A program made the position numbers and the translations under genes. The notes below the pieces were generated by a model. It was given only the letters and a program-made list of their open reading frames with translations, was not told the DNA's origin and ran no database searches. DNA of 64,000 bases from an uncultured Candidatus Saccharibacteria bacterium. GTDB lineage: Bacteria; Patescibacteriota; Saccharimonadia; Saccharimonadales; JAGQNJ01. The stretch is from positions 5,915 through 69,914 of the forward strand of contig CAZOUW010000002.1 of assembly GCA_964583075.1 (NCBI GenBank), read 5' to 3'. This document shows, one piece after another, positions 1 through 64,000 of this stretch (its first letter is position 1; each line of letters opens with the position of its first letter).

Positions 1-159
1 GATGAGCTTTTCTATATAAGGGACCACTTCTTTTGCTTTTGGTAAGGTTGTCTCAATTGACTCGTTCTTTATGAGTGACTCAGCAAGGCTTTTGATGAGC
101 GCGTCACGCTGATCAGTCTCTCGCCCAAATTTACGACCTTTGTATCCATGGCGGTGCAT
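1..159 (-). CDS. rplQ: 50S ribosomal protein L17 (N-terminal part; gene continues beyond the window start)
   Basis: The reverse-complement of 1-159 translates to [53 protein letters not shown]. This is a typical L17 N-terminus, and the gene is positioned after rpoA as expected. Confidence 0.85.
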
Positions 160-160
160 C

Positions 161-1096
161 TTAAATCTCCAACTCCGCCATTTTATCTTTTACTTCATCT
201 AAAGCTTTTGCACCAAAGCCTTTCAGGTCACGGAGTTCCGTGTCGCCAAGACTTAATAGGTCTTTTAAAGTATGGATATCGTTGTTAATTAGTGCGTTGG
301 TTGTGCGTGCAGAAAGGTTTAAATCTTCAATCGGAGTCATGAGTTCAGCACTATCTTCGATAACTTCTTCTTTTACTTGTTCGCTGCCAAGACTAGCAGT
401 AGCTTCGACACGTGTTTGTCCGGCAAGTGCGGTATACTGGTTAACTAGAATTGCTGCTGCTTCTTCAAATGCATCTTTTGGCGTAATTGTGCCGTCCGTA
501 TCAATGACGATGATGAGCTTGTCAAGATCAGTCATTTGGCCAACACGAGTGTTCTCTACTTTATATCGTACTCTGTAAACTGGGCTGAAAATTGCGTCAA
601 CAGAAATCATGTCACTTGACTTACGATGAGCTGTCTCATCAACTGGACGATATCCTCGGCCAGTCTCAACTGTTAACTCAATATTCAACGTGGCCTTTGG
701 ATCATCAATGTTGGCGATGACGTGATCTTTGTTAACGACTTCTACATCAGAGTTTATAGTAATATCGCTTGCAGTAACGGGACCCTTACCTTTTTTAGCA
801 ATGGTGAGAGTTTGAGGGTCGCTCGAAAATACCTTAAAGCGTACACCCTTTAGTGCCAACATAATATCGACAATATCTTCTTTAACCCCAGGTATGGTTG
901 TAAACTCATGAGTTGCGCCATCGACTCTGAAGGCCGTGACAGCAGCACCCGCAATACTCGACAACAAAACTCGACGAAGGCTGTTACCAAGCGTCATTCC
1001 GTAGCCAGTGTGCAGTGGTTCGATCGCAAACGTTGCACTCGTTGTCGAGTGATCTTGTACGCTTACGACGCCTGGTGTGTAAATATTTTTTGACAT
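161..1096 (-). CDS. rpoA: DNA-directed RNA polymerase alpha subunit
   Basis: 311-aa ORF with an RpoA-like N-terminal dimerisation domain and a C-terminal domain. It lies between rpsD and rplQ. Confidence 0.93.
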
Positions 1097-1112
1097 GTTA
1101 TTTATCGCCTCC

Positions 1113-1730
1113 TTAGCGTGAGTAATACTCTACGATTAATTGCTCATTAATGTCTGGTTCTGCTTCATCACGAGTTGGCAAACCAGTAACTTTAATTTCA
1201 AATTTCTTACGATTAACACTAAGCCATGATGTCTCATTTTCCTGACCACCAGGGCTTACATCATCAATTCTCTTAAAATATTCGTTGCTTTTACTCGCAA
1301 CTCTTAGCACTATTTCGTCGCCTGGCTTTATACGAATTGACGGAATATCAACTCGACGACCATTTAACATAAAGTGACCATGAGTAACAAGCTGTCGTGA
1401 TGCACGGCGACTAACTGCAAGACCGCTACGGTAAATAACGTTATCAAGTCTTTGCTCAAGGAAAATTAACAACTGTTCACCAGACTGTCCTTTTGTACGA
1501 CTGGCTTCTTCCATTAATTTTCGAAATTGGCGCTCCAGTAGTCCATATAAGCGCTTTACTTTTTGCTTCTCACGTAGCTGTATTGAATACTGACTCGGCT
1601 TATTACGGCTATTACGTCCACCGGGATTTGCGGGTGTGGCTCGCTTAACAAGTGCCTTGTGAGCTTTAGGATGAAGTGCATAGCCTTCACGTCGGCTCAT
1701 CTTAACTATTGGTTGTAAATCTCTTGCCAT
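1113..1730 (-). CDS. rpsD: 30S ribosomal protein S4
   Basis: 205 aa with S4 N-terminal and S4 RNA-binding domain motifs (YRSGLAVSRRASRQLV..HG). Position is canonical. Confidence 0.93.
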   Translation of the reverse strand: MARDLQPIVKMSRREGYALHPKAHKALVKRATPANPGGRNSRNKPSQYSIQLREKQKVKRLYGLLERQFRKLMEEASRTKGQSGEQLLIFLEQRLDNVIYRSGLAVSRRASRQLVTHGHFMLNGRRVDIPSIRIKPGDEIVLRVASKSNEYFKRIDDVSPGGQENETSWLSVNRKKFEIKVTGLPTRDEAEPDINEQLIVEYYSR

Positions 1731-1738
1731 AACTACTC

Positions 1739-2134
1739 CTAGACCCTTCGTGCTTTCTTTGGCCTTACGCCACCGTGGGGTGCACCTGTTACATCGATAA
1801 TCTTCTCGACGCGAATATCCATCCCGCCCAAAACACGAACAGCAGCCTCTCGGCCAAGACCGATGCCTTTTATGTATACATCAACCTTACTAACGCCATG
1901 CATTTGCTTCGCGGCTTGAGCCGCCTTCTCCGCTGCAACCTGAGCCGCGTACGCAGTACCTTTCTTAGAGCCACGAAAACCGCAACCGCCAGCACTTGCA
2001 TAGGTTAAAGCATTCCCCTTGCTATCTGTAAAGGTGATAATTGTGTTATTAAATGTTGCCAAGACGTGAACCTGACCATATGGCACAGACCGTTTGGACT
2101 TCTTTTTCTTAGCTACCGTTGTTGCTTCTGTCAC
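1739..2134 (-). CDS. rpsK: 30S ribosomal protein S11
   Basis: 131 aa; VHVLATFNNTIITFTD...GLGREAAVRVL is a typical S11 sequence. Confidence 0.93.
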   Translation of the reverse strand: MTEATTVAKKKKSKRSVPYGQVHVLATFNNTIITFTDSKGNALTYASAGGCGFRGSKKGTAYAAQVAAEKAAQAAKQMHGVSKVDVYIKGIGLGREAAVRVLGGMDIRVEKIIDVTGAPHGGVRPKKARRV

Positions 2135-2148
2135 TTTATCATGTCTCC

Positions 2149-2535
2149 TTAGGTCTTAGCTGGTGCTTTCTTCTTGGTGCCACCAACTGTTGTTTTCTTA
2201 CCGCGCCTTGTACGAGCGTTAGTTCTAGTTCGTTGACCGTGTGCAGGAAGATTAGCTTTATGACGGAGACCTCTATAAGCGTTAATATCTTTGAGACGTT
2301 TAATGTTTGCGGCTACGATTCTTTGCAGCTCACCTTCAACCGTGTATTCATTATTAATAACTTCTTGAATTTGCGAAATCTCGATATCGGTAAGATTCTT
2401 TACACGTGTTGTGGGGTCAATTTTTGCAACTTTCAAGATATCTTGACTCGTTTTTAGCCCAATACCATATACGTAAGTTAAGGCAGTTTCAATCTGTTTA
2501 TCATTGGGTATTGTTACGCCTGAGATTCTTGCCAT
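2149..2535 (-). CDS. rpsM: 30S ribosomal protein S13
   Basis: 128 aa; MARISGVTIPNDKQIETALTYVYGIG is a typical S13 start. Confidence 0.93.
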   Translation of the reverse strand: MARISGVTIPNDKQIETALTYVYGIGLKTSQDILKVAKIDPTTRVKNLTDIEISQIQEVINNEYTVEGELQRIVAANIKRLKDINAYRGLRHKANLPAHGQRTRTNARTRRGKKTTVGGTKKKAPAKT

Positions 2536-2537
2536 TA

Positions 2538-2654
2538 TTAACCTTGCCTCTGCTTGTGTTTGGGCTTCATTTTATTGATAACGTATAGTCTACCTTTACG
2601 ACGAACAATTTTGTCATCTGAAGTAATTTTTTTGACGCTAGCACGCACTTTCAT
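2538..2654 (-). CDS. rpmJ: 50S ribosomal protein L36
   Basis: Hand translation of the minus strand gives [38 protein letters not shown] (38 aa). This ORF is not in the supplied track. Its position between infA and rpsM is canonical. Confidence 0.85.
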
Positions 2655-2727
2655 CCTATTAGTAATCTCCTTTACTTGGACGTTTCATGATGCGGATCCA
2701 CCAACGGCGGACACACTGCTTTAATTA

Positions 2728-2949
2728 TTATGTCTTGCGATACGTGATTCTGCCCTTAGTAAGATCATAAGGGGTCAACTCGACCGTAACGCTGTCTCCT
2801 GGGACAATGCGGATGAAATGCTTCCTCATTTTACCGGCGACATGAGCTATAATTTGGTGGCCATTTTCGAGCTCGACTTTAAATTGCGTACCTGGTAAGG
2901 TCTCAACAATTGTCCCATTTAACTCGATCACTTCCTTGTTATTAGCCAT
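2728..2949 (-). CDS. infA: translation initiation factor IF-1
   Basis: The internal Met of ORF 2728..3132 gives [73 protein letters not shown] (73 aa). This is a textbook IF-1 S1-like fold. The longer ORF overlaps the secY 3' end. Confidence 0.9.
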
Positions 2950-3001
2950 AAATATATAACAAGAAGAAATTGTATCAGAGATGGCCTCTGTTGTAAAGAG
3001 T

Positions 3002-4516
3002 TTATTTTTTGGTTTTTTGTGAACGTTTTGGAATACTTGGTCTTGGTATAAAGCGCAGTCTCCTACCGCCTGTTCCAGCTTCTGCTGGAGTAGTTGCTTC
3101 ATATAAAAAGTCAGGTTGCTCATACTGATCATAAGTAAGCATTAATGCCTGTGACTCCAGTTTGCGTAGCGTTTCTAAAGCCACAGCAACCAGGATTAAG
3201 ATACTGGTTCCTCCAATGGTAATGTTTACTTCTAGGAATGCTTGTCCTACGATTGGCATTACAGCTAAGACACCGAGTGCCAGCGCACCAAATAATGTCA
3301 GGCGGTTCACCACTTTACTCAGGTATTTTTCTGTTTGCTTACCTGAACGTACGCCCTCTAAAAACCCACCTTGCTGCTGTAGGTTTTCGGCTATCTCGGT
3401 CGCATTGAATGCTATACTTGTATAAAAGAAGGTGAATATAAACACAAGTAGAAAATAAACAATCGGATAAATGTATGGCTGTATGCCTCCTGCTGCAAAT
3501 GTCTGTGATGTTGGCGTTTGGAACCATTGTACTAAGTTTGCTCCAATTTCCTGGAGTCTTGCACTTTCAGATCCAGAAAAGATTTGACCCAAGAAACTAG
3601 GTACACTCAAAAATGCAACTGCAAAGATTATTGGCACCACGCCAGCTGTGATTAATTTGATCGGCAGGACAGTTGTCACTCCACCGTAAAGTCGATTACC
3701 TTGAACTCGCTTCGCATAGTTAACGGTCAAATTCCTCGAGGCTTCATTGAGTTTCACTACAAGAATTGTCGTAACCGTAATGATCGTTAAAATCAGTAGT
3801 GTATACCAAAATGCCTTTTCATCTATTGGTAACTGCTTGCCAAAAATGTTCCACTTTTGATCTTCTTGAATGATGCTATTGAGCAAGTTGGCTGCGGTCG
3901 TTGGTAGCTGACTCACAATACCAACGGTAATAATCAGCGAAATACCATTGCCAATATTTTGTTCTGTTATTAGCTCGCCCAGCCACATCAGGAGCATTGA
4001 TCCACCAGTAAGAGCGGCAACCATAAGCACCCATTGGCCAAAGCTTGCATTAGCTGTTATGTCGCCCAGGCCGCCAATACTAGCCGCAGTCTGTTTAACT
4101 AGATAGATTGAGCCGACAGATTGAATGATTGCAAGTGGCAACGCCAGGAGTCTTGTATACTGGTTAATTTTTTTACGACCAAATTCACCCTCTTTGTTGA
4201 GCGTCTCTAACTGTGGAATCGCACGAGTCAGAAGCTGCATAATAATCGAAGCATTAATATACGGTCCGAGTCCTACTAGCATAATTGAAAAGTTTGCTAG
4301 AGCTCCTCCGGATAGAACATCAACAAAACTGAGTAGTTGTGACGTCTGCGCAGAATTAAATAAAGTCTCGAGAATTTGTTTGAGAGTTTCACCGTTAGCA
4401 ATTGGAATTGGTATGTGCGCAAGTATGCGAAATACCAAGATCATCCCTAAGACTGCGAGGATCTTTTTTCGCATGTCAGCATTAGTTAAAGATTTCCCGA
4501 TAACTTTCCAGTTCAT
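3002..4516 (-). CDS. secY: preprotein translocase subunit SecY (with ~50-60 aa C-terminal extension)
   Basis: 504 aa polytopic membrane protein. SecY motifs are present ([21 protein letters not shown]; 10-TM pattern). It follows rplO. Confidence 0.92.
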
Positions 4517-4650
4517 CTTCTCAGAAGTCTCCGATTTACGCTACGCATTATAAACATATCTTTATACCTATTTTCCCCACACAGTTCTTAACCTGTCTTT
4601 ATCCCTCATAGTCACTTCATTGTAGCCTACAAATAGGCTACAAATGAAAC

Positions 4651-5118
4651 TTATTTTGTTGTTTTTTCTTTAGCAGTCCGTTTTGGACGTTCCACGATCG
4701 CTACATTACCACCGGCTTTTTCAACAGAAGCGATTGCTTTTTTGCTTGCAGCCTGAACTTTAACCGATGTCTTTTTACCAACCTCACCATCTGCTATTAA
4801 TTTTACTCTGACATATGGATTAGAAATCAACCCTTTATCTGCCAAGGCAAAGTTATCTACATTAGTACCTATCTTAGCGAGTTGGCTTGTATATACATTT
4901 TCTGCCTTAGGACGAATCGAACGAAAACCCGGCAATTTTGGCAGCCGTTGAGCAAGCGGATTTTGGCCGCCTTCAAAGCCTGGCCTTACACCGCCACCCG
5001 TACGCGCATTCTGGCCTTTAGTGCCACGTCCAGCAGTTTTGCCTCTGCCGGCAGATATACCGCGTCCAACCCGGGTAGATTTTTTTTGTTTGTTCGTGGT
5101 TAGCTCATGAAACTTCAT
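4651..5118 (-). CDS. rplO: 50S ribosomal protein L15
   Basis: 155 aa with a Gly/Arg-rich N-terminus (RVGRGISAGRGKTAGRGTKGQ) typical of L15. Confidence 0.93.
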   Translation of the reverse strand: MKFHELTTNKQKKSTRVGRGISAGRGKTAGRGTKGQNARTGGGVRPGFEGGQNPLAQRLPKLPGFRSIRPKAENVYTSQLAKIGTNVDNFALADKGLISNPYVRVKLIADGEVGKKTSVKVQAASKKAIASVEKAGGNVAIVERPKRTAKEKTTK

Positions 5119-5654
5119 TATTTCTTCTCCGCTGATTTAACCGGCTTCTTTGCAAGATTTTTCTTGGTAGTTATCCATTTACTCGCTGGTTCAACACTTG
5201 CTAACGCGTCAATGGTTGCGTACGCAATATTAATTTTGTTAGCTGATCCCAGTGACTTTGATAGAGCATTGTGTACACCGGCAACTTCTAGTACTGTGCG
5301 CACAACACCGCCTGCAATTAGCCCAGTACCAGCACTAGCTGGCTTTAGTAGGATACGTGCACCTGAAACTTTTGCTTCTGTTTCGTGAGGTATTGTACCC
5401 TTATACAGTGCTACATTTACCATGTTTTTCTTGGCAACATCAGTTGCCTTTGTGATTGCGCTCGTCACATCAAGTCCCTTCGACACGCCAGCACCGACAC
5501 GCCCTTTATGATCCCCAACAACCACGAGAGCTCGAAATCGGAACCTTCGGCCGCCTTTTACTACACGTGCAACGCGATCAATATGGACCATACGCTCGTC
5601 AAGTTGATTCTCGTCTTGACGTAGTTCTTTTGCTAATTGTCTGTTCTCAGCCAT
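5118..5654 (-). CDS. rpsE: 30S ribosomal protein S5
   Basis: 178 aa with S5 dsRBD and C-terminal domains (VVKGGRRFRFRALVVVGD). It abuts rplO directly, with no L30 gene in between. Confidence 0.93.
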   Translation of the reverse strand: MAENRQLAKELRQDENQLDERMVHIDRVARVVKGGRRFRFRALVVVGDHKGRVGAGVSKGLDVTSAITKATDVAKKNMVNVALYKGTIPHETEAKVSGARILLKPASAGTGLIAGGVVRTVLEVAGVHNALSKSLGSANKINIAYATIDALASVEPASKWITTKKNLAKKPVKSAEKK

Positions 5655-5655
5655 A

Positions 5656-6012
5656 TTAAAACTCCAATCCGCCTTCTCGGGCTTTATCCGCCAAGGCCTT
5701 CACGCGTCCGTGGTACAGGCGTCCATTACGGTCAAAAATAACCTTTTTTATCTTCTTTTCCTTCGCTAATTTAGCAATCTCAGTACCGACCCACTCGGCA
5801 CGCTCTGTCATAGTACCTTTTGCTGACTTGTTACCTATAGTTGTAGTCGCTACGATTGTTGCATGTTTACTATCGTCAATTATTTGTGCGCTTATATGAA
5901 TGTTACTCACAAATACACATAGCCTTGGACGTTCCGTGGTGCCACGAGTAACCTTGCGAATACGTGCCTTACGGCGAGCCAGATTTTGAGTTTTTTGATG
6001 CAAACGGTTCAT
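5656..6012 (-). CDS. rplR: 50S ribosomal protein L18
   Basis: 118 aa. L18 family sequence in canonical position. Confidence 0.92.
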   Translation of the reverse strand: MNRLHQKTQNLARRKARIRKVTRGTTERPRLCVFVSNIHISAQIIDDSKHATIVATTTIGNKSAKGTMTERAEWVGTEIAKLAKEKKIKKVIFDRNGRLYHGRVKALADKAREGGLEF

Positions 6013-6552
6013 CTACTTATCCTTTCCTGACTTACCTGATTTTCTGATGATATGTTCACCCTCGTAGCGAATACCCTTGCCCTTATATGGTTCGGGTTTC
6101 TTAAGCGCTCTGATCTCTGCTGCTACCTGACCAACTTGCTGCTTCGTAATTCCAGAAACAGTTATGGTGTTTTGCTCAACGGAGGCAGTAATACCTTCTG
6201 GGAGCGTGTACTCAACTTGGTGCGAGAAGCCTAAATTCAACTTTAGCTGATTACCGGCAAGGGCAACACGAAAGCCAACGCCATGAATCTCAAGCTTCTT
6301 GCTAAAGCCTTCTGTTACACCCGTAACCATATTATTAATGAGTGCTCGCATTAAGCCATGCTTTGCACGATGTTCCGGCTGGTCATCAACGCGGATTACA
6401 ATAACTTGATCATCTTCTTGTTTAACTGTAATACCTGTCATTGTAAACTGTTTAAGTTCACCCTTAGGGCCTTTTACAGTAACAAAATCGTTGTCGACAG
6501 TGATTGTCACACCAGCTGGAATCTTGATTGGTAGTTTTCCTACTCGACTCAT
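6013..6552 (-). CDS. rplF: 50S ribosomal protein L6
   Basis: 179 aa; MSRVGKLPIKIPAGVTITV is a typical L6 start. Confidence 0.93.
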   Translation of the reverse strand: MSRVGKLPIKIPAGVTITVDNDFVTVKGPKGELKQFTMTGITVKQEDDQVIVIRVDDQPEHRAKHGLMRALINNMVTGVTEGFSKKLEIHGVGFRVALAGNQLKLNLGFSHQVEYTLPEGITASVEQNTITVSGITKQQVGQVAAEIRALKKPEPYKGKGIRYEGEHIIRKSGKSGKDK

Positions 6553-6566
6553 CTTATTACCTCGTT

Positions 6567-6965
6567 TTAATAAACCTTACAAATTAACTCTCCGCCCAGA
6601 CGTGACTTACGGGCATCGCTGCCAGTCATTAGCCCTTGCGAAGTTGAAACAATAACAATACCACGACCACGCTTTACGGTTGGGATACCTTGTACATTAA
6701 CGTACTGACGTCGGCCAGGTGTGCTCATACGTTCAATTGCCGTAATATTTGCGTTGTGGTCTTCAGAATTGATGCGTATTACAAGATGTTTGTTTACACC
6801 TTCACCATCTACGCTAACACTTTGAATAAAGTCATTATCGGCAAGTAGTTGAGCAATTGATTCTTTAATGCGTGAATACGGTACATTGACCTCGTTTTTA
6901 CGAACCATAATCGCATTGCGGATTCTGGTAAGCATATCTGAAATTGGATCTGTAGATGTCATCAT
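6567..6965 (-). CDS. rpsH: 30S ribosomal protein S8
   Basis: 132 aa; DPISDMLTRIRNA is an S8 signature. Confidence 0.93.
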   Translation of the reverse strand: MMTSTDPISDMLTRIRNAIMVRKNEVNVPYSRIKESIAQLLADNDFIQSVSVDGEGVNKHLVIRINSEDHNANITAIERMSTPGRRQYVNVQGIPTVKRGRGIVIVSTSQGLMTGSDARKSRLGGELICKVY

Positions 6966-6972
6966 TCTCTCC

Positions 6973-7242
6973 TTACCAGCTTGCCTTTGTTACGCCTGGA
7001 ATCTCACCTTTGGAAGCATGTTCACGGAATGAAATGCGACTTAGGCCAAATGTTCGCATATAGCCGCGAGGTCGACCGGTCTCTTCGCAGCGGTTCTTCC
7101 AACGCGTTGGCGATGAATTGCGAGGCAACTTATGTAAAGCCTCAAAATCACCAGCAGCCTTTAACTCAGCCCGCTTGTCAGCATATTTTGTTATCATGTT
7201 ACGACGCTTCTTATCACGAGCAACAATAGATTTTTTAGCCAT
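6973..7242 (-). CDS. rpsN: 30S ribosomal protein S14
   Basis: 89 aa; the C-terminus [31 protein letters not shown] is S14-like. Confidence 0.9.
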
Positions 7243-7817
7243 TACTTAGCCTCCTTATTCTTCTCAAACGGCATACCAAACTTGGTTAGTAGCGCCTTTG
7301 CATCTTCTGGTTTTTCAGCCCGTATTGCACAGACGACTTGCAAACCATGAGTAATTGGTGAATCTTCAAAGGTGATCTCTGGGAACACGGTCTGATCATT
7401 CAAGCCAATACTATAGTTGCCTTGCTTGTCAAAAGCCTTTGCACCTACACCGTGGAAGTCACGAAGTCTTGGCAGCACAATATTGATCAGTCGATCAAGG
7501 AACTCGTACATTTGATCACCACGAAGTGTCACTTTAAGACCAATTTTATTACCTTCACGCAGTTTAAAGCTAGCAATTGAAAGTTTAGCGGTTGTTTGGA
7601 TTGGTTCTTGGCCAGTTATTTTGCGAAGTGTAGTTGTCGCAACTTCCATGAGCCGTTTATCATCTTTTGCACGCCCCAAACCAACGTTAATTACTATTTT
7701 TTCAAGTTTTGGTACTTGGTTGACGTTTTTTAGTTCTAACTCTTTTACAAGTTCACTAACAAATTGATCATTGTATTGGCTCTTCAAACGAGCTGATATT
7801 GCAATTGTTTTAGCCAT
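7242..7817 (-). CDS. rplE: 50S ribosomal protein L5
   Basis: 191 aa with L5 family motifs. Confidence 0.93.
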
Positions 7818-8146
7818 TACTTGATCTCCTTTCCTGATTTCTTGTATATACGAATTTTCTTGCCGTCTTTATCGAGCTTGTAGCCAATTTTACTTGGCTT
7901 TTTGCTGGTAGCCTCTACAATGGCGACCTTGCTTACGTCAATTGGCTTGGTAACATCAATAATGCCACCTTGTGGGTATTGTTTGTTGGGCTTAACATGT
8001 TTCTTAACGATGTTAATACCCTCTACCGTAACCTTATTTTCGGTAGGGTGGGTAGTAACAACCTTGCCGGTCTTGCCCTTTTCTTTGCCACTAATAACAA
8101 CTACGGTATCGCCTTTTTGTAATCGGATTTTATAAATAGTATTCAT
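7817..8146 (-). CDS. rplX: 50S ribosomal protein L24
   Basis: 109 aa with a KOW motif (KIRLQKGDTVVVISGKEKGKTGKV). Confidence 0.92.
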   Translation of the reverse strand: MNTIYKIRLQKGDTVVVISGKEKGKTGKVVTTHPTENKVTVEGINIVKKHVKPNKQYPQGGIIDVTKPIDVSKVAIVEATSKKPSKIGYKLDKDGKKIRIYKKSGKEIK

Positions 8147-8147
8147 A

Positions 8148-8516
8148 TTAGAGCACCTCCGGCGCTAGGCTGATAATCTTTGCATACCCCTGGTCACGTA
8201 GTTCACGCGGAACTGGGCCAAAAATACGAGTTGCCTTAGGTAGTTTGTCATCACCAATAATTACTGCTGCATTGTCGTCAAATTTAATAGTAGAACCATC
8301 CTTGCGCTTAATGACAGCCTTTGAGCGCACCACGACTGCACGTACCACAGTCTTCTTCTTTACATTGCCAGTCGGGCTGGCATCTTTAACAGTCGCAACG
8401 ATAATGTCACCTACGCTTGCGTAGCGACGACGAGTACCACCAAGGACGCGGATACACAAAATTTCTTTTGCACCGCTGTTATCACAGACTTTTAGTCGAG
8501 ACTCTTGCTGTACCAT
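8148..8516 (-). CDS. rplN: 50S ribosomal protein L14
   Basis: 122 aa; [18 protein letters not shown] is a typical L14 start. Confidence 0.94.
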
Positions 8517-8800
8517 TATGCCGTCTCCTCGGTTGCTTCTTTAATATCTTCATCACGAAGTGCTGGTCGCTCGATAATCTTCTTAAGTTCGTAACGCTTA
8601 CGTGCACTCAATGGACGTGTCTCGCTAATCAAAACTTTATCTCCTATTTTGGCTTCGTTCTTCTCATCATGTGCCATAACTTTTTGAGACGCAATGTAGC
8701 GTTTCTTGTAGATTGGGTGACTCTTATGGGTGACAATAGTCACAACAATTGACTTGTCTGGACGATCAGAAGTAACGGTACCTTGTAAGACTTTTGCCAT
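8516..8800 (-). CDS. rpsQ: 30S ribosomal protein S17
   Basis: 94 aa. S17 OB fold in canonical position. Confidence 0.92.
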
Positions 8801-9001
8801 CTACTTGGTCTCCTTTGTTAGTTGTTCGCTTAGCACAGTAAGCATACGTGCAAGATCACGGCGTTTGCCACGGATTGCTCGTGAATTTTGTAACTCACCC
8901 ATGGCAATCTGACGACGCAGTTCTGCAATCTCTTCTCTCAGCTGTGTGCTCTGTTTAGTTAAATCAATAGTTGATAATTTACGGATTTCTAACATCTTCA
9001 T
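8801..9001 (-). CDS. rpmC: 50S ribosomal protein L29
   Basis: ORF 8801..9022. The likely start is the internal MKMLEIRKLS, which avoids overlap with rplP. The sequence has the L29 helical signature. Confidence 0.85.
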   Translation of the reverse strand: MKMLEIRKLSTIDLTKQSTQLREEIAELRRQIAMGELQNSRAIRGKRRDLARMLTVLSEQLTKETK

Positions 9002-9002
9002 A

Positions 9003-9416
9003 TTAATTTTCCTCCCGTACAAGGAATTTAGTCTTTACAGGTAGCTTATGTGCAGCTAGGCGCATCGCTTCGCGTGCTACCTCTTCTGATACTCCCTGCA
9101 TCTCAAACATAATGGTACCGGGACGGACTTTAGCGACAAAGAAGTCGGGGCTACCCTTACCGCTACCCATTTTAGTTCCAACTGCTTTGCGAGTCACTGG
9201 GGTGTGCGGAAATATACGGATCCAAATTTTACCACCACGCTTTATGTAACGAGTCATCGCTTGACGTGCCGCCTCAATTTGACGTGAAGTAATACGGTCC
9301 ATACCTTGCGACTGCAGGGCATACTGACCAAAGGCAATCGTATTACCGCTAGTGGCAACACCCTTCATTCGGCCAACGCGTACTCGTCTAAACTTCGTTC
9401 GTTTTGGTATCAACAT
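9003..9416 (-). CDS. rplP: 50S ribosomal protein L16
   Basis: 137 aa; [19 protein letters not shown] is a typical L16 start. Confidence 0.94.
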
Positions 9417-9417
9417 C

Positions 9418-10047
9418 TTAATTCACCTCGCCTTTGTAGATCCAAACTTTTACGCCAATAATGCCGGCTGGAGTTTGAGCAGGAACGTATGCATAATCAA
9501 TATCAGCACGAAGTGTATGAAGTGGAACGCTGCCCTGTATCTCTTTTTCGCGTCGCGCCATCTCGGCGCCGTTCAGACGTCCAGAAACTTGAATACGAAT
9601 GCCTTTAGCACCAGCACGCATTGTTGCCGCCGCAGAAGACTTAATTGCACGTCTGAATGAAATACGTCGCTGAAGTTGGAATGCAATGTTTTCTGCAACT
9701 AGCTTTGCATATAGTTCAGGCTTCTTGACTTCTTCAATATTCACTCGCACTGGTACTTTATATATCTTCTCAATCGCAGACTTTAGCTCTTGAACACCTG
9801 CACCACCACGACCAATTACGACACCTGCTTTAGCAGTCGAAAGTGTTACTGTGACTAGATTGGGTGATCGCTCAATATCAACTTTATTAATCGCAGCTCG
9901 GCTTCCAAGCTTAACATCAATCATGCGTCTTACTTCAAGATCCTGAGTCAAGTATTTGGCGTACTCTCTCTTGCTAACAAACCACTTACTACGCCAGTCT
10001 TTATTGACCTGCAGGCGCATTGAAATTGGGTTAACTTTCTGTCCCAT
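9418..10047 (-). CDS. rpsC: 30S ribosomal protein S3
   Basis: 209 aa with KH and S3-C domains ([12 protein letters not shown]). Confidence 0.94.
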
Positions 10048-10436
10048 TATTTAGTCTCCTCTTCGGCTTTCTTTGCCTTTGCGGTAGCCTTCTTAGCTTC
10101 ACGCTTATCACCATCAACAACAACACGAATGTGTGAAGATTTCTTCTGGAAAGGCAAGGCTCGACCGTGCGCTGCAGGTTTGTAGCGCTTGAGGCGTGGA
10201 CCAGGAGTTACGGAAATCTCTACAATCTGAAGCGTTCCTGGCTTATAGCTGTGGTTGTGCTCAGCATTAGCCTGTGCTGATTTGATAACACGTGCAACTG
10301 CGTCGGCACTACGTCGTGGCGTATTCTCTAAAATAACCAGTGCATCGCTTACACTACGACCACGTACTAGTGAGGCAACTACACCAGTTTTGCGCGGACT
10401 AATGCTTACCCCTTTGGCGATAGCTTGAACACTCAT
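10047..10436 (-). CDS. rplV: 50S ribosomal protein L22
   Basis: 129 aa. L22 family with a Lys-rich C-terminal tail. Confidence 0.9.
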   Translation of the reverse strand: MSVQAIAKGVSISPRKTGVVASLVRGRSVSDALVILENTPRRSADAVARVIKSAQANAEHNHSYKPGTLQIVEISVTPGPRLKRYKPAAHGRALPFQKKSSHIRVVVDGDKREAKKATAKAKKAEEETK

Positions 10437-10711
10437 TATTTGCCACCTTTCGCAAGCTTACCACCGTGTGTACGGAATTTACGGGTTGGGGCAAACTCAC
10501 CAAGCTTGTGACCAACCATGTTTTCTGTAATGAAAACCGGCACATGTACCTTGCCATTATGAACAGCAATGGTCTTGCCAACAAATTCAGGAGCAATCGT
10601 AGAAGAACGAGCCCATGTTTTAACAATAGTTCGGTCTTCTTGCCCCAAGGCGCCCATCTTTTTGGCTAGCTTTGGATCTACAAATGGTCCTTTTTTCAGT
10701 GAACGACTCAT
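10436..10711 (-). CDS. rpsS: 30S ribosomal protein S19
   Basis: 91 aa; [12 protein letters not shown] is a typical S19 start. Confidence 0.94.
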
Positions 10712-10724
10712 TGTCTACTACCTC

Positions 10725-11579
10725 TTACCTTCTCTTACTTTCATGACGTGATTTAACAATAAACTTGTTACTGCTCTTGCGGCGGCGTGTCTTGTAGCCA
10801 AGCGTCTTTTGACCCCAAGGCGTGCGCGGAGCAGCACCGTGGTTTTTACCACCACCAATACCGTGTCTACCACCGTCACCACCACCATGTGGGTGATCAG
10901 CCGCGTTCATAACAACACCGCGTACACCTGGGCGAATACCCATGTGTCGTTTGCGGCCAGCAGAACCAATCTTTACGTTCTGGTGTTGTTCGTTGCCAAC
11001 AGAACCGAGGCTTGCTGTACAGTTAATGTTAACTAGGCGAACTTCGCCACTCGGCAACTTAATTTGCGCATAGTCGCCCTCTTTGGCAGCCAACTGCGCA
11101 CTTGCACCAGCACTACGCACCATCTGTGCGCCCTTGCCAAGTTGCAGCTCAATAGCGTGAATTGTACTACCAACTGGGATGTTCTTGAGCGGCAAGCGGT
11201 TACCAACTTCAATTGGCGCTTCTTCACCTGACTCTAGTTTCTGACCAACCTTCATGCCACTGGCAGCCAGTACATAGTGATATTTGCTTGTGCTATCTTT
11301 GATACGAGCGATATTTGCTGAACGATTTGGGTCATATTCAATTGCTTCAATTACTGCAGTTGTACCAGGTGCAAGCTTAAAGTTCATAATTCGGATAAAC
11401 CGACGAGCACCACCGCCACGATGACGTACGGTAATACGGCCCTGATTGTTGCGACCACTATTTTGCTTACGTGTAACTGTTAGAGACTTGATTGGACGCT
11501 TAGCAGTAACTTCTGAGAAGTCGCGGTTTGTCATACCACGACGAGCAGGAGTCGTCGGTTTATACATCGTAATACTCAT
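10725..11579 (-). CDS. rplB: 50S ribosomal protein L2
   Basis: 284 aa with L2 motifs, including the C-terminal GGGEGR-like HPHGGGDGGRHGIGG. Confidence 0.94.
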   Translation of the reverse strand: MSITMYKPTTPARRGMTNRDFSEVTAKRPIKSLTVTRKQNSGRNNQGRITVRHRGGGARRFIRIMNFKLAPGTTAVIEAIEYDPNRSANIARIKDSTSKYHYVLAASGMKVGQKLESGEEAPIEVGNRLPLKNIPVGSTIHAIELQLGKGAQMVRSAGASAQLAAKEGDYAQIKLPSGEVRLVNINCTASLGSVGNEQHQNVKIGSAGRKRHMGIRPGVRGVVMNAADHPHGGGDGGRHGIGGGKNHGAAPRTPWGQKTLGYKTRRRKSSNKFIVKSRHESKRR

Positions 11580-11938
11580 TACTTAGTCTCCTTCTTTTCT
11601 GCTTTGGCTGCTTTCTTTTCACTTTTTTTGTCGACTTGTTCTTCTTCGCCAAATATGTTGATAGAATTGCCGTTAATTAAACGAACATAGGCCTTCTTGT
11701 AATTAGCTCGCTTTCCATCAACTGGACGGTTACGCTTTTGATAAGACTTCTTACCTTTACCTTTAATAACAGTTGTTTTTACATCTTGAACCTTCACATC
11801 AAACTGCGCTTCAACAGCAGCCGTAATAGTAAGCTTGTTAGAAGACATTGGAACGTCAAATACATATGTGTTGAGCGCCAAGCTTGTTGCGTAAGCCTTT
11901 TCGCTCATGCGAGGCTTGAGAATCATTGTTTTGCTCAT
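11579..11938 (-). CDS. rplW: 50S ribosomal protein L23
   Basis: 119 aa with the L23 fold and a Lys-rich C-terminal extension. Confidence 0.88.
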   Translation of the reverse strand: MSKTMILKPRMSEKAYATSLALNTYVFDVPMSSNKLTITAAVEAQFDVKVQDVKTTVIKGKGKKSYQKRNRPVDGKRANYKKAYVRLINGNSINIFGEEEQVDKKSEKKAAKAEKKETK

Positions 11939-12570
11939 TATTTGTCACCTCCGAGCCACTCATGAACAATATCAAGCGCTTTTTTAGTAAGCACAATATT
12001 GTGAGCGTTAAGGATATCATAGGTATTAAGGTACTTAGCTTGTACTAGTTTCACATACGGAACGTTTCGGCTGGCACGCACAAGTTCTGGAGTTTTCTCT
12101 TCAACGACTACCAAGACACCACGGTTTGCATCAAGTTTATTCAAGATTGCTACAAAGCTCTTAACCTTAGCGTCCTTGCTATCAAAGCCATCAATCACTT
12201 TAACTAAATCCTTCTGTAGGCTTAAAGCTTGACGGATAGCTACACGCTTAGACTGTGTGTTGAGCTTCTGGCTATAGTTTTCGTTACCAGTTGGACCAAA
12301 TACAATACCACCACCGCGCCAAATTGGGTTGCGTGATGAACCAAAACGAGCACGCCCTGTACCTTTTTGCTTCCATGGCTTTTTACCACCACCGCGTACT
12401 AAACCACGCGTTTTAACAACCGCGACGTTTTCGCGGCCATTGGCTAGGTATGCAAGATATGCTTGCTTCAACAAATCATGACTTTCAACCTTGAGATCAA
12501 AAATAGTTTTATCAAGTTTTGCAGGGGTGCTTGCTTTTGCGCCTGCTTTTGTAAAGGTAGGGACGCTCAT
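11938..12570 (-). CDS. rplD: 50S ribosomal protein L4
   Basis: 210 aa with L4 family motifs (GGGKKPWKQKGTGRAR). Confidence 0.93.
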   Translation of the reverse strand: MSVPTFTKAGAKASTPAKLDKTIFDLKVESHDLLKQAYLAYLANGRENVAVVKTRGLVRGGGKKPWKQKGTGRARFGSSRNPIWRGGGIVFGPTGNENYSQKLNTQSKRVAIRQALSLQKDLVKVIDGFDSKDAKVKSFVAILNKLDANRGVLVVVEEKTPELVRASRNVPYVKLVQAKYLNTYDILNAHNIVLTKKALDIVHEWLGGDK

Positions 12571-13181
12571 TAGTTGGCCTCCTTAATCAGCACGATGCCT
12601 TTACGCGGTCCAGGTACTGCACCAGTCACGCCAATAATATTAAGTTCTGTATCAACAAGCGCTACTTTAAGGTTTTTGACCGTTACTCGCTCATAGCCCA
12701 TTTGACCAGCCATTTTCTTACCCTTAAAGATCTTTTGTGGATACATAGATCCAATTGAGCCTGGGCGACGATAGCTACGGCCACCATGAGTTTTACGTCC
12801 GCGGTGGAAGTTATGACGCTTAATAGTACCGGCGAAGCCCTTGCCTTTGCTTGTGCCAACAACATCAATGGTGTCGCCAACAACAAAAGAATCGGCCGAG
12901 ATTGACTCGCCGATCTTGATATCTTCTGTGATTTCGCTCACGCGGAATTCGCGAATTACTTTTGGTGTTACACCCGCTTGCTTTACGTGTCCCGTCAGTT
13001 GCTTAGAAAGGTTTTTACCTGTCTCAAAACCAACCTGGACAGCGGTATAGCCGTCTGATTCAACGTTTTTTACTTGTGTAATAACGCTTGGACTAGCGGA
13101 AAGCAAGGTAATAGCCTGCAAGGTGCCATCTTCAGCGATGGTACTTGTCATGCCAACCTTTCTTGTAATTAATGCTTTCAT
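12570..13181 (-). CDS. rplC: 50S ribosomal protein L3
   Basis: 203 aa with L3 family motifs (GKGFAGTIKRHNFHRGRKTHG). Confidence 0.93.
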   Translation of the reverse strand: MKALITRKVGMTSTIAEDGTLQAITLLSASPSVITQVKNVESDGYTAVQVGFETGKNLSKQLTGHVKQAGVTPKVIREFRVSEITEDIKIGESISADSFVVGDTIDVVGTSKGKGFAGTIKRHNFHRGRKTHGGRSYRRPGSIGSMYPQKIFKGKKMAGQMGYERVTVKNLKVALVDTELNIIGVTGAVPGPRKGIVLIKEAN

Positions 13182-13361
13182 AGTTCTCCTGTTGTCTTTT
13201 TAGTGGTCTAGTTTGCAAAGGCCAGACATAAAAAGGCTTGGTATATTGCAGTTTTCACCTCTGTTATTGATGGTGAACTTACGGGTATACACCAAGTAAA
13301 TTTAAAATATACCATAACAGAGTACCACTAAACTCCTACCTCTGTCAATATGTTGTTTATT

Positions 13362-13628
13362 CTACATGACTATATACAGACCAGCAGGGGCCCAGAAGCC
13401 AACAAGCATTGCCACTAAGAGAACAGCATAGTCAATCTTTTTATCAATTTTGAATCTATTACTGTTAATCAGAAACAGCCCGATGATGAGGCCGATTGGA
13501 ATTGGGATTTGCCATGACCCAGACACGCCGATCTTAACCCAAAAAAAGCCAAGAATTAAGAAGATAACTAGCTTTAGAAAGTAGTTGTTATCTGTTTTTG
13601 CAACTCGTTTTTGTTTTGTTTTTGCCAC
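13362..13628 (-). CDS. hypothetical small membrane protein (2 predicted TM helices) inserted between rpsJ and rplC
   Basis: 88-aa ORF. It has a Lys-rich N-terminus followed by two hydrophobic segments (FLKLVIFLILGFFWVKIG and IDYAVLLVAMLVGFWAPAGLYIVM). It is flanked upstream by the rpsJ terminator. No family was recognised. Confidence 0.45.
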   Translation of the reverse strand: MAKTKQKRVAKTDNNYFLKLVIFLILGFFWVKIGVSGSWQIPIPIGLIIGLFLINSNRFKIDKKIDYAVLLVAMLVGFWAPAGLYIVM

Positions 13629-13647
13629 TTTAACTATTGTAGCACAT

Positions 13648-13678
13648 CAAAAAACCGCTCATTGCTGAGCGGTTTTTA
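13648..13678 (-). terminator. Rho-independent terminator after rpsJ
   Basis: Hairpin ccgctcattgctgagcgg (13655-13672) is flanked by an A-run and a T-run. On the minus strand it is followed by TTTTTT immediately downstream of the rpsJ stop. Confidence 0.6.
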
Positions 13679-13680
13679 GC

Positions 13681-14013
13681 TTACATCTTGATTTCGGCGT
13701 CGCAACCAGCTGGTAGTGATAAATTCATAAGACTATCGATTGTTTTTGGAGTTGGCTCAAGCACATCAATAATACGTTTATGAATACGCATTTCAAACTG
13801 TTCGCGGCCTTTTTTGTACACATGGGGGCTTTTAACCACTGTATAGGTTGTCTTCTGCGTTGGCAAAGGGATTGGCCCAGCAATACTTGCACCAGTACGG
13901 AGTGCGGTATCTACAATTTGTTTTGCTGATTGGTCGATCACTTTGTGATCATACGCTTTAAGGCGAATACGAATACGAGCCTTGCCGCCTTCTGTTTTCT
14001 TGGCATCTGCCAT
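13681..14013 (-). CDS. rpsJ: 30S ribosomal protein S10
   Basis: 110 aa; [24 protein letters not shown] is a typical S10 sequence. Confidence 0.94.
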
Positions 14014-14122
14014 AATGGATTATCTCCTTGTGATGTAACATCTCTACACAGCTATTGAGAGCATATGCAACGACTTTTAGTCATCACGATTAGTTTACGT
14101 GTCTATTCTACAATAATCCCTC

Positions 14123-14157
14123 ACAAAAGAAAAGAGCCCGAACATATTCAGGCTCTC
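14123..14157 (-). terminator. Rho-independent terminator after tuf
   Basis: Hairpin agagcc-N12-ggctct (14134-14157) lies 20 nt after the tuf stop. On the minus strand it is followed by a T-rich run (tttcttttgt). Confidence 0.55.
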
Positions 14158-14178
14158 TTCATTTTTTGGCTCCCTAGA

Positions 14179-15360
14179 TTACTTAGTAATCTTGGTTACA
14201 ACACCAGCACCTACGGTACGACCACCTTCACGGATAGCGAAACGTTGACCCTGATCCATAGCGATCGGCTGGATCAATTTAACCTTGAAGGTTACTGTAT
14301 CACCAGGCATTACCATTTCTTTGTCGGCTGGAAGCTCAACCTCACCGGTTACGTCCGTAGTACGGAAGTAAAACTGAGGCTTGTAGCCCTTGAAGAATGG
14401 CGTGCGACGGCCACCTTCTTCTTTTGTAAGTACGTACACTTCTGCGTCAAACTCAGTGTGCGGCGTAATCGTACCTGGTTTAGCCAAAACCTGACCACGC
14501 TCAATGTCTGCACGCTCAATACCGCGCAGCAAGATACCAGCGTTGTCACCTGCTTGACCTTGATCAAGGTTCTTTTTGAAAGCTTCAATACCAGTTACAA
14601 CTGATTTTTGAGTATCTTTAATACCAACAATCTCAACTTCGTCGTTTAGTTTGACAACACCTTGTTCAATACGGCCAGTCGCAACAGTACCACGACCTTT
14701 AATTGAGAACACGTCTTCAATTGCCATCATGAAAGGCTTGTCTAGGTCACGCTTTGGCTCCGGAATATATTCATCCATAGCCTTAACGAGTTCCATAACT
14801 GCATCCATGTCAGCCTCAGAACCTTCAAGTGCCTTAGTAGCAGAACCCTTGATGATTGGAGCATCTTCGTCAAAGCCATTCTTTTCAAGCAGTTCACGAA
14901 CATCCATCTCAACAAGTTCAACGAGTTCTGGATCAGCAAGATCCATCTTGTTTAGGAACACAACAATCTTAGGCACACCCACTTGACGAGCAAGCAAAAC
15001 GTGCTCACGAGTTTGTGGCATAGGACCATCAGCCGCAGAAACAACCAAAACAGCACCATCTACCTGTGCGGCACCGGTAATCATGTTCTTGATGTAGTCT
15101 GCGTGACCTGGCATGTCAACGTGCGCGTAGTGACGCTTTTCAGTTTCGTACTCTTGGTGAGATACGGCAATGGTAATACCACGCTGCTTTTCTTCTGGCG
15201 CGTTGTCAATTTGGTCGTAGTTAATTGGCTTATTTACATCACTAGGCAATCGCTTTGAAAGCGTGTGTGTAATGGCAGCCGTTAGAGTTGTTTTACCGTG
15301 GTCAACGTGGCCCATAGTACCAACGTTTACATGCGGTTTGCTTCGATCGAAGTCAGCCAT
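14179..15360 (-). CDS. tuf: elongation factor Tu
   Basis: 393 aa with [17 protein letters not shown] and NKMD GTPase motifs. Strongly conserved EF-Tu. Confidence 0.97.
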
Positions 15361-15745
15361 TTATGTTAGCTCCTTTTAATTACTTAATTTTATCTAGCAT
15401 GAGTAAATAACACTCACACGAGTTACCAGTAAATTTTATCTGATATTACTCTGTTTGTAAAGACATGAAGCTCAAGCCTTAAGATCAACGGCAGTTTCTA
15501 CAATTGAGCAAACCTCATACTGAGTACTACCAAACAATCGAAACAAACTTAAACGATGCCGCTCCATTGGCTCTGGCCCCGCACAACGTTCAATATCACA
15601 ATATAATAGGGTTAATTTGCATTGTTGTATGCTCGCCAAACACATCTGATTCACCATTATTGACAGCTTGATAGAGTACTACTTTAGCTGGACATATTTT
15701 CTCCATAAGACAAATTTTACCTCACCGCAAACAAACGAGAAACAC

Positions 15746-17833
15746 TTATTTGTTGTTTTTGGCAACAATTGCATCGGCTACATGGCCGGGTACATCGGCA
15801 TAGTGATCAAGCTCCATACTTGAACTAGCACGACCCTGAGTCATTGAGCGTAGGTTGGTTGTATAGCCAAACATCTCACCAAGTGGAACAAAAGCAGTAA
15901 TTTCTTTAACACCGGCAGATAAATCCTCCATGGATTCTATGCGACCACGCTTAGAGTTCAAGTCACCGATGGTGTCACCCATGAATTCTTCTGGAGTTAC
16001 AACAACTACCTTCATAACAGGCTCGAGCAGTACGGGGCTAGCGTTTTTAACGCCTTGCTGTAATGCCATACTCCCGGCAATCTTAAAGGCCATCTCGCTG
16101 GAGTCAACATCATGGTAGCTACCATCATAAAGCTCGGCCTTAATGTCAACGACTGGATATCCCGCAAGAACACCATTCGCCATCGCTTCTTCAATACCAG
16201 ACTTAACAGGGTTTATGTACTCAGCCGGCACAACACCACCTTTGATGGAGTTGATAAATTCAAAGCCCTTACCGGCTTCGTTTTGGCTGAGGCGCAGCCA
16301 AACGTGACCATACTGACCACGACCACCAGATTGGCGTACAAATTTACCTTCAACCTCTACAGCATCCTTACGGATTGTTTCACGGTAGGCAACCTGTGGT
16401 TGACCAATGTTAGCCTCAACATTAAACTCACGTTTCATACGGTCTACCAAGATTTCAAGATGGAGCTCACCCATACCAGAAATAATTGTCTGCCCTGTTT
16501 CGTCATCAACTCTCACGCGGAAGGTTGGATCTTCTTCAGCCAAACGTTGCAACGCAATACTCATCTTTTCTTGATCAGCTTTGGTTTTTGGCTCAATCGC
16601 AATACTCACTGGCGGCTCGGGGAATGTTATACTTTCGAGTACAATTGGATTATTTTGATCGCACAGCGTATTGCCGGTAGTTGTGCCCTTGAGTCCAACA
16701 ATTGCAGCAATATCACCTGCGCCAACTTCTGTTACGTCGTCTCGCTTATCTGCGTGCAAGCGTACAATTCGACCTACACGTTCTTTCTCGCCAGTCGAAC
16801 TGTTATACACATAGGAGCCAGCCGTTACCTTACCTGAGTACACGCGGAAGTAGGCTAATTTACCTACAAATGGGTCAGAGGTAATTTTAAAAGCAAGTGC
16901 GGCAAATGGTTCGCTATTACTAGGCTTGCGCTCAATCTCTTCATCAGTTTTAGGATGTCGGCCCCAGTTAGAACCAACATCAAGTGGGCTTGGCAGGTAA
17001 TCATTGACCATATCAAGAACTTTTTCTACAATCACGCCACGGCCATCACCACCAGTTACCGGGAAGAATTTACCAGTAAGCGTTGCTGTACGGATAGCTT
17101 GCCTGATTTCATCTTCTGTCAGGCCATCCTCACCCACTTCAAAGAATTTCTCAAGCATTGTTTCATCTTCAGCAACTGCGTTTTCAATCAAAAGGCTACG
17201 GTATTTTTTGGCTTTATCAAGCACATCGGCAGGGATTTCACCCTCTATCAATTCTTTGTCAGAAAATTCCTTATACGTATAAGCCTTCATAGTAACAAGG
17301 TCTATGACGCCATTAATTGACTGCTCAAAACCAATTGGCAGGTGGACTGGGAAAGCGTGCTTATTAAGGCGTGCATGGATAGAATCAAGTGATTTATAAA
17401 AGTCACCCCCAGTTTGGTTGATTTTGTTAATAAAGCAAATACGTGGCACACCATATTTATCGGCTTGGCGCCACACGGTCTCAGATTGCGACTCAACACC
17501 CATTTTACCGTCAAACACCACGCAAGCACCGTCAAGCACACGCAAAGAACGCTCAACTTCAACTGTAAAATCAATGTGGCCGGGGGTATCGATAATGTTA
17601 ATCTGCTTACCCTTCCAAAAACAAGTGACAGAAGCGGCAACAATAGTAATGCCACGCTCGCGCTCCTGAGCCATCCAGTCAGTTGTTGTTTCACCCTCAT
17701 GAACGGCACCAATCTTGTGGTTCAAGCCAGTGCGGTACAAGATACCTTCAGTTGTAGTTGTTTTACCCGCATCAATATGAGCAATGATGCCCAGGTTACG
17801 GATGTCTTTCATATCTACTTTTTTATCTGCCAT
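15746..17833 (-). CDS. fusA: elongation factor G
   Basis: 695 aa with [17 protein letters not shown] and NKINQ motifs. EF-G domains II-V are present. Confidence 0.96.
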
Positions 17834-17844
17834 TTATGCCTACC

Positions 17845-18126
17845 TTATCTTGTTATAGTTTTCTGTGTCTTAGGACACATAATTATTTCTTCACATTGAA
17901 TTATCTGATCCATTGCCACCGTAATTACCTCAGTAGACATGAGTCCAACACGTTGTGGGCCTGCACATCCCCCTTCTTTGCGCGTAGCTTCCTCGGGCGT
18001 AGGACACCCTGGACATGACGGGTATTGTACGGGTGGCTCTTTTTCAGGTGCTGGTGCAACTGGCGACATATCTACCTGTTCAGCAACTAATTGTACGTGT
18101 TCACCATAGAATTCTCCAACACCCAT
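17845..18126 (-). CDS. hypothetical small Cys-rich protein between rpsG and fusA
   Basis: 93-aa ORF beginning 10 nt after the rpsG stop and ending 12 nt before the fusA start. It contains CPGCPTPEE...C and CEEIIMC motifs. No family was recognised, and it may not be a real gene. Confidence 0.3.
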   Translation of the reverse strand: MGVGEFYGEHVQLVAEQVDMSPVAPAPEKEPPVQYPSCPGCPTPEEATRKEGGCAGPQRVGLMSTEVITVAMDQIIQCEEIIMCPKTQKTITR

Positions 18127-18135
18127 GCCCGTGAT

Positions 18136-18612
18136 TTACCTTGCAAAGTGAGCAAAAGCTCGGTTAGCTTCTGCCATCTTATGTGTATCTTCACGCTTTT
18201 TAACTGCGGTACCGGTATTGTTGTAGGCATCCATAAGTTCTAACGCGATGCGGTCTTCCATGCTCATACCTTTACGTGAGCGTGCAGCCTGGACAAACCA
18301 CATAATTGTTAGATGTTGCTGGCGCTGACCTTTAACTTCAAATGGAATCTGGTAGTTAGCACCACCTACACGTCGTGAACGAGTTTCTACATGTGGCTGA
18401 ACATTCTTCATCGCCTGCTCAAACACTTCTAGTGGGTTTTTAACCTTTAGTTTATCCGCAGATTTCTGCATACCACCATACACAAGACGCTCAGCGACTT
18501 GCTTTTTACCGTCAAGCATAACGCGGTTAATAACTTTCTGAACTTGAACGCTGTTGTACAAGCGATCTGGCTGGATATCTCGAACAAGTGATTTGGTCTT
18601 TTTCCTCGGCAT
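18136..18612 (-). CDS. rpsG: 30S ribosomal protein S7
   Basis: The likely start is the internal MPRKKTKSLVRDIQPD of the longer ORF 18136..18657. This gives about 158 aa and avoids overlap with rpsL. S7 family. Confidence 0.9.
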   Translation of the reverse strand: MPRKKTKSLVRDIQPDRLYNSVQVQKVINRVMLDGKKQVAERLVYGGMQKSADKLKVKNPLEVFEQAMKNVQPHVETRSRRVGGANYQIPFEVKGQRQQHLTIMWFVQAARSRKGMSMEDRIALELMDAYNNTGTAVKKREDTHKMAEANRAFAHFAR

Positions 18613-18616
18613 GACT

Positions 18617-19030
18617 TTATTTACCTGCCTTTTTGGTACCGTACTTAGACCGGCCATTCTTGCGGTTTTCTACACCCTGAAGGTCTAGAGCACCACGAAC
18701 AATGTGGTAACGCACACCCGGAAGGTCCTTTACACGACCACCACGGATCATTACAACTGCGTGTTCTTGCAAATTGTGGCCTTCACCTCCAATGTAAGCC
18801 CATACTTCGTACCCGTTTTGCAGACGCACACGAGCTACTTTACGAAGCGCGGAGTTAGGTTTTTTTGGCGTTTTGGTGGTTACCTTAACACATACACCAC
18901 GCTTAAACGGTGATGGTTTTTCGTAGTTCTGTGTTTTGAGGTTGTTAACCACTCTGTGCAAAGCAGGTGACTTAGACTTTTTAGTCACCTTGGCACGTGG
19001 TTTGCGCACTAATTGATTGATTGTTGGCAT
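18617..19030 (-). CDS. rpsL: 30S ribosomal protein S12
   Basis: 137 aa; [12 protein letters not shown]...[11 protein letters not shown]12 carrying an internal insertion relative to the ~124-aa form. Confidence 0.94.
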
Positions 19031-19122
19031 TAATTCTCCTTAAAAGTTGTGATCTGCTGCGTTGCCACGAATGCCACGCGACCGCTCGGACCACTTAGTT
19101 TAACTTGTATATTTTAACAGAT

Positions 19123-22100
19123 TTAGATCTCGGCTGCAACTTCTGCGTCTTCTTCGATTTCGACTTTATCTTCATATGCGTTGTAGCCGGTCCCAACCGG
19201 TATCATACGACCTAAGATAACGTTTTCCTTCAAACCGTACAGTTGATCAACCTTACCACTAGTTGCGGTTGCGATAAGCACACGAGTCGTATCCTGGAAG
19301 CTAGCTGCACTCAAGAATGACTCAGTTGAAAGTGAAGCCTTGGTAATACCAAGAAGTAACTGGTTAAATTGAACCTGTTCTTTGCCAGCTTCTTTCAAAC
19401 GATCATTTTCCTCTTGAACGGCAATCTTACTGACAATATCACCAGTAACAAAGTCACTATCACCAGCGTCTTCAATTTGAACTCGAGAGAACATCTGACG
19501 CACGATGATTTCAAGGTGCTTATCTGCAATATTTTGACCTTGCGAGGCAAAGATACGCAAAATTTCATTCATGATGTAGCGCTGAGTTGCCTCTACGCCC
19601 TGCAAGCGCATTAGTTCATGAAGGTTGATTGAACCATTCGTTAGCCTTTCACCTGCAACCACTTCATCGTTATCCTTAACAAATAATTGCTTGTAGCCAG
19701 GAATCTCATACCTTACAGCAGATTGACTATTAGGACTAATGAAAATGGATTTCTTTGTCACCTTAGCCGTACCCGCAACTGGTGCAACAAGTGGGTTTGC
19801 GCCTTCTTCCTCTGAAGCGAGGACGTCACCAATACTAATTGATGCACCATTTTTTACATGAACTTTACGTCCAGCAAGTGGATACTCTACCGGTTCACCT
19901 TCTTTCGCGGTAACTTCTACCACGTAGTGATCGCCATCTTCCCACGCCTTAACCGTACCTGAAATTTCAGCCAAATACGCTTGACCTTTTGGTGTACGAA
20001 CCTCAAACAACTCTTCTACACGAGGTAAGCCGGTAGTAATGTCTTCGCCCGCTACACCACCAGAGTGGAAGGTTCGTAGCGTCAACTGCGTACCAGGTTC
20101 ACCAATACTCTGCGCAGCAATAACACCGACTGGGTGGTGGTCTGCTACTAAGTCACCAGTTGCCGGGTCAATACCATAACATTTGCGGCTAATACCACGA
20201 ACATTAGTGCAACTTAGTACACTCATAATACGAACGCCATCTATATCCTTATCTTCCTCTATTGCAGTCGCGATATCAGCAGTAATAAGCTCGCCCTTCT
20301 TGACGTGACCCTTAACAGCTACGGCAGCAAAACGGCCTTCTAGCCTGGAAGCGTAACTTACGCCAATTTCTTCGGCATCACTACGATGAATCGCAAAGCC
20401 TGGATCCGCATCATCATCCGTTATAGTAAAGACATCTTGGCTAACATCGACTAATCGACGAGTAAGATAGCCTGAATCAGCTGTCTTTAGGGCAGTGTCA
20501 ATCATACCCTTACGAGCACCACGAGTTGCAGTAAAGTACTCCAGTGGTGTAAACCCAGACTTGTAGTTAGATTTAACCGGCAGTTCAATCGTACGACCAG
20601 TCGCATCAGCAACAGGCCCAAGCATACCAACCGCAGTCTTGACCTGACCGATATTACCACGAGCCCCAGAGACTACTGCGGTTGACATAGCACTATCTTC
20701 GTTAGCAAACTGCTCACTTAGAGTCTTCTGTACTTGAGAGTCTACATCTTGCCAGGTTTCAATAGTCAAACGATAGCGTTCATCATTAGTAATGAACCCC
20801 TGCTCATATTGTTGACTAATTTCAGCGACGCGTTCTTCGCCCTTATCTAGAATGGTTGGTAGTTCTGGGATATCAGTGAAGTCATCCATACCTAAACTTA
20901 GACCCGACTTGGTTGCGTATTGGAAACCTAAGTCTTTTAGATCATCAGCAATAAATGCTGTTTTGTCTTGGCCATATCTTTGGTACGCCAATGCCATTAC
21001 ACCCGCAAGCTTCTTTTTTGTCATTGTTACGTCCTGGAACGGAAAATCTTCTGGAAAAATTTCGTTAAATAGAATCCGCCCCAAGGTCGTATTCCTGACT
21101 TCCCCACGGAAAGGCAAGCTGACTTTTGATTGCAAAACTATCTCGCCAGCATCTAAACTCATAAGTGCTTCAGCTAAGCCAGTAAAGTTTATTGGCTCTT
21201 CGCTTACGCCTTTACGCTCATAGGTTAGGTAGTAACAACCCAGTACGATATCTTGTTCGATATGCAAAATAGGTGAGCCATCAGCAGGCTTAAGAAGGTT
21301 CTTGTTTGATGCCATAATCTCACGAGCCTCGTCTTGAGCAGCGTCAGAAAGTGGCAAATGAACAGCCATTTGGTCACCATCAAAGTCAGCGTTAAAACCC
21401 TTACAAACGAGTGGGTGAAGTTGAATTGCTTTACCCTCGATTAGCACAGGTTGGAAGGCCTGAACACTCAAACGGTGAAGTGATGGGGCCCGATTCAGAA
21501 GTACGTATTTGCCCTTAATCACCTCGTCAAGTGCATCCCAGACAGCTATTTCACCAGCTTCTATCATGCGCGTTGCAGAACGAATGTTATGTGCATGTTC
21601 GTTTTGAATCAAGCTACCAATAACAAATGGCTTAAATAACTCTAGTGCCATCATTTTTGGTAAACCACACTGATTAATCTTCAGTTCAGGACCAGCTACA
21701 ATTACAGAACGGCCAGAGTAGTCAACACGCTTACCAAGAAGGTTCTGGCGGAAACGACCCTGTTTACCTTTAAGCATGTCACTCAAAGATTTTAGACGGC
21801 GACGTTGCCCCGTAGCAGCAACTGCACGTCCAGAACGAGCGTTACCGTTATCAATCAAAGCGTCAACTGCTTCTTGCAGCATGCGCTGCTCATTACGACG
21901 AATCACCTCAGGTGCATTAAGTTCAATCAACTTCTTCAAGCGATTATTACGGTTAATCACTCGACGATATAGGTCATTCATATCACTAGTTGCAAAGCGA
22001 CCACCAGTAAGCTGAACCATTGGCCTAAGGTCTGGAGGAATAACCGGTAATGTGCTCAAGCACATTGAACTTGGTTTAATACCAGCGATCTCCATGCTTT

Positions 22101-22941
22101 CAAGCAATCTTAGTCGCTTCATGAGCTTCTTCTTGCGCTGACCTTTAGCGGCATCTGCTTCTTCCGTAAGCTCCTTAATAAGAGCCGGTAGATCAATCTC
22201 ATCTAATAGATCTTTAAGTGCGGTACCACCCATACCAACATCAATAATATCCACAAGTTCGTCAGGCAAATTATAGTAATCATTCTCACTAAGCAAGTTA
22301 AGTTTAACGAGTGATTCAACTTGTGCCTTGTACGTCTCAAACGCTAAAGTTACTTCTTCAAGTTCTTTGGTGCGCATTTCAGCCAAGGCCTTTACATTTG
22401 CGTCATCTTTGGAAGCTTCAGCTTCATATCGAGCCTTAATTGCCTCTTGAGCGGCCGCAAACTCAGCCTCTTTATCAGAGAGTAGCTGATCTCGTTTTGT
22501 AGCATCAACCGACTTAATAACGTAACTTGCAAAATATGCAATACGCTCTAGATTTTTGACGGTTAGGCCCAGTAACAAGCCGACAGCACTCGGTGTACCA
22601 CGAAGGAACCAAATATGTGCAACAGGGCTAGCCAGACTGATATGACCCATGCGTTCACGCCGTACAATACTCTTTGTGACAATCTCACCATTTTTATCAA
22701 CGGCAGCTTCTCGTGATCGTACGCCTTTATATTTTGCGTCATGCGGGTTGATATCTTTTACGGGACCAAAGATTCGTTCACAAAACAGACCGTCTCGTTC
22801 TGGTTTTTGTGTTCGATAGTTAATTGTCTCTGGTTTTGTTACTTCACCATATGACCAATCCATAATGTCATCTGCACTCGCAACAGCAAGACGAACAGAA
22901 TCAAAATCTGAAATTGTTGGACTATTAGAATAACGTCTCAT
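19123..22941 (-). CDS. rpoC: DNA-directed RNA polymerase beta' subunit
   Basis: 1272 aa with the NADFDGD catalytic motif and beta' domains. It directly follows rpoB. Confidence 0.96.
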
Positions 22942-25900
22942 TATTTTACCTCCTCCTCATCTGTTGCCAGATCGTCATCATCAATACTTGCGGCTGAAAC
23001 TATAGCAGGTACCTGATCATCAAGCTCAATGATGTCAAACTCATCAATTCCGTCTTCCGCCGTCATATCAACATCTGATACTTCTGGAGCAGGAACGTCG
23101 ACATCCGCCTGGTGAATTGCTTCATCCTTAATATTTTCGGCAAGTACATTCTCAGCATCAACAGCCTTGTCAGACAAGATAAGATCAACTTTTAGACCAA
23201 GACCTTGAAGCTCCTTAACAAGCACGTTAAAGCTTTCCGGAACTTTAGGGCCTACTATCGGCATACTCTTAATGATTGATTCGTATGCTTTAGAGCGACC
23301 GTAAACGTCATCCGATTTAATTGTTAGCATTTCCTGTAGGGTATTTGCTGCACCGTAAGCTTCTAGTGCCCAAACTTCCATCTCACCAAATCGTTGACCA
23401 CCATTTTGAGCCTTACCACCGAGCGGCTGTTGAGTAACCATAGTATAGGGGCCAGTTGATCGCGCATGAATCTTGTCTACAATCATGTGATTTAGCTTGA
23501 TCATATACATGCTTCCAACTGTTGTTCGCTCTGCAAAAGCTTCACCAGTTCGCCCATCATAGAGTTGCTGCTTGCCATCCTCCGGCAATCCAGCTTCTTT
23601 TAGTAAGTCCTGAATCTTTTCGATCGGCACACCATTAAACGATGGTGACGCAACATGTAAGCCCAGCGCACGTGCTGCCATGCCAAGGTGAGTTTCAAAT
23701 AGCTGGCCGATGTTCATTCGAGACGGCACACCAAGTGGGTTCAGCAAAATATCTACTGGAGTCCCGTCCTCCATAAATGGCATGTCCTCAACCGGTAGTA
23801 CTCGAGCGATGACGCCTTTGTTACCATGACGACCACCTAACTTGTCGCCAACTGCAATTTTTCGCATCTGAGCAACAAAAACTTGGATTTGCATTATTAC
23901 GCCAGCCTTAAGCTCATGACCATTTTCACGACTGAACACCTTAACACCAACAACCTTGCCATGTTTACCATTACTCATGCGCTGAGAGGTATCACGAACA
24001 TCTTTAGCCTTTTCACCAAAGATCGCGCGGAGTAGCCGCTCTTCACTTGATAACTCCTGTTCACCCTTAGGCGTAATCTTACCAACCAAGATGTCCCCAG
24101 GATGTACATCAGCACCAATTCGCACAATGCCATCTTCATCAAGGTGACGAAGCGCCTCTTCGGAAACATTAGGGATATCACGCGTCACGACTTCTGGACC
24201 AAGCTTCGTTTCACGAACCTCAGTCATGTAATCAACAATATGTATAGAAGTCAGCGTATCATCCTCAACTAGTTTTCGAGACACAATAATAGCGTCTTCA
24301 AAGTTGTAACCAGTCCATGGCATGAAAGCCGCTACAAGGTCCTTACCAAGCGCAAGCTCACCACCATCAATTGACATACCTTCAATCAATGGGTCACCAG
24401 CCTTAAGCTTATCACCACTGCTAACTACCACTTTTTGATTAATCGATGAGCCTTCATTGCTGCGCACAAAGTGTTGTGGATAGTAGGTAACTTTCCCCGC
24501 ACTCTTATACTTAACAACCACCTCACTTGCTGATGCACTCAATACTTCACCGTCTTCCTCAGCCTGAATAAGTTGCCCTGTGTTACTGGCAACAATACCT
24601 TCAAGTCCAGTACCAACAATTGGTCGTTTTGGTTGAACGAGTGGCACAGCTTGACGCTGTTGGTTACTACCCATCAGACTTCGATAGACGTAATTCTTTT
24701 CAATAAACGGAATGAGACCGGCGCTTGAGCCTATAATCTGTCGCTTTGATGCGTCTAGATGGGTCACCTCATCTGCGTCAACTTCACCTGAAACAAGTCG
24801 ATTGCGTGCAGAAACACGTTCGTTAACGAAAAATCCGTCTTCAATTTTTTCGCTAGAACCAGCAATAACTGCCTGTTCCTCTTCAGCTGCGTCAAGATAA
24901 ACGACTTTGTTTGTAACCTTCGCTTTAACTGGCCAGGTTGCTTTGCTTTTTATAGCTGCCAGCTTCTTGGCGTCATCTGCTGAAATAGCTTTACCAGCCT
25001 TAACAATTACCTTGCCTTTTTCATCTTCAAGATCAACGCTTGCGGTATGTCCAACCGCATCTTTTGCAGTCACTGCGTTGATAACTTTGATGTATGGAGT
25101 TTCAACAAAGCCATATTCGTTAATACGCGCATAAAGACCCAGGTTAAGCACCAAGCCAATGTTGGCACCTTCTGGTGTCTCAACAGCACAAATACGTCCG
25201 TAGTGAGTTGCGTGTGCATCTCGAACTTCAAACCCAGCGCGCTCACGTGATAGGCCACCAGGACCCATAGAGCTCAAACGGCGTTTGTGAGCCAATTCAC
25301 TCAGTGGGTTAATCTGGTCCATGAACTGCGAAAGCTGAGAGCTTGCAAAAAATTCGCGAACAGCAGCTACTACTGGACGTGCATTGATAAGCTGCCCGGG
25401 TGTTACTGTTTCGATTTCGCTCATGCTCATGCGATCTTTGGTGTTGCGTTCCATACGTAGCAAACCGATCCGGAACTGGCGCTGCACAAGTTCGCCCACC
25501 AATTTAACACGTCGATTAGCTAGAGAATCGATATCATCAGCAAGTTCTTGTGTGTTATTCAGACGGATGACTTCAGCAATAATCGCAGTTAAGTCCTCAA
25601 TCCTCATTACTCGGTTTTCTACGGTATTAGGGACATCCAAATTTAGACGTTTATTAATCTTATATCGACCAACACGACTAAAGTCAAAGCGCTTGAAGTT
25701 ATAGAACATGTTCTCAATGAGACCTCGAGCATTATCTACGGTGGCAAGATCCCCAGGACGCAATCGTCGGTAAACCTCAATTAGCGCATCATTTGTACCT
25801 TTAGCTGGATCTTTTTCAAGTGTTGCCTCAATGTAGCTGGTTTTACCCTGATCAACATGGGTGAACGACTCTTTTATTTTGTTCTCAGTCAAACCAAGCG

Positions 25901-26486
25901 CGCGAAGCAAAGTTGTAACTGGAATTTTTCGTTTTCGATCAATCTTTACATAGATAGAGCCGTTTGCAGCGGTTTCAAATTCAAGCCATGCACCACGACC
26001 AGGAATGACCTTAGCACCATATAACTTCCCGGAAGCATGTTGCTCAGAAGTGAAGAATACACCTGCCGAACGAATCAACTGACTCACAACAACGCGTTCC
26101 GCGCCATTGATTACAAAGGTTCCACGGCTTGTCATCCAGGGATAATCACCAAGGTAGATCTCTTGCTCTTTGACTTCACCAGTTACCTTGTTAGTCAGAA
26201 CAACAGTTGCCTTCAGAGGTGCTTCGTAAGAAATATTATTCTCACGAGCTACGGCTTCGGTTGTCTTTGGATCTTCAAATCTGTAGTCTTTAAAACTTAG
26301 TGATAATTTTGTGCCTGTATAGTCATCAATCGGGCTAATCTCGGCTAAGAGCTCTCCAAGCCCTTCTTCTACAAACCATTGAAATGATTTGTTTTGGTGA
26401 TCTACTAGGTTTGGTAGATCAAGGATGTCATCTTTTTGTGTAAAGTACGTGCGTTTTTGAGGCGCAGTTGCAGACGTTTTTGCCAT
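22941..26486 (-). CDS. rpoB: DNA-directed RNA polymerase beta subunit
   Basis: 1181 aa with conserved beta subunit regions (GEMEVWALEAYGA, rifampicin cluster region). Confidence 0.96.
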   Translation of the reverse strand: MAKTSATAPQKRTYFTQKDDILDLPNLVDHQNKSFQWFVEEGLGELLAEISPIDDYTGTKLSLSFKDYRFEDPKTTEAVARENNISYEAPLKATVVLTNKVTGEVKEQEIYLGDYPWMTSRGTFVINGAERVVVSQLIRSAGVFFTSEQHASGKLYGAKVIPGRGAWLEFETAANGSIYVKIDRKRKIPVTTLLRALGLTENKIKESFTHVDQGKTSYIEATLEKDPAKGTNDALIEVYRRLRPGDLATVDNARGLIENMFYNFKRFDFSRVGRYKINKRLNLDVPNTVENRVMRIEDLTAIIAEVIRLNNTQELADDIDSLANRRVKLVGELVQRQFRIGLLRMERNTKDRMSMSEIETVTPGQLINARPVVAAVREFFASSQLSQFMDQINPLSELAHKRRLSSMGPGGLSRERAGFEVRDAHATHYGRICAVETPEGANIGLVLNLGLYARINEYGFVETPYIKVINAVTAKDAVGHTASVDLEDEKGKVIVKAGKAISADDAKKLAAIKSKATWPVKAKVTNKVVYLDAAEEEQAVIAGSSEKIEDGFFVNERVSARNRLVSGEVDADEVTHLDASKRQIIGSSAGLIPFIEKNYVYRSLMGSNQQRQAVPLVQPKRPIVGTGLEGIVASNTGQLIQAEEDGEVLSASASEVVVKYKSAGKVTYYPQHFVRSNEGSSINQKVVVSSGDKLKAGDPLIEGMSIDGGELALGKDLVAAFMPWTGYNFEDAIIVSRKLVEDDTLTSIHIVDYMTEVRETKLGPEVVTRDIPNVSEEALRHLDEDGIVRIGADVHPGDILVGKITPKGEQELSSEERLLRAIFGEKAKDVRDTSQRMSNGKHGKVVGVKVFSRENGHELKAGVIMQIQVFVAQMRKIAVGDKLGGRHGNKGVIARVLPVEDMPFMEDGTPVDILLNPLGVPSRMNIGQLFETHLGMAARALGLHVASPSFNGVPIEKIQDLLKEAGLPEDGKQQLYDGRTGEAFAERTTVGSMYMIKLNHMIVDKIHARSTGPYTMVTQQPLGGKAQNGGQRFGEMEVWALEAYGAANTLQEMLTIKSDDVYGRSKAYESIIKSMPIVGPKVPESFNVLVKELQGLGLKVDLILSDKAVDAENVLAENIKDEAIHQADVDVPAPEVSDVDMTAEDGIDEFDIIELDDQVPAIVSAASIDDDDLATDEEEVK

Positions 26487-26709
26487 AACGTGTTTGCATT
26501 CTCCTTTGATACGTGCCCTAAAACAGCTCTGGCCACACCATCAAGTCTCCCAAAAACCTGATGCGCAAACAGAGGTATAAAGCCTTAGATTGTTGATACT
26601 CGCGCGAAGATCCTAAGCTAGTTTGGACTGCTATCTAGGGTACCAATAGCAAGCCCGCTTACCCTACTTCTTAAAGGTATTCTAGCACGCATCATAAGTA
26701 AATATCAAG

Positions 26710-27306
26710 CTATTTTGCTAGAACTTTATCTACAATGCCGTAATTTTTTGCTTCGGTGGCTGATAGCCACTTGTCACGCTCCATATCTTCCTGGATTTTA
26801 CTAACTTTCTGACCAGTATTCTTTGCCATAATTTCATTTAAAAGTTGCTTGAGGCGTAACCCCTCTTTGAGATCAATCTCCATATCAGTAACCTTGCCGC
26901 GAGTACCAGCAGATGGCTGATGGATCATTACGGTTGCGTGTGGCAAAAGGAAACGTTTGCCCTTTGCACCAGAACTCAGCAAAAAGGCTGCTGCGCTGGC
27001 TTGGACACCAATACCAACGGTTTGGATATCGCATTTCACATACTGCATCGTGTCATAGATTGCAAAAGCATCGTAGACGCTACCACCTGGACTGTTAATG
27101 TAAAACTTAATATCTTTCTTTGGGTCTTCGTTTTCTAAAAATAACATCTGGGCAACAACCAGGTTTGCGGTGTGTTCGTTAACGTCTGTCCCTAAAAAGA
27201 TGATTCGGTCTTTCAAAAGACGAGAGTAAATATCAAAGGCGCGTTCCATGCGACCTTCTGATTCAATAACGGTTGGTACGAGTACTGAGTTTTGTGGAGT
27301 TATCAT
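26710..27306 (-). CDS. clpP: ATP-dependent Clp protease proteolytic subunit
   Basis: 198 aa with a ClpP Ser-His-Asp triad context ([16 protein letters not shown]...MIHQP). Confidence 0.93.
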
Positions 27307-27354
27307 ACCACCAGTGTAGACAATAAATTAGCACTCGTCAAGTGAGAGTGCCAA

Positions 27355-28659
27355 TTACTTACTTGTTGCTATATCCATAAGTCTTTCGACAGTTTTTTCA
27401 GTAAGTAAACGTGAGGCAATCTCTTGACGTGCTTCAGGCTTGGCAAGCTCTGTTTGCATTTCAGCGTCAGTGTATTGCCCCTTTAAAATTTGCATGCGAA
27501 CTTCAAGTTCTTCAGGAGTCACTTTAAGTTTTTCTGCGACGGAAATCTCAGCAAGTACAAGACCAGTCTTAACACGACGCTCAGCCTCTGGACGGAGTTC
27601 TTTCTTTGTGTATTGTTCTTCGGTTACGCCTTCTGCGTCCAGCATTTCTTGCCAGGTTTGACCACGATATGCCAAGTTCTGACGCACTTCGGCCCTCAGT
27701 CGTTCAAGCTGCTCATCAACCAGTGTTTCGGGCAAATAGAGGGAGCTATTATCAACAACCTCCAGGATAATCTCATTCTCAAGTTGACGATCAGCCTGAT
27801 TCTGCTTTTCAACTCCAAGTTGCTTCTTAATATCAGCCTTAAGCTCAGCAACCGTTTTAAATGGCCCAACTTTGGCCGCGAACTCATCGTCCACTTTTGG
27901 TTCTGTTAATTCATTAATAGTCTTTACGGTGACGGTAAACGCCACTTTCTTATTAGCCAGCGTTTTTACACCGTAGTCTTTGGGGAAGGTTAGCGTAAAT
28001 GTCTTTTCTTCACCCGCCTTCATGCCGATCACGTTGTCCTCAAAACCTGGGATAAAAGTATTACTGCCAAGCGTGAGTGGGTAATCTTCACCGTCAGCAC
28101 CCTTAATCGGCTTCTTTGCGGCATCAACACCTTTAAAGTCAATGATTGCTTCATCTTCTGCTTTGGCTGCGCGTGTAACTGCCGTCTTGGTTGCAGAACG
28201 TTGTTTTAGACTATCAATCACCTCCGATACGTCTTTAGCCGTAACTTCAGCTTTAGTCTTTGTCTTCTTGATTTTTTTATAGTCTGCCAGCTTTACATCA
28301 CCAAGTATTTCGACTTCTGCGTCAAATTCTAAGTTTGTAAAGGGCACAAACTTCTTAAGCGATATGCTTGGGCGCCCAAAGGCCTTTACCTTTTCATTAG
28401 TTACGGCAGATTGATATAAATGATTGACTGCTTCATCAAGAAATTCAGACTGTAGCGCTGTCTGGTCGACATTTTTTTCAACCACGTTCAGCGGTGCCTT
28501 ACCAGTGCGGAAACCGGCAACTTTAGTTTTTGCCTGAAAATGTGAGAGCGTATGTTGTTTTAGCTTTGTAAGCTCTGGCTCATCAGCAGTAATGCTCAAT
28601 TGAACTTTTGTTGGAGAAATGTCTGTACGTGTAACTTGCATAGAGCTTAACTCTACCAC
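27355..28659 (-). CDS. tig: trigger factor
   Basis: 434 aa. It has an N-terminal ribosome-binding domain, a central FKBP-like PPIase domain and a C-terminal domain. The tig-clpP order is canonical. Confidence 0.85.
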   Translation of the reverse strand: MVELSSMQVTRTDISPTKVQLSITADEPELTKLKQHTLSHFQAKTKVAGFRTGKAPLNVVEKNVDQTALQSEFLDEAVNHLYQSAVTNEKVKAFGRPSISLKKFVPFTNLEFDAEVEILGDVKLADYKKIKKTKTKAEVTAKDVSEVIDSLKQRSATKTAVTRAAKAEDEAIIDFKGVDAAKKPIKGADGEDYPLTLGSNTFIPGFEDNVIGMKAGEEKTFTLTFPKDYGVKTLANKKVAFTVTVKTINELTEPKVDDEFAAKVGPFKTVAELKADIKKQLGVEKQNQADRQLENEIILEVVDNSSLYLPETLVDEQLERLRAEVRQNLAYRGQTWQEMLDAEGVTEEQYTKKELRPEAERRVKTGLVLAEISVAEKLKVTPEELEVRMQILKGQYTDAEMQTELAKPEARQEIASRLLTEKTVERLMDIATSK

Positions 28660-28679
28660 CTTTTACTCTGTTAGTCCAG

Positions 28680-29141
28680 TTACGAGAAAATGAGCCAGCT
28701 CAGTAGTGCAACAGTTATAGCAAACCAAATAGATTCTACAATCCAGCCCCATGAAACTTCAAAGCGCTGAATTTTTTTATGCACTTTGCGCACAATATCC
28801 CAATGTTTATCTTCACCGTGAATATCATTCTGATAATGTTTGTACCACATAACATCTGGGATCCAACCAAGCATCGCACCAGCTGGTACAAGCCAAACTG
28901 GCAAGCCTGCCCGATAGCCCGCAAATGTCGATATTAGTACAAACGAGGTCGTCAAAAAAGTATCAAATTTCAGGATTGCACTAAACTCTTTACTGCCTGG
29001 TTGAGCAACTGTGTGCGCACCAAAGTGCGGTAGTGAGTCAAGCAAGAAATGCGAGGCAAAGGCAAGCGGAAGGCCAATAACTGGGTTGGCTACTCCAACT
29101 GCTACAATCGAGCCCATCACCGCATGATTAGTAGCCGTCAT
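28680..29141 (-). CDS. hypothetical membrane protein (possible YdjM/DUF457 membrane-bound metal-dependent hydrolase family)
   Basis: 153 aa with about 4 TM helices and a SHFLLDSLPH motif reminiscent of the DUF457 family. The assignment is tentative. Confidence 0.4.
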   Translation of the reverse strand: MTATNHAVMGSIVAVGVANPVIGLPLAFASHFLLDSLPHFGAHTVAQPGSKEFSAILKFDTFLTTSFVLISTFAGYRAGLPVWLVPAGAMLGWIPDVMWYKHYQNDIHGEDKHWDIVRKVHKKIQRFEVSWGWIVESIWFAITVALLSWLIFS

Positions 29142-30448
29142 TACTTCTTACGATAATCCTTTACTATACTGGCTAAGCGTTCGAGGCTATGTGCTTCTTC
29201 TCTGCCAGTTTGTAAATCCTTTAGTTTATATTGGCCGGTTGTAAGTTCTTGGTCGCCAATGAAAATAATGTAGCGAATGCCTTTTTTATCTGCCGTTTTT
29301 ATTTGCTTATCTAGTTTTCTGCCAGTGGTATCGATAGCGACATTAAGCTCCATCTCTCGCAAAAGCTCAATTGGCTTTAATGCCTGTTCGTACACGTTAC
29401 CAAGTAGTGCAACATAAACATCGGTGTGGCTTTCTAATTTTGGCATTAGTTCATGCAGCACAAGAAAGTTATGGAGAGTCGCGTCACCCATACCAAATCC
29501 AACCGTAGGAACGGGCTCAACACCAAATTGCGCCACCAAGCCATCGTAACGACCGCCACCAAACATTGAGCGATTGTTGTCGGGATGAGTGTCAAAAACT
29601 TCAAACACTATATCGGTATAGTAATCAAAACCTCTCATTAGCGTTATGTCATACGAAATATTTGTAATACCGTCTTGGCCCGCAAGTTCAAGTAAGTTAG
29701 ACAGCTCTTGTACAGAAGTATGTTTTTGCACGTCAGTTGGCAAATCACTAAGTTTCTTGGCCTTTAGAAGCTCCCATATCTTTTCCTCTGTTCCATCTTC
29801 GCGCTGATCGGGCGATAATACCGCATCTAACTTAGCAGCAAACTCACTCTCAGGAATCTTGTGCATTTTATCTATCAGGTGAATCAGCGTTTCTGATTCT
29901 ACGTCATCGAGTTTTAGATAATCTTCCAGTATGTGATTTATAAGTTTCCGACTATTTACTTTTATTGTATACATACTGGCTTTGGCACCAAACGCTTTCA
30001 TGATGGCATGGCTAACTTGAATCATCTCAAAATCCGCCGATAAATTACTCACACCAAATAAGTCAACGTTTAGCTGCCAAAACTCCCGCAAACGACCACG
30101 CTGTGGACGCTCATAGCGCCACAAATTAGGAATAGAGTACCACCTCAACGGATAAGCAAGCTCTTGACGCCTCCCGGCTACCATCCTGCTAACAGATGGT
30201 GTCATTTCTGTTCTGATAGTCACTTGACGATTGCCGCGGTCAGTGAAATTATATGTTTGCTCGTTGACAATCTCGTCACTCGTTTTGGTCGCATACAGTT
30301 CTGTTGGCTCTAAAAGTGGCGCGTCGTATTCTTCATAGCCAAACGATTCAACGGTTTTGCGCCACACACCAAACATCCACTTTTGTAAGCGTTTATCTTC
30401 TGGGTAAAAATCCCGTGCACCCTTATATGGTTGTGTCGACAGACTCAT
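29141..30448 (-). CDS. hisS: histidine--tRNA ligase
   Basis: 435 aa class-II aaRS with HisRS motifs (GARDFYPE, RYERPQRGRLREF, GGGRYD). Confidence 0.92.
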   Translation of the reverse strand: MSLSTQPYKGARDFYPEDKRLQKWMFGVWRKTVESFGYEEYDAPLLEPTELYATKTSDEIVNEQTYNFTDRGNRQVTIRTEMTPSVSRMVAGRRQELAYPLRWYSIPNLWRYERPQRGRLREFWQLNVDLFGVSNLSADFEMIQVSHAIMKAFGAKASMYTIKVNSRKLINHILEDYLKLDDVESETLIHLIDKMHKIPESEFAAKLDAVLSPDQREDGTEEKIWELLKAKKLSDLPTDVQKHTSVQELSNLLELAGQDGITNISYDITLMRGFDYYTDIVFEVFDTHPDNNRSMFGGGRYDGLVAQFGVEPVPTVGFGMGDATLHNFLVLHELMPKLESHTDVYVALLGNVYEQALKPIELLREMELNVAIDTTGRKLDKQIKTADKKGIRYIIFIGDQELTTGQYKLKDLQTGREEAHSLERLASIVKDYRKK

Positions 30449-30803
30449 AACAATTTACACTCAGTTTAGCATTATCTTTACGAAAATTAAATGTTAGCGA
30501 CATGAACTATGTTGGGTCAAAACTACAAAATACACTTTTACTTTTTTACACAGCTTATTGTAATGGTCTTGTGGAATAGCTAAATAATATGCACGAAAGA
30601 GCCCGTATCAAAACCCTGAATGATGGCGATGAACACCTAGAGGTAGCGTTGTTTAAGTCAGTGACTCAACGTTTGGCGTTAATTACACTTGTGGGATCGG
30701 ATGAATCAGAAAAAATAGTCGCGAAACGCAATAGGTATTCATCAGATTCAAGAGATAAAAGCCTTAACCAATTTGTAATTCATTATTTAAAATGGAGCAA
30801 AAG

Positions 30804-31754
30804 TTAACACGGACCGTAACTTCCGCTATATTCTTTCCCTAAATCAAGTGTCTTATAAATAGAGCTAAAACCCTGTGGCTTACTATTGCACATTTTAGTC
30901 TTGCCACCCGTATATTCAACATGAAATACTGGCTTTCCTTGACTAATGAAACCACTAACCAGAACATCGCATTCGTCGTACTGCAGACACTCCTCATTTA
31001 CAGCGTATTCCACATAGGGTGAAAGTTTGTTGACCGAACCAGAATCCAACATATTTTTAAGCCCAGCAGCCATCCCTCGCTCGTGAGCCGCAGATGCTAG
31101 ATTAATAACTAACTGTTCAGCCTTGGCTTTGGTAAGCGAAAAACCCGTACCAGAGTATTGATCTACATTGTCAGGTTCAACCCCATCACAGCCTCGTGAT
31201 TTTGCTAAATCAAGCCGTTTTATTATCACTGGCCAATATTCTGGAGCATCCCAGTTTACATACCATTCTCCGTCCCAGTCGGGATACTTATTTCCCCTTA
31301 TACTCAAAGGAAAATTATATTCTCCACTTCGCCAATCTTCGTAGTGAACAGAAAAATAACAAATTATTTTCTTGTTTTTAGACTTCAACGCACTGATATC
31401 ACTATCTTTAGCATCAAATAAATCAATATCAAAAACTTCAGCGTTAACGTTCGTATCTACCGTACCTGTGATTTGCCACTGCCAAGAGATACCAGCAGAC
31501 GGCTTCCAATACGTATCTACAGGCGGTTGAGTGACAGTCCCGAATTGAACATAAGAACCACCAGATGCGCCTGAATCACCACCTTTACGCAAACTTTGCT
31601 GACTAAAAGTTCCTTGTTGTGATTCTGGTTCAATAGAAATGGAGTTTACAGCAGCGCTAGCCAGCAAAGTTGCCCACAAACCGACAAAAGCAATAATAAT
31701 AAGCACTAGACGATATTTCTTAGCCGCCACCATTACTGCTTGAAGTTTAATCAT
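30804..31754 (-). CDS. secreted/membrane-anchored glycoside hydrolase, GH114 (TM1410/PelA-hydrolase-like) family
   Basis: ORF 30804..31832. The likely start is the internal MIKLQ, followed by a signal/TM segment. Motifs DIDLFD, ICYFS, GCDGVEPDNVD and VFHVEY resemble endo-alpha-1,4-polygalactosaminidase/GH114. Confidence 0.6.
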   Translation of the reverse strand: MIKLQAVMVAAKKYRLVLIIIAFVGLWATLLASAAVNSISIEPESQQGTFSQQSLRKGGDSGASGGSYVQFGTVTQPPVDTYWKPSAGISWQWQITGTVDTNVNAEVFDIDLFDAKDSDISALKSKNKKIICYFSVHYEDWRSGEYNFPLSIRGNKYPDWDGEWYVNWDAPEYWPVIIKRLDLAKSRGCDGVEPDNVDQYSGTGFSLTKAKAEQLVINLASAAHERGMAAGLKNMLDSGSVNKLSPYVEYAVNEECLQYDECDVLVSGFISQGKPVFHVEYTGGKTKMCNSKPQGFSSIYKTLDLGKEYSGSYGPC

Positions 31755-31934
31755 ATCAACCGTGATTATGCTTTTATAACAAGCATTGTAACGTAAACCA
31801 TAAAATAATAATACACAGTGAAAACTTAACAATAAAACCCCCTGAAAAGGAGGCCTGTTGTGTTGGTGGACCTAACCGCGCAGCAACTGAAACAGGGACC
31901 CCTAAGGACCCCTGCTGTTTCAAGTAACAACTAT

Positions 31935-32220
31935 TTGGTGCCTCTATACGATGAGGTTAGAACCTATTTTATCTCAAAAAGCTGAAAAGCGAGAACCTAA
32001 GCTCAGCCCTGCTGCCTTGCGGGCAAGTCTGCCCGTTGCGCCCCGCCAGAAAACCGCCTTTGAATTTTTAGATTTTCCCGCCGTTCCTTATTTTTCTAAA
32101 TGAAAAGTCGGTATTTTTGTCGGTTCGCCTGCGCATAGCGCAGAAGTGGCTGGGGCTTGGCTGGTTAATATTACAAGTATGTGCGTTAGATCACTCACAG
32201 TGTTTTTAAGTATTTTTGTT
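31935..32220. repeat. IR1-L: 286-bp inverted repeat, exact reverse-complement of 36194..36479
   Basis: A manual reverse-complement comparison of this stretch (ggtgcctctatacgatgaggttagaacc...cagtgtttttaagtatttttgtt) against IR1-R found no mismatch. Its outer end is ttggtg. Confidence 0.9.
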
Positions 32221-32661
32221 GGCTTTTTTATGCCGTCGGATTTCTATGAACGTAAGTGCCGTAATGACCAGGAAAGACAAAAAAGACATAAAAGGAATAG
32301 TGATAAAACCAAACCAGTTAATCTGCGGTACGGCACAAGAACTATCTATTGAACAAGTTTTAATTGCTTCTTCTATTATGCCCCATTGTAAGAGTGAATG
32401 GTAGAAAGCGATCATCGATCCGACAAGGCTAAGCGGCAACACATAATAGGCCGCATTATTGTCTTTACGGTAAACACCGACACCTAATATAAATGCGAGT
32501 GGAAACATAAATATCCTTTGATACCAACACAAGGCACACGGTACCAAATCCATCACCTCACTAAGCACCATACTGCCTAGTGAAGCCCCGATTGCTACTA
32601 GCCAAGCAATAAAAACCAAATTATTTAAAAACAAAGTATGTATTTGTTTCGTTTTAATCAT
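32206..32661 (-). CDS. disulfide bond formation protein B (DsbB/BdbC family, quinone-dependent thiol oxidase)
   Basis: The internal start MIKTKQIH gives 151 aa. There are 4 TM helices, a CALCWYQR motif in periplasmic loop 1 and a second Cys pair (CSIDSSCAVP). The longer ORF 32206..32718 overlaps the upstream gene. Confidence 0.75.
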   Translation of the reverse strand: MIKTKQIHTLFLNNLVFIAWLVAIGASLGSMVLSEVMDLVPCALCWYQRIFMFPLAFILGVGVYRKDNNAAYYVLPLSLVGSMIAFYHSLLQWGIIEEAIKTCSIDSSCAVPQINWFGFITIPFMSFLSFLVITALTFIEIRRHKKANKNT

Positions 32662-32674
32662 ATATTTTATTCTA

Positions 32675-33847
32675 CTATTGTTTGCAGACTGGACAAACTT
32701 CTTCCTCGACAAACCCATACCGCCAGGTGATTAAAGCCTTCCGCAGTGGAAGAAATGATAGATATAATTTGAAGTCAGCCAACCGTCTTAATAGCCACCC
32801 TAACCGTCCATAGATACGAACCTTCCCCCACAGTACTGCAGCCCAATGCGGACCGACTGGGATAGCATAAATTGGGCGTTTCGGTTTATAACTATATAAG
32901 GTTTGTCTTTTCGATTTTCTAAGCAAGTTTTCTGCAACAAATTTTGCATCGTGAATTGCGGTCTGCGCCATACCAGCGTAGGTAGTCGAGGCACTGTCGC
33001 CAATCACATAGATATTTTGGTTAGCTTGGAGAAATTGATCTACCTCAACTCGACCTGACTTACCTTGCCTAAACAGTTTTCCAGATTGACTAAAAAATGG
33101 GTTATTGACTACTCCCGCTGTCCATATAACGGTATGTGACTTGATCGGTCCTCTAGGTAAGTAAATGCCATCGAGTGTCTCTGATTTAACTGATGCTTCC
33201 AGCTTAGTCTTTACGCCCACCTTTTTAAGCCGATTTAGAACGTCAGTCGAAAAATCTTCTGGCATTGAAGCAAGAACCCTAGGAGCAGCTTCAACTAAAT
33301 TAACCGTAAAAGGGGCTTTTATCTTGTGCTTTTTTCGTATCTTTTTTAGATATGCTACCAGTTCAGCACTGAGTTCCACGCCGGTTGCTCCAGCTCCGAT
33401 CACCACATAATTTCTTTCCGTCTCTGTAGCCAACAACTGTTCATGCATATGGCGTTTTAGCTGTAATGCTTCGTGAACCGTCTTCACACCGTAAGAGAAC
33501 CTCTCAAGCCCCCTGATATTATAAAATTCGGTCACATTACCCAACGCTAGTATCAGCTCCTCATATGTATACTTCGAGCCTGATTCGCCTGAAATAAACT
33601 TTTTTTGTTTGTCGATTGTTGTAACTGTGTCCTCAATTACCTCAACATTTTTTGCATAAGCAAAAAAATCACGCAGCGGTATGGCTACTTCTAGTGGCGA
33701 ACGTCCAGTAGCTGATCGATACAGCGCAGCGTGATACTCAAAATAACTCTGGCTAGAAATCAATTTTACTTCCACTCCTGATTTATTCGACAAGGATAAT
33801 GCAGCTCGTACACCACCAAACCCGCCGCCAACAATAACGACCTTCAT
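32675..33847 (-). CDS. ndh: type II NADH:quinone oxidoreductase (NDH-2) / FAD-dependent pyridine nucleotide-disulfide oxidoreductase
   Basis: 390 aa with two Rossmann GxGxxG motifs (VVIVGGGFGGVRAA; VVIGAGATGVE) and NDH-2-like architecture. Confidence 0.8.
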   Translation of the reverse strand: MKVVIVGGGFGGVRAALSLSNKSGVEVKLISSQSYFEYHAALYRSATGRSPLEVAIPLRDFFAYAKNVEVIEDTVTTIDKQKKFISGESGSKYTYEELILALGNVTEFYNIRGLERFSYGVKTVHEALQLKRHMHEQLLATETERNYVVIGAGATGVELSAELVAYLKKIRKKHKIKAPFTVNLVEAAPRVLASMPEDFSTDVLNRLKKVGVKTKLEASVKSETLDGIYLPRGPIKSHTVIWTAGVVNNPFFSQSGKLFRQGKSGRVEVDQFLQANQNIYVIGDSASTTYAGMAQTAIHDAKFVAENLLRKSKRQTLYSYKPKRPIYAIPVGPHWAAVLWGKVRIYGRLGWLLRRLADFKLYLSFLPLRKALITWRYGFVEEEVCPVCKQ

Positions 33848-35506
33848 TTAAAAACTCTTTCTGATGTGGATTTGCGAAAACTCCAAACTAGCATCGGTTT
33901 TTTTGTGTGGATTAAATATGTTATCAGGATCAAACAGTTTCTTCACAGTTTTGAATATCTGCATCATTTCTGGAGAGTACATATACTCAAGCATCGGACC
34001 ACGTATCATACCGTCGTTATGCTCACCAGATAACGAGCCATTGTATTGTAATACCAAATCCGTAACCTCTTCGAGAGCTGGATATATCTTGTGTCTTTCG
34101 GATTCAACACGTAAATCCATTAGTGGGATGATATGGAAATTTCCATCTCCCATATGCCCAGCAACGGTGTAAAGCAATTTATATCGCTCTAATATTTCGG
34201 TTAAGCGTGGTAAAAATTCAGGTAGCGTTTCCGGAGGTACTATCAAGTCATCAATAAAAGGGGCGGTGTGTTTACGTTTAACGTTTTTTCTAAGCAAGTT
34301 AAAGCTTTCTCGGCGCATTGTCCAAAACTTCTCTTCCTGATGCCTATCTTCGGCCAATTGGGTCTCAATGTTCTTACTCTGCATCATCTGTTGTAACTGA
34401 TGTATCTTTCTGTCTATTTCATTTTGTTCTGTAGCTTCAAACTCGCACAAGAGGATTATTTTTGGAAAACTGGGCAAAAACCGAAGTAAATGTTTTAAAA
34501 CTGGTAAGAAACTTAAGCCAAGTAATATAAACCGCTTCCAACCTAAAGTTTTACGAAAACTAAAGAAAAACCTGAAAGCAAACTTGAGTGTATGGTCGTC
34601 AAACGACTCCAAACTTGTTGGCCTCATTGGCAATATATCGTTAATTATTTCACCGAGTCCATCGAGATTTTTTAGAAAAATCACTACCATCCCCGAGAGT
34701 GGCTTAGCCGGAACAAGCCGAAAAGTAGCTTCAGTTATTAGACCCAGTGTACCCTGAGAGCCAACGATGATCTTTGTCATGTCAAACGCTTCTCCGTCCC
34801 AAACATCCCAAATATTGTAAGCAGTTGAGTTTTTGCTGACCTTGGGCTTTGATGCCTTAATTATTTCTTGATTTTCCGTGACCAATTTATAAATCCCACG
34901 GTATAAATCGCCTTCTAAACCAGTCTCGTTTAACTTTTGTTTCAATGTTTTTTTATCAATAGCTTGAAATGTATGCTCTTTGCCGTCTCTCAGCACAATC
35001 TTGACCTGTTTTACATACCGATCTGTTTTGCCATATATCAGAGATTTTTCACCGCCAGCATTGTTTGCCACCATACCACCGATCATACATAAATCTTTTG
35101 ATGCGGGATATGATGGCATTATTAACCCCTGCTCCAATGTCTTGGGTTCAAAATCACGATAGTAAACGCCAGGCTGTACGGTAACTTCATTATCTTTGAT
35201 TTGCCCAACCTGTGTAAAGTAGCGCCCATATGCCACGATAATAGACTCGTTAATAGCTCCGCCGGACATATCTGTACCGCCGCTGCGACCAGTCAGTGAA
35301 AGATCAGGGTGCGATAGTTTATTCTTAGACACATGTTCTACTAGGTTGCAAATGTCTGTTACGTCTCGTGGATAAGCTATTGCTTCAGGTTTAATCTCAA
35401 ACAAACTGGCGTCGTGGCTATATAAACCACGCGCATGTCTATCTACTTCTATATTGCCCTTGAAAAATCTTTTGATGTCCTCGTGGAGGTGGGTAAATTT
35501 ACCCAT
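33848..35506 (-). CDS. FAD-linked oxidase (FAD_binding_4 + FAD-oxidase C-terminal domains; GlcD/D-lactate dehydrogenase-like)
   Basis: 552 aa with TGRSGGTDMSGGA in the PCMH-type FAD-binding domain and a C-terminal FAD-oxidase domain. Confidence 0.7.
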   Translation of the reverse strand: MGKFTHLHEDIKRFFKGNIEVDRHARGLYSHDASLFEIKPEAIAYPRDVTDICNLVEHVSKNKLSHPDLSLTGRSGGTDMSGGAINESIIVAYGRYFTQVGQIKDNEVTVQPGVYYRDFEPKTLEQGLIMPSYPASKDLCMIGGMVANNAGGEKSLIYGKTDRYVKQVKIVLRDGKEHTFQAIDKKTLKQKLNETGLEGDLYRGIYKLVTENQEIIKASKPKVSKNSTAYNIWDVWDGEAFDMTKIIVGSQGTLGLITEATFRLVPAKPLSGMVVIFLKNLDGLGEIINDILPMRPTSLESFDDHTLKFAFRFFFSFRKTLGWKRFILLGLSFLPVLKHLLRFLPSFPKIILLCEFEATEQNEIDRKIHQLQQMMQSKNIETQLAEDRHQEEKFWTMRRESFNLLRKNVKRKHTAPFIDDLIVPPETLPEFLPRLTEILERYKLLYTVAGHMGDGNFHIIPLMDLRVESERHKIYPALEEVTDLVLQYNGSLSGEHNDGMIRGPMLEYMYSPEMMQIFKTVKKLFDPDNIFNPHKKTDASLEFSQIHIRKSF

Positions 35507-35516
35507 TGATTACCTC

Positions 35517-36056
35517 CTATTCGAGTATTGGAAATCGTTTGACCAAAGACTGTTTAACCCACCAGCTCCGCAAACCCCAAACCTGTCTGTCATTTGCAGC
35601 TAACAAGCCCAGTAAGACCACGGAGTAAATGACGTGATCGTCTATAATCGGGTTATTTTCAGGTAATATCATTGCCGACCACATCATCATAAACAGCAAT
35701 ACCCCTGAGATTGTTGCTATTCTCATACCGATACCGGCTATTAGTGCAAACCCAATAAGCAAAAGTCCTGCCATAAACAGTACATCAACAAAGGTATTGC
35801 CAGCTAAGCCCTGATAGAAATCAGCAAATGGTCCCTTAGTAGCAAATTCTAAGAATCCAGTGGTTGGTGAACCACCGTTTATCCAAGCTTTTTCACATAA
35901 CATAGTTACAGTATTAGTTTCGGCATCTCGACAGGTAGCGAAGCCTAGGCCAAGCAGCTTATCGAAAAATGCCCACAACAGCGTGAATCCGAGTAAAATA
36001 CGAGCCATTGCCCAGAAGTATGGTGATTTATCATTTGTTGAATTTTGTTTTGCCAT
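35517..36056 (-). CDS. DoxX-family membrane protein (quinone-interacting, TQO small-subunit-like)
   Basis: 179 aa with about 4 TM helices. RILLGFTLLWAFFDKLLG is a DoxX-like N-terminus. Confidence 0.6.
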   Translation of the reverse strand: MAKQNSTNDKSPYFWAMARILLGFTLLWAFFDKLLGLGFATCRDAETNTVTMLCEKAWINGGSPTTGFLEFATKGPFADFYQGLAGNTFVDVLFMAGLLLIGFALIAGIGMRIATISGVLLFMMMWSAMILPENNPIIDDHVIYSVVLLGLLAANDRQVWGLRSWWVKQSLVKRFPILE

Positions 36057-36193
36057 ATTAATCCTTGCTTAACGTTAACGCTTATCTATAGTAAGTATAG
36101 CTTCAGAAGCTTTTATATTCAAGATTCAAGTGCTGGGCAGAGCCATTAATAACCACTTACTTTATAGCGCTAACTCTGACTGTTAGAGTGCTT

Positions 36194-36479
36194 AACAAAA
36201 ATACTTAAAAACACTGTGAGTGATCTAACGCACATACTTGTAATATTAACCAGCCAAGCCCCAGCCACTTCTGCGCTATGCGCAGGCGAACCGACAAAAA
36301 TACCGACTTTTCATTTAGAAAAATAAGGAACGGCGGGAAAATCTAAAAATTCAAAGGCGGTTTTCTGGCGGGGCGCAACGGGCAGACTTGCCCGCAAGGC
36401 AGCAGGGCTGAGCTTAGGTTCTCGCTTTTCAGCTTTTTGAGATAAAATAGGTTCTAACCTCATCGTATAGAGGCACCAA
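36194..36479. repeat. IR1-R: 286-bp inverted repeat, partner of 31935..32220
   Basis: Perfect reverse-complement match to IR1-L. Its outer end ...gaggcaccaag fuses directly to IR2-L. Confidence 0.9.
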
Positions 36480-36610
36480 GAAAGTACTAAAATCGGAATT
36501 GCGGCGCAAATGCGCCGTTTTTTCTTTGGTTGCGCGAAGCGCCAACCAAGGATTTTTCAGAGGGGGAGAAATATTTGGGGCGGCCGCTGGCTGCGCCTTC
36601 TTGGATTTTA
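36474..36610. repeat. IR2-L: inverted copy of tRNA-Leu 3'-flank, its terminator, and the recombinase 3' end (partner 38155..38295)
   Basis: Sequence caccaagaaagtactaaaatcggaattgcggcgcaaatgcgccgttttttctttggttgcgcgaagcgccaaccaaggatttttcagagggggagaaatatttggggcggccgctgg is the reverse-complement of 38155..38295 with about 3-4 mismatches at the distal end. It includes an orphan hairpin+T7 terminator at 36503-36524 on the plus strand. It encodes a 75-aa minus-strand ORF (36429..36656) that mirrors the recombinase C-terminus. Confidence 0.85.
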
Positions 36611-36643
36611 GACCGCCATTGGTGGTTTTTGCTATACTGGAGT

Positions 36644-36726
36644 TGGACACAATCAAAGCGGAATAGCTATTTTAATTGGCTCAGATAGCCGTCTCGTACA
36701 ATTTGGTTATTCCGGATTGTGTCCAG
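36644..36726. promoter_or_regulatory. 12-bp inverted repeat pair (ttggacacaatc ... gattgtgtccag) upstream of the recombinase gene; candidate operator/recombinase binding site
   Basis: 11/12 match, separated by 59 bp, ending about 30 bp before the recombinase ATG. The palindrome aatagctatt also lies between them. Confidence 0.3.
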
Positions 36727-36757
36727 CGAGGCGGCTATTTGAGTTCAAGGGGGTGTT

Positions 36758-38503
36758 ATGAGTAAGTGGTACACTTATGCTAGAAAATCAACAGACGTTG
36801 AAGATAAACAAGTTTTATCCATTGAAGCACAATTGGTTGAACTCCGGGAGTTTGCCAAGCGAGAGGGTTTAGATATAGCCGCCGAGTTTGTCGAGAAACA
36901 ATCCGCTAAAAGTCCAGGTCGTCCGGTTTTTGGCAAATTACTGACTGAAATTGAAAAATCTGGCGGTAATATACTCGCTTGGCATCCAGACAGGCTTGCC
37001 CGCAATTCCATTGACGGCGGACAGATTGTCTACTTACTGGACAGTGGCAAGCTGGACAACCTGAAGTTCCCGTCATTTTGGTTTGAAAATACTTCTCAAG
37101 GCAAATTTATGCTGAGTATTGCTTTTGGTCAAAGCAAATACTATGTAGACAATCTGTCCGAGAACACCAAGCGTGGACTTCGCCAAAAAGTCCGAATGGG
37201 ACTTTATCCGGGCTGTGCGCCCGTTGGATATATAAATGATGTCCGCAGTAAAAGCATTGTCATAGACAAACGGCTTGCGCCGGTTGTTGTTTCCGCTTTT
37301 GAGCTGTATGCCAAAGGCGAGAGCCGGCTGGAAGATATTGCAGTTTTTCTTAAAAGCAAAGGCGTTGCCACCAAAAGCGGCAAACAACTAAGCAAAGACC
37401 AGATCAAACGGATATTGACCAATCCGTTTTACTACGGACACTTCAAATTCTTAGGCGAAGTCCACGAGGGCAAGCATAAACCAATTGTGCCTAAAAAACT
37501 GTTTGACCAAGTACAAACAGTTTTAAGCCGTAGAGGGCGACCACAAAAAGGAAAAACCACCCCGCAAATCTTTTGCGGTTTGCTGGCCTGCGCTTCTTGC
37601 GGATTATCCGTAACTGGCGAGCACAAAATAAAACGTCAGAAAAATGGCAATATCCATGAGTATATTTATTATAGGTGCACCAAAAAGCGCAAAGATTTCA
37701 AATGCTTAGAACCTGCTGTTACCCAAAGTGATTTAACAGAGCAATTATCTAGCTTATTGACTGAATATGCCATGCCAAAGGCATGGGCCAGCAAACTTGA
37801 AGCTATGCTTCAAGAAGATGAAAAGGAAGTCAACCAAACTGTTTCAGTGTTTGTAGCTAACGCCCAAACACGACTTGTTAGTTTGCAAGGTAAACTCCAG
37901 CGACTTTTAGATGGTTATTTAGACCAAGACATTGAGCAAAGTGTTTATCGAGCTAAACAAGCTGGGTTGATGTCCGAGAAAAAGTCGCTGGAAGAGCAAG
38001 TCAGCAAACTCACGCTTGCCGGAAGCAGTTGGATAGAACCTATGCGCCAATGGATAAAACAGGCTGTTTCAAACGGTGAAACAGCCAAAAAAGCCGAGCC
38101 AAGTGCCATAAAGGAAGCACTAACTAAAATGGAAGGATTGAACCTATTTCTAAAATCCAAAAAGGCACGGCCAGCGGCCGCCCCAAATATTTCTCCCCCT
38201 CTGAAAAATCCTTGGTTGGCGCTTCGCGCAACCAAAGAAAAAACGGCGCATTTGCGCCGCAATTCCGATTTTAGTACTTTCTTGGTGGGCGAGAAAGGAC
38301 TTGAACCTTCACGCCTTGCGGCACTAGTTCCTAAGACTAGCGTGTCTACCAATTCCACCACTCGCCCACGATACCAAATTGTTAAATACCGATGTATTTT
38401 ACCCTATGCGACGGTAAAATACCAGTGTCGAATCGCCATACTCTTTCTTTGTCCTCAAATTAAAACCCTCGCCAAGATTCACTTCGACATCTGGTGGAAG
38501 TGA
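36758..38503 (+). CDS. large serine recombinase (resolvase catalytic domain + recombinase domain + zinc ribbon); 3' ~350 nt of ORF reads through att-like repeat and antisense tRNA-Leu
   Basis: 581-aa ORF. The N-terminus YARKSTDVEDKQ...LAWHPDRLARN carries the serine-recombinase catalytic Ser and Arg motifs. Recombinase-domain and Cys4 zinc-ribbon motifs (CGLLACASCG...YYRC) follow. The C-terminal part after about aa 465 overlaps IR2-R and tRNA-Leu and is probably not native coding sequence. Confidence 0.8.
   Translation: MSKWYTYARKSTDVEDKQVLSIEAQLVELREFAKREGLDIAAEFVEKQSAKSPGRPVFGKLLTEIEKSGGNILAWHPDRLARNSIDGGQIVYLLDSGKLDNLKFPSFWFENTSQGKFMLSIAFGQSKYYVDNLSENTKRGLRQKVRMGLYPGCAPVGYINDVRSKSIVIDKRLAPVVVSAFELYAKGESRLEDIAVFLKSKGVATKSGKQLSKDQIKRILTNPFYYGHFKFLGEVHEGKHKPIVPKKLFDQVQTVLSRRGRPQKGKTTPQIFCGLLACASCGLSVTGEHKIKRQKNGNIHEYIYYRCTKKRKDFKCLEPAVTQSDLTEQLSSLLTEYAMPKAWASKLEAMLQEDEKEVNQTVSVFVANAQTRLVSLQGKLQRLLDGYLDQDIEQSVYRAKQAGLMSEKKSLEEQVSKLTLAGSSWIEPMRQWIKQAVSNGETAKKAEPSAIKEALTKMEGLNLFLKSKKARPAAAPNISPPLKNPWLALRATKEKTAHLRRNSDFSTFLVGEKGLEPSRLAALVPKTSVSTNSTTRPRYQIVKYRCILPYATVKYQCRIAILFLCPQIKTLAKIHFDIWWK
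38155..38295. repeat. IR2-R: partner of 36474..36610; spans recombinase 3' end, tRNA-Leu terminator and tRNA-Leu 3' terminus
   Basis: Near-identical inverted copy. Its outer end ...gtactttcttggtg corresponds to the complement of the tRNA CACCA 3' end. Confidence 0.85.
38236..38258 (-). terminator. Rho-independent terminator downstream of tRNA-Leu
   Basis: Hairpin ggcgcaaatgcgcc followed by TTTTTT on the minus strand, about 25 nt after the tRNA 3' end. Confidence 0.55.
38283..38367 (-). tRNA. tRNA-Leu (anticodon TAG), 85 nt including encoded CCA
   Basis: Manual fold: acceptor GGGCGAG/CTCGCCC, U8, 3-bp D-stem GTG/CAC with GAATTGGTAGA loop, anticodon stem CTAGT/ACTAG with loop CTTAGGA (anticodon TAG), a long 13-nt variable arm, and T-arm GAAGG-TTCAAGT-CCTTT, followed by ACCA. 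Confidence 0.85.
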
Positions 38504-38932
38504 TATAACCACCATACCCCCTAGTTTGGTACATTGTGATACTTTCTGTACCCGGGTAATGCTTACATCGTCATACGGCGGGTCACACACAACAATATCA
38601 AAGTATTTGTCGGGGTTATTATCTATCCAAGAAGTTATGTTCGCTCGAGTTACCTTCAATGACGCGTCCAGATTTTTAGAATTTGTGCTGATTACCTCAG
38701 AAGCCTTCTTGTCTGAATCTATTGCAACCACGCCCACAGCTCCCCGACTAATTGCTTCAAGGGCAATCGCACCACTTCCACTATAAGCATCTAGCAGGGT
38801 CAGGCCAGATATATCACCCAGTATATTAAAGATCGCTCCACGCATCTTTTCGCTCATTGGGTGAGTTTTATGCCCACTTGGAGAGTCAAAAGTTCTGCCA
38901 CCTAACCTGCCAGCAATAACCCTCAATCTCAC
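38399..38932 (-). CDS. rsmD: 16S rRNA (guanine966-N2)-methyltransferase RsmD
   Basis: 177 aa with a SAM-binding motif LDAYSGSGAIALEA and the DPPY catalytic motif. Confidence 0.8.
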   Translation of the reverse strand: MRLRVIAGRLGGRTFDSPSGHKTHPMSEKMRGAIFNILGDISGLTLLDAYSGSGAIALEAISRGAVGVVAIDSDKKASEVISTNSKNLDASLKVTRANITSWIDNNPDKYFDIVVCDPPYDDVSITRVQKVSQCTKLGGMVVISLPPDVEVNLGEGFNLRTKKEYGDSTLVFYRRIG

Positions 38933-39756
38933 TCCTCGATCTCCGGAGTAATCAACTTTGCCTCGACTAATGCCAGATACCAGATTAATGCCACCGTACG
39001 CGCAATCGTCGGCGCAAGCTTGCTACGTACATCGACTATTAGCTTCGTAGACCAACCACGCTTCCTAAAGCGTTCGTACATATCAAGAACGGCAATTTCG
39101 CGAGCTGTGCGACGAAACAGCTCTAGCGGACCAACATCGAGTGCTGTAGCGATCTCGTGGTCTTTGGGTGCAGCCATACTCATACCGAGTGGCGCGATTA
39201 TTGTTGCAATTCCAATCTCAAATAAACCGTGCGTCGACATTAAACCTTTTGGTCCATAAACCTTCCAACTCCGCTTTATTGTTTCACGTTTCGTGGCACC
39301 TTGCGGAATAACTTTCTTACGGAAGGTTGTACGCGTTTCTTTAGCCTCTCCACGTATTTCGCTTAACTTTTCTTCGTAAGGATAGTGATGAGCGGGTGTC
39401 AGCCCATCAACGATAGCGTGCGCCAACCATGCAGCCTCAAAAGCAATGCGCTCTTGGTTATTTTTCTTTAATTCCTTTACTAACTGATTATAGTGATCAT
39501 GGATCAAGTCAATGAGCTCTGAGTCATTATTATCAAATGGACTGTAATAATGCCAGGGCTCATCTTTGGCCGGACTCTTGCGCTTAATTGCGTCAGGTCC
39601 CTTCCTACCTTCAAAATGTAAGATTTTTTTAGCGGACGGGAAAAGCTCTTTTTTTGGCAAAAGTTTCGCCAGTTGCTTACGAGCAACTCTGTCTAGTTTC
39701 TGGTGTGCACCGAGAATGCGGCCAGACATAGGTGTCAATGTTGTTCCAGAATACAT
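38929..39756 (-). CDS. hypothetical protein (His-rich motifs; possible zinc-dependent hydrolase/phospholipase-C-like fold)
   Basis: 275-aa ORF. AWLAHAIVDGLTPAHHYPYEE contains clustered His/Asp. No confident family assignment was possible. Confidence 0.4.
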   Translation of the reverse strand: MYSGTTLTPMSGRILGAHQKLDRVARKQLAKLLPKKELFPSAKKILHFEGRKGPDAIKRKSPAKDEPWHYYSPFDNNDSELIDLIHDHYNQLVKELKKNNQERIAFEAAWLAHAIVDGLTPAHHYPYEEKLSEIRGEAKETRTTFRKKVIPQGATKRETIKRSWKVYGPKGLMSTHGLFEIGIATIIAPLGMSMAAPKDHEIATALDVGPLELFRRTAREIAVLDMYERFRKRGWSTKLIVDVRSKLAPTIARTVALIWYLALVEAKLITPEIEE

Positions 39757-39858
39757 AAATACTACGAGACAAACCTGTAGGTTTTCTCATTAGGCCGTGC
39801 AAAAAAATCTGACTTTTTACTTAGGCCAATCTCTTCCCTTATTTGAAAAATATTCATG

Positions 39859-41892
39859 TTAGTTTAGGTGAACCACGGATTGTAGTTCTATTATTCGCTT
39901 CTTAATATACGGGTATTGTACCAGATTCTGCTCCTTGCGCATGAACTCTTTTACAGCATTGCGAGCTCGTGCAATAAGTTTTGTGTCTGAAAAATTAGCT
40001 ATTCTTAAATCCAACTGTCCATGCTGCATCATGCCGTAGAGCGCTCCTGCACCCCGTATGTCTAAATCTAGCTGAGCAAGCTTGAAGCCGTCAGTAGTTG
40101 ATTCAATTGCGCGTAACCTCCTTGAAGGTGCGCGTGAGTCGCTCAACATTAAATAACAATACCCTCGTGTTTTTCCCCGACCAACCCGGCCCCGCAGTTG
40201 ATGAAGTTGTGCTAAACCAAAACGCTCAGGCGCTTCAATAATCATTATCGTTGCATTTGGAACATCTACGCCTACTTCAATAACTGTGGTTGCCACCAAA
40301 ATGTCAATGTCTCCATTGACAACTTTTTGCATGATCGTCTGTTTGTCTTCTGTCTTCATCTTTCCGTGCAATATCCCAACCTTAAACTCCTTGAAGTGTT
40401 TTTTCATTTCAATATATGTCGCTTGAGCAGATTTTGCCTCGACTGCATTTGATTCTTCAATCAGAGGACAAACAACAAAAGCCTGACGACCATTTTTTAG
40501 CTCCTCTTCAACACGTTCATATAGTTTAAGCTGATCCGTAGGCTTCACTAAAGCAGTTATTATTGGCAATCTGTCCTTTGGCTTTTGATTCAAGATTGAA
40601 ATATCAAGCTCACCAAAGACAGTCAGCGCAAGACTACGCGGAATCGGTGTTGCAGTCATACTAAGCATATGGGGCACGTGTCCAGACTTGGCCAGTAGCT
40701 TTTTGCGTTGCTCAACGCCAAAACGATGCTGCTCATCAATAACCACGAGCGCTAATTTGCTTAGGTTAACTTTTTCCTGAATCAATGTATGTGTGCCAAC
40801 TATAAACTGGGCTTGACCGTTGCTAATGAAATCATGAGCTCTTTTTTTGTCTTGTGCGCTCATACTGCCAACCAAAAGTATGGTTTTCTCTGCAAAACCC
40901 AAGGGTGTCACTAGATTATAGATTGTCTCTGCATGCTGTCGAGCTAGTAGCTCGGTTGGTGCCATAAAAGCGACCTGATAGCCCTCTGCTAAAGCCATGA
41001 CTGCTCCCATTGCCGCCACAACGGTCTTACCGGCACCAACGTCACCTTCTAGCAGCCTATTCATAACCTTACCTGAGTCCATATCTTGATAGATCTGCCA
41101 AACAGCACGTTTTTGAGCATCGGTGAGCATGAATGGTAGGTGTTTTATGAAAGCTTTGGCATAGTCCTGCTTGAAGGCCACTTTTATACTAGGCTGATCT
41201 GCGATGTCCCGCTTGGAGTGCTGTGCAGCTAGAATAAGTTCAAATAACTCCTCAAACCCTAAGCGTTGATCCGCCAACTTTACATCATTAATGGTGTCGG
41301 GGAAGTGCTTCTTTTTAATTGCATCCTTGCGCGCTATTAGCTGCTCGTCTTTTAGCACATAATCAGGTAATGTCTCTGGTATATAGGTTGCGCTCGTTAT
41401 GACCTCCCTGACAATTTTTCTAATTTGCCTGGACGATAGTCCTTTGGTCTCACGATATACCGGTACTATCCGTGCAGCATTTATTGGAAACGTCGATTCA
41501 AGTTCGATTGACGGGTTAGTAATTGATAACTTGCCGTATCTCAGCTCAAACAAGCCAGAAACAAAATATGACTCGTGCTTTTGTATGCTTGCCGCACGAT
41601 ATGGCTGATTAAACCAAACTAATCGTACACTGCCAGTAGCATCGCTGGCGATGGCCTCAGTAATATGAAGACCGCCCCGTACATATTTCCCAGACGCCTG
41701 CTTAATTTCAGCCTTGATGCTAACGTTACCTGGCTTGATACGGCCTATACTGAGCAGATTGGAGTAGTCTTCATATCGACGCGGATAGTACTCAAGTAAA
41801 TCCTTAACGTTTCTTAGTCCAAGTCTTGCTAATATCGCAGCCGTACTAGGCCCAACTCCACGAACATCACGTAACGATGTATCCAATTGCAT
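39859..41892 (-). CDS. recG: ATP-dependent DNA helicase RecG
   Basis: 677 aa with a wedge domain and SF2 helicase motifs (GDVGAGKTVVA, DEQHRFGV, helicase C). Confidence 0.9.
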   Translation of the reverse strand: MQLDTSLRDVRGVGPSTAAILARLGLRNVKDLLEYYPRRYEDYSNLLSIGRIKPGNVSIKAEIKQASGKYVRGGLHITEAIASDATGSVRLVWFNQPYRAASIQKHESYFVSGLFELRYGKLSITNPSIELESTFPINAARIVPVYRETKGLSSRQIRKIVREVITSATYIPETLPDYVLKDEQLIARKDAIKKKHFPDTINDVKLADQRLGFEELFELILAAQHSKRDIADQPSIKVAFKQDYAKAFIKHLPFMLTDAQKRAVWQIYQDMDSGKVMNRLLEGDVGAGKTVVAAMGAVMALAEGYQVAFMAPTELLARQHAETIYNLVTPLGFAEKTILLVGSMSAQDKKRAHDFISNGQAQFIVGTHTLIQEKVNLSKLALVVIDEQHRFGVEQRKKLLAKSGHVPHMLSMTATPIPRSLALTVFGELDISILNQKPKDRLPIITALVKPTDQLKLYERVEEELKNGRQAFVVCPLIEESNAVEAKSAQATYIEMKKHFKEFKVGILHGKMKTEDKQTIMQKVVNGDIDILVATTVIEVGVDVPNATIMIIEAPERFGLAQLHQLRGRVGRGKTRGYCYLMLSDSRAPSRRLRAIESTTDGFKLAQLDLDIRGAGALYGMMQHGQLDLRIANFSDTKLIARARNAVKEFMRKEQNLVQYPYIKKRIIELQSVVHLN

Positions 41893-41912
41893 ACCCCCAG
41901 TATACAGATAGT

Positions 41913-42710
41913 TTAAGAGGCTTTTTTGACCAAAAAGAAGACACTTGGGCCAAAGTAGGTTTTAGCCAAAGCTGATTGTAGGAAAGTTTCAAGCGAAAGC
42001 ATAACGCTCTGCGGTACAACTTTTTTAAGCGTCGGCGAACGTAAATTGGAAACTGATAGAACTTTATCAACCCTAAGGCCAGCATGAGCCAACTGCTTAA
42101 CAACAGTTTTTGGATTGTGATTTACAAACGCCACTTCATCATCATTTCTATTTTCTGGACTGCGAATATCAACCGGCTCAACTGGCAATTTCTTTAGTCT
42201 TAGTGCGTGTTTTATACGGTTACGGCCATGCGCATAGTTAGCCATCTCAAGTATAATTACCCCCTCGTCCGATAGTACGCGCGCAAGTTCAGCGAATTCA
42301 GTTGATGGATCTGGTAAATGGTGCATCACTCGAATCATAGTTATCAAATCGAGGCTACTATCCTTGAACTTCAAATCATCTGCTTGCATCTTTTTCTGAT
42401 CAATTTCTGGGTAATTTTTTAAGAAATCCTTGGCGATATCCAGCTGTTGTTGACTTGGTTCAGCTAATGTCACCTTATCTGCATACTGCTCAAGCAAAAT
42501 GCAAAGTCGCCCATAGCCACCACCTATGTCGACGGCTGAACCAAAGTGCCTGTCTTTTATAAGTCGGCGTATAGCCATTTCCTCAGCTGCGTGCTCATAG
42601 TCACGACCATTCCAATAATGAAGGTAATTATAGTTGCCGCTATCGTACTGATCTGCTTTCTTCTTCTGATTGTTCGTTTTTTTAATTTCTTTGGTTGTTT
42701 TCTTTGTCAT
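41913..42710 (-). CDS. class I SAM-dependent methyltransferase
   Basis: ORF 41913..42773. The internal start MTKKTT avoids overlap with tyrS. Motif I is VDIGGGYGR and motif II is LDLI. Confidence 0.65.
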   Translation of the reverse strand: MTKKTTKEIKKTNNQKKKADQYDSGNYNYLHYWNGRDYEHAAEEMAIRRLIKDRHFGSAVDIGGGYGRLCILLEQYADKVTLAEPSQQQLDIAKDFLKNYPEIDQKKMQADDLKFKDSSLDLITMIRVMHHLPDPSTEFAELARVLSDEGVIILEMANYAHGRNRIKHALRLKKLPVEPVDIRSPENRNDDEVAFVNHNPKTVVKQLAHAGLRVDKVLSVSNLRSPTLKKVVPQSVMLSLETFLQSALAKTYFGPSVFFLVKKAS

Positions 42711-42732
42711 ACCAGACCAGTATAACAGCTTT

Positions 42733-43980
42733 CTAGGTGCTAAGTTGGATAACTGCGTTATTGTTTTTACCACGCCTTACAATGACGTGGCCACCATCAA
42801 GTGCATCTCCCACTTCCCAGTTTCTATCCGACTCTAGTGTCTTACCGTTGATATATAAACCACCCTGTTCAAGAAAACGACGCGCTTCTGAGTTAGAAGT
42901 AATAAAGCCTGCTTCTACGAATGATTTCAGAATTGGTTGCCCAACCTCGGCATTAACAAGCGGCAGCTCTTGCTTGAGTGCAACAAAGTCGGCCGACCGT
43001 AAACTATCATAGTTCTCACCTTTAAATAACACGTCTGTAACACGCTGTATTGAATCTGTGGCCTGCTGGCCATGCACAAGCTTGGTTACTTCTCGCGCCA
43101 AGGTCTTTTGAGCAGCACGGCCTGATTTATTTGCCTGAAATTCTCGCATAACCCCGTCTATGGCTGACTTATCTAACTCAGTAAACACCTTTAGATAGTC
43201 TTCGACACCTTCGTCGTCAACGTTAAGCCAGAATTGATAAAAGCTATAAACAGACGTTTTGGTTGGGTTAAGCCAAACTGCGCCATCTTCACTTTTACCA
43301 AATTTCTTACCAGTTGTCTTATTAATAATGAGTGGGCAGGTCAATACATTAACCTCCTCACCTTCAACACGTCGAACCAAATCAACACCTGAGATAGAAT
43401 TCCCCCATTGATCGCTGCCAGCAACCTGTAACTTAACCCCATATTCACGGTAAAGATGCAGGTAGTCATAGCCCTGCAAAAGTGTATAACTGAATTCTGT
43501 ATAACTAATACCGCGACCACCCTCACCTATTCGTTTAGCAATGTAGTCGCGCTGGACAAGTGGCGTCATACTGAAATGTTTACCAGTATCACGCAAAAAT
43601 TCAAGAACGCTCATATCCTTAAACCAGTCTAGGTTATTCGCAAAAGTTGTCTCAGATCCAAAAAGTGTTCTTATCTGGGCAGAAACAGCCGCTACATTAG
43701 CTTCTATTTGTTCTACAGATTGTAACGGACGCTCGCTATCTTTTCCGCCCGGATCCCCAACCAAGCTTGTAGCACCACCAGCTAGTATTACTGGCTGCCA
43801 GCCATGTCTCACAAAAACCTTGTCCATCATGACTGCAGCTAAATTTCCAATCGTTAAAGAGTCAGAGGATGCATCATAGCCATGATAGAATCTCAGCTTG
43901 TTCTCATCTAAGGTTGATAGGTTTTCTATAGTTGTCTGGTTAATAAAACCACGCCAACGGAGCTCTTCGGATAGTGTCAT
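42733..43980 (-). CDS. tyrS: tyrosine--tRNA ligase
   Basis: 415 aa class-I aaRS with a HIGH-like motif (TIGN), KMSKS-like motif (KFGKS) and a C-terminal S4-like RNA-binding domain typical of TyrRS. Confidence 0.85.
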   Translation of the reverse strand: MTLSEELRWRGFINQTTIENLSTLDENKLRFYHGYDASSDSLTIGNLAAVMMDKVFVRHGWQPVILAGGATSLVGDPGGKDSERPLQSVEQIEANVAAVSAQIRTLFGSETTFANNLDWFKDMSVLEFLRDTGKHFSMTPLVQRDYIAKRIGEGGRGISYTEFSYTLLQGYDYLHLYREYGVKLQVAGSDQWGNSISGVDLVRRVEGEEVNVLTCPLIINKTTGKKFGKSEDGAVWLNPTKTSVYSFYQFWLNVDDEGVEDYLKVFTELDKSAIDGVMREFQANKSGRAAQKTLAREVTKLVHGQQATDSIQRVTDVLFKGENYDSLRSADFVALKQELPLVNAEVGQPILKSFVEAGFITSNSEARRFLEQGGLYINGKTLESDRNWEVGDALDGGHVIVRRGKNNNAVIQLST

Positions 43981-44100
43981 AAATACATAATATGACAGAT
44001 TTATAAAATAGAGTAGCCCCCAGTAAAAACATAAAAATTATGGCTATAAAACGGCTTCTGTTTGCTATAATACCTTGGTAACAATGGAGAAGACTAATAG

Positions 44101-46899
44101 ATGAATACTTCTAGGCGTCGCGGACGAGTTAGTAAGAATATCTTTACTACTCGCAGCGGTAAAACGGTTAAGGTCAACCGTAGCTTGTCACAGCGTGTAA
44201 AGGGAATGAAGGATAGTAGAGCCTTGCGTAAGGCAGAGCGTCTAAGTGGCATGCCAAAATCTCGAGTCAAACGCTTCTTTTACCGTCTACATCCAAAGCG
44301 TTTAGCTAACTATTGGTTTAGCCGTGAGGGTGGAATCATGGCCCTTAAACTTCTAGGGATCGCATTCATTGCTGGCTTTGTAATGCTGGCTGGACTTTTT
44401 GCATATTTCAGAAAAGATCTGCCTAATCTTCGCGACATCTCTGGTAATAATATTGGTGGCAGCATCCGCTATTATGACCGCACTGGCCAAACACTACTAT
44501 TTGAAGATTATGATGCCGTTAAACGCATCCCCGTTGGCGAAGCAGGCATCAATCAGTACATGAAGGACGCAACCGTCGCCATAGAGGATAAGGATTTCTA
44601 CAAACACGGCGGGTTTGATGTACGCGGTATCATGCGTGCTGGTATCAACAATGTTTTTGGACTTTCCGGTGGTCAGCAAGGTGGCTCTACCATTACACAA
44701 CAGCTCGTCAAGCTTTCTCAGGACTGGACTAAAGACCAGACTTACACACGCAAGGTCAAAGAATTAATATTATCTGTTGAGCTTGAACGTGAATACTCAA
44801 AACAGCAAATTCTAGCCGGATATCTCGATACCGCACCGTATGGGGGTATCGAGTATGGCGTTGAAGCTGCTGCTCGTGATTATTTTGATAAATCCGCCAA
44901 GGATTTGACACTTGATGAAGCAGCTATGTTTGCAGCCATACCAAAATCACCAACCTATTATTCGCCATACAGTAATGACTTTGATCGTGAAGCGTTTATT
45001 GGACGACAACACTATATTCTTGATCAAATGGTCGCCCAAGGCATGATTTCTTCAGAAGATCGTGATGCCGCCAAGCAAGTTGATACAGTTGCAAAAGTTA
45101 AACCACGTAAGCCTAAGTTTGATGGCATTAAGTCACCCTGGTTTGTATTAGCCGCCAAAGAACAGCTTGAAGAGACGCGTGGTCAGGACGCGGTCAAACG
45201 AAGTGGTTGGAAAGTAACTACAACTCTTGACATGGACCTCCAACAAAAGGCTGAGGAGCAAGTTTCCAAAGGGCTTGCCCAAGTTAAGCGACAAGGTGGT
45301 GATGTAGCCGCCATGACCGCAGAAGATGTCAAAACTGGCCAAGTCGTCGCACTTGTAGGTGGTAGTGATTTCTCTAACCCTGATTATGGCCAAAACAACT
45401 ATGCACGTTTGCGTCTGCCACCAGGTTCTAGCTTTAAGCCATACGATTACACGACCCTTATAGAAAATACCGAGAATTCTGGGGCCGGCTCAGTCTTGTA
45501 CGATAGTCAAGGCCCACTTGAAGGTTACCCATGTACCAAAAAAGAGAGACCAAAACAAGGTGGTAATTGTTTGTGGGACTATGACTTTAAATATCCGGGT
45601 GCAATGACGCTACGCTACGCACTCGCTGGTTCGCGCAACGTACCGGCTGTAAAAGCAATGCTCATACCCGGCATAGACAAGACTATTCAAACTGCTGAAA
45701 AACTAGGGCTTAAGAGTGGTTACAAGTGTTACGAAGACGAGTCCCTTACAAAAGAATCTCAATGCTACGCCTCATCTGCCATAGGTGATGGTGCTTACCT
45801 GCGCATGGATGAACATGTTCATGCTTATGCATCGCTATCGCGCAATGGCCTAAACATACCTCAGAGCTACATCCTGAAGATCGAGGACTCCAATAATAAG
45901 GTCGTTGACGAATGGAAGCCAAGTAAAGGCGAACAAGCGGTACGCCCGGAATCAGCCTATATAATCTCTGACATTTTGTCTGACCCGAATGCCAGCTACC
46001 TTTCAACAAAGATTCAAAACTATAAAGGTCATAAATTCTCTGTTAAAACCGGTACTACTAACGACTCTAAGGACGGCTGGATGATGGGATACTCAACTCA
46101 ATATGCGGTTGGTGTTTGGGTTGGCTACCACACTCGACAAAAAGAGATGTCTGGCTTCATGGAAACCATGACCTCACCAATGTGGCGTGGTTGGATGAAT
46201 TCTGTTCATGATAACCTCAAACCAGAGGAACGAGTTAAGCCTGCTGGTATACAAACCGCCACAGCCTATGTTCAAAGAACAAGTCCGAGTGCTGGTGCAC
46301 GCGTACCCGGGCCAGCACAAGATCTATTTCCTTCTTGGTATAAGAATACCCGTAAAGCAAATAATGTTAAACGAGTAATGGACCAGGTATCTGAAAAGTT
46401 AGCAACAGACTGCACACCACCACGTGCTCGCAAAGAAACCAACGACGCAGGTGCTGACGCGTTCTCTAGTGACACATTTGCTGGTGCGGGGGGTACAAGT
46501 AACTCAGAAACTAGTGATAAAGACGATATCCATAAATGCGAAGATATTAAGCCAACTATTACCCTAACAGTTCAGCAAAATGGAGACAGTTACAACTTGA
46601 TTGCTACTGTTGCACAAGGCACCCATCCACTATCGAGCGACAAATTTAAAGGCAACGTTACCTTCTCGGTCGATGGACAAGCCATACCTGGTGGGTCATA
46701 CGAAGTCAGTAGCTCGGGGTCGGTTGTGTACCAAAATTACAAGCCAACTGGAAGTGCAACGATAACCGCCACGGTTGTTGACAGCGTGCTTTACGAAGCA
46801 ACAGACACTAAGACCATTACCCCTAAGGCAGCAACTCTGATGAACTCCCAATCAAACAACTCCAACTCAGAGCGACGAAATCGAAACCGAGACAACTAA
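44101..46899 (+). CDS. class A penicillin-binding protein (glycosyltransferase GT51 + transpeptidase) with C-terminal Ig-like extension
   Basis: 932 aa with an N-terminal TM segment, GT51 motifs (GGSTITQQLVK), transpeptidase motifs SFKP/SXN/KTG and a ~200-aa Ser/Thr-rich C-terminal domain. A strong SD (ggagaag) and a -10-like tgcTATAAT lie upstream. Confidence 0.88.
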   Translation: MNTSRRRGRVSKNIFTTRSGKTVKVNRSLSQRVKGMKDSRALRKAERLSGMPKSRVKRFFYRLHPKRLANYWFSREGGIMALKLLGIAFIAGFVMLAGLFAYFRKDLPNLRDISGNNIGGSIRYYDRTGQTLLFEDYDAVKRIPVGEAGINQYMKDATVAIEDKDFYKHGGFDVRGIMRAGINNVFGLSGGQQGGSTITQQLVKLSQDWTKDQTYTRKVKELILSVELEREYSKQQILAGYLDTAPYGGIEYGVEAAARDYFDKSAKDLTLDEAAMFAAIPKSPTYYSPYSNDFDREAFIGRQHYILDQMVAQGMISSEDRDAAKQVDTVAKVKPRKPKFDGIKSPWFVLAAKEQLEETRGQDAVKRSGWKVTTTLDMDLQQKAEEQVSKGLAQVKRQGGDVAAMTAEDVKTGQVVALVGGSDFSNPDYGQNNYARLRLPPGSSFKPYDYTTLIENTENSGAGSVLYDSQGPLEGYPCTKKERPKQGGNCLWDYDFKYPGAMTLRYALAGSRNVPAVKAMLIPGIDKTIQTAEKLGLKSGYKCYEDESLTKESQCYASSAIGDGAYLRMDEHVHAYASLSRNGLNIPQSYILKIEDSNNKVVDEWKPSKGEQAVRPESAYIISDILSDPNASYLSTKIQNYKGHKFSVKTGTTNDSKDGWMMGYSTQYAVGVWVGYHTRQKEMSGFMETMTSPMWRGWMNSVHDNLKPEERVKPAGIQTATAYVQRTSPSAGARVPGPAQDLFPSWYKNTRKANNVKRVMDQVSEKLATDCTPPRARKETNDAGADAFSSDTFAGAGGTSNSETSDKDDIHKCEDIKPTITLTVQQNGDSYNLIATVAQGTHPLSSDKFKGNVTFSVDGQAIPGGSYEVSSSGSVVYQNYKPTGSATITATVVDSVLYEATDTKTITPKAATLMNSQSNNSNSERRNRNRDN

Positions 46900-48240
46900 C
46901 TACGTTTTTAAGAAATTATTAAGGGCCTCTCGGACATCTCTTACGGGCGAATGAAATGGGTTCTTCCTGGTCATTGGACCGATGGATCCTTCGAACCCAA
47001 GTTTTTGTGCCTCTTTGATACGTTGGTCAATAAAAGGTACGTGACGTATCTCACCCGCGAGACCAACCTCGCCAAAAACAACTGAGTTACTTTTTAGCTC
47101 CAAGCCCTTAGTAGCTGATCCAATGGCCATACACACAGCTAAGTCCGCTGCTGGTTCTTGAATCCGAATGCCACCAACTATGTTAATGTAAATATCTTTA
47201 TCAGCTAGATTAAGTTTTGTGCGACGTTCAAGCATTGCCACTAAAACATTTAGGCGATTAATCTCTATACCGCTGGCTGTACGTTTTGGGTAACCAAAAC
47301 TGGTCTTGTTCACGAGTGCTTGCACCTCAACCAATATAGGACGCGAGCCCTCCATGGTTGCGAGCACAATTGAGCCGTCTGTGATTTGTCTTTCGGCGAG
47401 AAGCGCCTTTGATGGATTGTCTATAGGTTCAAGCCCGTAGTCTTTCATCTCAAATAGTGCTGTTTCGTTAGTTGATCCATAACGATTTTTCACACTTCTC
47501 AGCACTTTAAATCCCCCATACCGATCACCCTCAAGCTGGAATACACCATCCACAATATGTTCTAAAATTTTTGGCCCGGCAATCGAGCCTTCTTTTGTAA
47601 CGTGGCCAACAATTATCAGGCAAGTCCCTGATTGCTTTGCTGCAGCAGTTAATAAGTGGGTACTGCTGCTAATCTGGCTAACGCTACCGGGTGATGATGT
47701 AACACCCGTACACTGCAATGTCTGAATTGAATCTACAATAACCAATTTGTATTTCGCACGTGAAACTGTAGCTGAGATTTCGTCAGTGACACTACTAGTC
47801 GCAAGATCAACCTTATCAGTTTTAACGCCCAAACGCTTAGCTCGTATCGCCACCTGATGGTCAGACTCCTCTCCACTTACGTACAGAACGGACTGATCTT
47901 GCGATGCAAGCGAGTTACAGATTTGCATTAGCAGAGTGCTTTTTCCGATTCCAGGCTCTCCGGCAAAAAGTAGTACCGCACCCTTTACTATACCGCCGCC
48001 GAGTACACGGTCAATTTCTCCATACTTTATTGGCAGTCGTCCTTCGTTATCTGCCGCAACAGAAACAATTGCCCGTGGTTTCAGAGCACCTGCGCCGTTA
48101 GTCTTCATTAATCCATTTTTTTGCGGGACTACTTCTTCCTCAAGTGTGTTCCATTCGCCACAAACATGACATCGCCCAGACCAAGATGGTGACTCGGCAC
48201 CACAATTGCCACAAATATAGCGCTTCCCTAGCTTTACCAT
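46900..48240 (-). CDS. radA: DNA repair protein RadA/Sms
   Basis: 446 aa with an N-terminal C4 zinc finger (CGNCGAESPSWSGRCHVCGEW), a RecA-like ATPase (GEPGIGKST) and a Lon-like C-terminal domain. Confidence 0.92.
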   Translation of the reverse strand: MVKLGKRYICGNCGAESPSWSGRCHVCGEWNTLEEEVVPQKNGLMKTNGAGALKPRAIVSVAADNEGRLPIKYGEIDRVLGGGIVKGAVLLFAGEPGIGKSTLLMQICNSLASQDQSVLYVSGEESDHQVAIRAKRLGVKTDKVDLATSSVTDEISATVSRAKYKLVIVDSIQTLQCTGVTSSPGSVSQISSSTHLLTAAAKQSGTCLIIVGHVTKEGSIAGPKILEHIVDGVFQLEGDRYGGFKVLRSVKNRYGSTNETALFEMKDYGLEPIDNPSKALLAERQITDGSIVLATMEGSRPILVEVQALVNKTSFGYPKRTASGIEINRLNVLVAMLERRTKLNLADKDIYINIVGGIRIQEPAADLAVCMAIGSATKGLELKSNSVVFGEVGLAGEIRHVPFIDQRIKEAQKLGFEGSIGPMTRKNPFHSPVRDVREALNNFLKT

Positions 48241-48297
48241 ATCAATAGTCTATCAGATTACTCGACATTATGAGGGACTGGGGTATTCATTTGTAAC

Positions 48298-49257
48298 CTA
48301 AAAACTTTGCGGGCGACTGTCTATAGCCTCTGCAAGATTCTGCACCTCACCTGCTATATTATTACGCTTTTCTACTATTTCGTTATAACTGTTTATAAGC
48401 TTGTCAGCCTCACGAACACTGGCATTATATTGACTGACCTGTTCATTGAATGCAGGCACAGCCTGGTTGTAGCCAGAAACATCACCGCTATTAAGCATTT
48501 TATCTAAACGTCGCTTTCCGCTCGTGAGCGCATTGTACTGCAAGGAAAGTTCGTTTCTATTTGCATCTACTTCGGTTTTGAGCTGTGCTAACTGATTATC
48601 ATAATCGTTTACCTGTTTTTGTCTAGATGAAAATTCCGATTCATACTGATCAGAGAACACAATAATTGCTGCCCGGTTTGAAAAGTACCGTTTATAATAC
48701 GTTTCTAGTTCAGGTGAAAGATCCTTAACTTCTGTGGCAAGTATAGAGTGTAGCTCGTTAGGAACGACTCGGGGATCTTGTTGCCGGTACTTCTCAACAG
48801 TTGATTTGATTCGCTCATTGGTTACCGTTAGAAACGCCGCCTGAGTGAGCTTGTCAACACGCTCACGTTCTATCTTTGAGAGCCTATCGTAAGCTGCATG
48901 GAGCATTTCATGTGCCGCTGTAACCTCTTTCACCCCACTAAGCCTTGAATCTGTGACATCATAAAGGAATATCCCCTTCGCGGGTACATAGCACCCAAGG
49001 ACAATCGACGTTTCTGAGCTACATTCAGCGTTAAACTCCGAAGCAGTGCTGATGGCTGGACGATTCACGTAAAAGATCTTCTTCCCTTCAGGTGTCATCG
49101 TAGTACTATTGGCAAGCGATACGACTACTTGGGGTGGTCTATAATCTCTGAGTCTCCACCAGTCATAAATATCCTGCCGGAAAAACCACACCAACAGTAT
49201 TGTACTGATAGATAATGCAGTAACAATTAGGCCAGCAAATCGACGCAGAAAGTTCAT
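48298..49257 (-). CDS. hypothetical membrane-anchored protein with HExxH motif and C-terminal coiled-coil
   Basis: 319 aa with an N-terminal TM helix, AAHEMLHAAYD (candidate zincin motif) and a Gln/Asn-rich coiled-coil C-terminus. Confidence 0.5.
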   Translation of the reverse strand: MNFLRRFAGLIVTALSISTILLVWFFRQDIYDWWRLRDYRPPQVVVSLANSTTMTPEGKKIFYVNRPAISTASEFNAECSSETSIVLGCYVPAKGIFLYDVTDSRLSGVKEVTAAHEMLHAAYDRLSKIERERVDKLTQAAFLTVTNERIKSTVEKYRQQDPRVVPNELHSILATEVKDLSPELETYYKRYFSNRAAIIVFSDQYESEFSSRQKQVNDYDNQLAQLKTEVDANRNELSLQYNALTSGKRRLDKMLNSGDVSGYNQAVPAFNEQVSQYNASVREADKLINSYNEIVEKRNNIAGEVQNLAEAIDSRPQSF

Positions 49258-49293
49258 CTGATACTATTATAGACTACTTATGCCTACTATCGA

Positions 49294-51771
49294 TCATTCG
49301 CCAGCAACAGAGTATTCAAGTTTTTTATTCTTTGCACTCACTTCAATAATCGAACCTTTATCATAGCTGCCACTAATTAGCTCGACTGCAATGTGGTCTT
49401 CAAGTGTATCTTGCAACAATCGACGCATAGGACGCACACCATTCAATGAATCGTAGCCATGGTCAAGTAAATAATTCTTAGCGGCAGGTGTTAATTTTAC
49501 ACTTATACCTTGTTTAGCGAGTCGCTCCTTTAGTTCGTTGATTTGAATATCTAAAATACGTAGGATGTTTTGCTTTGTCAGCGCCCGAAAAACAATTGTC
49601 TTGTCAATGCGATTTAACAGTTCTGGACGTAGCATTTTTTTAAGCTGCTCGAGCACTTTATCCTTGTTTGCCTCATGTAACTTATCAAGATCTTTAAGAT
49701 CTGCCTTATCATCCGCACTAAAACCGAGGGAAACTTCCTTCTGTAGTTTATCTGCACCAATATTACTCGTCATGATCACAATCGTATTTGTAAAGTCTAT
49801 CCTGCGACCTTTCGCATCCGTCAGATAACCATCTTCAAGCATTTGCAACAACATGTTAAAAACATCGGGGTGAGCCTTTTCAATTTCATCGAATAATACG
49901 ACGCTATACGGTTGACGACGAATTTTATCCGTCAACTGACCACCGTCATCATAGCCAACATAGCCAGCTGGTGCACCAACAAGACGTGATACATTGTGAT
50001 GTTCCCCAAACTCGCTCATATCAATCTTGACAAGTGACTCTTCTGAACCGAAGAATTCTCGAGCTAAAACCCTCGCCAGCTCAGTTTTACCAACACCAGT
50101 TGGGCCAAGAAATATAAACGAACCAATCGGGCGCTTACCACTACTCACACCAGAGCGATTACGTCGCACTGCCTTGGCAACCGCATGGACAGCTTCGTCC
50201 TGACCAATAACATATTTATCGAGATTTTTCTCCAAGTTAAGGAGATACTTGGCCTCAGAGCGAATAACTTTCTGCACTGGTACACCAGTTGTACGCGCCA
50301 CAATCTCAGCCACGTCATCACTCGTCATTGTCAGCTTTTTGGCTTGTTTCTCAGCAGACTGCAACTTCTTAAGCTCACTATTAATCTGGCTGGCTCGCTG
50401 TTTGTACTGAGCAGCCTTTTCATAGTCCTCATTATCAACTGCTTCTTCAATCTGTGTGTTGATAAGTTTCAGTTCTTTTTTGAGTTTCCGAACTTCAGGT
50501 GGTGTTCTACCTTTATCAATCCTTAGGTGCGCAGCCGTTTCGTCCAGTAAATCAATTGCCTTGTCTGGCATAAAACGGTCATTTATATAGCGATCAGCTA
50601 AATTAACGGTATCTTCAAGCACCTCGTCTGGAATTTTAACACCGTGAAAGGCTTCGTAATGCTTACGTAAGCCCTTTAGGATAGCAATTGTTTCGCTAAT
50701 ATTAGTCTGGGGCACCTGAATTGGCTGAAAGCGTCGCTCGAGGGCGCTATCTTTTTCAATGTGCTTCGTATACTCAGCCGTTGTCGTAGCACCAATAACC
50801 TGAATCTTGCCACGAGCAAGCGCCGGCTTTAAAATATTCCCAGCATCCAGTGCACCTTCAGCTGCACCTGCACCAACAATAAGGTGAAGTTCATCAATAA
50901 AAATAATCGTTCGCTTATCATTCTCAAGCTCGGTCATGACTTTTTTGAGCCGTTCCTCAAACTCACCACGGTATTTCGTACCTGCAATCATGCCAGTTAA
51001 ATCAAGCATGACAATTCGCTTATCGACTAAGCTATCGGGTACATCTTCATTAATAATGCGCTGGGCGAGACCCTCAACAATTGCCGTTTTGCCAACACCA
51101 GGCTCGCCAATAAGAACCGGGTTGTTCTTGGTACGACGATTTAAAATTGTAATAACCCGACGAATTTGCGCCTCACGGCCAACTACTGGATCAAGCTTCC
51201 CAGCACGAGCTTGAGCTGTCAGGTCAGTGCCAAAAAAGTCTAGAGCAGTTTTACGGCGCTGCTTTGTACGCACCCTTCCCTCACCATTACCAGGCTGATC
51301 TTCGTATTGCTGACGATTCAAGAACTGTTCAAGGCCAGTCATAAGTCCATCAACATTAACATTCATATCACGAAGTAGCACTGTTGCTCGGGCATTCTTT
51401 TGGCTCAAAATACTGTATAGAATATGCTCAGTACCACAGAATTCTTGGCTATAATCCTGCGCAATATCATAAGCCATTTTAAGTGTTAACTTAGCTGTTT
51501 CGCTCAAGCCCTTAGCACCCATATTAATTACCATGGTCTTTGGTGTCAGGTTAAGCGCAAGCCGTGCACGATCAAGTGTTATACCGGCATCAGCCAGCAT
51601 TTTTGCACCCATAGAACTCTCTTGAGCGAGTACGCCAAGCAGCAAATGTTCTGTACCAACATATGGGCTACCAGCTGCACGTGCAATACCGTCTGCATGG
51701 CGCAGACTCTGTAACGCGTTCTCAGTTAAATGATTCAAAAAATCTTGGAATTCAGATGAATTTGGTGGCAT
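49294..51771 (-). CDS. clpC: Clp ATPase ClpC/ClpB-type (two Clp_N repeats, two AAA+ modules)
   Basis: 825 aa with Walker A motifs GEPGVGKTA and GPTGVGKTE and a ClpB-D2-small domain. The short middle domain is consistent with ClpC. Confidence 0.88.
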
Positions 51772-51855
51772 ATTTATAGACCCTCTTATGTATTTACGTA
51801 CTTATACATACGCTAACTTAAGTTTAGCTTAATTAGCACTCACAAGTCAAGAGTG

Positions 51856-52173
51856 CTAATTATTCGGGCAAATAAACTTGTGTGAATCCTCTGCGATCTC
51901 TTCTTCGCAAGAAACACACATCTCGGTTAAACCGTAAAATCTTTCACCAGAATTATTAGGATTCGCCTGAAGCGATTCTGTGCCAAGCTCTGTAGAATAG
52001 TGCGTGCAATCATCTGCTTCTTCAGAAAGAATATAGTCTGGATATTCTTCATGATCTGATTGCCCTAACTTAATTGCAGTGTCCCATAACACTTCACACG
52101 ACTGTCTGCAAACCTCAGGAATTTGACCATCAGCATAGAATCCTCCAGCGCGCAATGGACATCTTTCAGACAT
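51856..52173 (-). CDS. hypothetical acidic Cys-rich small protein
   Basis: 105 aa with 7 Cys residues including CxxxC and CVSC pairs. It lies between clpC and nusA. No family was recognised. Confidence 0.4.
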   Translation of the reverse strand: MSERCPLRAGGFYADGQIPEVCRQSCEVLWDTAIKLGQSDHEEYPDYILSEEADDCTHYSTELGTESLQANPNNSGERFYGLTEMCVSCEEEIAEDSHKFICPNN

Positions 52174-52180
52174 TTTGTGC

Positions 52181-53338
52181 CTATTCGCCGTGTTCTTCGA
52201 TTGCTTCTAGCAGGCTGCTCTCAAGCTCACTCTTCTTCTTGAGCTTTGGCGCTTGCTTCGGAGCTTCAGGGGCTGCCTCTACTGGTGCCTGTGCTTCTTC
52301 TTTCTTACCAACAATATCAATTTCATAGCCCGTCAGTTTACTAGCAAGACGCACATTTTGCCCACTCTTACCAATTGCAATGCTTAACTGGTCTTCTGGC
52401 ACCTGCACAACAGCCTTTTTCTTATCTTCGTCAATGTTCACACTCGCAACTTTAGTTGGGCTCAGCGCATTAACAATGTAGTTTTTGCTATCTTCATCCC
52501 AAATGATGATGTCAATCTTTTCTTGCTCGCCAATTTCGCTCATCACAGCGTTCACGCGCGTACCGTGACCACCTACAAACGTGCCAACCGGATCAACACC
52601 TGGTACTGTGCTTACAACTGCAATTTTGCTACGAATCCCGGCTTCACGCGCAATACCCTTGATCTCAACGGCACCACTCTCCATTTCTGGCACTTCCGCA
52701 CGGAAGAGCCACTCAACAAATTGCGTATTGCCGCGTGATAATACAAGCTGCGGACCACGCATACCGCGTTCAACATCTTTTAAAAACACTTTAAGGCGCT
52801 GCCCAGGATAGTAATGTTCACCCTGGATCTGCTCGCTAGAAGGCAAGATGCCCTGCGCCTTACCAAGATCAACGCGGACAATACGCCCCTCAACACGAGC
52901 AACAATACCGTTAATAACCGTACCGATTTTATCTTGGTATTCATTTACAATAATTTCTCGTTCAGCCTCACGCAAGCGCTGCAAAATAACTTGCTTTGCG
53001 GTCTGCGCAGCCACACGGCCAAAGTTAGATACGTCTTGGTGAAGTTCCAGCGTTTCACCCACCTTGACATTCTTACGGATAGCCTGGGCTTCTGTCAGTG
53101 ATATTTCAAGCTGTGAGTCTTCAACAGAATCGACCACTTCTTTTGAAACATAAGCATCGACGTCACCGGTGTGCAAGTTTACGCTCACGCGGACTTCTTG
53201 TTCTTTATCACCATAATCTTTCTTGTAGGCCGCAGCCAAAGCCTGCTCAACAATTTCCTGAACAGTCTCTTCTGGTAAGTTTTTTTCTTCCGCAATTGCG
53301 CGTAGCGCTACTGCAAGTTGTTTTACATCTAAATCCAT
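52181..53338 (-). CDS. nusA: transcription termination/antitermination factor NusA
   Basis: 385 aa with an N-terminal RNAP-binding domain, an S1 domain and two KH domains. Confidence 0.9.
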
Positions 53339-53483
53339 TTTATTTTCCTTTCAAGTCAATGAATCAAAAAAGCCGACCTGCCGGCCGACCTAAATACAAC
53401 GCTAATTATACTGCTTTGATCTACAGGAGTCAAAACATTTTATCTTACAGAGATTTTTACTCTGGGCATGCTACTCTATAGTA

Positions 53484-56057
53484 ATGAGTAAATCCGCCAA
53501 GCACCTTTTTGAGCAATTTAAGCCAGAGCACTACGACCTAGCGCTCACTATCGATAAAGAAAAACTAACATTCACAGGAAAAGTCGTAATTACTGGCCAA
53601 AAAACTGGCCGGCCAAGCAAGCGCATTACATTGCATCAACGTGGGCTTACAGTCGTATCAACCAGAATAACCAAATATAGCAAAGCCGACCAAGAAAGCA
53701 TAGAGCCTTCACGAATAGTTCTACATAAAGCATATGATGAGGTGCGATTGCACACAGAAAGAGAACTCTACGCCGGTAAGTACACGGTTGAGATAGAGTT
53801 TTCAGGCAAGATTACCGAGAGCATGCTTGGTATTTACCCTTCATACTTCACACACAAAGGTCGGAAAGAGACGATTATTGCAACTCAATTTGAAAGCCAC
53901 TATGCACGTGAAGTTTTTCCCTGCATTGATGAGCCAATTGCCAAGGCCACTTTTGATTTGACACTCACAACTAAAAAAGGTGACGTTACTCTCTCTAATA
54001 CTCCGTTAAAGTCAGAGACATCAAGTGGAGAATCTACAACCACTATTTTTGAAACAACACCAAAGATGTCAACGTACTTGCTGGCATTTGTGACTGGACC
54101 AATGCACTCAGTTGAAAGTAAAACCAAGAGCGGAACCACCGTGACAAGCTGGAGCAGTATTGCTCGGCCAAAAAAAGAGCTCCAATATTCTGTTGACGAG
54201 GCGGTACGAGTACTCGATTTCTTTACCGATTATTTTGGTGTGCCGTACCCGCTTAAAAAGTGCGATCAAGTTGCATTGCCAGACTTTGACGCTGGTGCTA
54301 TGGAAAACTGGGGACTTATAACCTACCGAGAAGTTGCACTTCTAAGTGACCCTGACAACCCGTCAGTATCAAGCGAGCAATACATATCGTTAGTTGTGGC
54401 GCATGAACTCTCGCACCAATGGTTTGGCAACCTAGTAACCATGAAATGGTGGGATGATCTATGGCTTAACGAAAGTTTTGCGAGCATTATGGAGCACATT
54501 GCCCTTGATGCCATTCACCCCGATTGGCACCAATGGGAGTTTTATGTCGCTACTGATGTAATAGCTACAACCTCTAGAGATATCTATAAAGATATCCAAC
54601 CAGTTGGCGTAAAAGTGACCGATCCGGATCTTATAGATACGCTGTTTGACCCAGGAATTGTCTACGCTAAAGGTGGCAGATTGCTAAAAATGCTGCGCGA
54701 ATACATTGGCGACGCAGCATTCAGAAAAGGCCTGAAGAGCTATTTTGAAAAGCATGCTTACAGTAATACCTCTCGTGAGGATTTGTGGAAAGCGATGGCT
54801 GATGCAAGTGGCAAAGATATCTCTTCCCTAATGACTCCGTGGATCGAACGACCTGGCATGCCCGTACTAACGGTCAGTCAGGATAAAAAGAGGCTTGCGC
54901 TATCGCAGGAACGATTTATATTGGATGCTCAAAATGATCCAACCATTTGGCCAATACCGTTGCTCGCAAATCAGCAATTGCAGAAAGATATTATCACCAG
55001 AAAAGATAGTGGCAATCTTGCCAGCAGTGATGACCCAGTTATCATTAACCAGTTCGGAAGTGGCCACTACTATACTCATTACTTAGAGCCAAAACATAAC
55101 GACTTTTTGGCAGAAGCAATTGCAAAGCGCGAAATCCCAGCAGAAACCAGAATCAATATACTTAATGATAGTTTAATGTTAGCGCGAGGTGGCAAAAGTT
55201 CTTTAGTTGATTCGCTTAAGCTCATTACCAATTGTGCCAATGAAGATAGAGACAATGTTTGGGCACTCATTAGCAGAGTAGTTGGTTCAGCTAGCCAACT
55301 AACAGAAGGTGATGATATTACAGAAGATACGATCAAAATGTTTAAACGTAGTCTCGCGCACAATTGGTACGAAAAGCTAGGCTGGAATGATCAAGCGGAT
55401 GACGACCCAAATACAAAACAGCTCCGTCATACTGCTATTGCGTTCATGCTGGGCGGAGAGGATAAAGTAGCTATAAATGAAGCACTTGCTATTTTTAAGA
55501 AGTCAGATGACCTTTCTGCACTTAATGCTGAACTGCGTGCGAGCATTTTAAGTACAGCGATTCGGCATGGCTCACCTAATAATGTTGATTCGCTCACTAG
55601 AGCCTATAAAGATGCCTCGCCGGATCTGCAAATAGATATCACCTCTGCTCTTTCTAGTACTAAAGATCCACAAGTTGCAAAAAATGTCATCAATCAGGCA
55701 CTCGGCAAAAATGGTTTTGTAAGACCACAAGATATAATGCGCTGGGTTGCGATGTTCCTGCGCAACCGATACACTCGCTCGGTCGCTTGGGATTTTATTG
55801 TCAATGAATGGAAATGGCTTGAAGAAACGCTTGAAAAGAGTAAATCCTTCGATTATCTGCCTGTATACTGCGCAAGTGTTATGAATAGCAAATCCTGGGA
55901 AGAAAAATATCACGAGTTGTTTGAACCAAAACTAAGTAATAAAACGCTTGAGCGCAATATCCGAGTAGGCTTTTCAGACATTGCCGCCCGGGTTGCGTGG
56001 CGAGAGCGTGATGAAAAACCAATAAAAGATTTCTTCAAAGCTCAAGCAAAAAATTAG
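53484..56057 (+). CDS. pepN: aminopeptidase N (M1 family metallopeptidase)
   Basis: 857 aa with the GAMEN motif and HELSHQWFGNLVT...E zinc-binding signature. Confidence 0.92.
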   Translation: MSKSAKHLFEQFKPEHYDLALTIDKEKLTFTGKVVITGQKTGRPSKRITLHQRGLTVVSTRITKYSKADQESIEPSRIVLHKAYDEVRLHTERELYAGKYTVEIEFSGKITESMLGIYPSYFTHKGRKETIIATQFESHYAREVFPCIDEPIAKATFDLTLTTKKGDVTLSNTPLKSETSSGESTTTIFETTPKMSTYLLAFVTGPMHSVESKTKSGTTVTSWSSIARPKKELQYSVDEAVRVLDFFTDYFGVPYPLKKCDQVALPDFDAGAMENWGLITYREVALLSDPDNPSVSSEQYISLVVAHELSHQWFGNLVTMKWWDDLWLNESFASIMEHIALDAIHPDWHQWEFYVATDVIATTSRDIYKDIQPVGVKVTDPDLIDTLFDPGIVYAKGGRLLKMLREYIGDAAFRKGLKSYFEKHAYSNTSREDLWKAMADASGKDISSLMTPWIERPGMPVLTVSQDKKRLALSQERFILDAQNDPTIWPIPLLANQQLQKDIITRKDSGNLASSDDPVIINQFGSGHYYTHYLEPKHNDFLAEAIAKREIPAETRINILNDSLMLARGGKSSLVDSLKLITNCANEDRDNVWALISRVVGSASQLTEGDDITEDTIKMFKRSLAHNWYEKLGWNDQADDDPNTKQLRHTAIAFMLGGEDKVAINEALAIFKKSDDLSALNAELRASILSTAIRHGSPNNVDSLTRAYKDASPDLQIDITSALSSTKDPQVAKNVINQALGKNGFVRPQDIMRWVAMFLRNRYTRSVAWDFIVNEWKWLEETLEKSKSFDYLPVYCASVMNSKSWEEKYHELFEPKLSNKTLERNIRVGFSDIAARVAWRERDEKPIKDFFKAQAKN

Positions 56058-56376
56058 TCACCGCAAAATCCTTGCCACTTACTTCAATGGCCGCCAGTTG
56101 ATAATCATTGCTCCAGTTGTTTGAATTCACCCATACTTCAGCTGCAAACCCCATTTGTTTGAGCTTGTTTGGTGTAATATAATCTAAACCTTCACCCCAA
56201 GAATCTGAGGCACGGTATTTGACCTCCACAAAGTAAACTGTTTGACCTTTACGAGCCACGATGTCGATTTCACAGTAACGTGTCCGCCAATTTTGCTCCA
56301 ATATTGCAAACCCTTGCTGCTGCAAGTATTCTGCAGCTGTTGCTTCTGCCTGCCGGCCAGTGCTTGTCGTAGTCAT
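56035..56376 (-). CDS. yraN: YraN family (UPF0102) endonuclease
   Basis: 113 aa with an EIDIVA...VYFVEVKYR restriction-endonuclease-like core. Confidence 0.85.
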   Translation of the reverse strand: MTTTSTGRQAEATAAEYLQQQGFAILEQNWRTRYCEIDIVARKGQTVYFVEVKYRASDSWGEGLDYITPNKLKQMGFAAEVWVNSNNWSNDYQLAAIEVSGKDFAVTNFLLEL

Positions 56377-56945
56377 GCGAATTCTCTCACTGGCCTATAT
56401 GATAGGCGATGGATAGCCGTTACACCGTGGTCTTTTAATGCCTGAATGTGTTTTGCTGTCCCATAGCCAACGTGGCTATCAAAACCATGGTTCGGGAATT
56501 CTTTGGCTAAACCCGCCATCAAGCTATCTCGTGTAACCTTCGCATAAATACTCGCTGCACTCACAATTGGATAATCTGCATCTGCCCTGATTGCACAGGT
56601 TACATTGGTGAATATAGAATTACAGTAGTTTATGTTCCCATCCATAATAATTTCTTCATCATTTTGAGCTCTAATTTCGGTCAGCGCTCGCATGACTGCC
56701 AATCTCATCGCGTTAGATAATCCAAGTTCGTCAATTTCATTTGGTTTGGCCCAGCCATGCCCAAGATCACAAGATGTTTTGATATCTTGAATAAGATTTG
56801 ATCGTGCACTTTTTGTCAGTTTTTTTGAATCAGCCAAGCCCTTTGGAAGTTCGGACTTCTGGCGCGCAGCTACAACCAGTAACGGCCCAGCCCATGCACC
56901 ACGACCAACCTCATCAATCCCAATCATATTAGTAGTATAAACCAT
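56373..56945 (-). CDS. rnhB: ribonuclease HII
   Basis: ORF 56373..57059. The likely start is MVYTTNMIGIDEVGRGAWAGPL (or MIGIDEV at 56927). RNase HII DEDD motifs are present. Confidence 0.88.
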   Translation of the reverse strand: MVYTTNMIGIDEVGRGAWAGPLLVVAARQKSELPKGLADSKKLTKSARSNLIQDIKTSCDLGHGWAKPNEIDELGLSNAMRLAVMRALTEIRAQNDEEIIMDGNINYCNSIFTNVTCAIRADADYPIVSAASIYAKVTRDSLMAGLAKEFPNHGFDSHVGYGTAKHIQALKDHGVTAIHRLSYRPVREFA

Positions 56946-56970
56946 ACTTAAACTGTGGTAATATACCCCT

Positions 56971-57043
56971 GATGTGGTGGCCGAGAATAGGTGGTAGCTT
57001 GCAAAGCTACATACGGTAGGATAATGTCTACCCCACATCTCCA
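56971..57043 (+). tRNA. probable tRNA-Cys (anticodon GCA), 73 nt with encoded CCA; non-canonical T-loop
   Basis: Manual fold: 7-bp acceptor GATGTGG/CCACATC, U8, a short 3-bp D-stem, anticodon stem GTAGC/GCTAC with loop TTGCAAA (anticodon GCA), and T-stem GGTAG/CTACC with an 8-nt loop GATAATGT, followed by TCCA. It sits exactly in the gap between rnhB and the divergent ORF. Confidence 0.5.
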
Positions 57044-57049
57044 ATAAAT

Positions 57050-58030
57050 ATGACCGCACAAGAATACATTACCGAAAAACTAGAAGAGTTAAGTCAGCCA
57101 AAAAGCCTGAAACAACCGACCAGTCAGAATGCGATGGTAGAGGCCATCTACACTGCAGTGATGTCAAAAAAGTTTCGCAAATACTCTGCAAACGATAACC
57201 TAAAGCGATACATTAGAAACGCAATCAAGATTAATATCGAAAAGAATGAGCCGATTAATATTACCTTTGTCCACGGTGCATACAAGCTATGGAGGCTCGA
57301 AGAGTCACCAGAAGTTGATTGGGCTGAACTTTTTTCGTTAATGTATTACACGAATTGGGTAAAACCAATCTGCGAAATTTACAAACCTGGTGTCTGGTTC
57401 GATTTCTTCGTTGATGACTTCATTATCAACAGGCTAAACAATGTATCCATGGACGATATAAGAACATATATTCACACGTACCAGAGTTTGATTGATTTTT
57501 TAAAGTCATACCAGCCGAAGAATCTCAAGATGACCATTACGACCGTAGGTGGACAATTTCCCTCTGAAAATGCGTTCAATGAATCATTGCAGAATAATCT
57601 AGACAACCTCGAATCAGCAAATAACAATAAGCTACCTGTGCTAACTACAGAGCAAAAAGCTATGGTTGAGATGAATGCCCGGCCCACAGAAGAACAGCTG
57701 AAAGATCCGGAATGGAAAGAGAAAATCTATAACCTCCATAACGCATACATGGCCACAAAAGCCGAACCTGGCTACCATAAAGGGCGGCCTGAAAAGATTA
57801 TTGCCTTTAATCAGCCACTTCCTTCGGGTACAACAATATCTGTTGGTTCAACAAAAGATTCAATTATGAAATTCTGGATTGGAGTCGGAGTACTAAAACC
57901 TCGAGATGATTCGTACCGTCAAATCATACTATCATCGAGTCAAGTAGAGAAAGCAGAATTTCACTTCGAGCAAGTTCATATCGGTTCGCTTAAAGATAAG
58001 AATTTCGCAAAAATTCGTGTTTTGAACTAA
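57050..58030 (+). CDS. hypothetical protein
   Basis: 326-aa ORF with no recognisable motifs. It is terminated by a bidirectional hairpin terminator. Confidence 0.5.
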   Translation: MTAQEYITEKLEELSQPKSLKQPTSQNAMVEAIYTAVMSKKFRKYSANDNLKRYIRNAIKINIEKNEPINITFVHGAYKLWRLEESPEVDWAELFSLMYYTNWVKPICEIYKPGVWFDFFVDDFIINRLNNVSMDDIRTYIHTYQSLIDFLKSYQPKNLKMTITTVGGQFPSENAFNESLQNNLDNLESANNNKLPVLTTEQKAMVEMNARPTEEQLKDPEWKEKIYNLHNAYMATKAEPGYHKGRPEKIIAFNQPLPSGTTISVGSTKDSIMKFWIGVGVLKPRDDSYRQIILSSSQVEKAEFHFEQVHIGSLKDKNFAKIRVLN

Positions 58031-58054
58031 AAACCGCTCACAGGAGCGGTTTGA
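58029..58054. terminator. bidirectional Rho-independent terminator between hypothetical gene (+) and rplS (-)
   Basis: Hairpin ccgctcacaggagcgg (58034-58049) is flanked by AAAAA on the 5' side and TTTGATTT on the 3' side. Confidence 0.6.
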
Positions 58055-58055
58055 T

Positions 58056-58502
58056 TTATTCCTTGGTTTCTTCGACTTCAGGTTTAGCGTCTTCTGCTTC
58101 AGCCTTTGGCTCTTCAGCAGGCTTTTCTTCTACCTTGTTAACCGCTTCTTTATCAAAAGCAACGCCAGTCAAGCGTGCTGATTTGCCAGTAAGCTTACGC
58201 ATATAGCTTAAGTAGTTACGGCGTACTTTGCTACGCTTAACAATCTCAACCTTTACAACAAGTGGTGAATGCAGCAAATAGCTTTTTTCTACACCGATGC
58301 CGCTGGCAATACGGCGGACAGTAATACGTGAGGTATGGCTATTTTTACGGTCAGTACGGATAACAAGGCCTTCAAAAACCTGAACACGCTCTTTGTTGCC
58401 CTCTTTAATCTTTTGGTGCACACGAACAGTGTCACCAGAGCGAACATCCACTACTTGGTGTTTCTTATATTTTTCTTCAATTTTCTGAACTACAGAATTC
58501 AT
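58056..58502 (-). CDS. rplS: 50S ribosomal protein L19 (with Lys/Glu-rich C-terminal extension)
   Basis: 148 aa; VVDVRSGDTVRVHQKIKEGNKERVQVFEGLVI is a typical L19 sequence. Confidence 0.9.
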   Translation of the reverse strand: MNSVVQKIEEKYKKHQVVDVRSGDTVRVHQKIKEGNKERVQVFEGLVIRTDRKNSHTSRITVRRIASGIGVEKSYLLHSPLVVKVEIVKRSKVRRNYLSYMRKLTGKSARLTGVAFDKEAVNKVEEKPAEEPKAEAEDAKPEVEETKE

Positions 58503-58588
58503 AGACCAATGTATTCTACACTGTTTAACAGATTAATGCAACTGGCAATGTGCCTTGAGAAAGTTTGCATGAATGCTATGATTAGTAG

Positions 58589-59728
58589 ATGAGTAGAGAC
58601 TACGGCCAAGAAGCGTTAGAGCAACACAAAAACCTAAAAGGCAAAATTAGCTTGCAATTAAAGGACGTGCTCGATTCACAAGACAAATTAAGCACCCACT
58701 ACACACCTGGCGTAGCCGCCGTGAGCAGCCACATTGCCAAAAATCCGCATGAAGCCCGCGATTATACGTGGCTCCATAACACCGTAGCAGTTATTAGTGA
58801 CGGCTCTGCTGTACTTGGCCTCGGTAATATTGGCCCTAAAGCCTCTTTACCAGTTATGGAAGGCAAGGCTATGCTGTTTAAGCATTTTGCGGACATTGAC
58901 GCTATTCCGCTGATACTTGATGTTCATAGCCCAGACGAAATTGTGGCTGCTGTAAAAGCTTTTGCGCCAAGTTTTGGAGGTATTAACTTAGAGGATATTG
59001 CCGCGCCGCAGTGTTTTGAGATTGAAGAGCGTCTAAAGGCCGAGCTTGATATTCCAGTATTCCACGATGACCAACACGGCACCGCAATTGTAGTTTTAGC
59101 TGGCCTGATCAATGCCATGAAAATCACTGGCAAGGACCTCAGCAAATCAAGAATTGTTGTAGTCGGTGCTGGCGCGGCCGGAACTGCAATTATCAAGCTA
59201 CTCAACTTTTACGCAGCACCAGAAATTCTAGCGGTAGATAGCAAGGGTATCGTTAGCCAAGACCGAAACGATTTAAATGATGAAAAGAAAAAACTGTTGG
59301 AATTTACCAACAAAAATAACGTCAGTGGCTCGCTAGAAGACGCATTAAAGAATGCAGATATATTTATTGGCGTATCAAAGGGCGGTCTTTTAACTTCTGA
59401 TATGGTCAAGGCAATGGCCAAAGACCCAATTATCTTTGCCATGGCCAACCCTACGCCCGAGATCATGCCAGAAGAAGCTAAAGCTGCCGGTGCTGCTATT
59501 GTTGCTACTGGCCGTAGCGACTTCCCTAACCAGGTGAATAACGCACTGGCCTTCCCGGGTATCTTCCGTGGTGCGCTTGATAACAAGGTGACCAAAATTA
59601 CCGACCAGCATAAAATTGACACCGCGCAAGCAATTGCAAGCCTGGTAGAAAGCCCGTCTGCAGAGCAAATTATTCCGTCTGTACTCGATGATCGCCTGGT
59701 ACCAACAATCGCCAAGGTAATTGTTTAG
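58589..59728 (+). CDS. NAD(P)-dependent malic enzyme (short form)
   Basis: 379 aa with a malic enzyme N-terminal domain (YTPGVAAVS) and NAD-binding domain ([11 protein letters not shown]). Confidence 0.88.
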
Positions 59729-61329
59729 CCCAAGACTCGCATAACCTCGTCCAGTGTAGTCTGGCCAGCGCAAACTTTTAAGATCGCATCATGTCGCATG
59801 GTCTTCATGCCGCTTTTTACTGCTGCTTGTTCAATCTCGTCCGTTGTAGTTGCTTTATTGCCACCCTGCATAAGCTGCAGAATCGGTCCACTCATCAAAA
59901 ACTGCTCACGTAACGCAAGTTGCCCACGATACCCATATGGGTTATCCGCAGATTTACCAGGCTTATAGAGTTTTAGACCATCGAGTACGGGCTTCTGTAT
60001 ACCGTCTGGTAAGGTATCCAGCGATTTTTGTATATAAGCACGTTCTTCCTCAGTAGGGTCATAGGCTTGCTTCGTTGAGTCATCCAACTTACGCACTAGC
60101 CGCTGGGCCATGACCAATCGAATAGCGGATGCAAACAATGGATTTGCACCAATCACATCCATCAGACGCGTCAGTGCTGCTGCAGCTGAGCCGGCGTGGA
60201 ACGTAGAAAGTACCAAATGACCAGTTAGGGAGGCTTGCAAAGCCGTCTTGGCCGTATCCATATCTCGAATCTCCCCCACCATCACAATATCTGGGTCAAG
60301 ACGCAAAACCGCCCTCAATTTTTCTGCAAAGCTAAAATCCTGCGTTCCATGGCTCGTCACAGATATCTGAGTTAGTCCTTCAAATTGATATTCAACAGGA
60401 TCTTCAATGGTTATAATCTTGCGACTGTCATCGTTGAGCGAATTAAGCATGGAGTACAGAGTTGTAGTTTTACCTGAACCAGTCGGACCAACCGCCAAGA
60501 CAAGACCCGAGGGCTTGGCGATAATATCATCGACAATCTTACGCTCTTCTGGACTTAAACCTAGTTTATCGAGTTTATACATGTCCTGACTCATGTTAAA
60601 CAAGCGCATGACAACATCCATGCCATTGATTGCAGGAACAGTTTCGACACGAAGATTTACATCAACCTCAGCGCCATCCGCCATGCGTACGCGCTGGGCA
60701 ATATGACCCTGTTGCGCATCAGGGGCCTGAGTTGATATATTAGCCGCACTCGCAATCGCCGAAATCAAGATCCGGTATTTATCTGGCCTTATACGGGCAA
60801 TAGGGTGAAGAACACCATCAATCCTAAAACGTATTCGCACATAATCACGTTGGTTCTCTGTGTGAATATCAGATGCCTTCAGCTTATGAGCTTGATGAAC
60901 AAGATATGCCAGCATGTCATCCGCCCTAACTTGTTCCAGCATATTAGAAACCCTAGAAATTAGATCATTCGTCCCTGCGTTTGTAAGCTCAATGTCTTGG
61001 TATTCAACTTTTTTGGGAGGATCATACAGACGCATATACTCGCGAAAACCGCTGTCAGCAATCAATGCGAAACTAACACGTTGATCAAGAAATCGTTGGC
61101 GCAAACTCGACATAGTCGCCTGAGATGTTGTGTTTGTTACTCCAAAGGTAATATTGTTAGGGTCTGCTTGTATTGGCACTATTTTAAGTTGATAAAGTTC
61201 GCTACTGGGCATCAGGTCTTTATAGAGAATCTTGTTTGTGATCTGAGAGGTGTCAATATATGGCAATCCCAGGATTCGAGCACGTCGCAAAGTTGACTGC
61301 TCGTCGTCGTATCTTGCATTCTGACTCAT
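59725..61329 (-). CDS. pilB: type IV pilus assembly / type II secretion ATPase (PilB/GspE family)
   Basis: 534 aa with a GspII_E_N domain, Walker A VGPTGSGKTTTL, and Asp and His boxes (GEIRD). Confidence 0.85.
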   Translation of the reverse strand: MSQNARYDDEQSTLRRARILGLPYIDTSQITNKILYKDLMPSSELYQLKIVPIQADPNNITFGVTNTTSQATMSSLRQRFLDQRVSFALIADSGFREYMRLYDPPKKVEYQDIELTNAGTNDLISRVSNMLEQVRADDMLAYLVHQAHKLKASDIHTENQRDYVRIRFRIDGVLHPIARIRPDKYRILISAIASAANISTQAPDAQQGHIAQRVRMADGAEVDVNLRVETVPAINGMDVVMRLFNMSQDMYKLDKLGLSPEERKIVDDIIAKPSGLVLAVGPTGSGKTTTLYSMLNSLNDDSRKIITIEDPVEYQFEGLTQISVTSHGTQDFSFAEKLRAVLRLDPDIVMVGEIRDMDTAKTALQASLTGHLVLSTFHAGSAAAALTRLMDVIGANPLFASAIRLVMAQRLVRKLDDSTKQAYDPTEEERAYIQKSLDTLPDGIQKPVLDGLKLYKPGKSADNPYGYRGQLALREQFLMSGPILQLMQGGNKATTTDEIEQAAVKSGMKTMRHDAILKVCAGQTTLDEVMRVLG

Positions 61330-61398
61330 GACCTAGAGCCCACCCATTGTCACTTTTAACATATACTGCTATTTAACCACAGATGTTAGACTATGTGA

Positions 61399-61893
61399 AT
61401 GCGTTCTATTGCTGTAATTGCACACAATATTCGTAGCACACATAATGTCGGCTCGATTCTACGAACTGCAGATGGTTTTGGTGTCGAAGAGATATACTTT
61501 ACTGGCATCACACCGTACCCAGCAACAGAAAACGATACACGCTTGCCGCACATTAGCAAAAAACTAACTGAGCAAATTAATAAGACAGCTCTCGGTGCAG
61601 TAGCTACAACCAAGTGGAGTCACAATCAAGATGTTATTAAGTTAGTAGATGACCTAAAGCAGCAAGGTTATCGTATTATCGGCCTAGAACAAGCCAAAGA
61701 TAGCATCCCCTTAAGTAAGTACACTCCGGCAGAAAAATGCGCTCTCATCCTTGGTAATGAGGTGTCTGGGATTAACAAAGAGCTATTAGCAACGTGCGAT
61801 GATATTGTTGAAATTATAATGTATGGTCATAAAGAATCATTTAACGTCGTTCAAGCTACAGCCGTTGCACTTTACGCCTTGCGTGAAGCGTAA
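61399..61893 (+). CDS. SpoU/TrmH family RNA 2'-O-methyltransferase (TrmL-sized)
   Basis: 164 aa with a SPOUT fold (HNVGSILRTADGFGV...LILGNEVSGI...ESFNV). Confidence 0.8.
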   Translation: MRSIAVIAHNIRSTHNVGSILRTADGFGVEEIYFTGITPYPATENDTRLPHISKKLTEQINKTALGAVATTKWSHNQDVIKLVDDLKQQGYRIIGLEQAKDSIPLSKYTPAEKCALILGNEVSGINKELLATCDDIVEIIMYGHKESFNVVQATAVALYALREA

Positions 61894-61914
61894 GCATGTT
61901 ATATAGTAAAACTT

Positions 61915-62784
61915 ATGAAGACCGCAAAGACGCGGGCAAACAAAAATCTTCGCCCAAAACACAAACAAACTAAGGAGTATTTAAAACATTACTACCCTTT
62001 CATTCCTATGTTACTGAGCATTGGTTTTCTATTAATGGTTCTGATGAGTCCTATAAAAAGCCAGAAACAAAGTGTTTTGGCGGTTGCCACAAGCATTACC
62101 CCAGCCTCATTACTTGAAGGCACAAATACTGAGCGACTAAATGCTGGCGGTTCGGCACTTGTACTTAATGAAAGACTCAACGGAGCGGCACAAAAAAAAG
62201 CTCAAGATATGGTGACTCGTAATTACTGGTCACACAAGACACCCGAAGGCAACGACCCATGGAATTTTATTGTTAAGGAAAGTTATTCGTATAAGAAAGC
62301 GGGCGAAAACCTTGCTTACGGTTTTAGTGATAACAGCGGTGTGATCAATGGCTGGATGAATAGCCCGTCACATCGAACAAACTTACTCGACAAAGACTTT
62401 AGTGAAGTAGGTTTTGGCATTGCAGACAGTAACAATTTTAATAGCAGCGGGCCTTCAACAGTTGTTGTGGCCATGTATGCCAAGCCACTTGCAATCAATG
62501 AAGCTACGAACGGCAGTAACGATGGTAATGCTCATATTCTTGGTGATGGCATGACAGTTAGTACTGCTGCAATTTTTACGGGATCTCATTGGTCTGTTTA
62601 CGTTGTGGGCGCAGTTATAGGTGCTTGTGTAATGTATTTAGCAATCACACATGGGTACGGGATCCGAAAGGCTATAAAACGTGGTGAAAAATTTGTTATC
62701 AACCACCCCCTGCTCGACAGCGCTGTTATATCACTGATGGCCATTGGGATTTTGCTACTCCAGACAGCAGGTAGAATACTTTAG
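61915..62784 (+). CDS. CAP/SCP-domain (YkwD-like) protein with N- and C-terminal TM segments
   Basis: 289 aa. CAP motifs are GENLAYGF and GWMNSPSHRTNLLDKDFSEVGFGI. There are hydrophobic segments at both ends. Confidence 0.7.
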   Translation: MKTAKTRANKNLRPKHKQTKEYLKHYYPFIPMLLSIGFLLMVLMSPIKSQKQSVLAVATSITPASLLEGTNTERLNAGGSALVLNERLNGAAQKKAQDMVTRNYWSHKTPEGNDPWNFIVKESYSYKKAGENLAYGFSDNSGVINGWMNSPSHRTNLLDKDFSEVGFGIADSNNFNSSGPSTVVVAMYAKPLAINEATNGSNDGNAHILGDGMTVSTAAIFTGSHWSVYVVGAVIGACVMYLAITHGYGIRKAIKRGEKFVINHPLLDSAVISLMAIGILLLQTAGRIL

Positions 62785-64000
62785 CTAACCTTGATATTTT
62801 CTTTTCCCACTATTGCCATCATGCTCTGCAGAGCATCGTCTGTTGCATTTACGCCAAACGGCAGTCTTACTATCTGTTTAGAGTTTGAAGCACCCAGTAC
62901 AAGCACAACTTCAGTCTCGCCCACAAAAGACATAAGCGTATCTTTAAGTGTAGTGAGCTGATTGCTGTCACGCGTATCATTTATTCGGACGTACAACCGT
63001 TTTGGTTTGATTTCTGCAACCTTTTCCGACGTCTTAAAGGCCACTGTTGAACTTTTGGGCGTACGTACTTTTTTACCGATTGGCTGGTAGGCTTGAGCTT
63101 GTTCAAGTGTAACTTCACGCGCATCGTCAACCATAACTTTTGCTTCATCACCTAGCTCGCCATCACGACCCTTAGCAGAAACCTTACCCTTTGCAATAAT
63201 AATTGCGTCTTTTTGCCATATACCAACCGTTTGCTGATAAACGCTAGGGAATATTACCAGCTCTATATCGGATTCCCCATCCGTAAGCTGAATAAATGCC
63301 ATCTTCTGACCATTTTTAGTAGTAATTTCACGCATGTCGCTAATAGATCCGCCAACTATCACAGATTTGCCATGATGGCCTGGTTTAATACTTGCCATCT
63401 TTACGGTTGTTTCGCCGAGGATATTCTTGTAAGCCTCCAAAGGATGCTGAGAAAGATACAGCCCAAGCAGTTCACGCTCCCACTGGAGTTTATCAGTTAA
63501 ATTAAATGTACTAGTGGTATCTGCAAGCAATAAACTTGGTTTTGTCAAAGCGTCATTTGAGGCACCGAATAAATCCGTTTGCCCGCTATTTTGTTCCTTT
63601 TGAACCTTGGAGGCATACGCCATGATAATGTCAATATTGTCGAGGAGTTGCAACCGATCGCCCAAACCATCAAAGGCACCAGCTTTAATAAGACTTTCAA
63701 CCGCCTTACGATTCACAGTACGTGAACTGACATTTGTAAAGAAATCTTCTATCGTATCAAAGTGTTTCTTTTCGTCTCTGGCACGCAAAATCTCTTCCAC
63801 CGCAGATGAGCCGACATTCTTTATGGCGTTGAGCCCAAATCGGATTTGACTACTATCAGGAACAATCGCAAATTCAAGGAAAGATTCATTGACATCAGGC
63901 TGCAAAACTTCGATACCCATGTGATTACACTCTTTAATCTCAATTGCCAAACGATCCGTGTCGTCATAATCACTGGTCATCAAAGCTGCCATAAAAGCTG
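62781..64000 (-). CDS. dnaE: DNA polymerase III alpha subunit, C-terminal part (gene continues beyond window end)
   Basis: Translation shows a DnaE C-terminal OB-fold/tau-binding region (HHGKSVIVGG...FGLNAIKNVG). The ORF runs open to the window edge. Confidence 0.85.
   Translation of the reverse strand, partial: AFMAALMTSDYDDTDRLAIEIKECNHMGIEVLQPDVNESFLEFAIVPDSSQIRFGLNAIKNVGSSAVEEILRARDEKKHFDTIEDFFTNVSSRTVNRKAVESLIKAGAFDGLGDRLQLLDNIDIIMAYASKVQKEQNSGQTDLFGASNDALTKPSLLLADTTSTFNLTDKLQWERELLGLYLSQHPLEAYKNILGETTVKMASIKPGHHGKSVIVGGSISDMREITTKNGQKMAFIQLTDGESDIELVIFPSVYQQTVGIWQKDAIIIAKGKVSAKGRDGELGDEAKVMVDDAREVTLEQAQAYQPIGKKVRTPKSSTVAFKTSEKVAEIKPKRLYVRINDTRDSNQLTTLKDTLMSFVGETEVVLVLGASNSKQIVRLPFGVNATDDALQSMMAIVGKENIKVS

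Follow-up and report, generated by a model that had tools for sequence, protein, structure and literature searches.

Two abutting inverted-repeat pairs and a serine recombinase gene without its own stop codon outline a probable cargo-carrying mobile element of a layout conserved in Patescibacteria

The window analysed here is the whole 64-kb stretch of DNA (64,000 nucleotides) from an uncultured Candidatus Saccharibacteria bacterium. It contains an intact tRNA-Leu gene, the open reading frame (ORF) of a large serine recombinase (LSR), four further genes and two pairs of long inverted repeats, which we designated A and B (a caret denotes the inverse orientation). The features are as follows.

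31833-31934, minus strand: X, the presumed native trailer of the tRNA-Leu, with a hairpin and terminator-like site at 31856-31835 (minus strand)
31935-32220, no strand: A^ arm, far copy of the 286-nt repeat; trailer-proximal end of the putative element (attR side)
32206-32718, minus strand: DsbB-like cargo gene
32675-33847, minus strand: cargo gene for a Pyr_redox_2 oxidoreductase
33848-35506, minus strand: cargo gene with FAD_binding_4/FAD-oxidase_C
35517-36056, minus strand: cargo gene for a 179-aa protein with no family match
36194-36479, no strand: internal copy of the A arm; its last 29 nt resemble a tRNA 3' end (GGTTC.A..C ... CACCA)
36474-36612, no strand: internal copy of the B arm, the "duplicated 3' end" of a preliminary description, with a hairpin at 36501-36518 and a T run
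36429-36656, minus strand: 75-aa ORF reading from B^ into A^, C-terminal end ..LVPLYDEVRTYFISKS
36609-36638 (with TG) and 36644-36673, plus strand: two promoter-like sites 5' of the LSR gene, consensus matches only
36758-38503, plus strand: LSR ORF, 581 aa as read; Resolvase (residues 5-148), Recombinase (174-259), Zn ribbon (272-328) and long helices (341-445)
38149-38287, no strand: B^ arm, tRNA-proximal end of the putative element (attL side), with a terminator at 38260-38243 and a T run (minus strand)
38283-38367, minus strand: tRNA-Leu(tag), intact (Rfam tRNA, 58.4 bits)

The order along the plus strand is native tRNA trailer, A^, four-gene cargo and the joined arms A.B (36194-36612), followed by the LSR gene, B^ and tRNA-Leu. 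A repeat search showed the two B arms to be 139 nt long and complementary at 136 of 139 positions (approx. 98%), with the three mismatches at positions 119, 121 and 127 counted from the outer end and a spacer of 1536 nt. A 53-nt core of the B repeat occurred exactly twice in the window and in none of 100 shuffles. The A pair is 286 nt long, 100% complementary and abuts the B pair. In the preliminary description the 3' end of the recombinase gene was said to be duplicated in inverse orientation and to overlap an att site at the tRNA, and both statements held: the right B arm corresponds to LSR codons 464-510, its outer five nucleotides are the last five of the tRNA-Leu (CACCA), and the minus strand of the left B arm encodes the same peptide within the 75-aa ORF before diverging (...FLV/PLYDEVRTYFISKS). 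CACCAA, the tRNA discriminator plus CCA, was present at three of three junctions. At the outer end of A^ it appears as the reverse complement TTGGTG, followed by a T-arm-like motif, and in the internal A arm the distance from GGTTC to the end exceeds that of a real tRNA by 4 nt. The left flank could be taken for the remains of a tRNA, a reading we rejected: its T-arm-like motif is displaced from the proper register by 4 nt, and neither ARAGORN nor Rfam detected a tRNA there.

Both B arms contain the terminator-like hairpin GCGGCGCAAATGCGCCGT followed by TTTTTCTTTG, at 36501-36518 (plus strand) and at 38260-38243 (minus strand), the latter 23 nt downstream of the tRNA-Leu. The copy thus carries the same hairpin and T-run terminator as the tRNA, as had been described, but it is not an orphan, being a constant part of a conserved internal copy. 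The right B arm provides the tRNA with a new terminator; the presumed native trailer of the tRNA is found 6.35 kb away. The internal terminator is oriented such that it would halt transcription arriving from the cargo side. No known RNA was found in the A or B arms, the tRNA being the only Rfam match at E<=1. The alignment fold of the A arm was -3.2 kcal/mol, and the sole covarying element in A was an 18-nt inverted repeat, which behaves as a DNA repeat too. The GC content was 0.41-0.47 in the element and 0.43-0.44 in the flanks, with no compositional difference.

The 581-aa ORF matched PF00239 (E=2.7e-20, residues 5-148), PF07508 (4.8e-17) and PF13408 (8.7e-07), and R9, K10, S11 and T12 were invariant among 35 homologues. 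It has a resolvase domain with the Ser/Arg motif, followed by a Recombinase domain, a Zn ribbon and a coiled coil, and is an LSR with the same set of domains as the phage and island enzymes of the A118/LI, Bxb1 and phiC31 type. In the AF2 model helices were predicted at 341-388, 394-424 and 426-445 (pLDDT 77-91), the last confident structure was a beta-hairpin at 463-472, and the pLDDT fell below 50 beyond approx. residue 475. Among the relatives, only the A118 integrase has a solved structure. Alignment with the C-terminal domain of this integrase, the check proposed earlier for finding the true C-terminus, put the end of the fold near residue 465, and the confident AF2 fold ends near 472.

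Within the 581-aa product the B^ arm accounts for residues 464-510; residues 511-581 are a read-through into the antisense strand of the tRNA and the 3' end of rsmD. The LSR frame was without a stop through the entire arm in each of 64 related loci, against 16 and 20 of the 64 for the other two frames. The LSR gene does not contain its own stop codon; the stop is supplied by the flanking sequence, in agreement with the earlier suggestion that the native stop is replaced on integration. The homologues are 515-650 aa long, and past ...LV their tails are not conserved and track the antisense of the adjacent tRNA (G[LIV]EP...), so that conservation of the full 581-aa tail, named earlier as the observation that would speak against a duplicated gene end, was not seen. 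Differences per codon position were 0.34/0.31/0.34 in the tail compared to 0.24/0.17/0.49 in the core. From these near-even values, the low pLDDT and the A118 alignment we concluded that the B-encoded tail shows no constraint at the protein level.

The 75-aa ORF had no Pfam match. Reading from B^ into A^, it arises as a side product of the internal copy and shows which LSR C-terminus would be expected across the joined ends (..LYxxARTYF..). The alternative C-terminus proposed earlier corresponds to this joined-end reading. A tail of this kind was found in approx. 18 of 120 homologue clusters (approx. 15%), for example in P0062, which ends in ..ELYNSARTYFISKS. Such tails were considered as proof that the LSR segment flips, and this was rejected. 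The only case with enough context, locus L095, consists of two different units in tandem (A1.B1-LSR1-B1^/A2^-cargo-A2.B2-LSR2-B2^) and the tail arises from the second unit integrated in tandem; for the other clusters the contigs were too short to judge the context.

The search for LSR homologues matched thousands of proteins. The B pair was present in 75 of 82 LSR loci across Patescibacteria, and the A pair in 29 loci, around unrelated cargo. Wherever both ends were in view, A and B overlapped by 4-11 nt. The loci with this layout, in which LSR identity ranged from 43 to 100%, include a complete chromosome (CP064994.1, locus L004) and contigs longer than 1 Mb. The orientation of the LSR relative to A.B was constant. 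At the readable junctions the sequence left of B was a conserved A-type flank or at least a (N)GTTCGA-type motif, except in L022, where a tRNA is found. The double inverted-repeat layout is the conserved design of a small cargo-carrying element that is widespread in Patescibacteria (CPR). Full-text literature searches returned no description of such a layout, and searches of viral contigs with single-protein patterns returned no relatives.

The LSR was the sole conserved gene of the unit. The cargo, assigned in the window from Pfam matches of the ORFs together with Pfam marks on locus L092, was dissimilar in nearly every related locus and comprised 1-4 metabolic, regulatory or defence genes (0.6-4.8 kb) per unit, including alanine racemase, dehydrogenases, an MFS transporter, a restriction-modification system and, in the window, the redox and DsbB-like genes. 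No candidates for replication, transfer or excisionase functions were found among the cargo of the loci examined.

In 57 loci the B^ end overlapped the 3' end of a convergent tRNA gene by 3-8 nt (mode 5), leaving the tRNA intact as in the window, and 25 tRNA species were represented. Past the far A arm a variable hairpin with a T-run terminator, or the next tRNA, was found in at least 20 related loci. The element directly adjoins the CCA end of the tRNA on one side and, on the other, a trailer that is variable and terminator-like. The core sequences were CACCA, TACCA, GAGCCAA or AGCCAA (4-10 nt, direct orientation), and this short core, in the present clade the discriminator plus CCA, is the only sequence common to all three junctions. 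Direct att repeats with a partial tRNA copy at both ends were absent; the long repeats are inverted instead. The window and locus L001, from another assembly, showed 100% identity over the stretch between the A arm and the end of B^, after which a tRNA-Leu was found in the one and a tRNA-Val in the other. Loci L012, L016, L017 and L021 had a common cargo (77-90% identity) at the tRNAs Leu-gag, Leu-taa, Arg-cct and Leu-cag, respectively, with unrelated trailers and no common stretch of 150 nt or more past the tRNA; the cargo of L021 was inverted relative to the other three. Finding one element at differing tRNAs indicates that the whole unit is mobile.

We consider it likely that the two abutting inverted-repeat pairs define a 6.35-kb integrated mobile element (31935-38287) driven by the LSR. 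In the direction of the tRNA the layout is tRNA-Leu ...CACCA / B - LSR (antisense) - B^.A^ - cargo - A ...CACCA / native trailer. The crossover would have to occur in the common core that includes the CACCA of the tRNA. Read directly from the sequence, the two outer cores in the window are mutually direct and the internal core is inverted, which fits excision of the whole unit and otherwise allows inversions only. The LSR would recombine the joined ends A/B, equivalent to attP, with the tRNA end and trailer, equivalent to attB, by a short crossover inside NCCA, and the tRNA would be regenerated by integration. Such integration would also exchange the C-terminus of the LSR, from ..LYxxARTYFxxxx* across the joined ends to an arbitrary antisense-tRNA tail. 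The A end would mimic the T-arm and acceptor of a tRNA, making the A/trailer junction target-like again after integration, from which tandem stacking could follow. The internal A.B would reproduce the joined ends intact and in inverse orientation. Since it copies the joined ends, the excised circle is predicted to contain two inverted repeats of approx. 420 bp that divide the LSR segment from the cargo segment, in the manner of the 2-micron plasmid. The most plausible role of the internal copy in the chromosome would be that of an insulator, because its terminator faces the cargo, and the copy may also be a donor site in reserve. Owing to its inverse orientation, it would give rise to inversions only, in line with the cargo being seen both ways, and the gene would not be lost.

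Several observations do not sit easily with movement of the whole unit. The predicted empty site reads rsmD - tRNA-Leu...CACCA - ATAGTTGTTACTTG... - GH114. In metagenome contigs a pattern for the predicted tRNA/trailer junction and the L090 trailer gave no matches, exact rsmD and GH114 proteins matched only contigs broken at the arms, and a GH114 relative of 84% identity (L098) was not syntenic and gave no empty site. The same searches, in metagenome and strain contigs, gave no free circular form. The half-sites a and b are without visible symmetry, in which they differ from the attP sites of characterised LSRs, and the half-site of the trailer is arbitrary. Two equivalent attP copies on a circle would predict an LSR facing either way relative to the tRNA, but it was almost always convergent with the tRNA; among the loci examined L022 was a clear exception, and L069 likewise has a tRNA just upstream of the LSR. 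Finally, arm similarity followed LSR similarity strongly for B (Spearman 0.74) but only weakly for A (0.26), and the A/cargo and B/LSR modules therefore reassort.

A more far-reaching proposal, which we put forward tentatively and think rather unlikely, is an integron-like, Patescibacteria-wide gene-cassette system based on a serine recombinase. It would combine a stop-less LSR ending in its own att site, a target-regenerating tRNA-mimic arm that grows arrays at tRNA ends, a permanently intact, inverted duplicate of the joined ends and no directionality factor. The inverted copy would make donor and product sites equivalent, as (tRNA-like)/b and (tRNA-like)/anything, and integration, excision and module swapping would be a single reversible reaction. 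In a remoter variant the arms might let a single-stranded copy acquired by competence fold into a double-stranded att site; the single-stranded form of CTX phage folds back into a double-stranded att site in this way.

The reassortment of modules also suits an unlikely reading in which two separate modules meet: an IS-like B-LSR-B^ unit (1.8 kb, 139-bp terminal inverted repeats, palindromic circle junction) between facing tRNA-like ends, and an independent A^-cargo-A cassette with tRNA-mimicking ends. B co-varies with the LSR and A does not, the LSR unit of L095 is located between two dissimilar A arms, and the sites b/b and a/t, inferred from the sequences, would be dyad-symmetric, as LSR dimers prefer. 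A single insertion, however, gives like-oriented cores, and the A/B and B^/tRNA cores are mutually inverted. The A-type flank or motif left of B at every readable junction but that of L022 and the constant orientation of the LSR relative to A.B also speak against it, and in no locus was B-LSR-B^ seen at a naive tRNA directly before the native trailer. A 1.8-kb insertion sequence as the whole story was rejected, the left flank being conserved and repeated farther left; the outer ends A^ and B^ are unrelated and cargo of 0.6-4.8 kb is present, as not expected of an insertion sequence.

It is quite improbable that the LSR is a programmed DNA invertase and the repeat pairs are inversion sites that switch the cargo or the recombinase C-terminus (phase variation), with no role in mobility. 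The cargo does occur in both orientations (L021 against L012, L016 and L017), a 47-nt segment within A was flipped between the two A copies of one element in L018, and the ..ARTYF.. tail recurs among the homologue clusters. As the arms are identical, however, a flip does not change the sequence on either side of the cargo and alters no junction, promoter or coding sequence, and the ARTYF tail of L095 is accounted for by the tandem array. Moreover, the LSR segment had the same orientation in approx. 73 of 75 loci, and one unit was found at several tRNAs. The protein is of the large serine integrase type (at least 470 aa) and does not resemble the small invertases Hin, Gin and Cin (approx. 190 aa, C-terminal HTH, short sites).

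The preliminary description had called the repeat the classic footprint of an integrase gene with a 3' end overlapping its att site, a reading under which integration would have duplicated the att site once and left an orphan copy. The gene 3' end does coincide with the element end at the tRNA, and the stop codon comes from the flank. Classical att duplication gives a direct repeat at the two ends of an element, of a few bases for serine integrases, but here the copy is inverted, 139 nt long and internal, between the cargo and the LSR gene, a second repeat of 286 nt accompanies it, and at least 75 loci with 43-100% LSR identity conserve the layout; such a footprint is therefore very doubtful as an explanation. 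A fold-back chimera of the assembly or a chance repeat has practically no likelihood, for although short-read contigs often break at the arms, the layout occurs in 75 independent assemblies, including the complete chromosome and the contigs above 1 Mb, none of the 100 shuffles reproduced the match, and the arms match within each element but differ between elements.

Serine integrases leave common junctions of a few bases, as a 2-nt crossover predicts, and the same was found here. In contrast to the phage and island LSRs, the present unit lacks both a phage or island backbone and any candidate for a directionality factor; it targets the very 3' terminus (NCCA) of many tRNAs and not one attB; one joined-end half-site mimics a tRNA and the half-site of the trailer is arbitrary; the joined ends are present once more, intact and inverted, inside the element; and the LSR ORF has no stop of its own. 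Tn4451 (TnpX) and Tn5397 (TndX) excise as circles by an LSR only and insert at a GA dinucleotide in loosely defined targets, without long inverted repeats and without targeting tRNA ends. The present unit is similar in that the LSR is the sole mobility protein on a small cargo element without a separate excisionase, the circle being presumed here, and differs in its core, which is NCCA and not GA.

Long identical inverted repeats that divide an element into two unique, flippable segments are known from the yeast 2-micron plasmid and the C-segment of phage P1, where the crossover sites are at the outer ends of the 0.6-kb repeats; the long inverted repeats found here split the element into two segments in a similar way. 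The 2-micron plasmid uses the tyrosine recombinase FLP and P1 the small serine invertase Cin; these systems control copy number or switch the host range and do not integrate as cassettes at tRNAs. In the integration-dependent immunity of mycobacteriophages attP is located in a gene, and the repressor or a tyrosine integrase with a degradation tag is affected. The integration considered here would likewise alter the C-terminus of an element-encoded protein, but the affected protein is the LSR itself, with a tail that shows no protein-level constraint.

The tycheposons of Prochlorococcus are cargo elements at tRNA genes in streamlined genomes, forming islands beside the tRNA; 910 of 937 have tyrosine recombinases and a minority an LSR, they have att motifs of approx. 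40 nt with partial tRNA direct repeats, many carry replication genes and each integrase is specific to one of seven tRNAs (bioRxiv 10.1101/2020.12.28.424599). No inverted-repeat layout is described in that paper, in which the term occurs once, in a reference title (bioRxiv 10.1101/2020.12.28.424599). The present elements are similarly cargo units at tRNA genes, and differ from the tycheposons with their mostly tyrosine recombinases and direct repeats.

The inverted arms of approx. 140 nt and 170-290 nt break short-read assemblies exactly at the element loci, so that CPR genome bins become fragmented and the elements stay hidden. For recombinase biology, the family offers an LSR whose natural target, the tRNA T-arm plus NCCA, is found in every cell, with no apparent directionality factor and with the att site fused to the end of the LSR gene itself, properties that are relevant to the use of LSRs in genome engineering. 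Patescibacteria have tiny genomes and few recognised mobile elements, and their exchange of accessory genes is poorly understood. This abundant family, found at no fewer than 25 tRNA types, may be a main route of gene-cassette flux in these bacteria.

Two pairs of inverted repeats, whose arms are called A/A^ and B/B^ (the caret marks the complementary arm), delimit a 6.35-kb element at window positions 31935-38287. Its features and neighbours are:

31935-32220, left A arm (A^), which begins TTGGTG
Between A^ and A, minus strand, four cargo genes: DsbB-like, Pyr_redox_2 oxidoreductase, FAD-linked oxidase and a 179-aa protein
36194-36479, right A arm (A)
36474-36612, left B arm (B)
36501-36518, plus strand, terminator-like hairpin and T run in the left B arm, the same hairpin as in the right arm
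36758-38503, plus strand, 581-aa ORF with Resolvase, Recombinase and zinc-ribbon domains
38149-38287, right B arm (B^), codons 464-510 of the 581-aa ORF
38260-38243, minus strand, terminator-like hairpin and T run in the right B arm, the same hairpin as in the left arm
38283-38367, minus strand, tRNA-Leu(tag), whose last 5 nt, CACCA, are the outer 5 nt of the right B arm
38399-38932, minus strand, rsmD-like methyltransferase (PF03602), convergent with the 581-aa ORF

From its domains, the 581-aa ORF encodes a bona fide large serine recombinase (LSR). The B pair, identified by inverted-repeat search, has arms of 139 nt with 3 mismatches and 1536 nt between them; a 53-nt piece of B occurred in exactly 2 copies in the window and in none of 100 shuffles. 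The preliminary description had reported an inverted copy of the recombinase 3' end, a 75-aa ORF and a shared terminator hairpin, all of which we saw as described. On the minus strand the left B arm gives the 75-aa ORF, in which the LSR tail is repeated before the sequence diverges (..FLV, then PLYDEVRTYFISKS). The A arms, 286 nt long, 100% complementary and 3973 nt apart, adjoin the B pair, and the right A arm overlaps the left B arm by the hexamer CACCAA (36474-36479). The order on the plus strand is the presumed native tRNA-Leu trailer (X), A^, cargo, A.B (the internal abutting arms), LSR, B^ and the tRNA-Leu on the minus strand. One core was found at all three junctions, direct at the outer two and inverted at the inner one. 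No other copy of A or B was found elsewhere in the 64-kb window, the GC content of the element was not distinct from its surroundings there, and the 179-aa protein had no family match.

LSR homologues of 515-650 aa number in the thousands, mostly in Saccharibacteria and other Patescibacteria. We compared 80 genome loci with 43-80% identical LSRs and one 100% identical contig, 82 loci with the window. The B pair was present in 75 of the 82 (window counted) as a near-perfect, often 100% identical inverted repeat, with arms mostly of 70-147 nt where the contig end does not cut the arm; of the two arms, one precedes the LSR gene and the other makes up the gene's final codons. At 57 loci the outer B^ end runs 3-8 nt (mode 5) into a convergent tRNA gene, and 25 tRNA species are used as sites; most loci lacking a tRNA at B^ are cut by contig ends. 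The A pair was found in 29 loci with enough left flank and encloses 0.6-4.8 kb of cargo. Complete A arms are mostly 85-290 nt long, and where both ends are visible the overlap with B is 4-11 nt.

L001, a contig from a different sample, matches the window at 100% identity over the stretch that begins at the inner A edge and includes B^. The match breaks off after ..CTTGGTGGG, where the window goes on into tRNA-Leu and L001 into tRNA-Val. Over 20 loci have a far A arm that terminates in ..CACCA(A), with a sequence beyond it that is different in every locus: usually a canonical hairpin and T-run terminator, and in locus L030 the 5' end of the next tRNA. As this is what the native trailer of a tRNA should look like, we concluded that the element separates the CCA end of the tRNA from its original terminator; a replacement terminator for the tRNA is supplied by B. 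All three junction types have no more than 4-10 nt in common. This core always contains the discriminator and CCA in the Saccharibacteria clade (CACCA, TACCA, GAGCCAA, AGCCAA), and in a distant clade it is TCAC(C), consistent with a serine-recombinase crossover inside NCCA. Four loci (L012, L016, L017 and L021) have HD-domain and methyltransferase cargo genes in common at 77-90% identity and sit at four different tRNAs with unrelated trailers, no common stretch of at least 150 nt being found beyond the tRNA among the four. The cargo thus moves together with the LSR. An empty site for the window element was looked for and none was found, nor did a free circle turn up. A contig from another sample, L090 (955-1041), shares its rsmD and tRNA-Leu with window 38282-39255; the 3' strand of its tRNA (..CCTTTCATCCCCACCA) mispairs at two positions with the 5' acceptor strand GGGCGAG, and a different trailer with its own terminator comes next (AATCAAGTGCCGACCGTTTGGTCGGTTTTTG..). 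Another element, recombination of the tRNA or a chimeric assembly could account for this arrangement.

In the mechanism that we propose, the LSR would recombine the joined ends of A and B, the attP equivalent, with the tRNA end and its trailer, the attB equivalent. The internal A.B would repeat those joined ends, intact but inverted, and the circle would therefore carry two inverted repeats of ~420 bp separating the LSR segment from the cargo segment. With this core polarity, recombination of the two outer junctions can excise the whole unit, and recombination of the inner junction with an outer one can only invert. Consistent with this scheme, the cargo was found in both orientations (L021 is opposite to L012, L016 and L017) and the LSR segment nearly always in one. 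The clear exception is locus L022 (2631-2837), where a tRNA-Arg abuts the B arm 5' of the LSR, opposite to the usual arrangement, with the right side cut by the contig end; at locus L069 (2564-2753) a tRNA-Trp precedes the LSR by ~115 nt, with no repeat detected. These two could reflect integration through the internal copy, a flipped LSR segment, or an inversion that involved the internal copy and a second tRNA. The sole concrete function that we could assign to the internal B copy would be to set a terminator between cargo and LSR. The arms are homogenised within an element and divergent between elements, with mismatches concentrated in the inner fifth of the arm (87/154), which suggests concerted evolution. 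B similarity followed LSR similarity (Spearman 0.74) and A similarity hardly did (0.26), so that A/cargo and B/LSR modules reassort, presumably at the core.

That same core polarity runs contrary to a reading of the locus as two independent modules, an IS-like LSR unit and a cargo cassette; nor was any B-LSR-B^ unit found with a tRNA on one side and that tRNA's native trailer on the other. The junction sequences, which flipping would leave unchanged, argue against a programmed invertase switch. For a one-off integration scar the repeats have the wrong orientation and the recurrence is too wide. The layout occurs in a complete chromosome (L004, CP064994.1), in contigs longer than 1 Mb and in many independent, high-quality assemblies, and is thus no assembly artefact.

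The last ~30 nt of A are kept between elements: AAAATAGGTTC(G/T)AGC....TGTA......CACCA. The GGTTC in A lies 29-25 nt from the end and the T-loop GGTTC of a real tRNA at 25-21 nt, so the motif is shifted by 4 nt, and the end of A appears to be a tRNA mimic. The attP half-sites of characterised LSRs have the motif for the zinc-ribbon domain ~5 bp farther out from the centre than attB half-sites do, and from this offset we infer that A could be a P-type form of the tRNA half-site. Contig L095 (1367-10250) contains a tandem array, A1.B1-LSR1-B1^ followed by A2^-cargo-A2.B2-LSR2-B2^, in which a different unit has inserted next to the outer A-arm end of the first. The cargo between the units is a restriction-modification pair (N6_N4 methyltransferase and ResIII helicase/nuclease), and the first LSR frame continues into the A^ arm of the second unit. 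The junction of A and trailer is thus a secondary target, and arrays form. Inside the A arm an 18-20-nt inverted repeat (CCAGAAAAAC..CTTT / AAAG..GTTTTTCTGG) surrounds a segment of ~47 nt (compared in L018, 2554-2636 and its far copy 1666-1748, and in L009; window equivalent ~36296-36384). Its pairing is kept across elements via compensatory changes, its left arm resembles the core and the start of B (CACCAGAAA..) and in most loci marks the inner, cargo-side edge of the A arm, and in L018 the segment is flipped in one A copy relative to the other, a mini-inversion. Just inside B^, a T-arm-like motif (38134-38149, antisense GGTTCAATCC) encodes the conserved GLNLF of the LSR's last confident beta-hairpin; it is complementary at 14/16 positions to the tRNA-mimic motif at the A end (36445-36460), which may be chance or a common recognition motif.

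The LSR frame was open through the whole B^ arm in 64/64 loci, and the other two frames in only 16 and 20; the stop is always supplied by the flank. The integration reading of the preliminary description was right that the gene end overlaps its att site and takes its stop from the flank, and missed a structure that is inverted, internal, nested and family-wide. Antisense-tRNA peptides (G[LIV]EP..) end 86 of 120 homologue clusters. About 18 of the 120 end in ..LV-x-[FLI]Y-x-x-ART[YH]F-xxxx-stop, the translation of B^ into A^, which matches the window's 75-aa ORF and would be the ending expected on an excised circle or in an array. The B-encoded tail shows no constraint at the protein level: its substitutions are even across codon positions (0.34/0.31/0.34, against 0.24/0.17/0.49 in the LSR core), and it is conserved as DNA (att site and terminator) and not as protein. 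The AF2 model is confident up to the beta-hairpin 463-472 and falls below 50 from about residue 475, and alignment with A118 integrase implies a fold end near residue 465. Together with the unconstrained tail, this indicates that the functional LSR most likely ends near residue 472. Residues beyond it are a tolerated extension whose sole visible constraint is the exclusion of stops; speculatively, translation may need to end on the att site for the LSR to act in cis. At 38399-38503 the read-through ORF is antisense to the last ~35 codons of the rsmD-like gene, an overlap that marks the distance over which the frame, lacking a stop, happens to continue in the window.

We concluded that this is an LSR-only, cargo-carrying unit at tRNA CCA ends, which moves between tRNAs and stacks in tandem. 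Closest in working are the serine-recombinase transposons Tn4451/Tn5397, in which the LSR is likewise the sole mobility protein, with no excisionase, and the intermediate is presumed to be a circle with its ends joined. Tycheposons (bioRxiv 10.1101/2020.12.28.424599) resemble it as cargo elements that target tRNAs. Unlike known LSRs and both of these systems, the element targets the NCCA of many tRNAs and has a tRNA-mimic arm, a conserved double inverted repeat whose inner arms form an inverted copy of the joined ends, and a recombinase gene without its own stop codon, and is confined to Patescibacteria among the loci examined. A full-text literature search of partial coverage found no description of this layout, and an earlier one elsewhere is possible. 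Some contigs with these Patescibacteria-type LSR units were in public bins labelled Acinetobacter, Gammaproteobacteria, Pseudomonadales, Clostridia, Spartobacteria, Opitutaceae, Verrucomicrobia, Lentisphaerae or Desulfobacterales (loci L003, L008, L020, L031, L042, L044, L046, L052, L056, L065, L068, L069, L073, L074, L075, L077, L078 and L080). Such labels probably result from mis-binning of short contigs; horizontal spread beyond CPR is the less favoured reading. Many short-read contigs stop exactly at the A/B arms, which makes the design easy to overlook. For the strain of the window itself, contigs from a dozen independent short-read assemblies (contigs L082-L094 and L100-L102) break at the A/B arms or inside the tRNA. 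These elements fragment CPR genome bins systematically.
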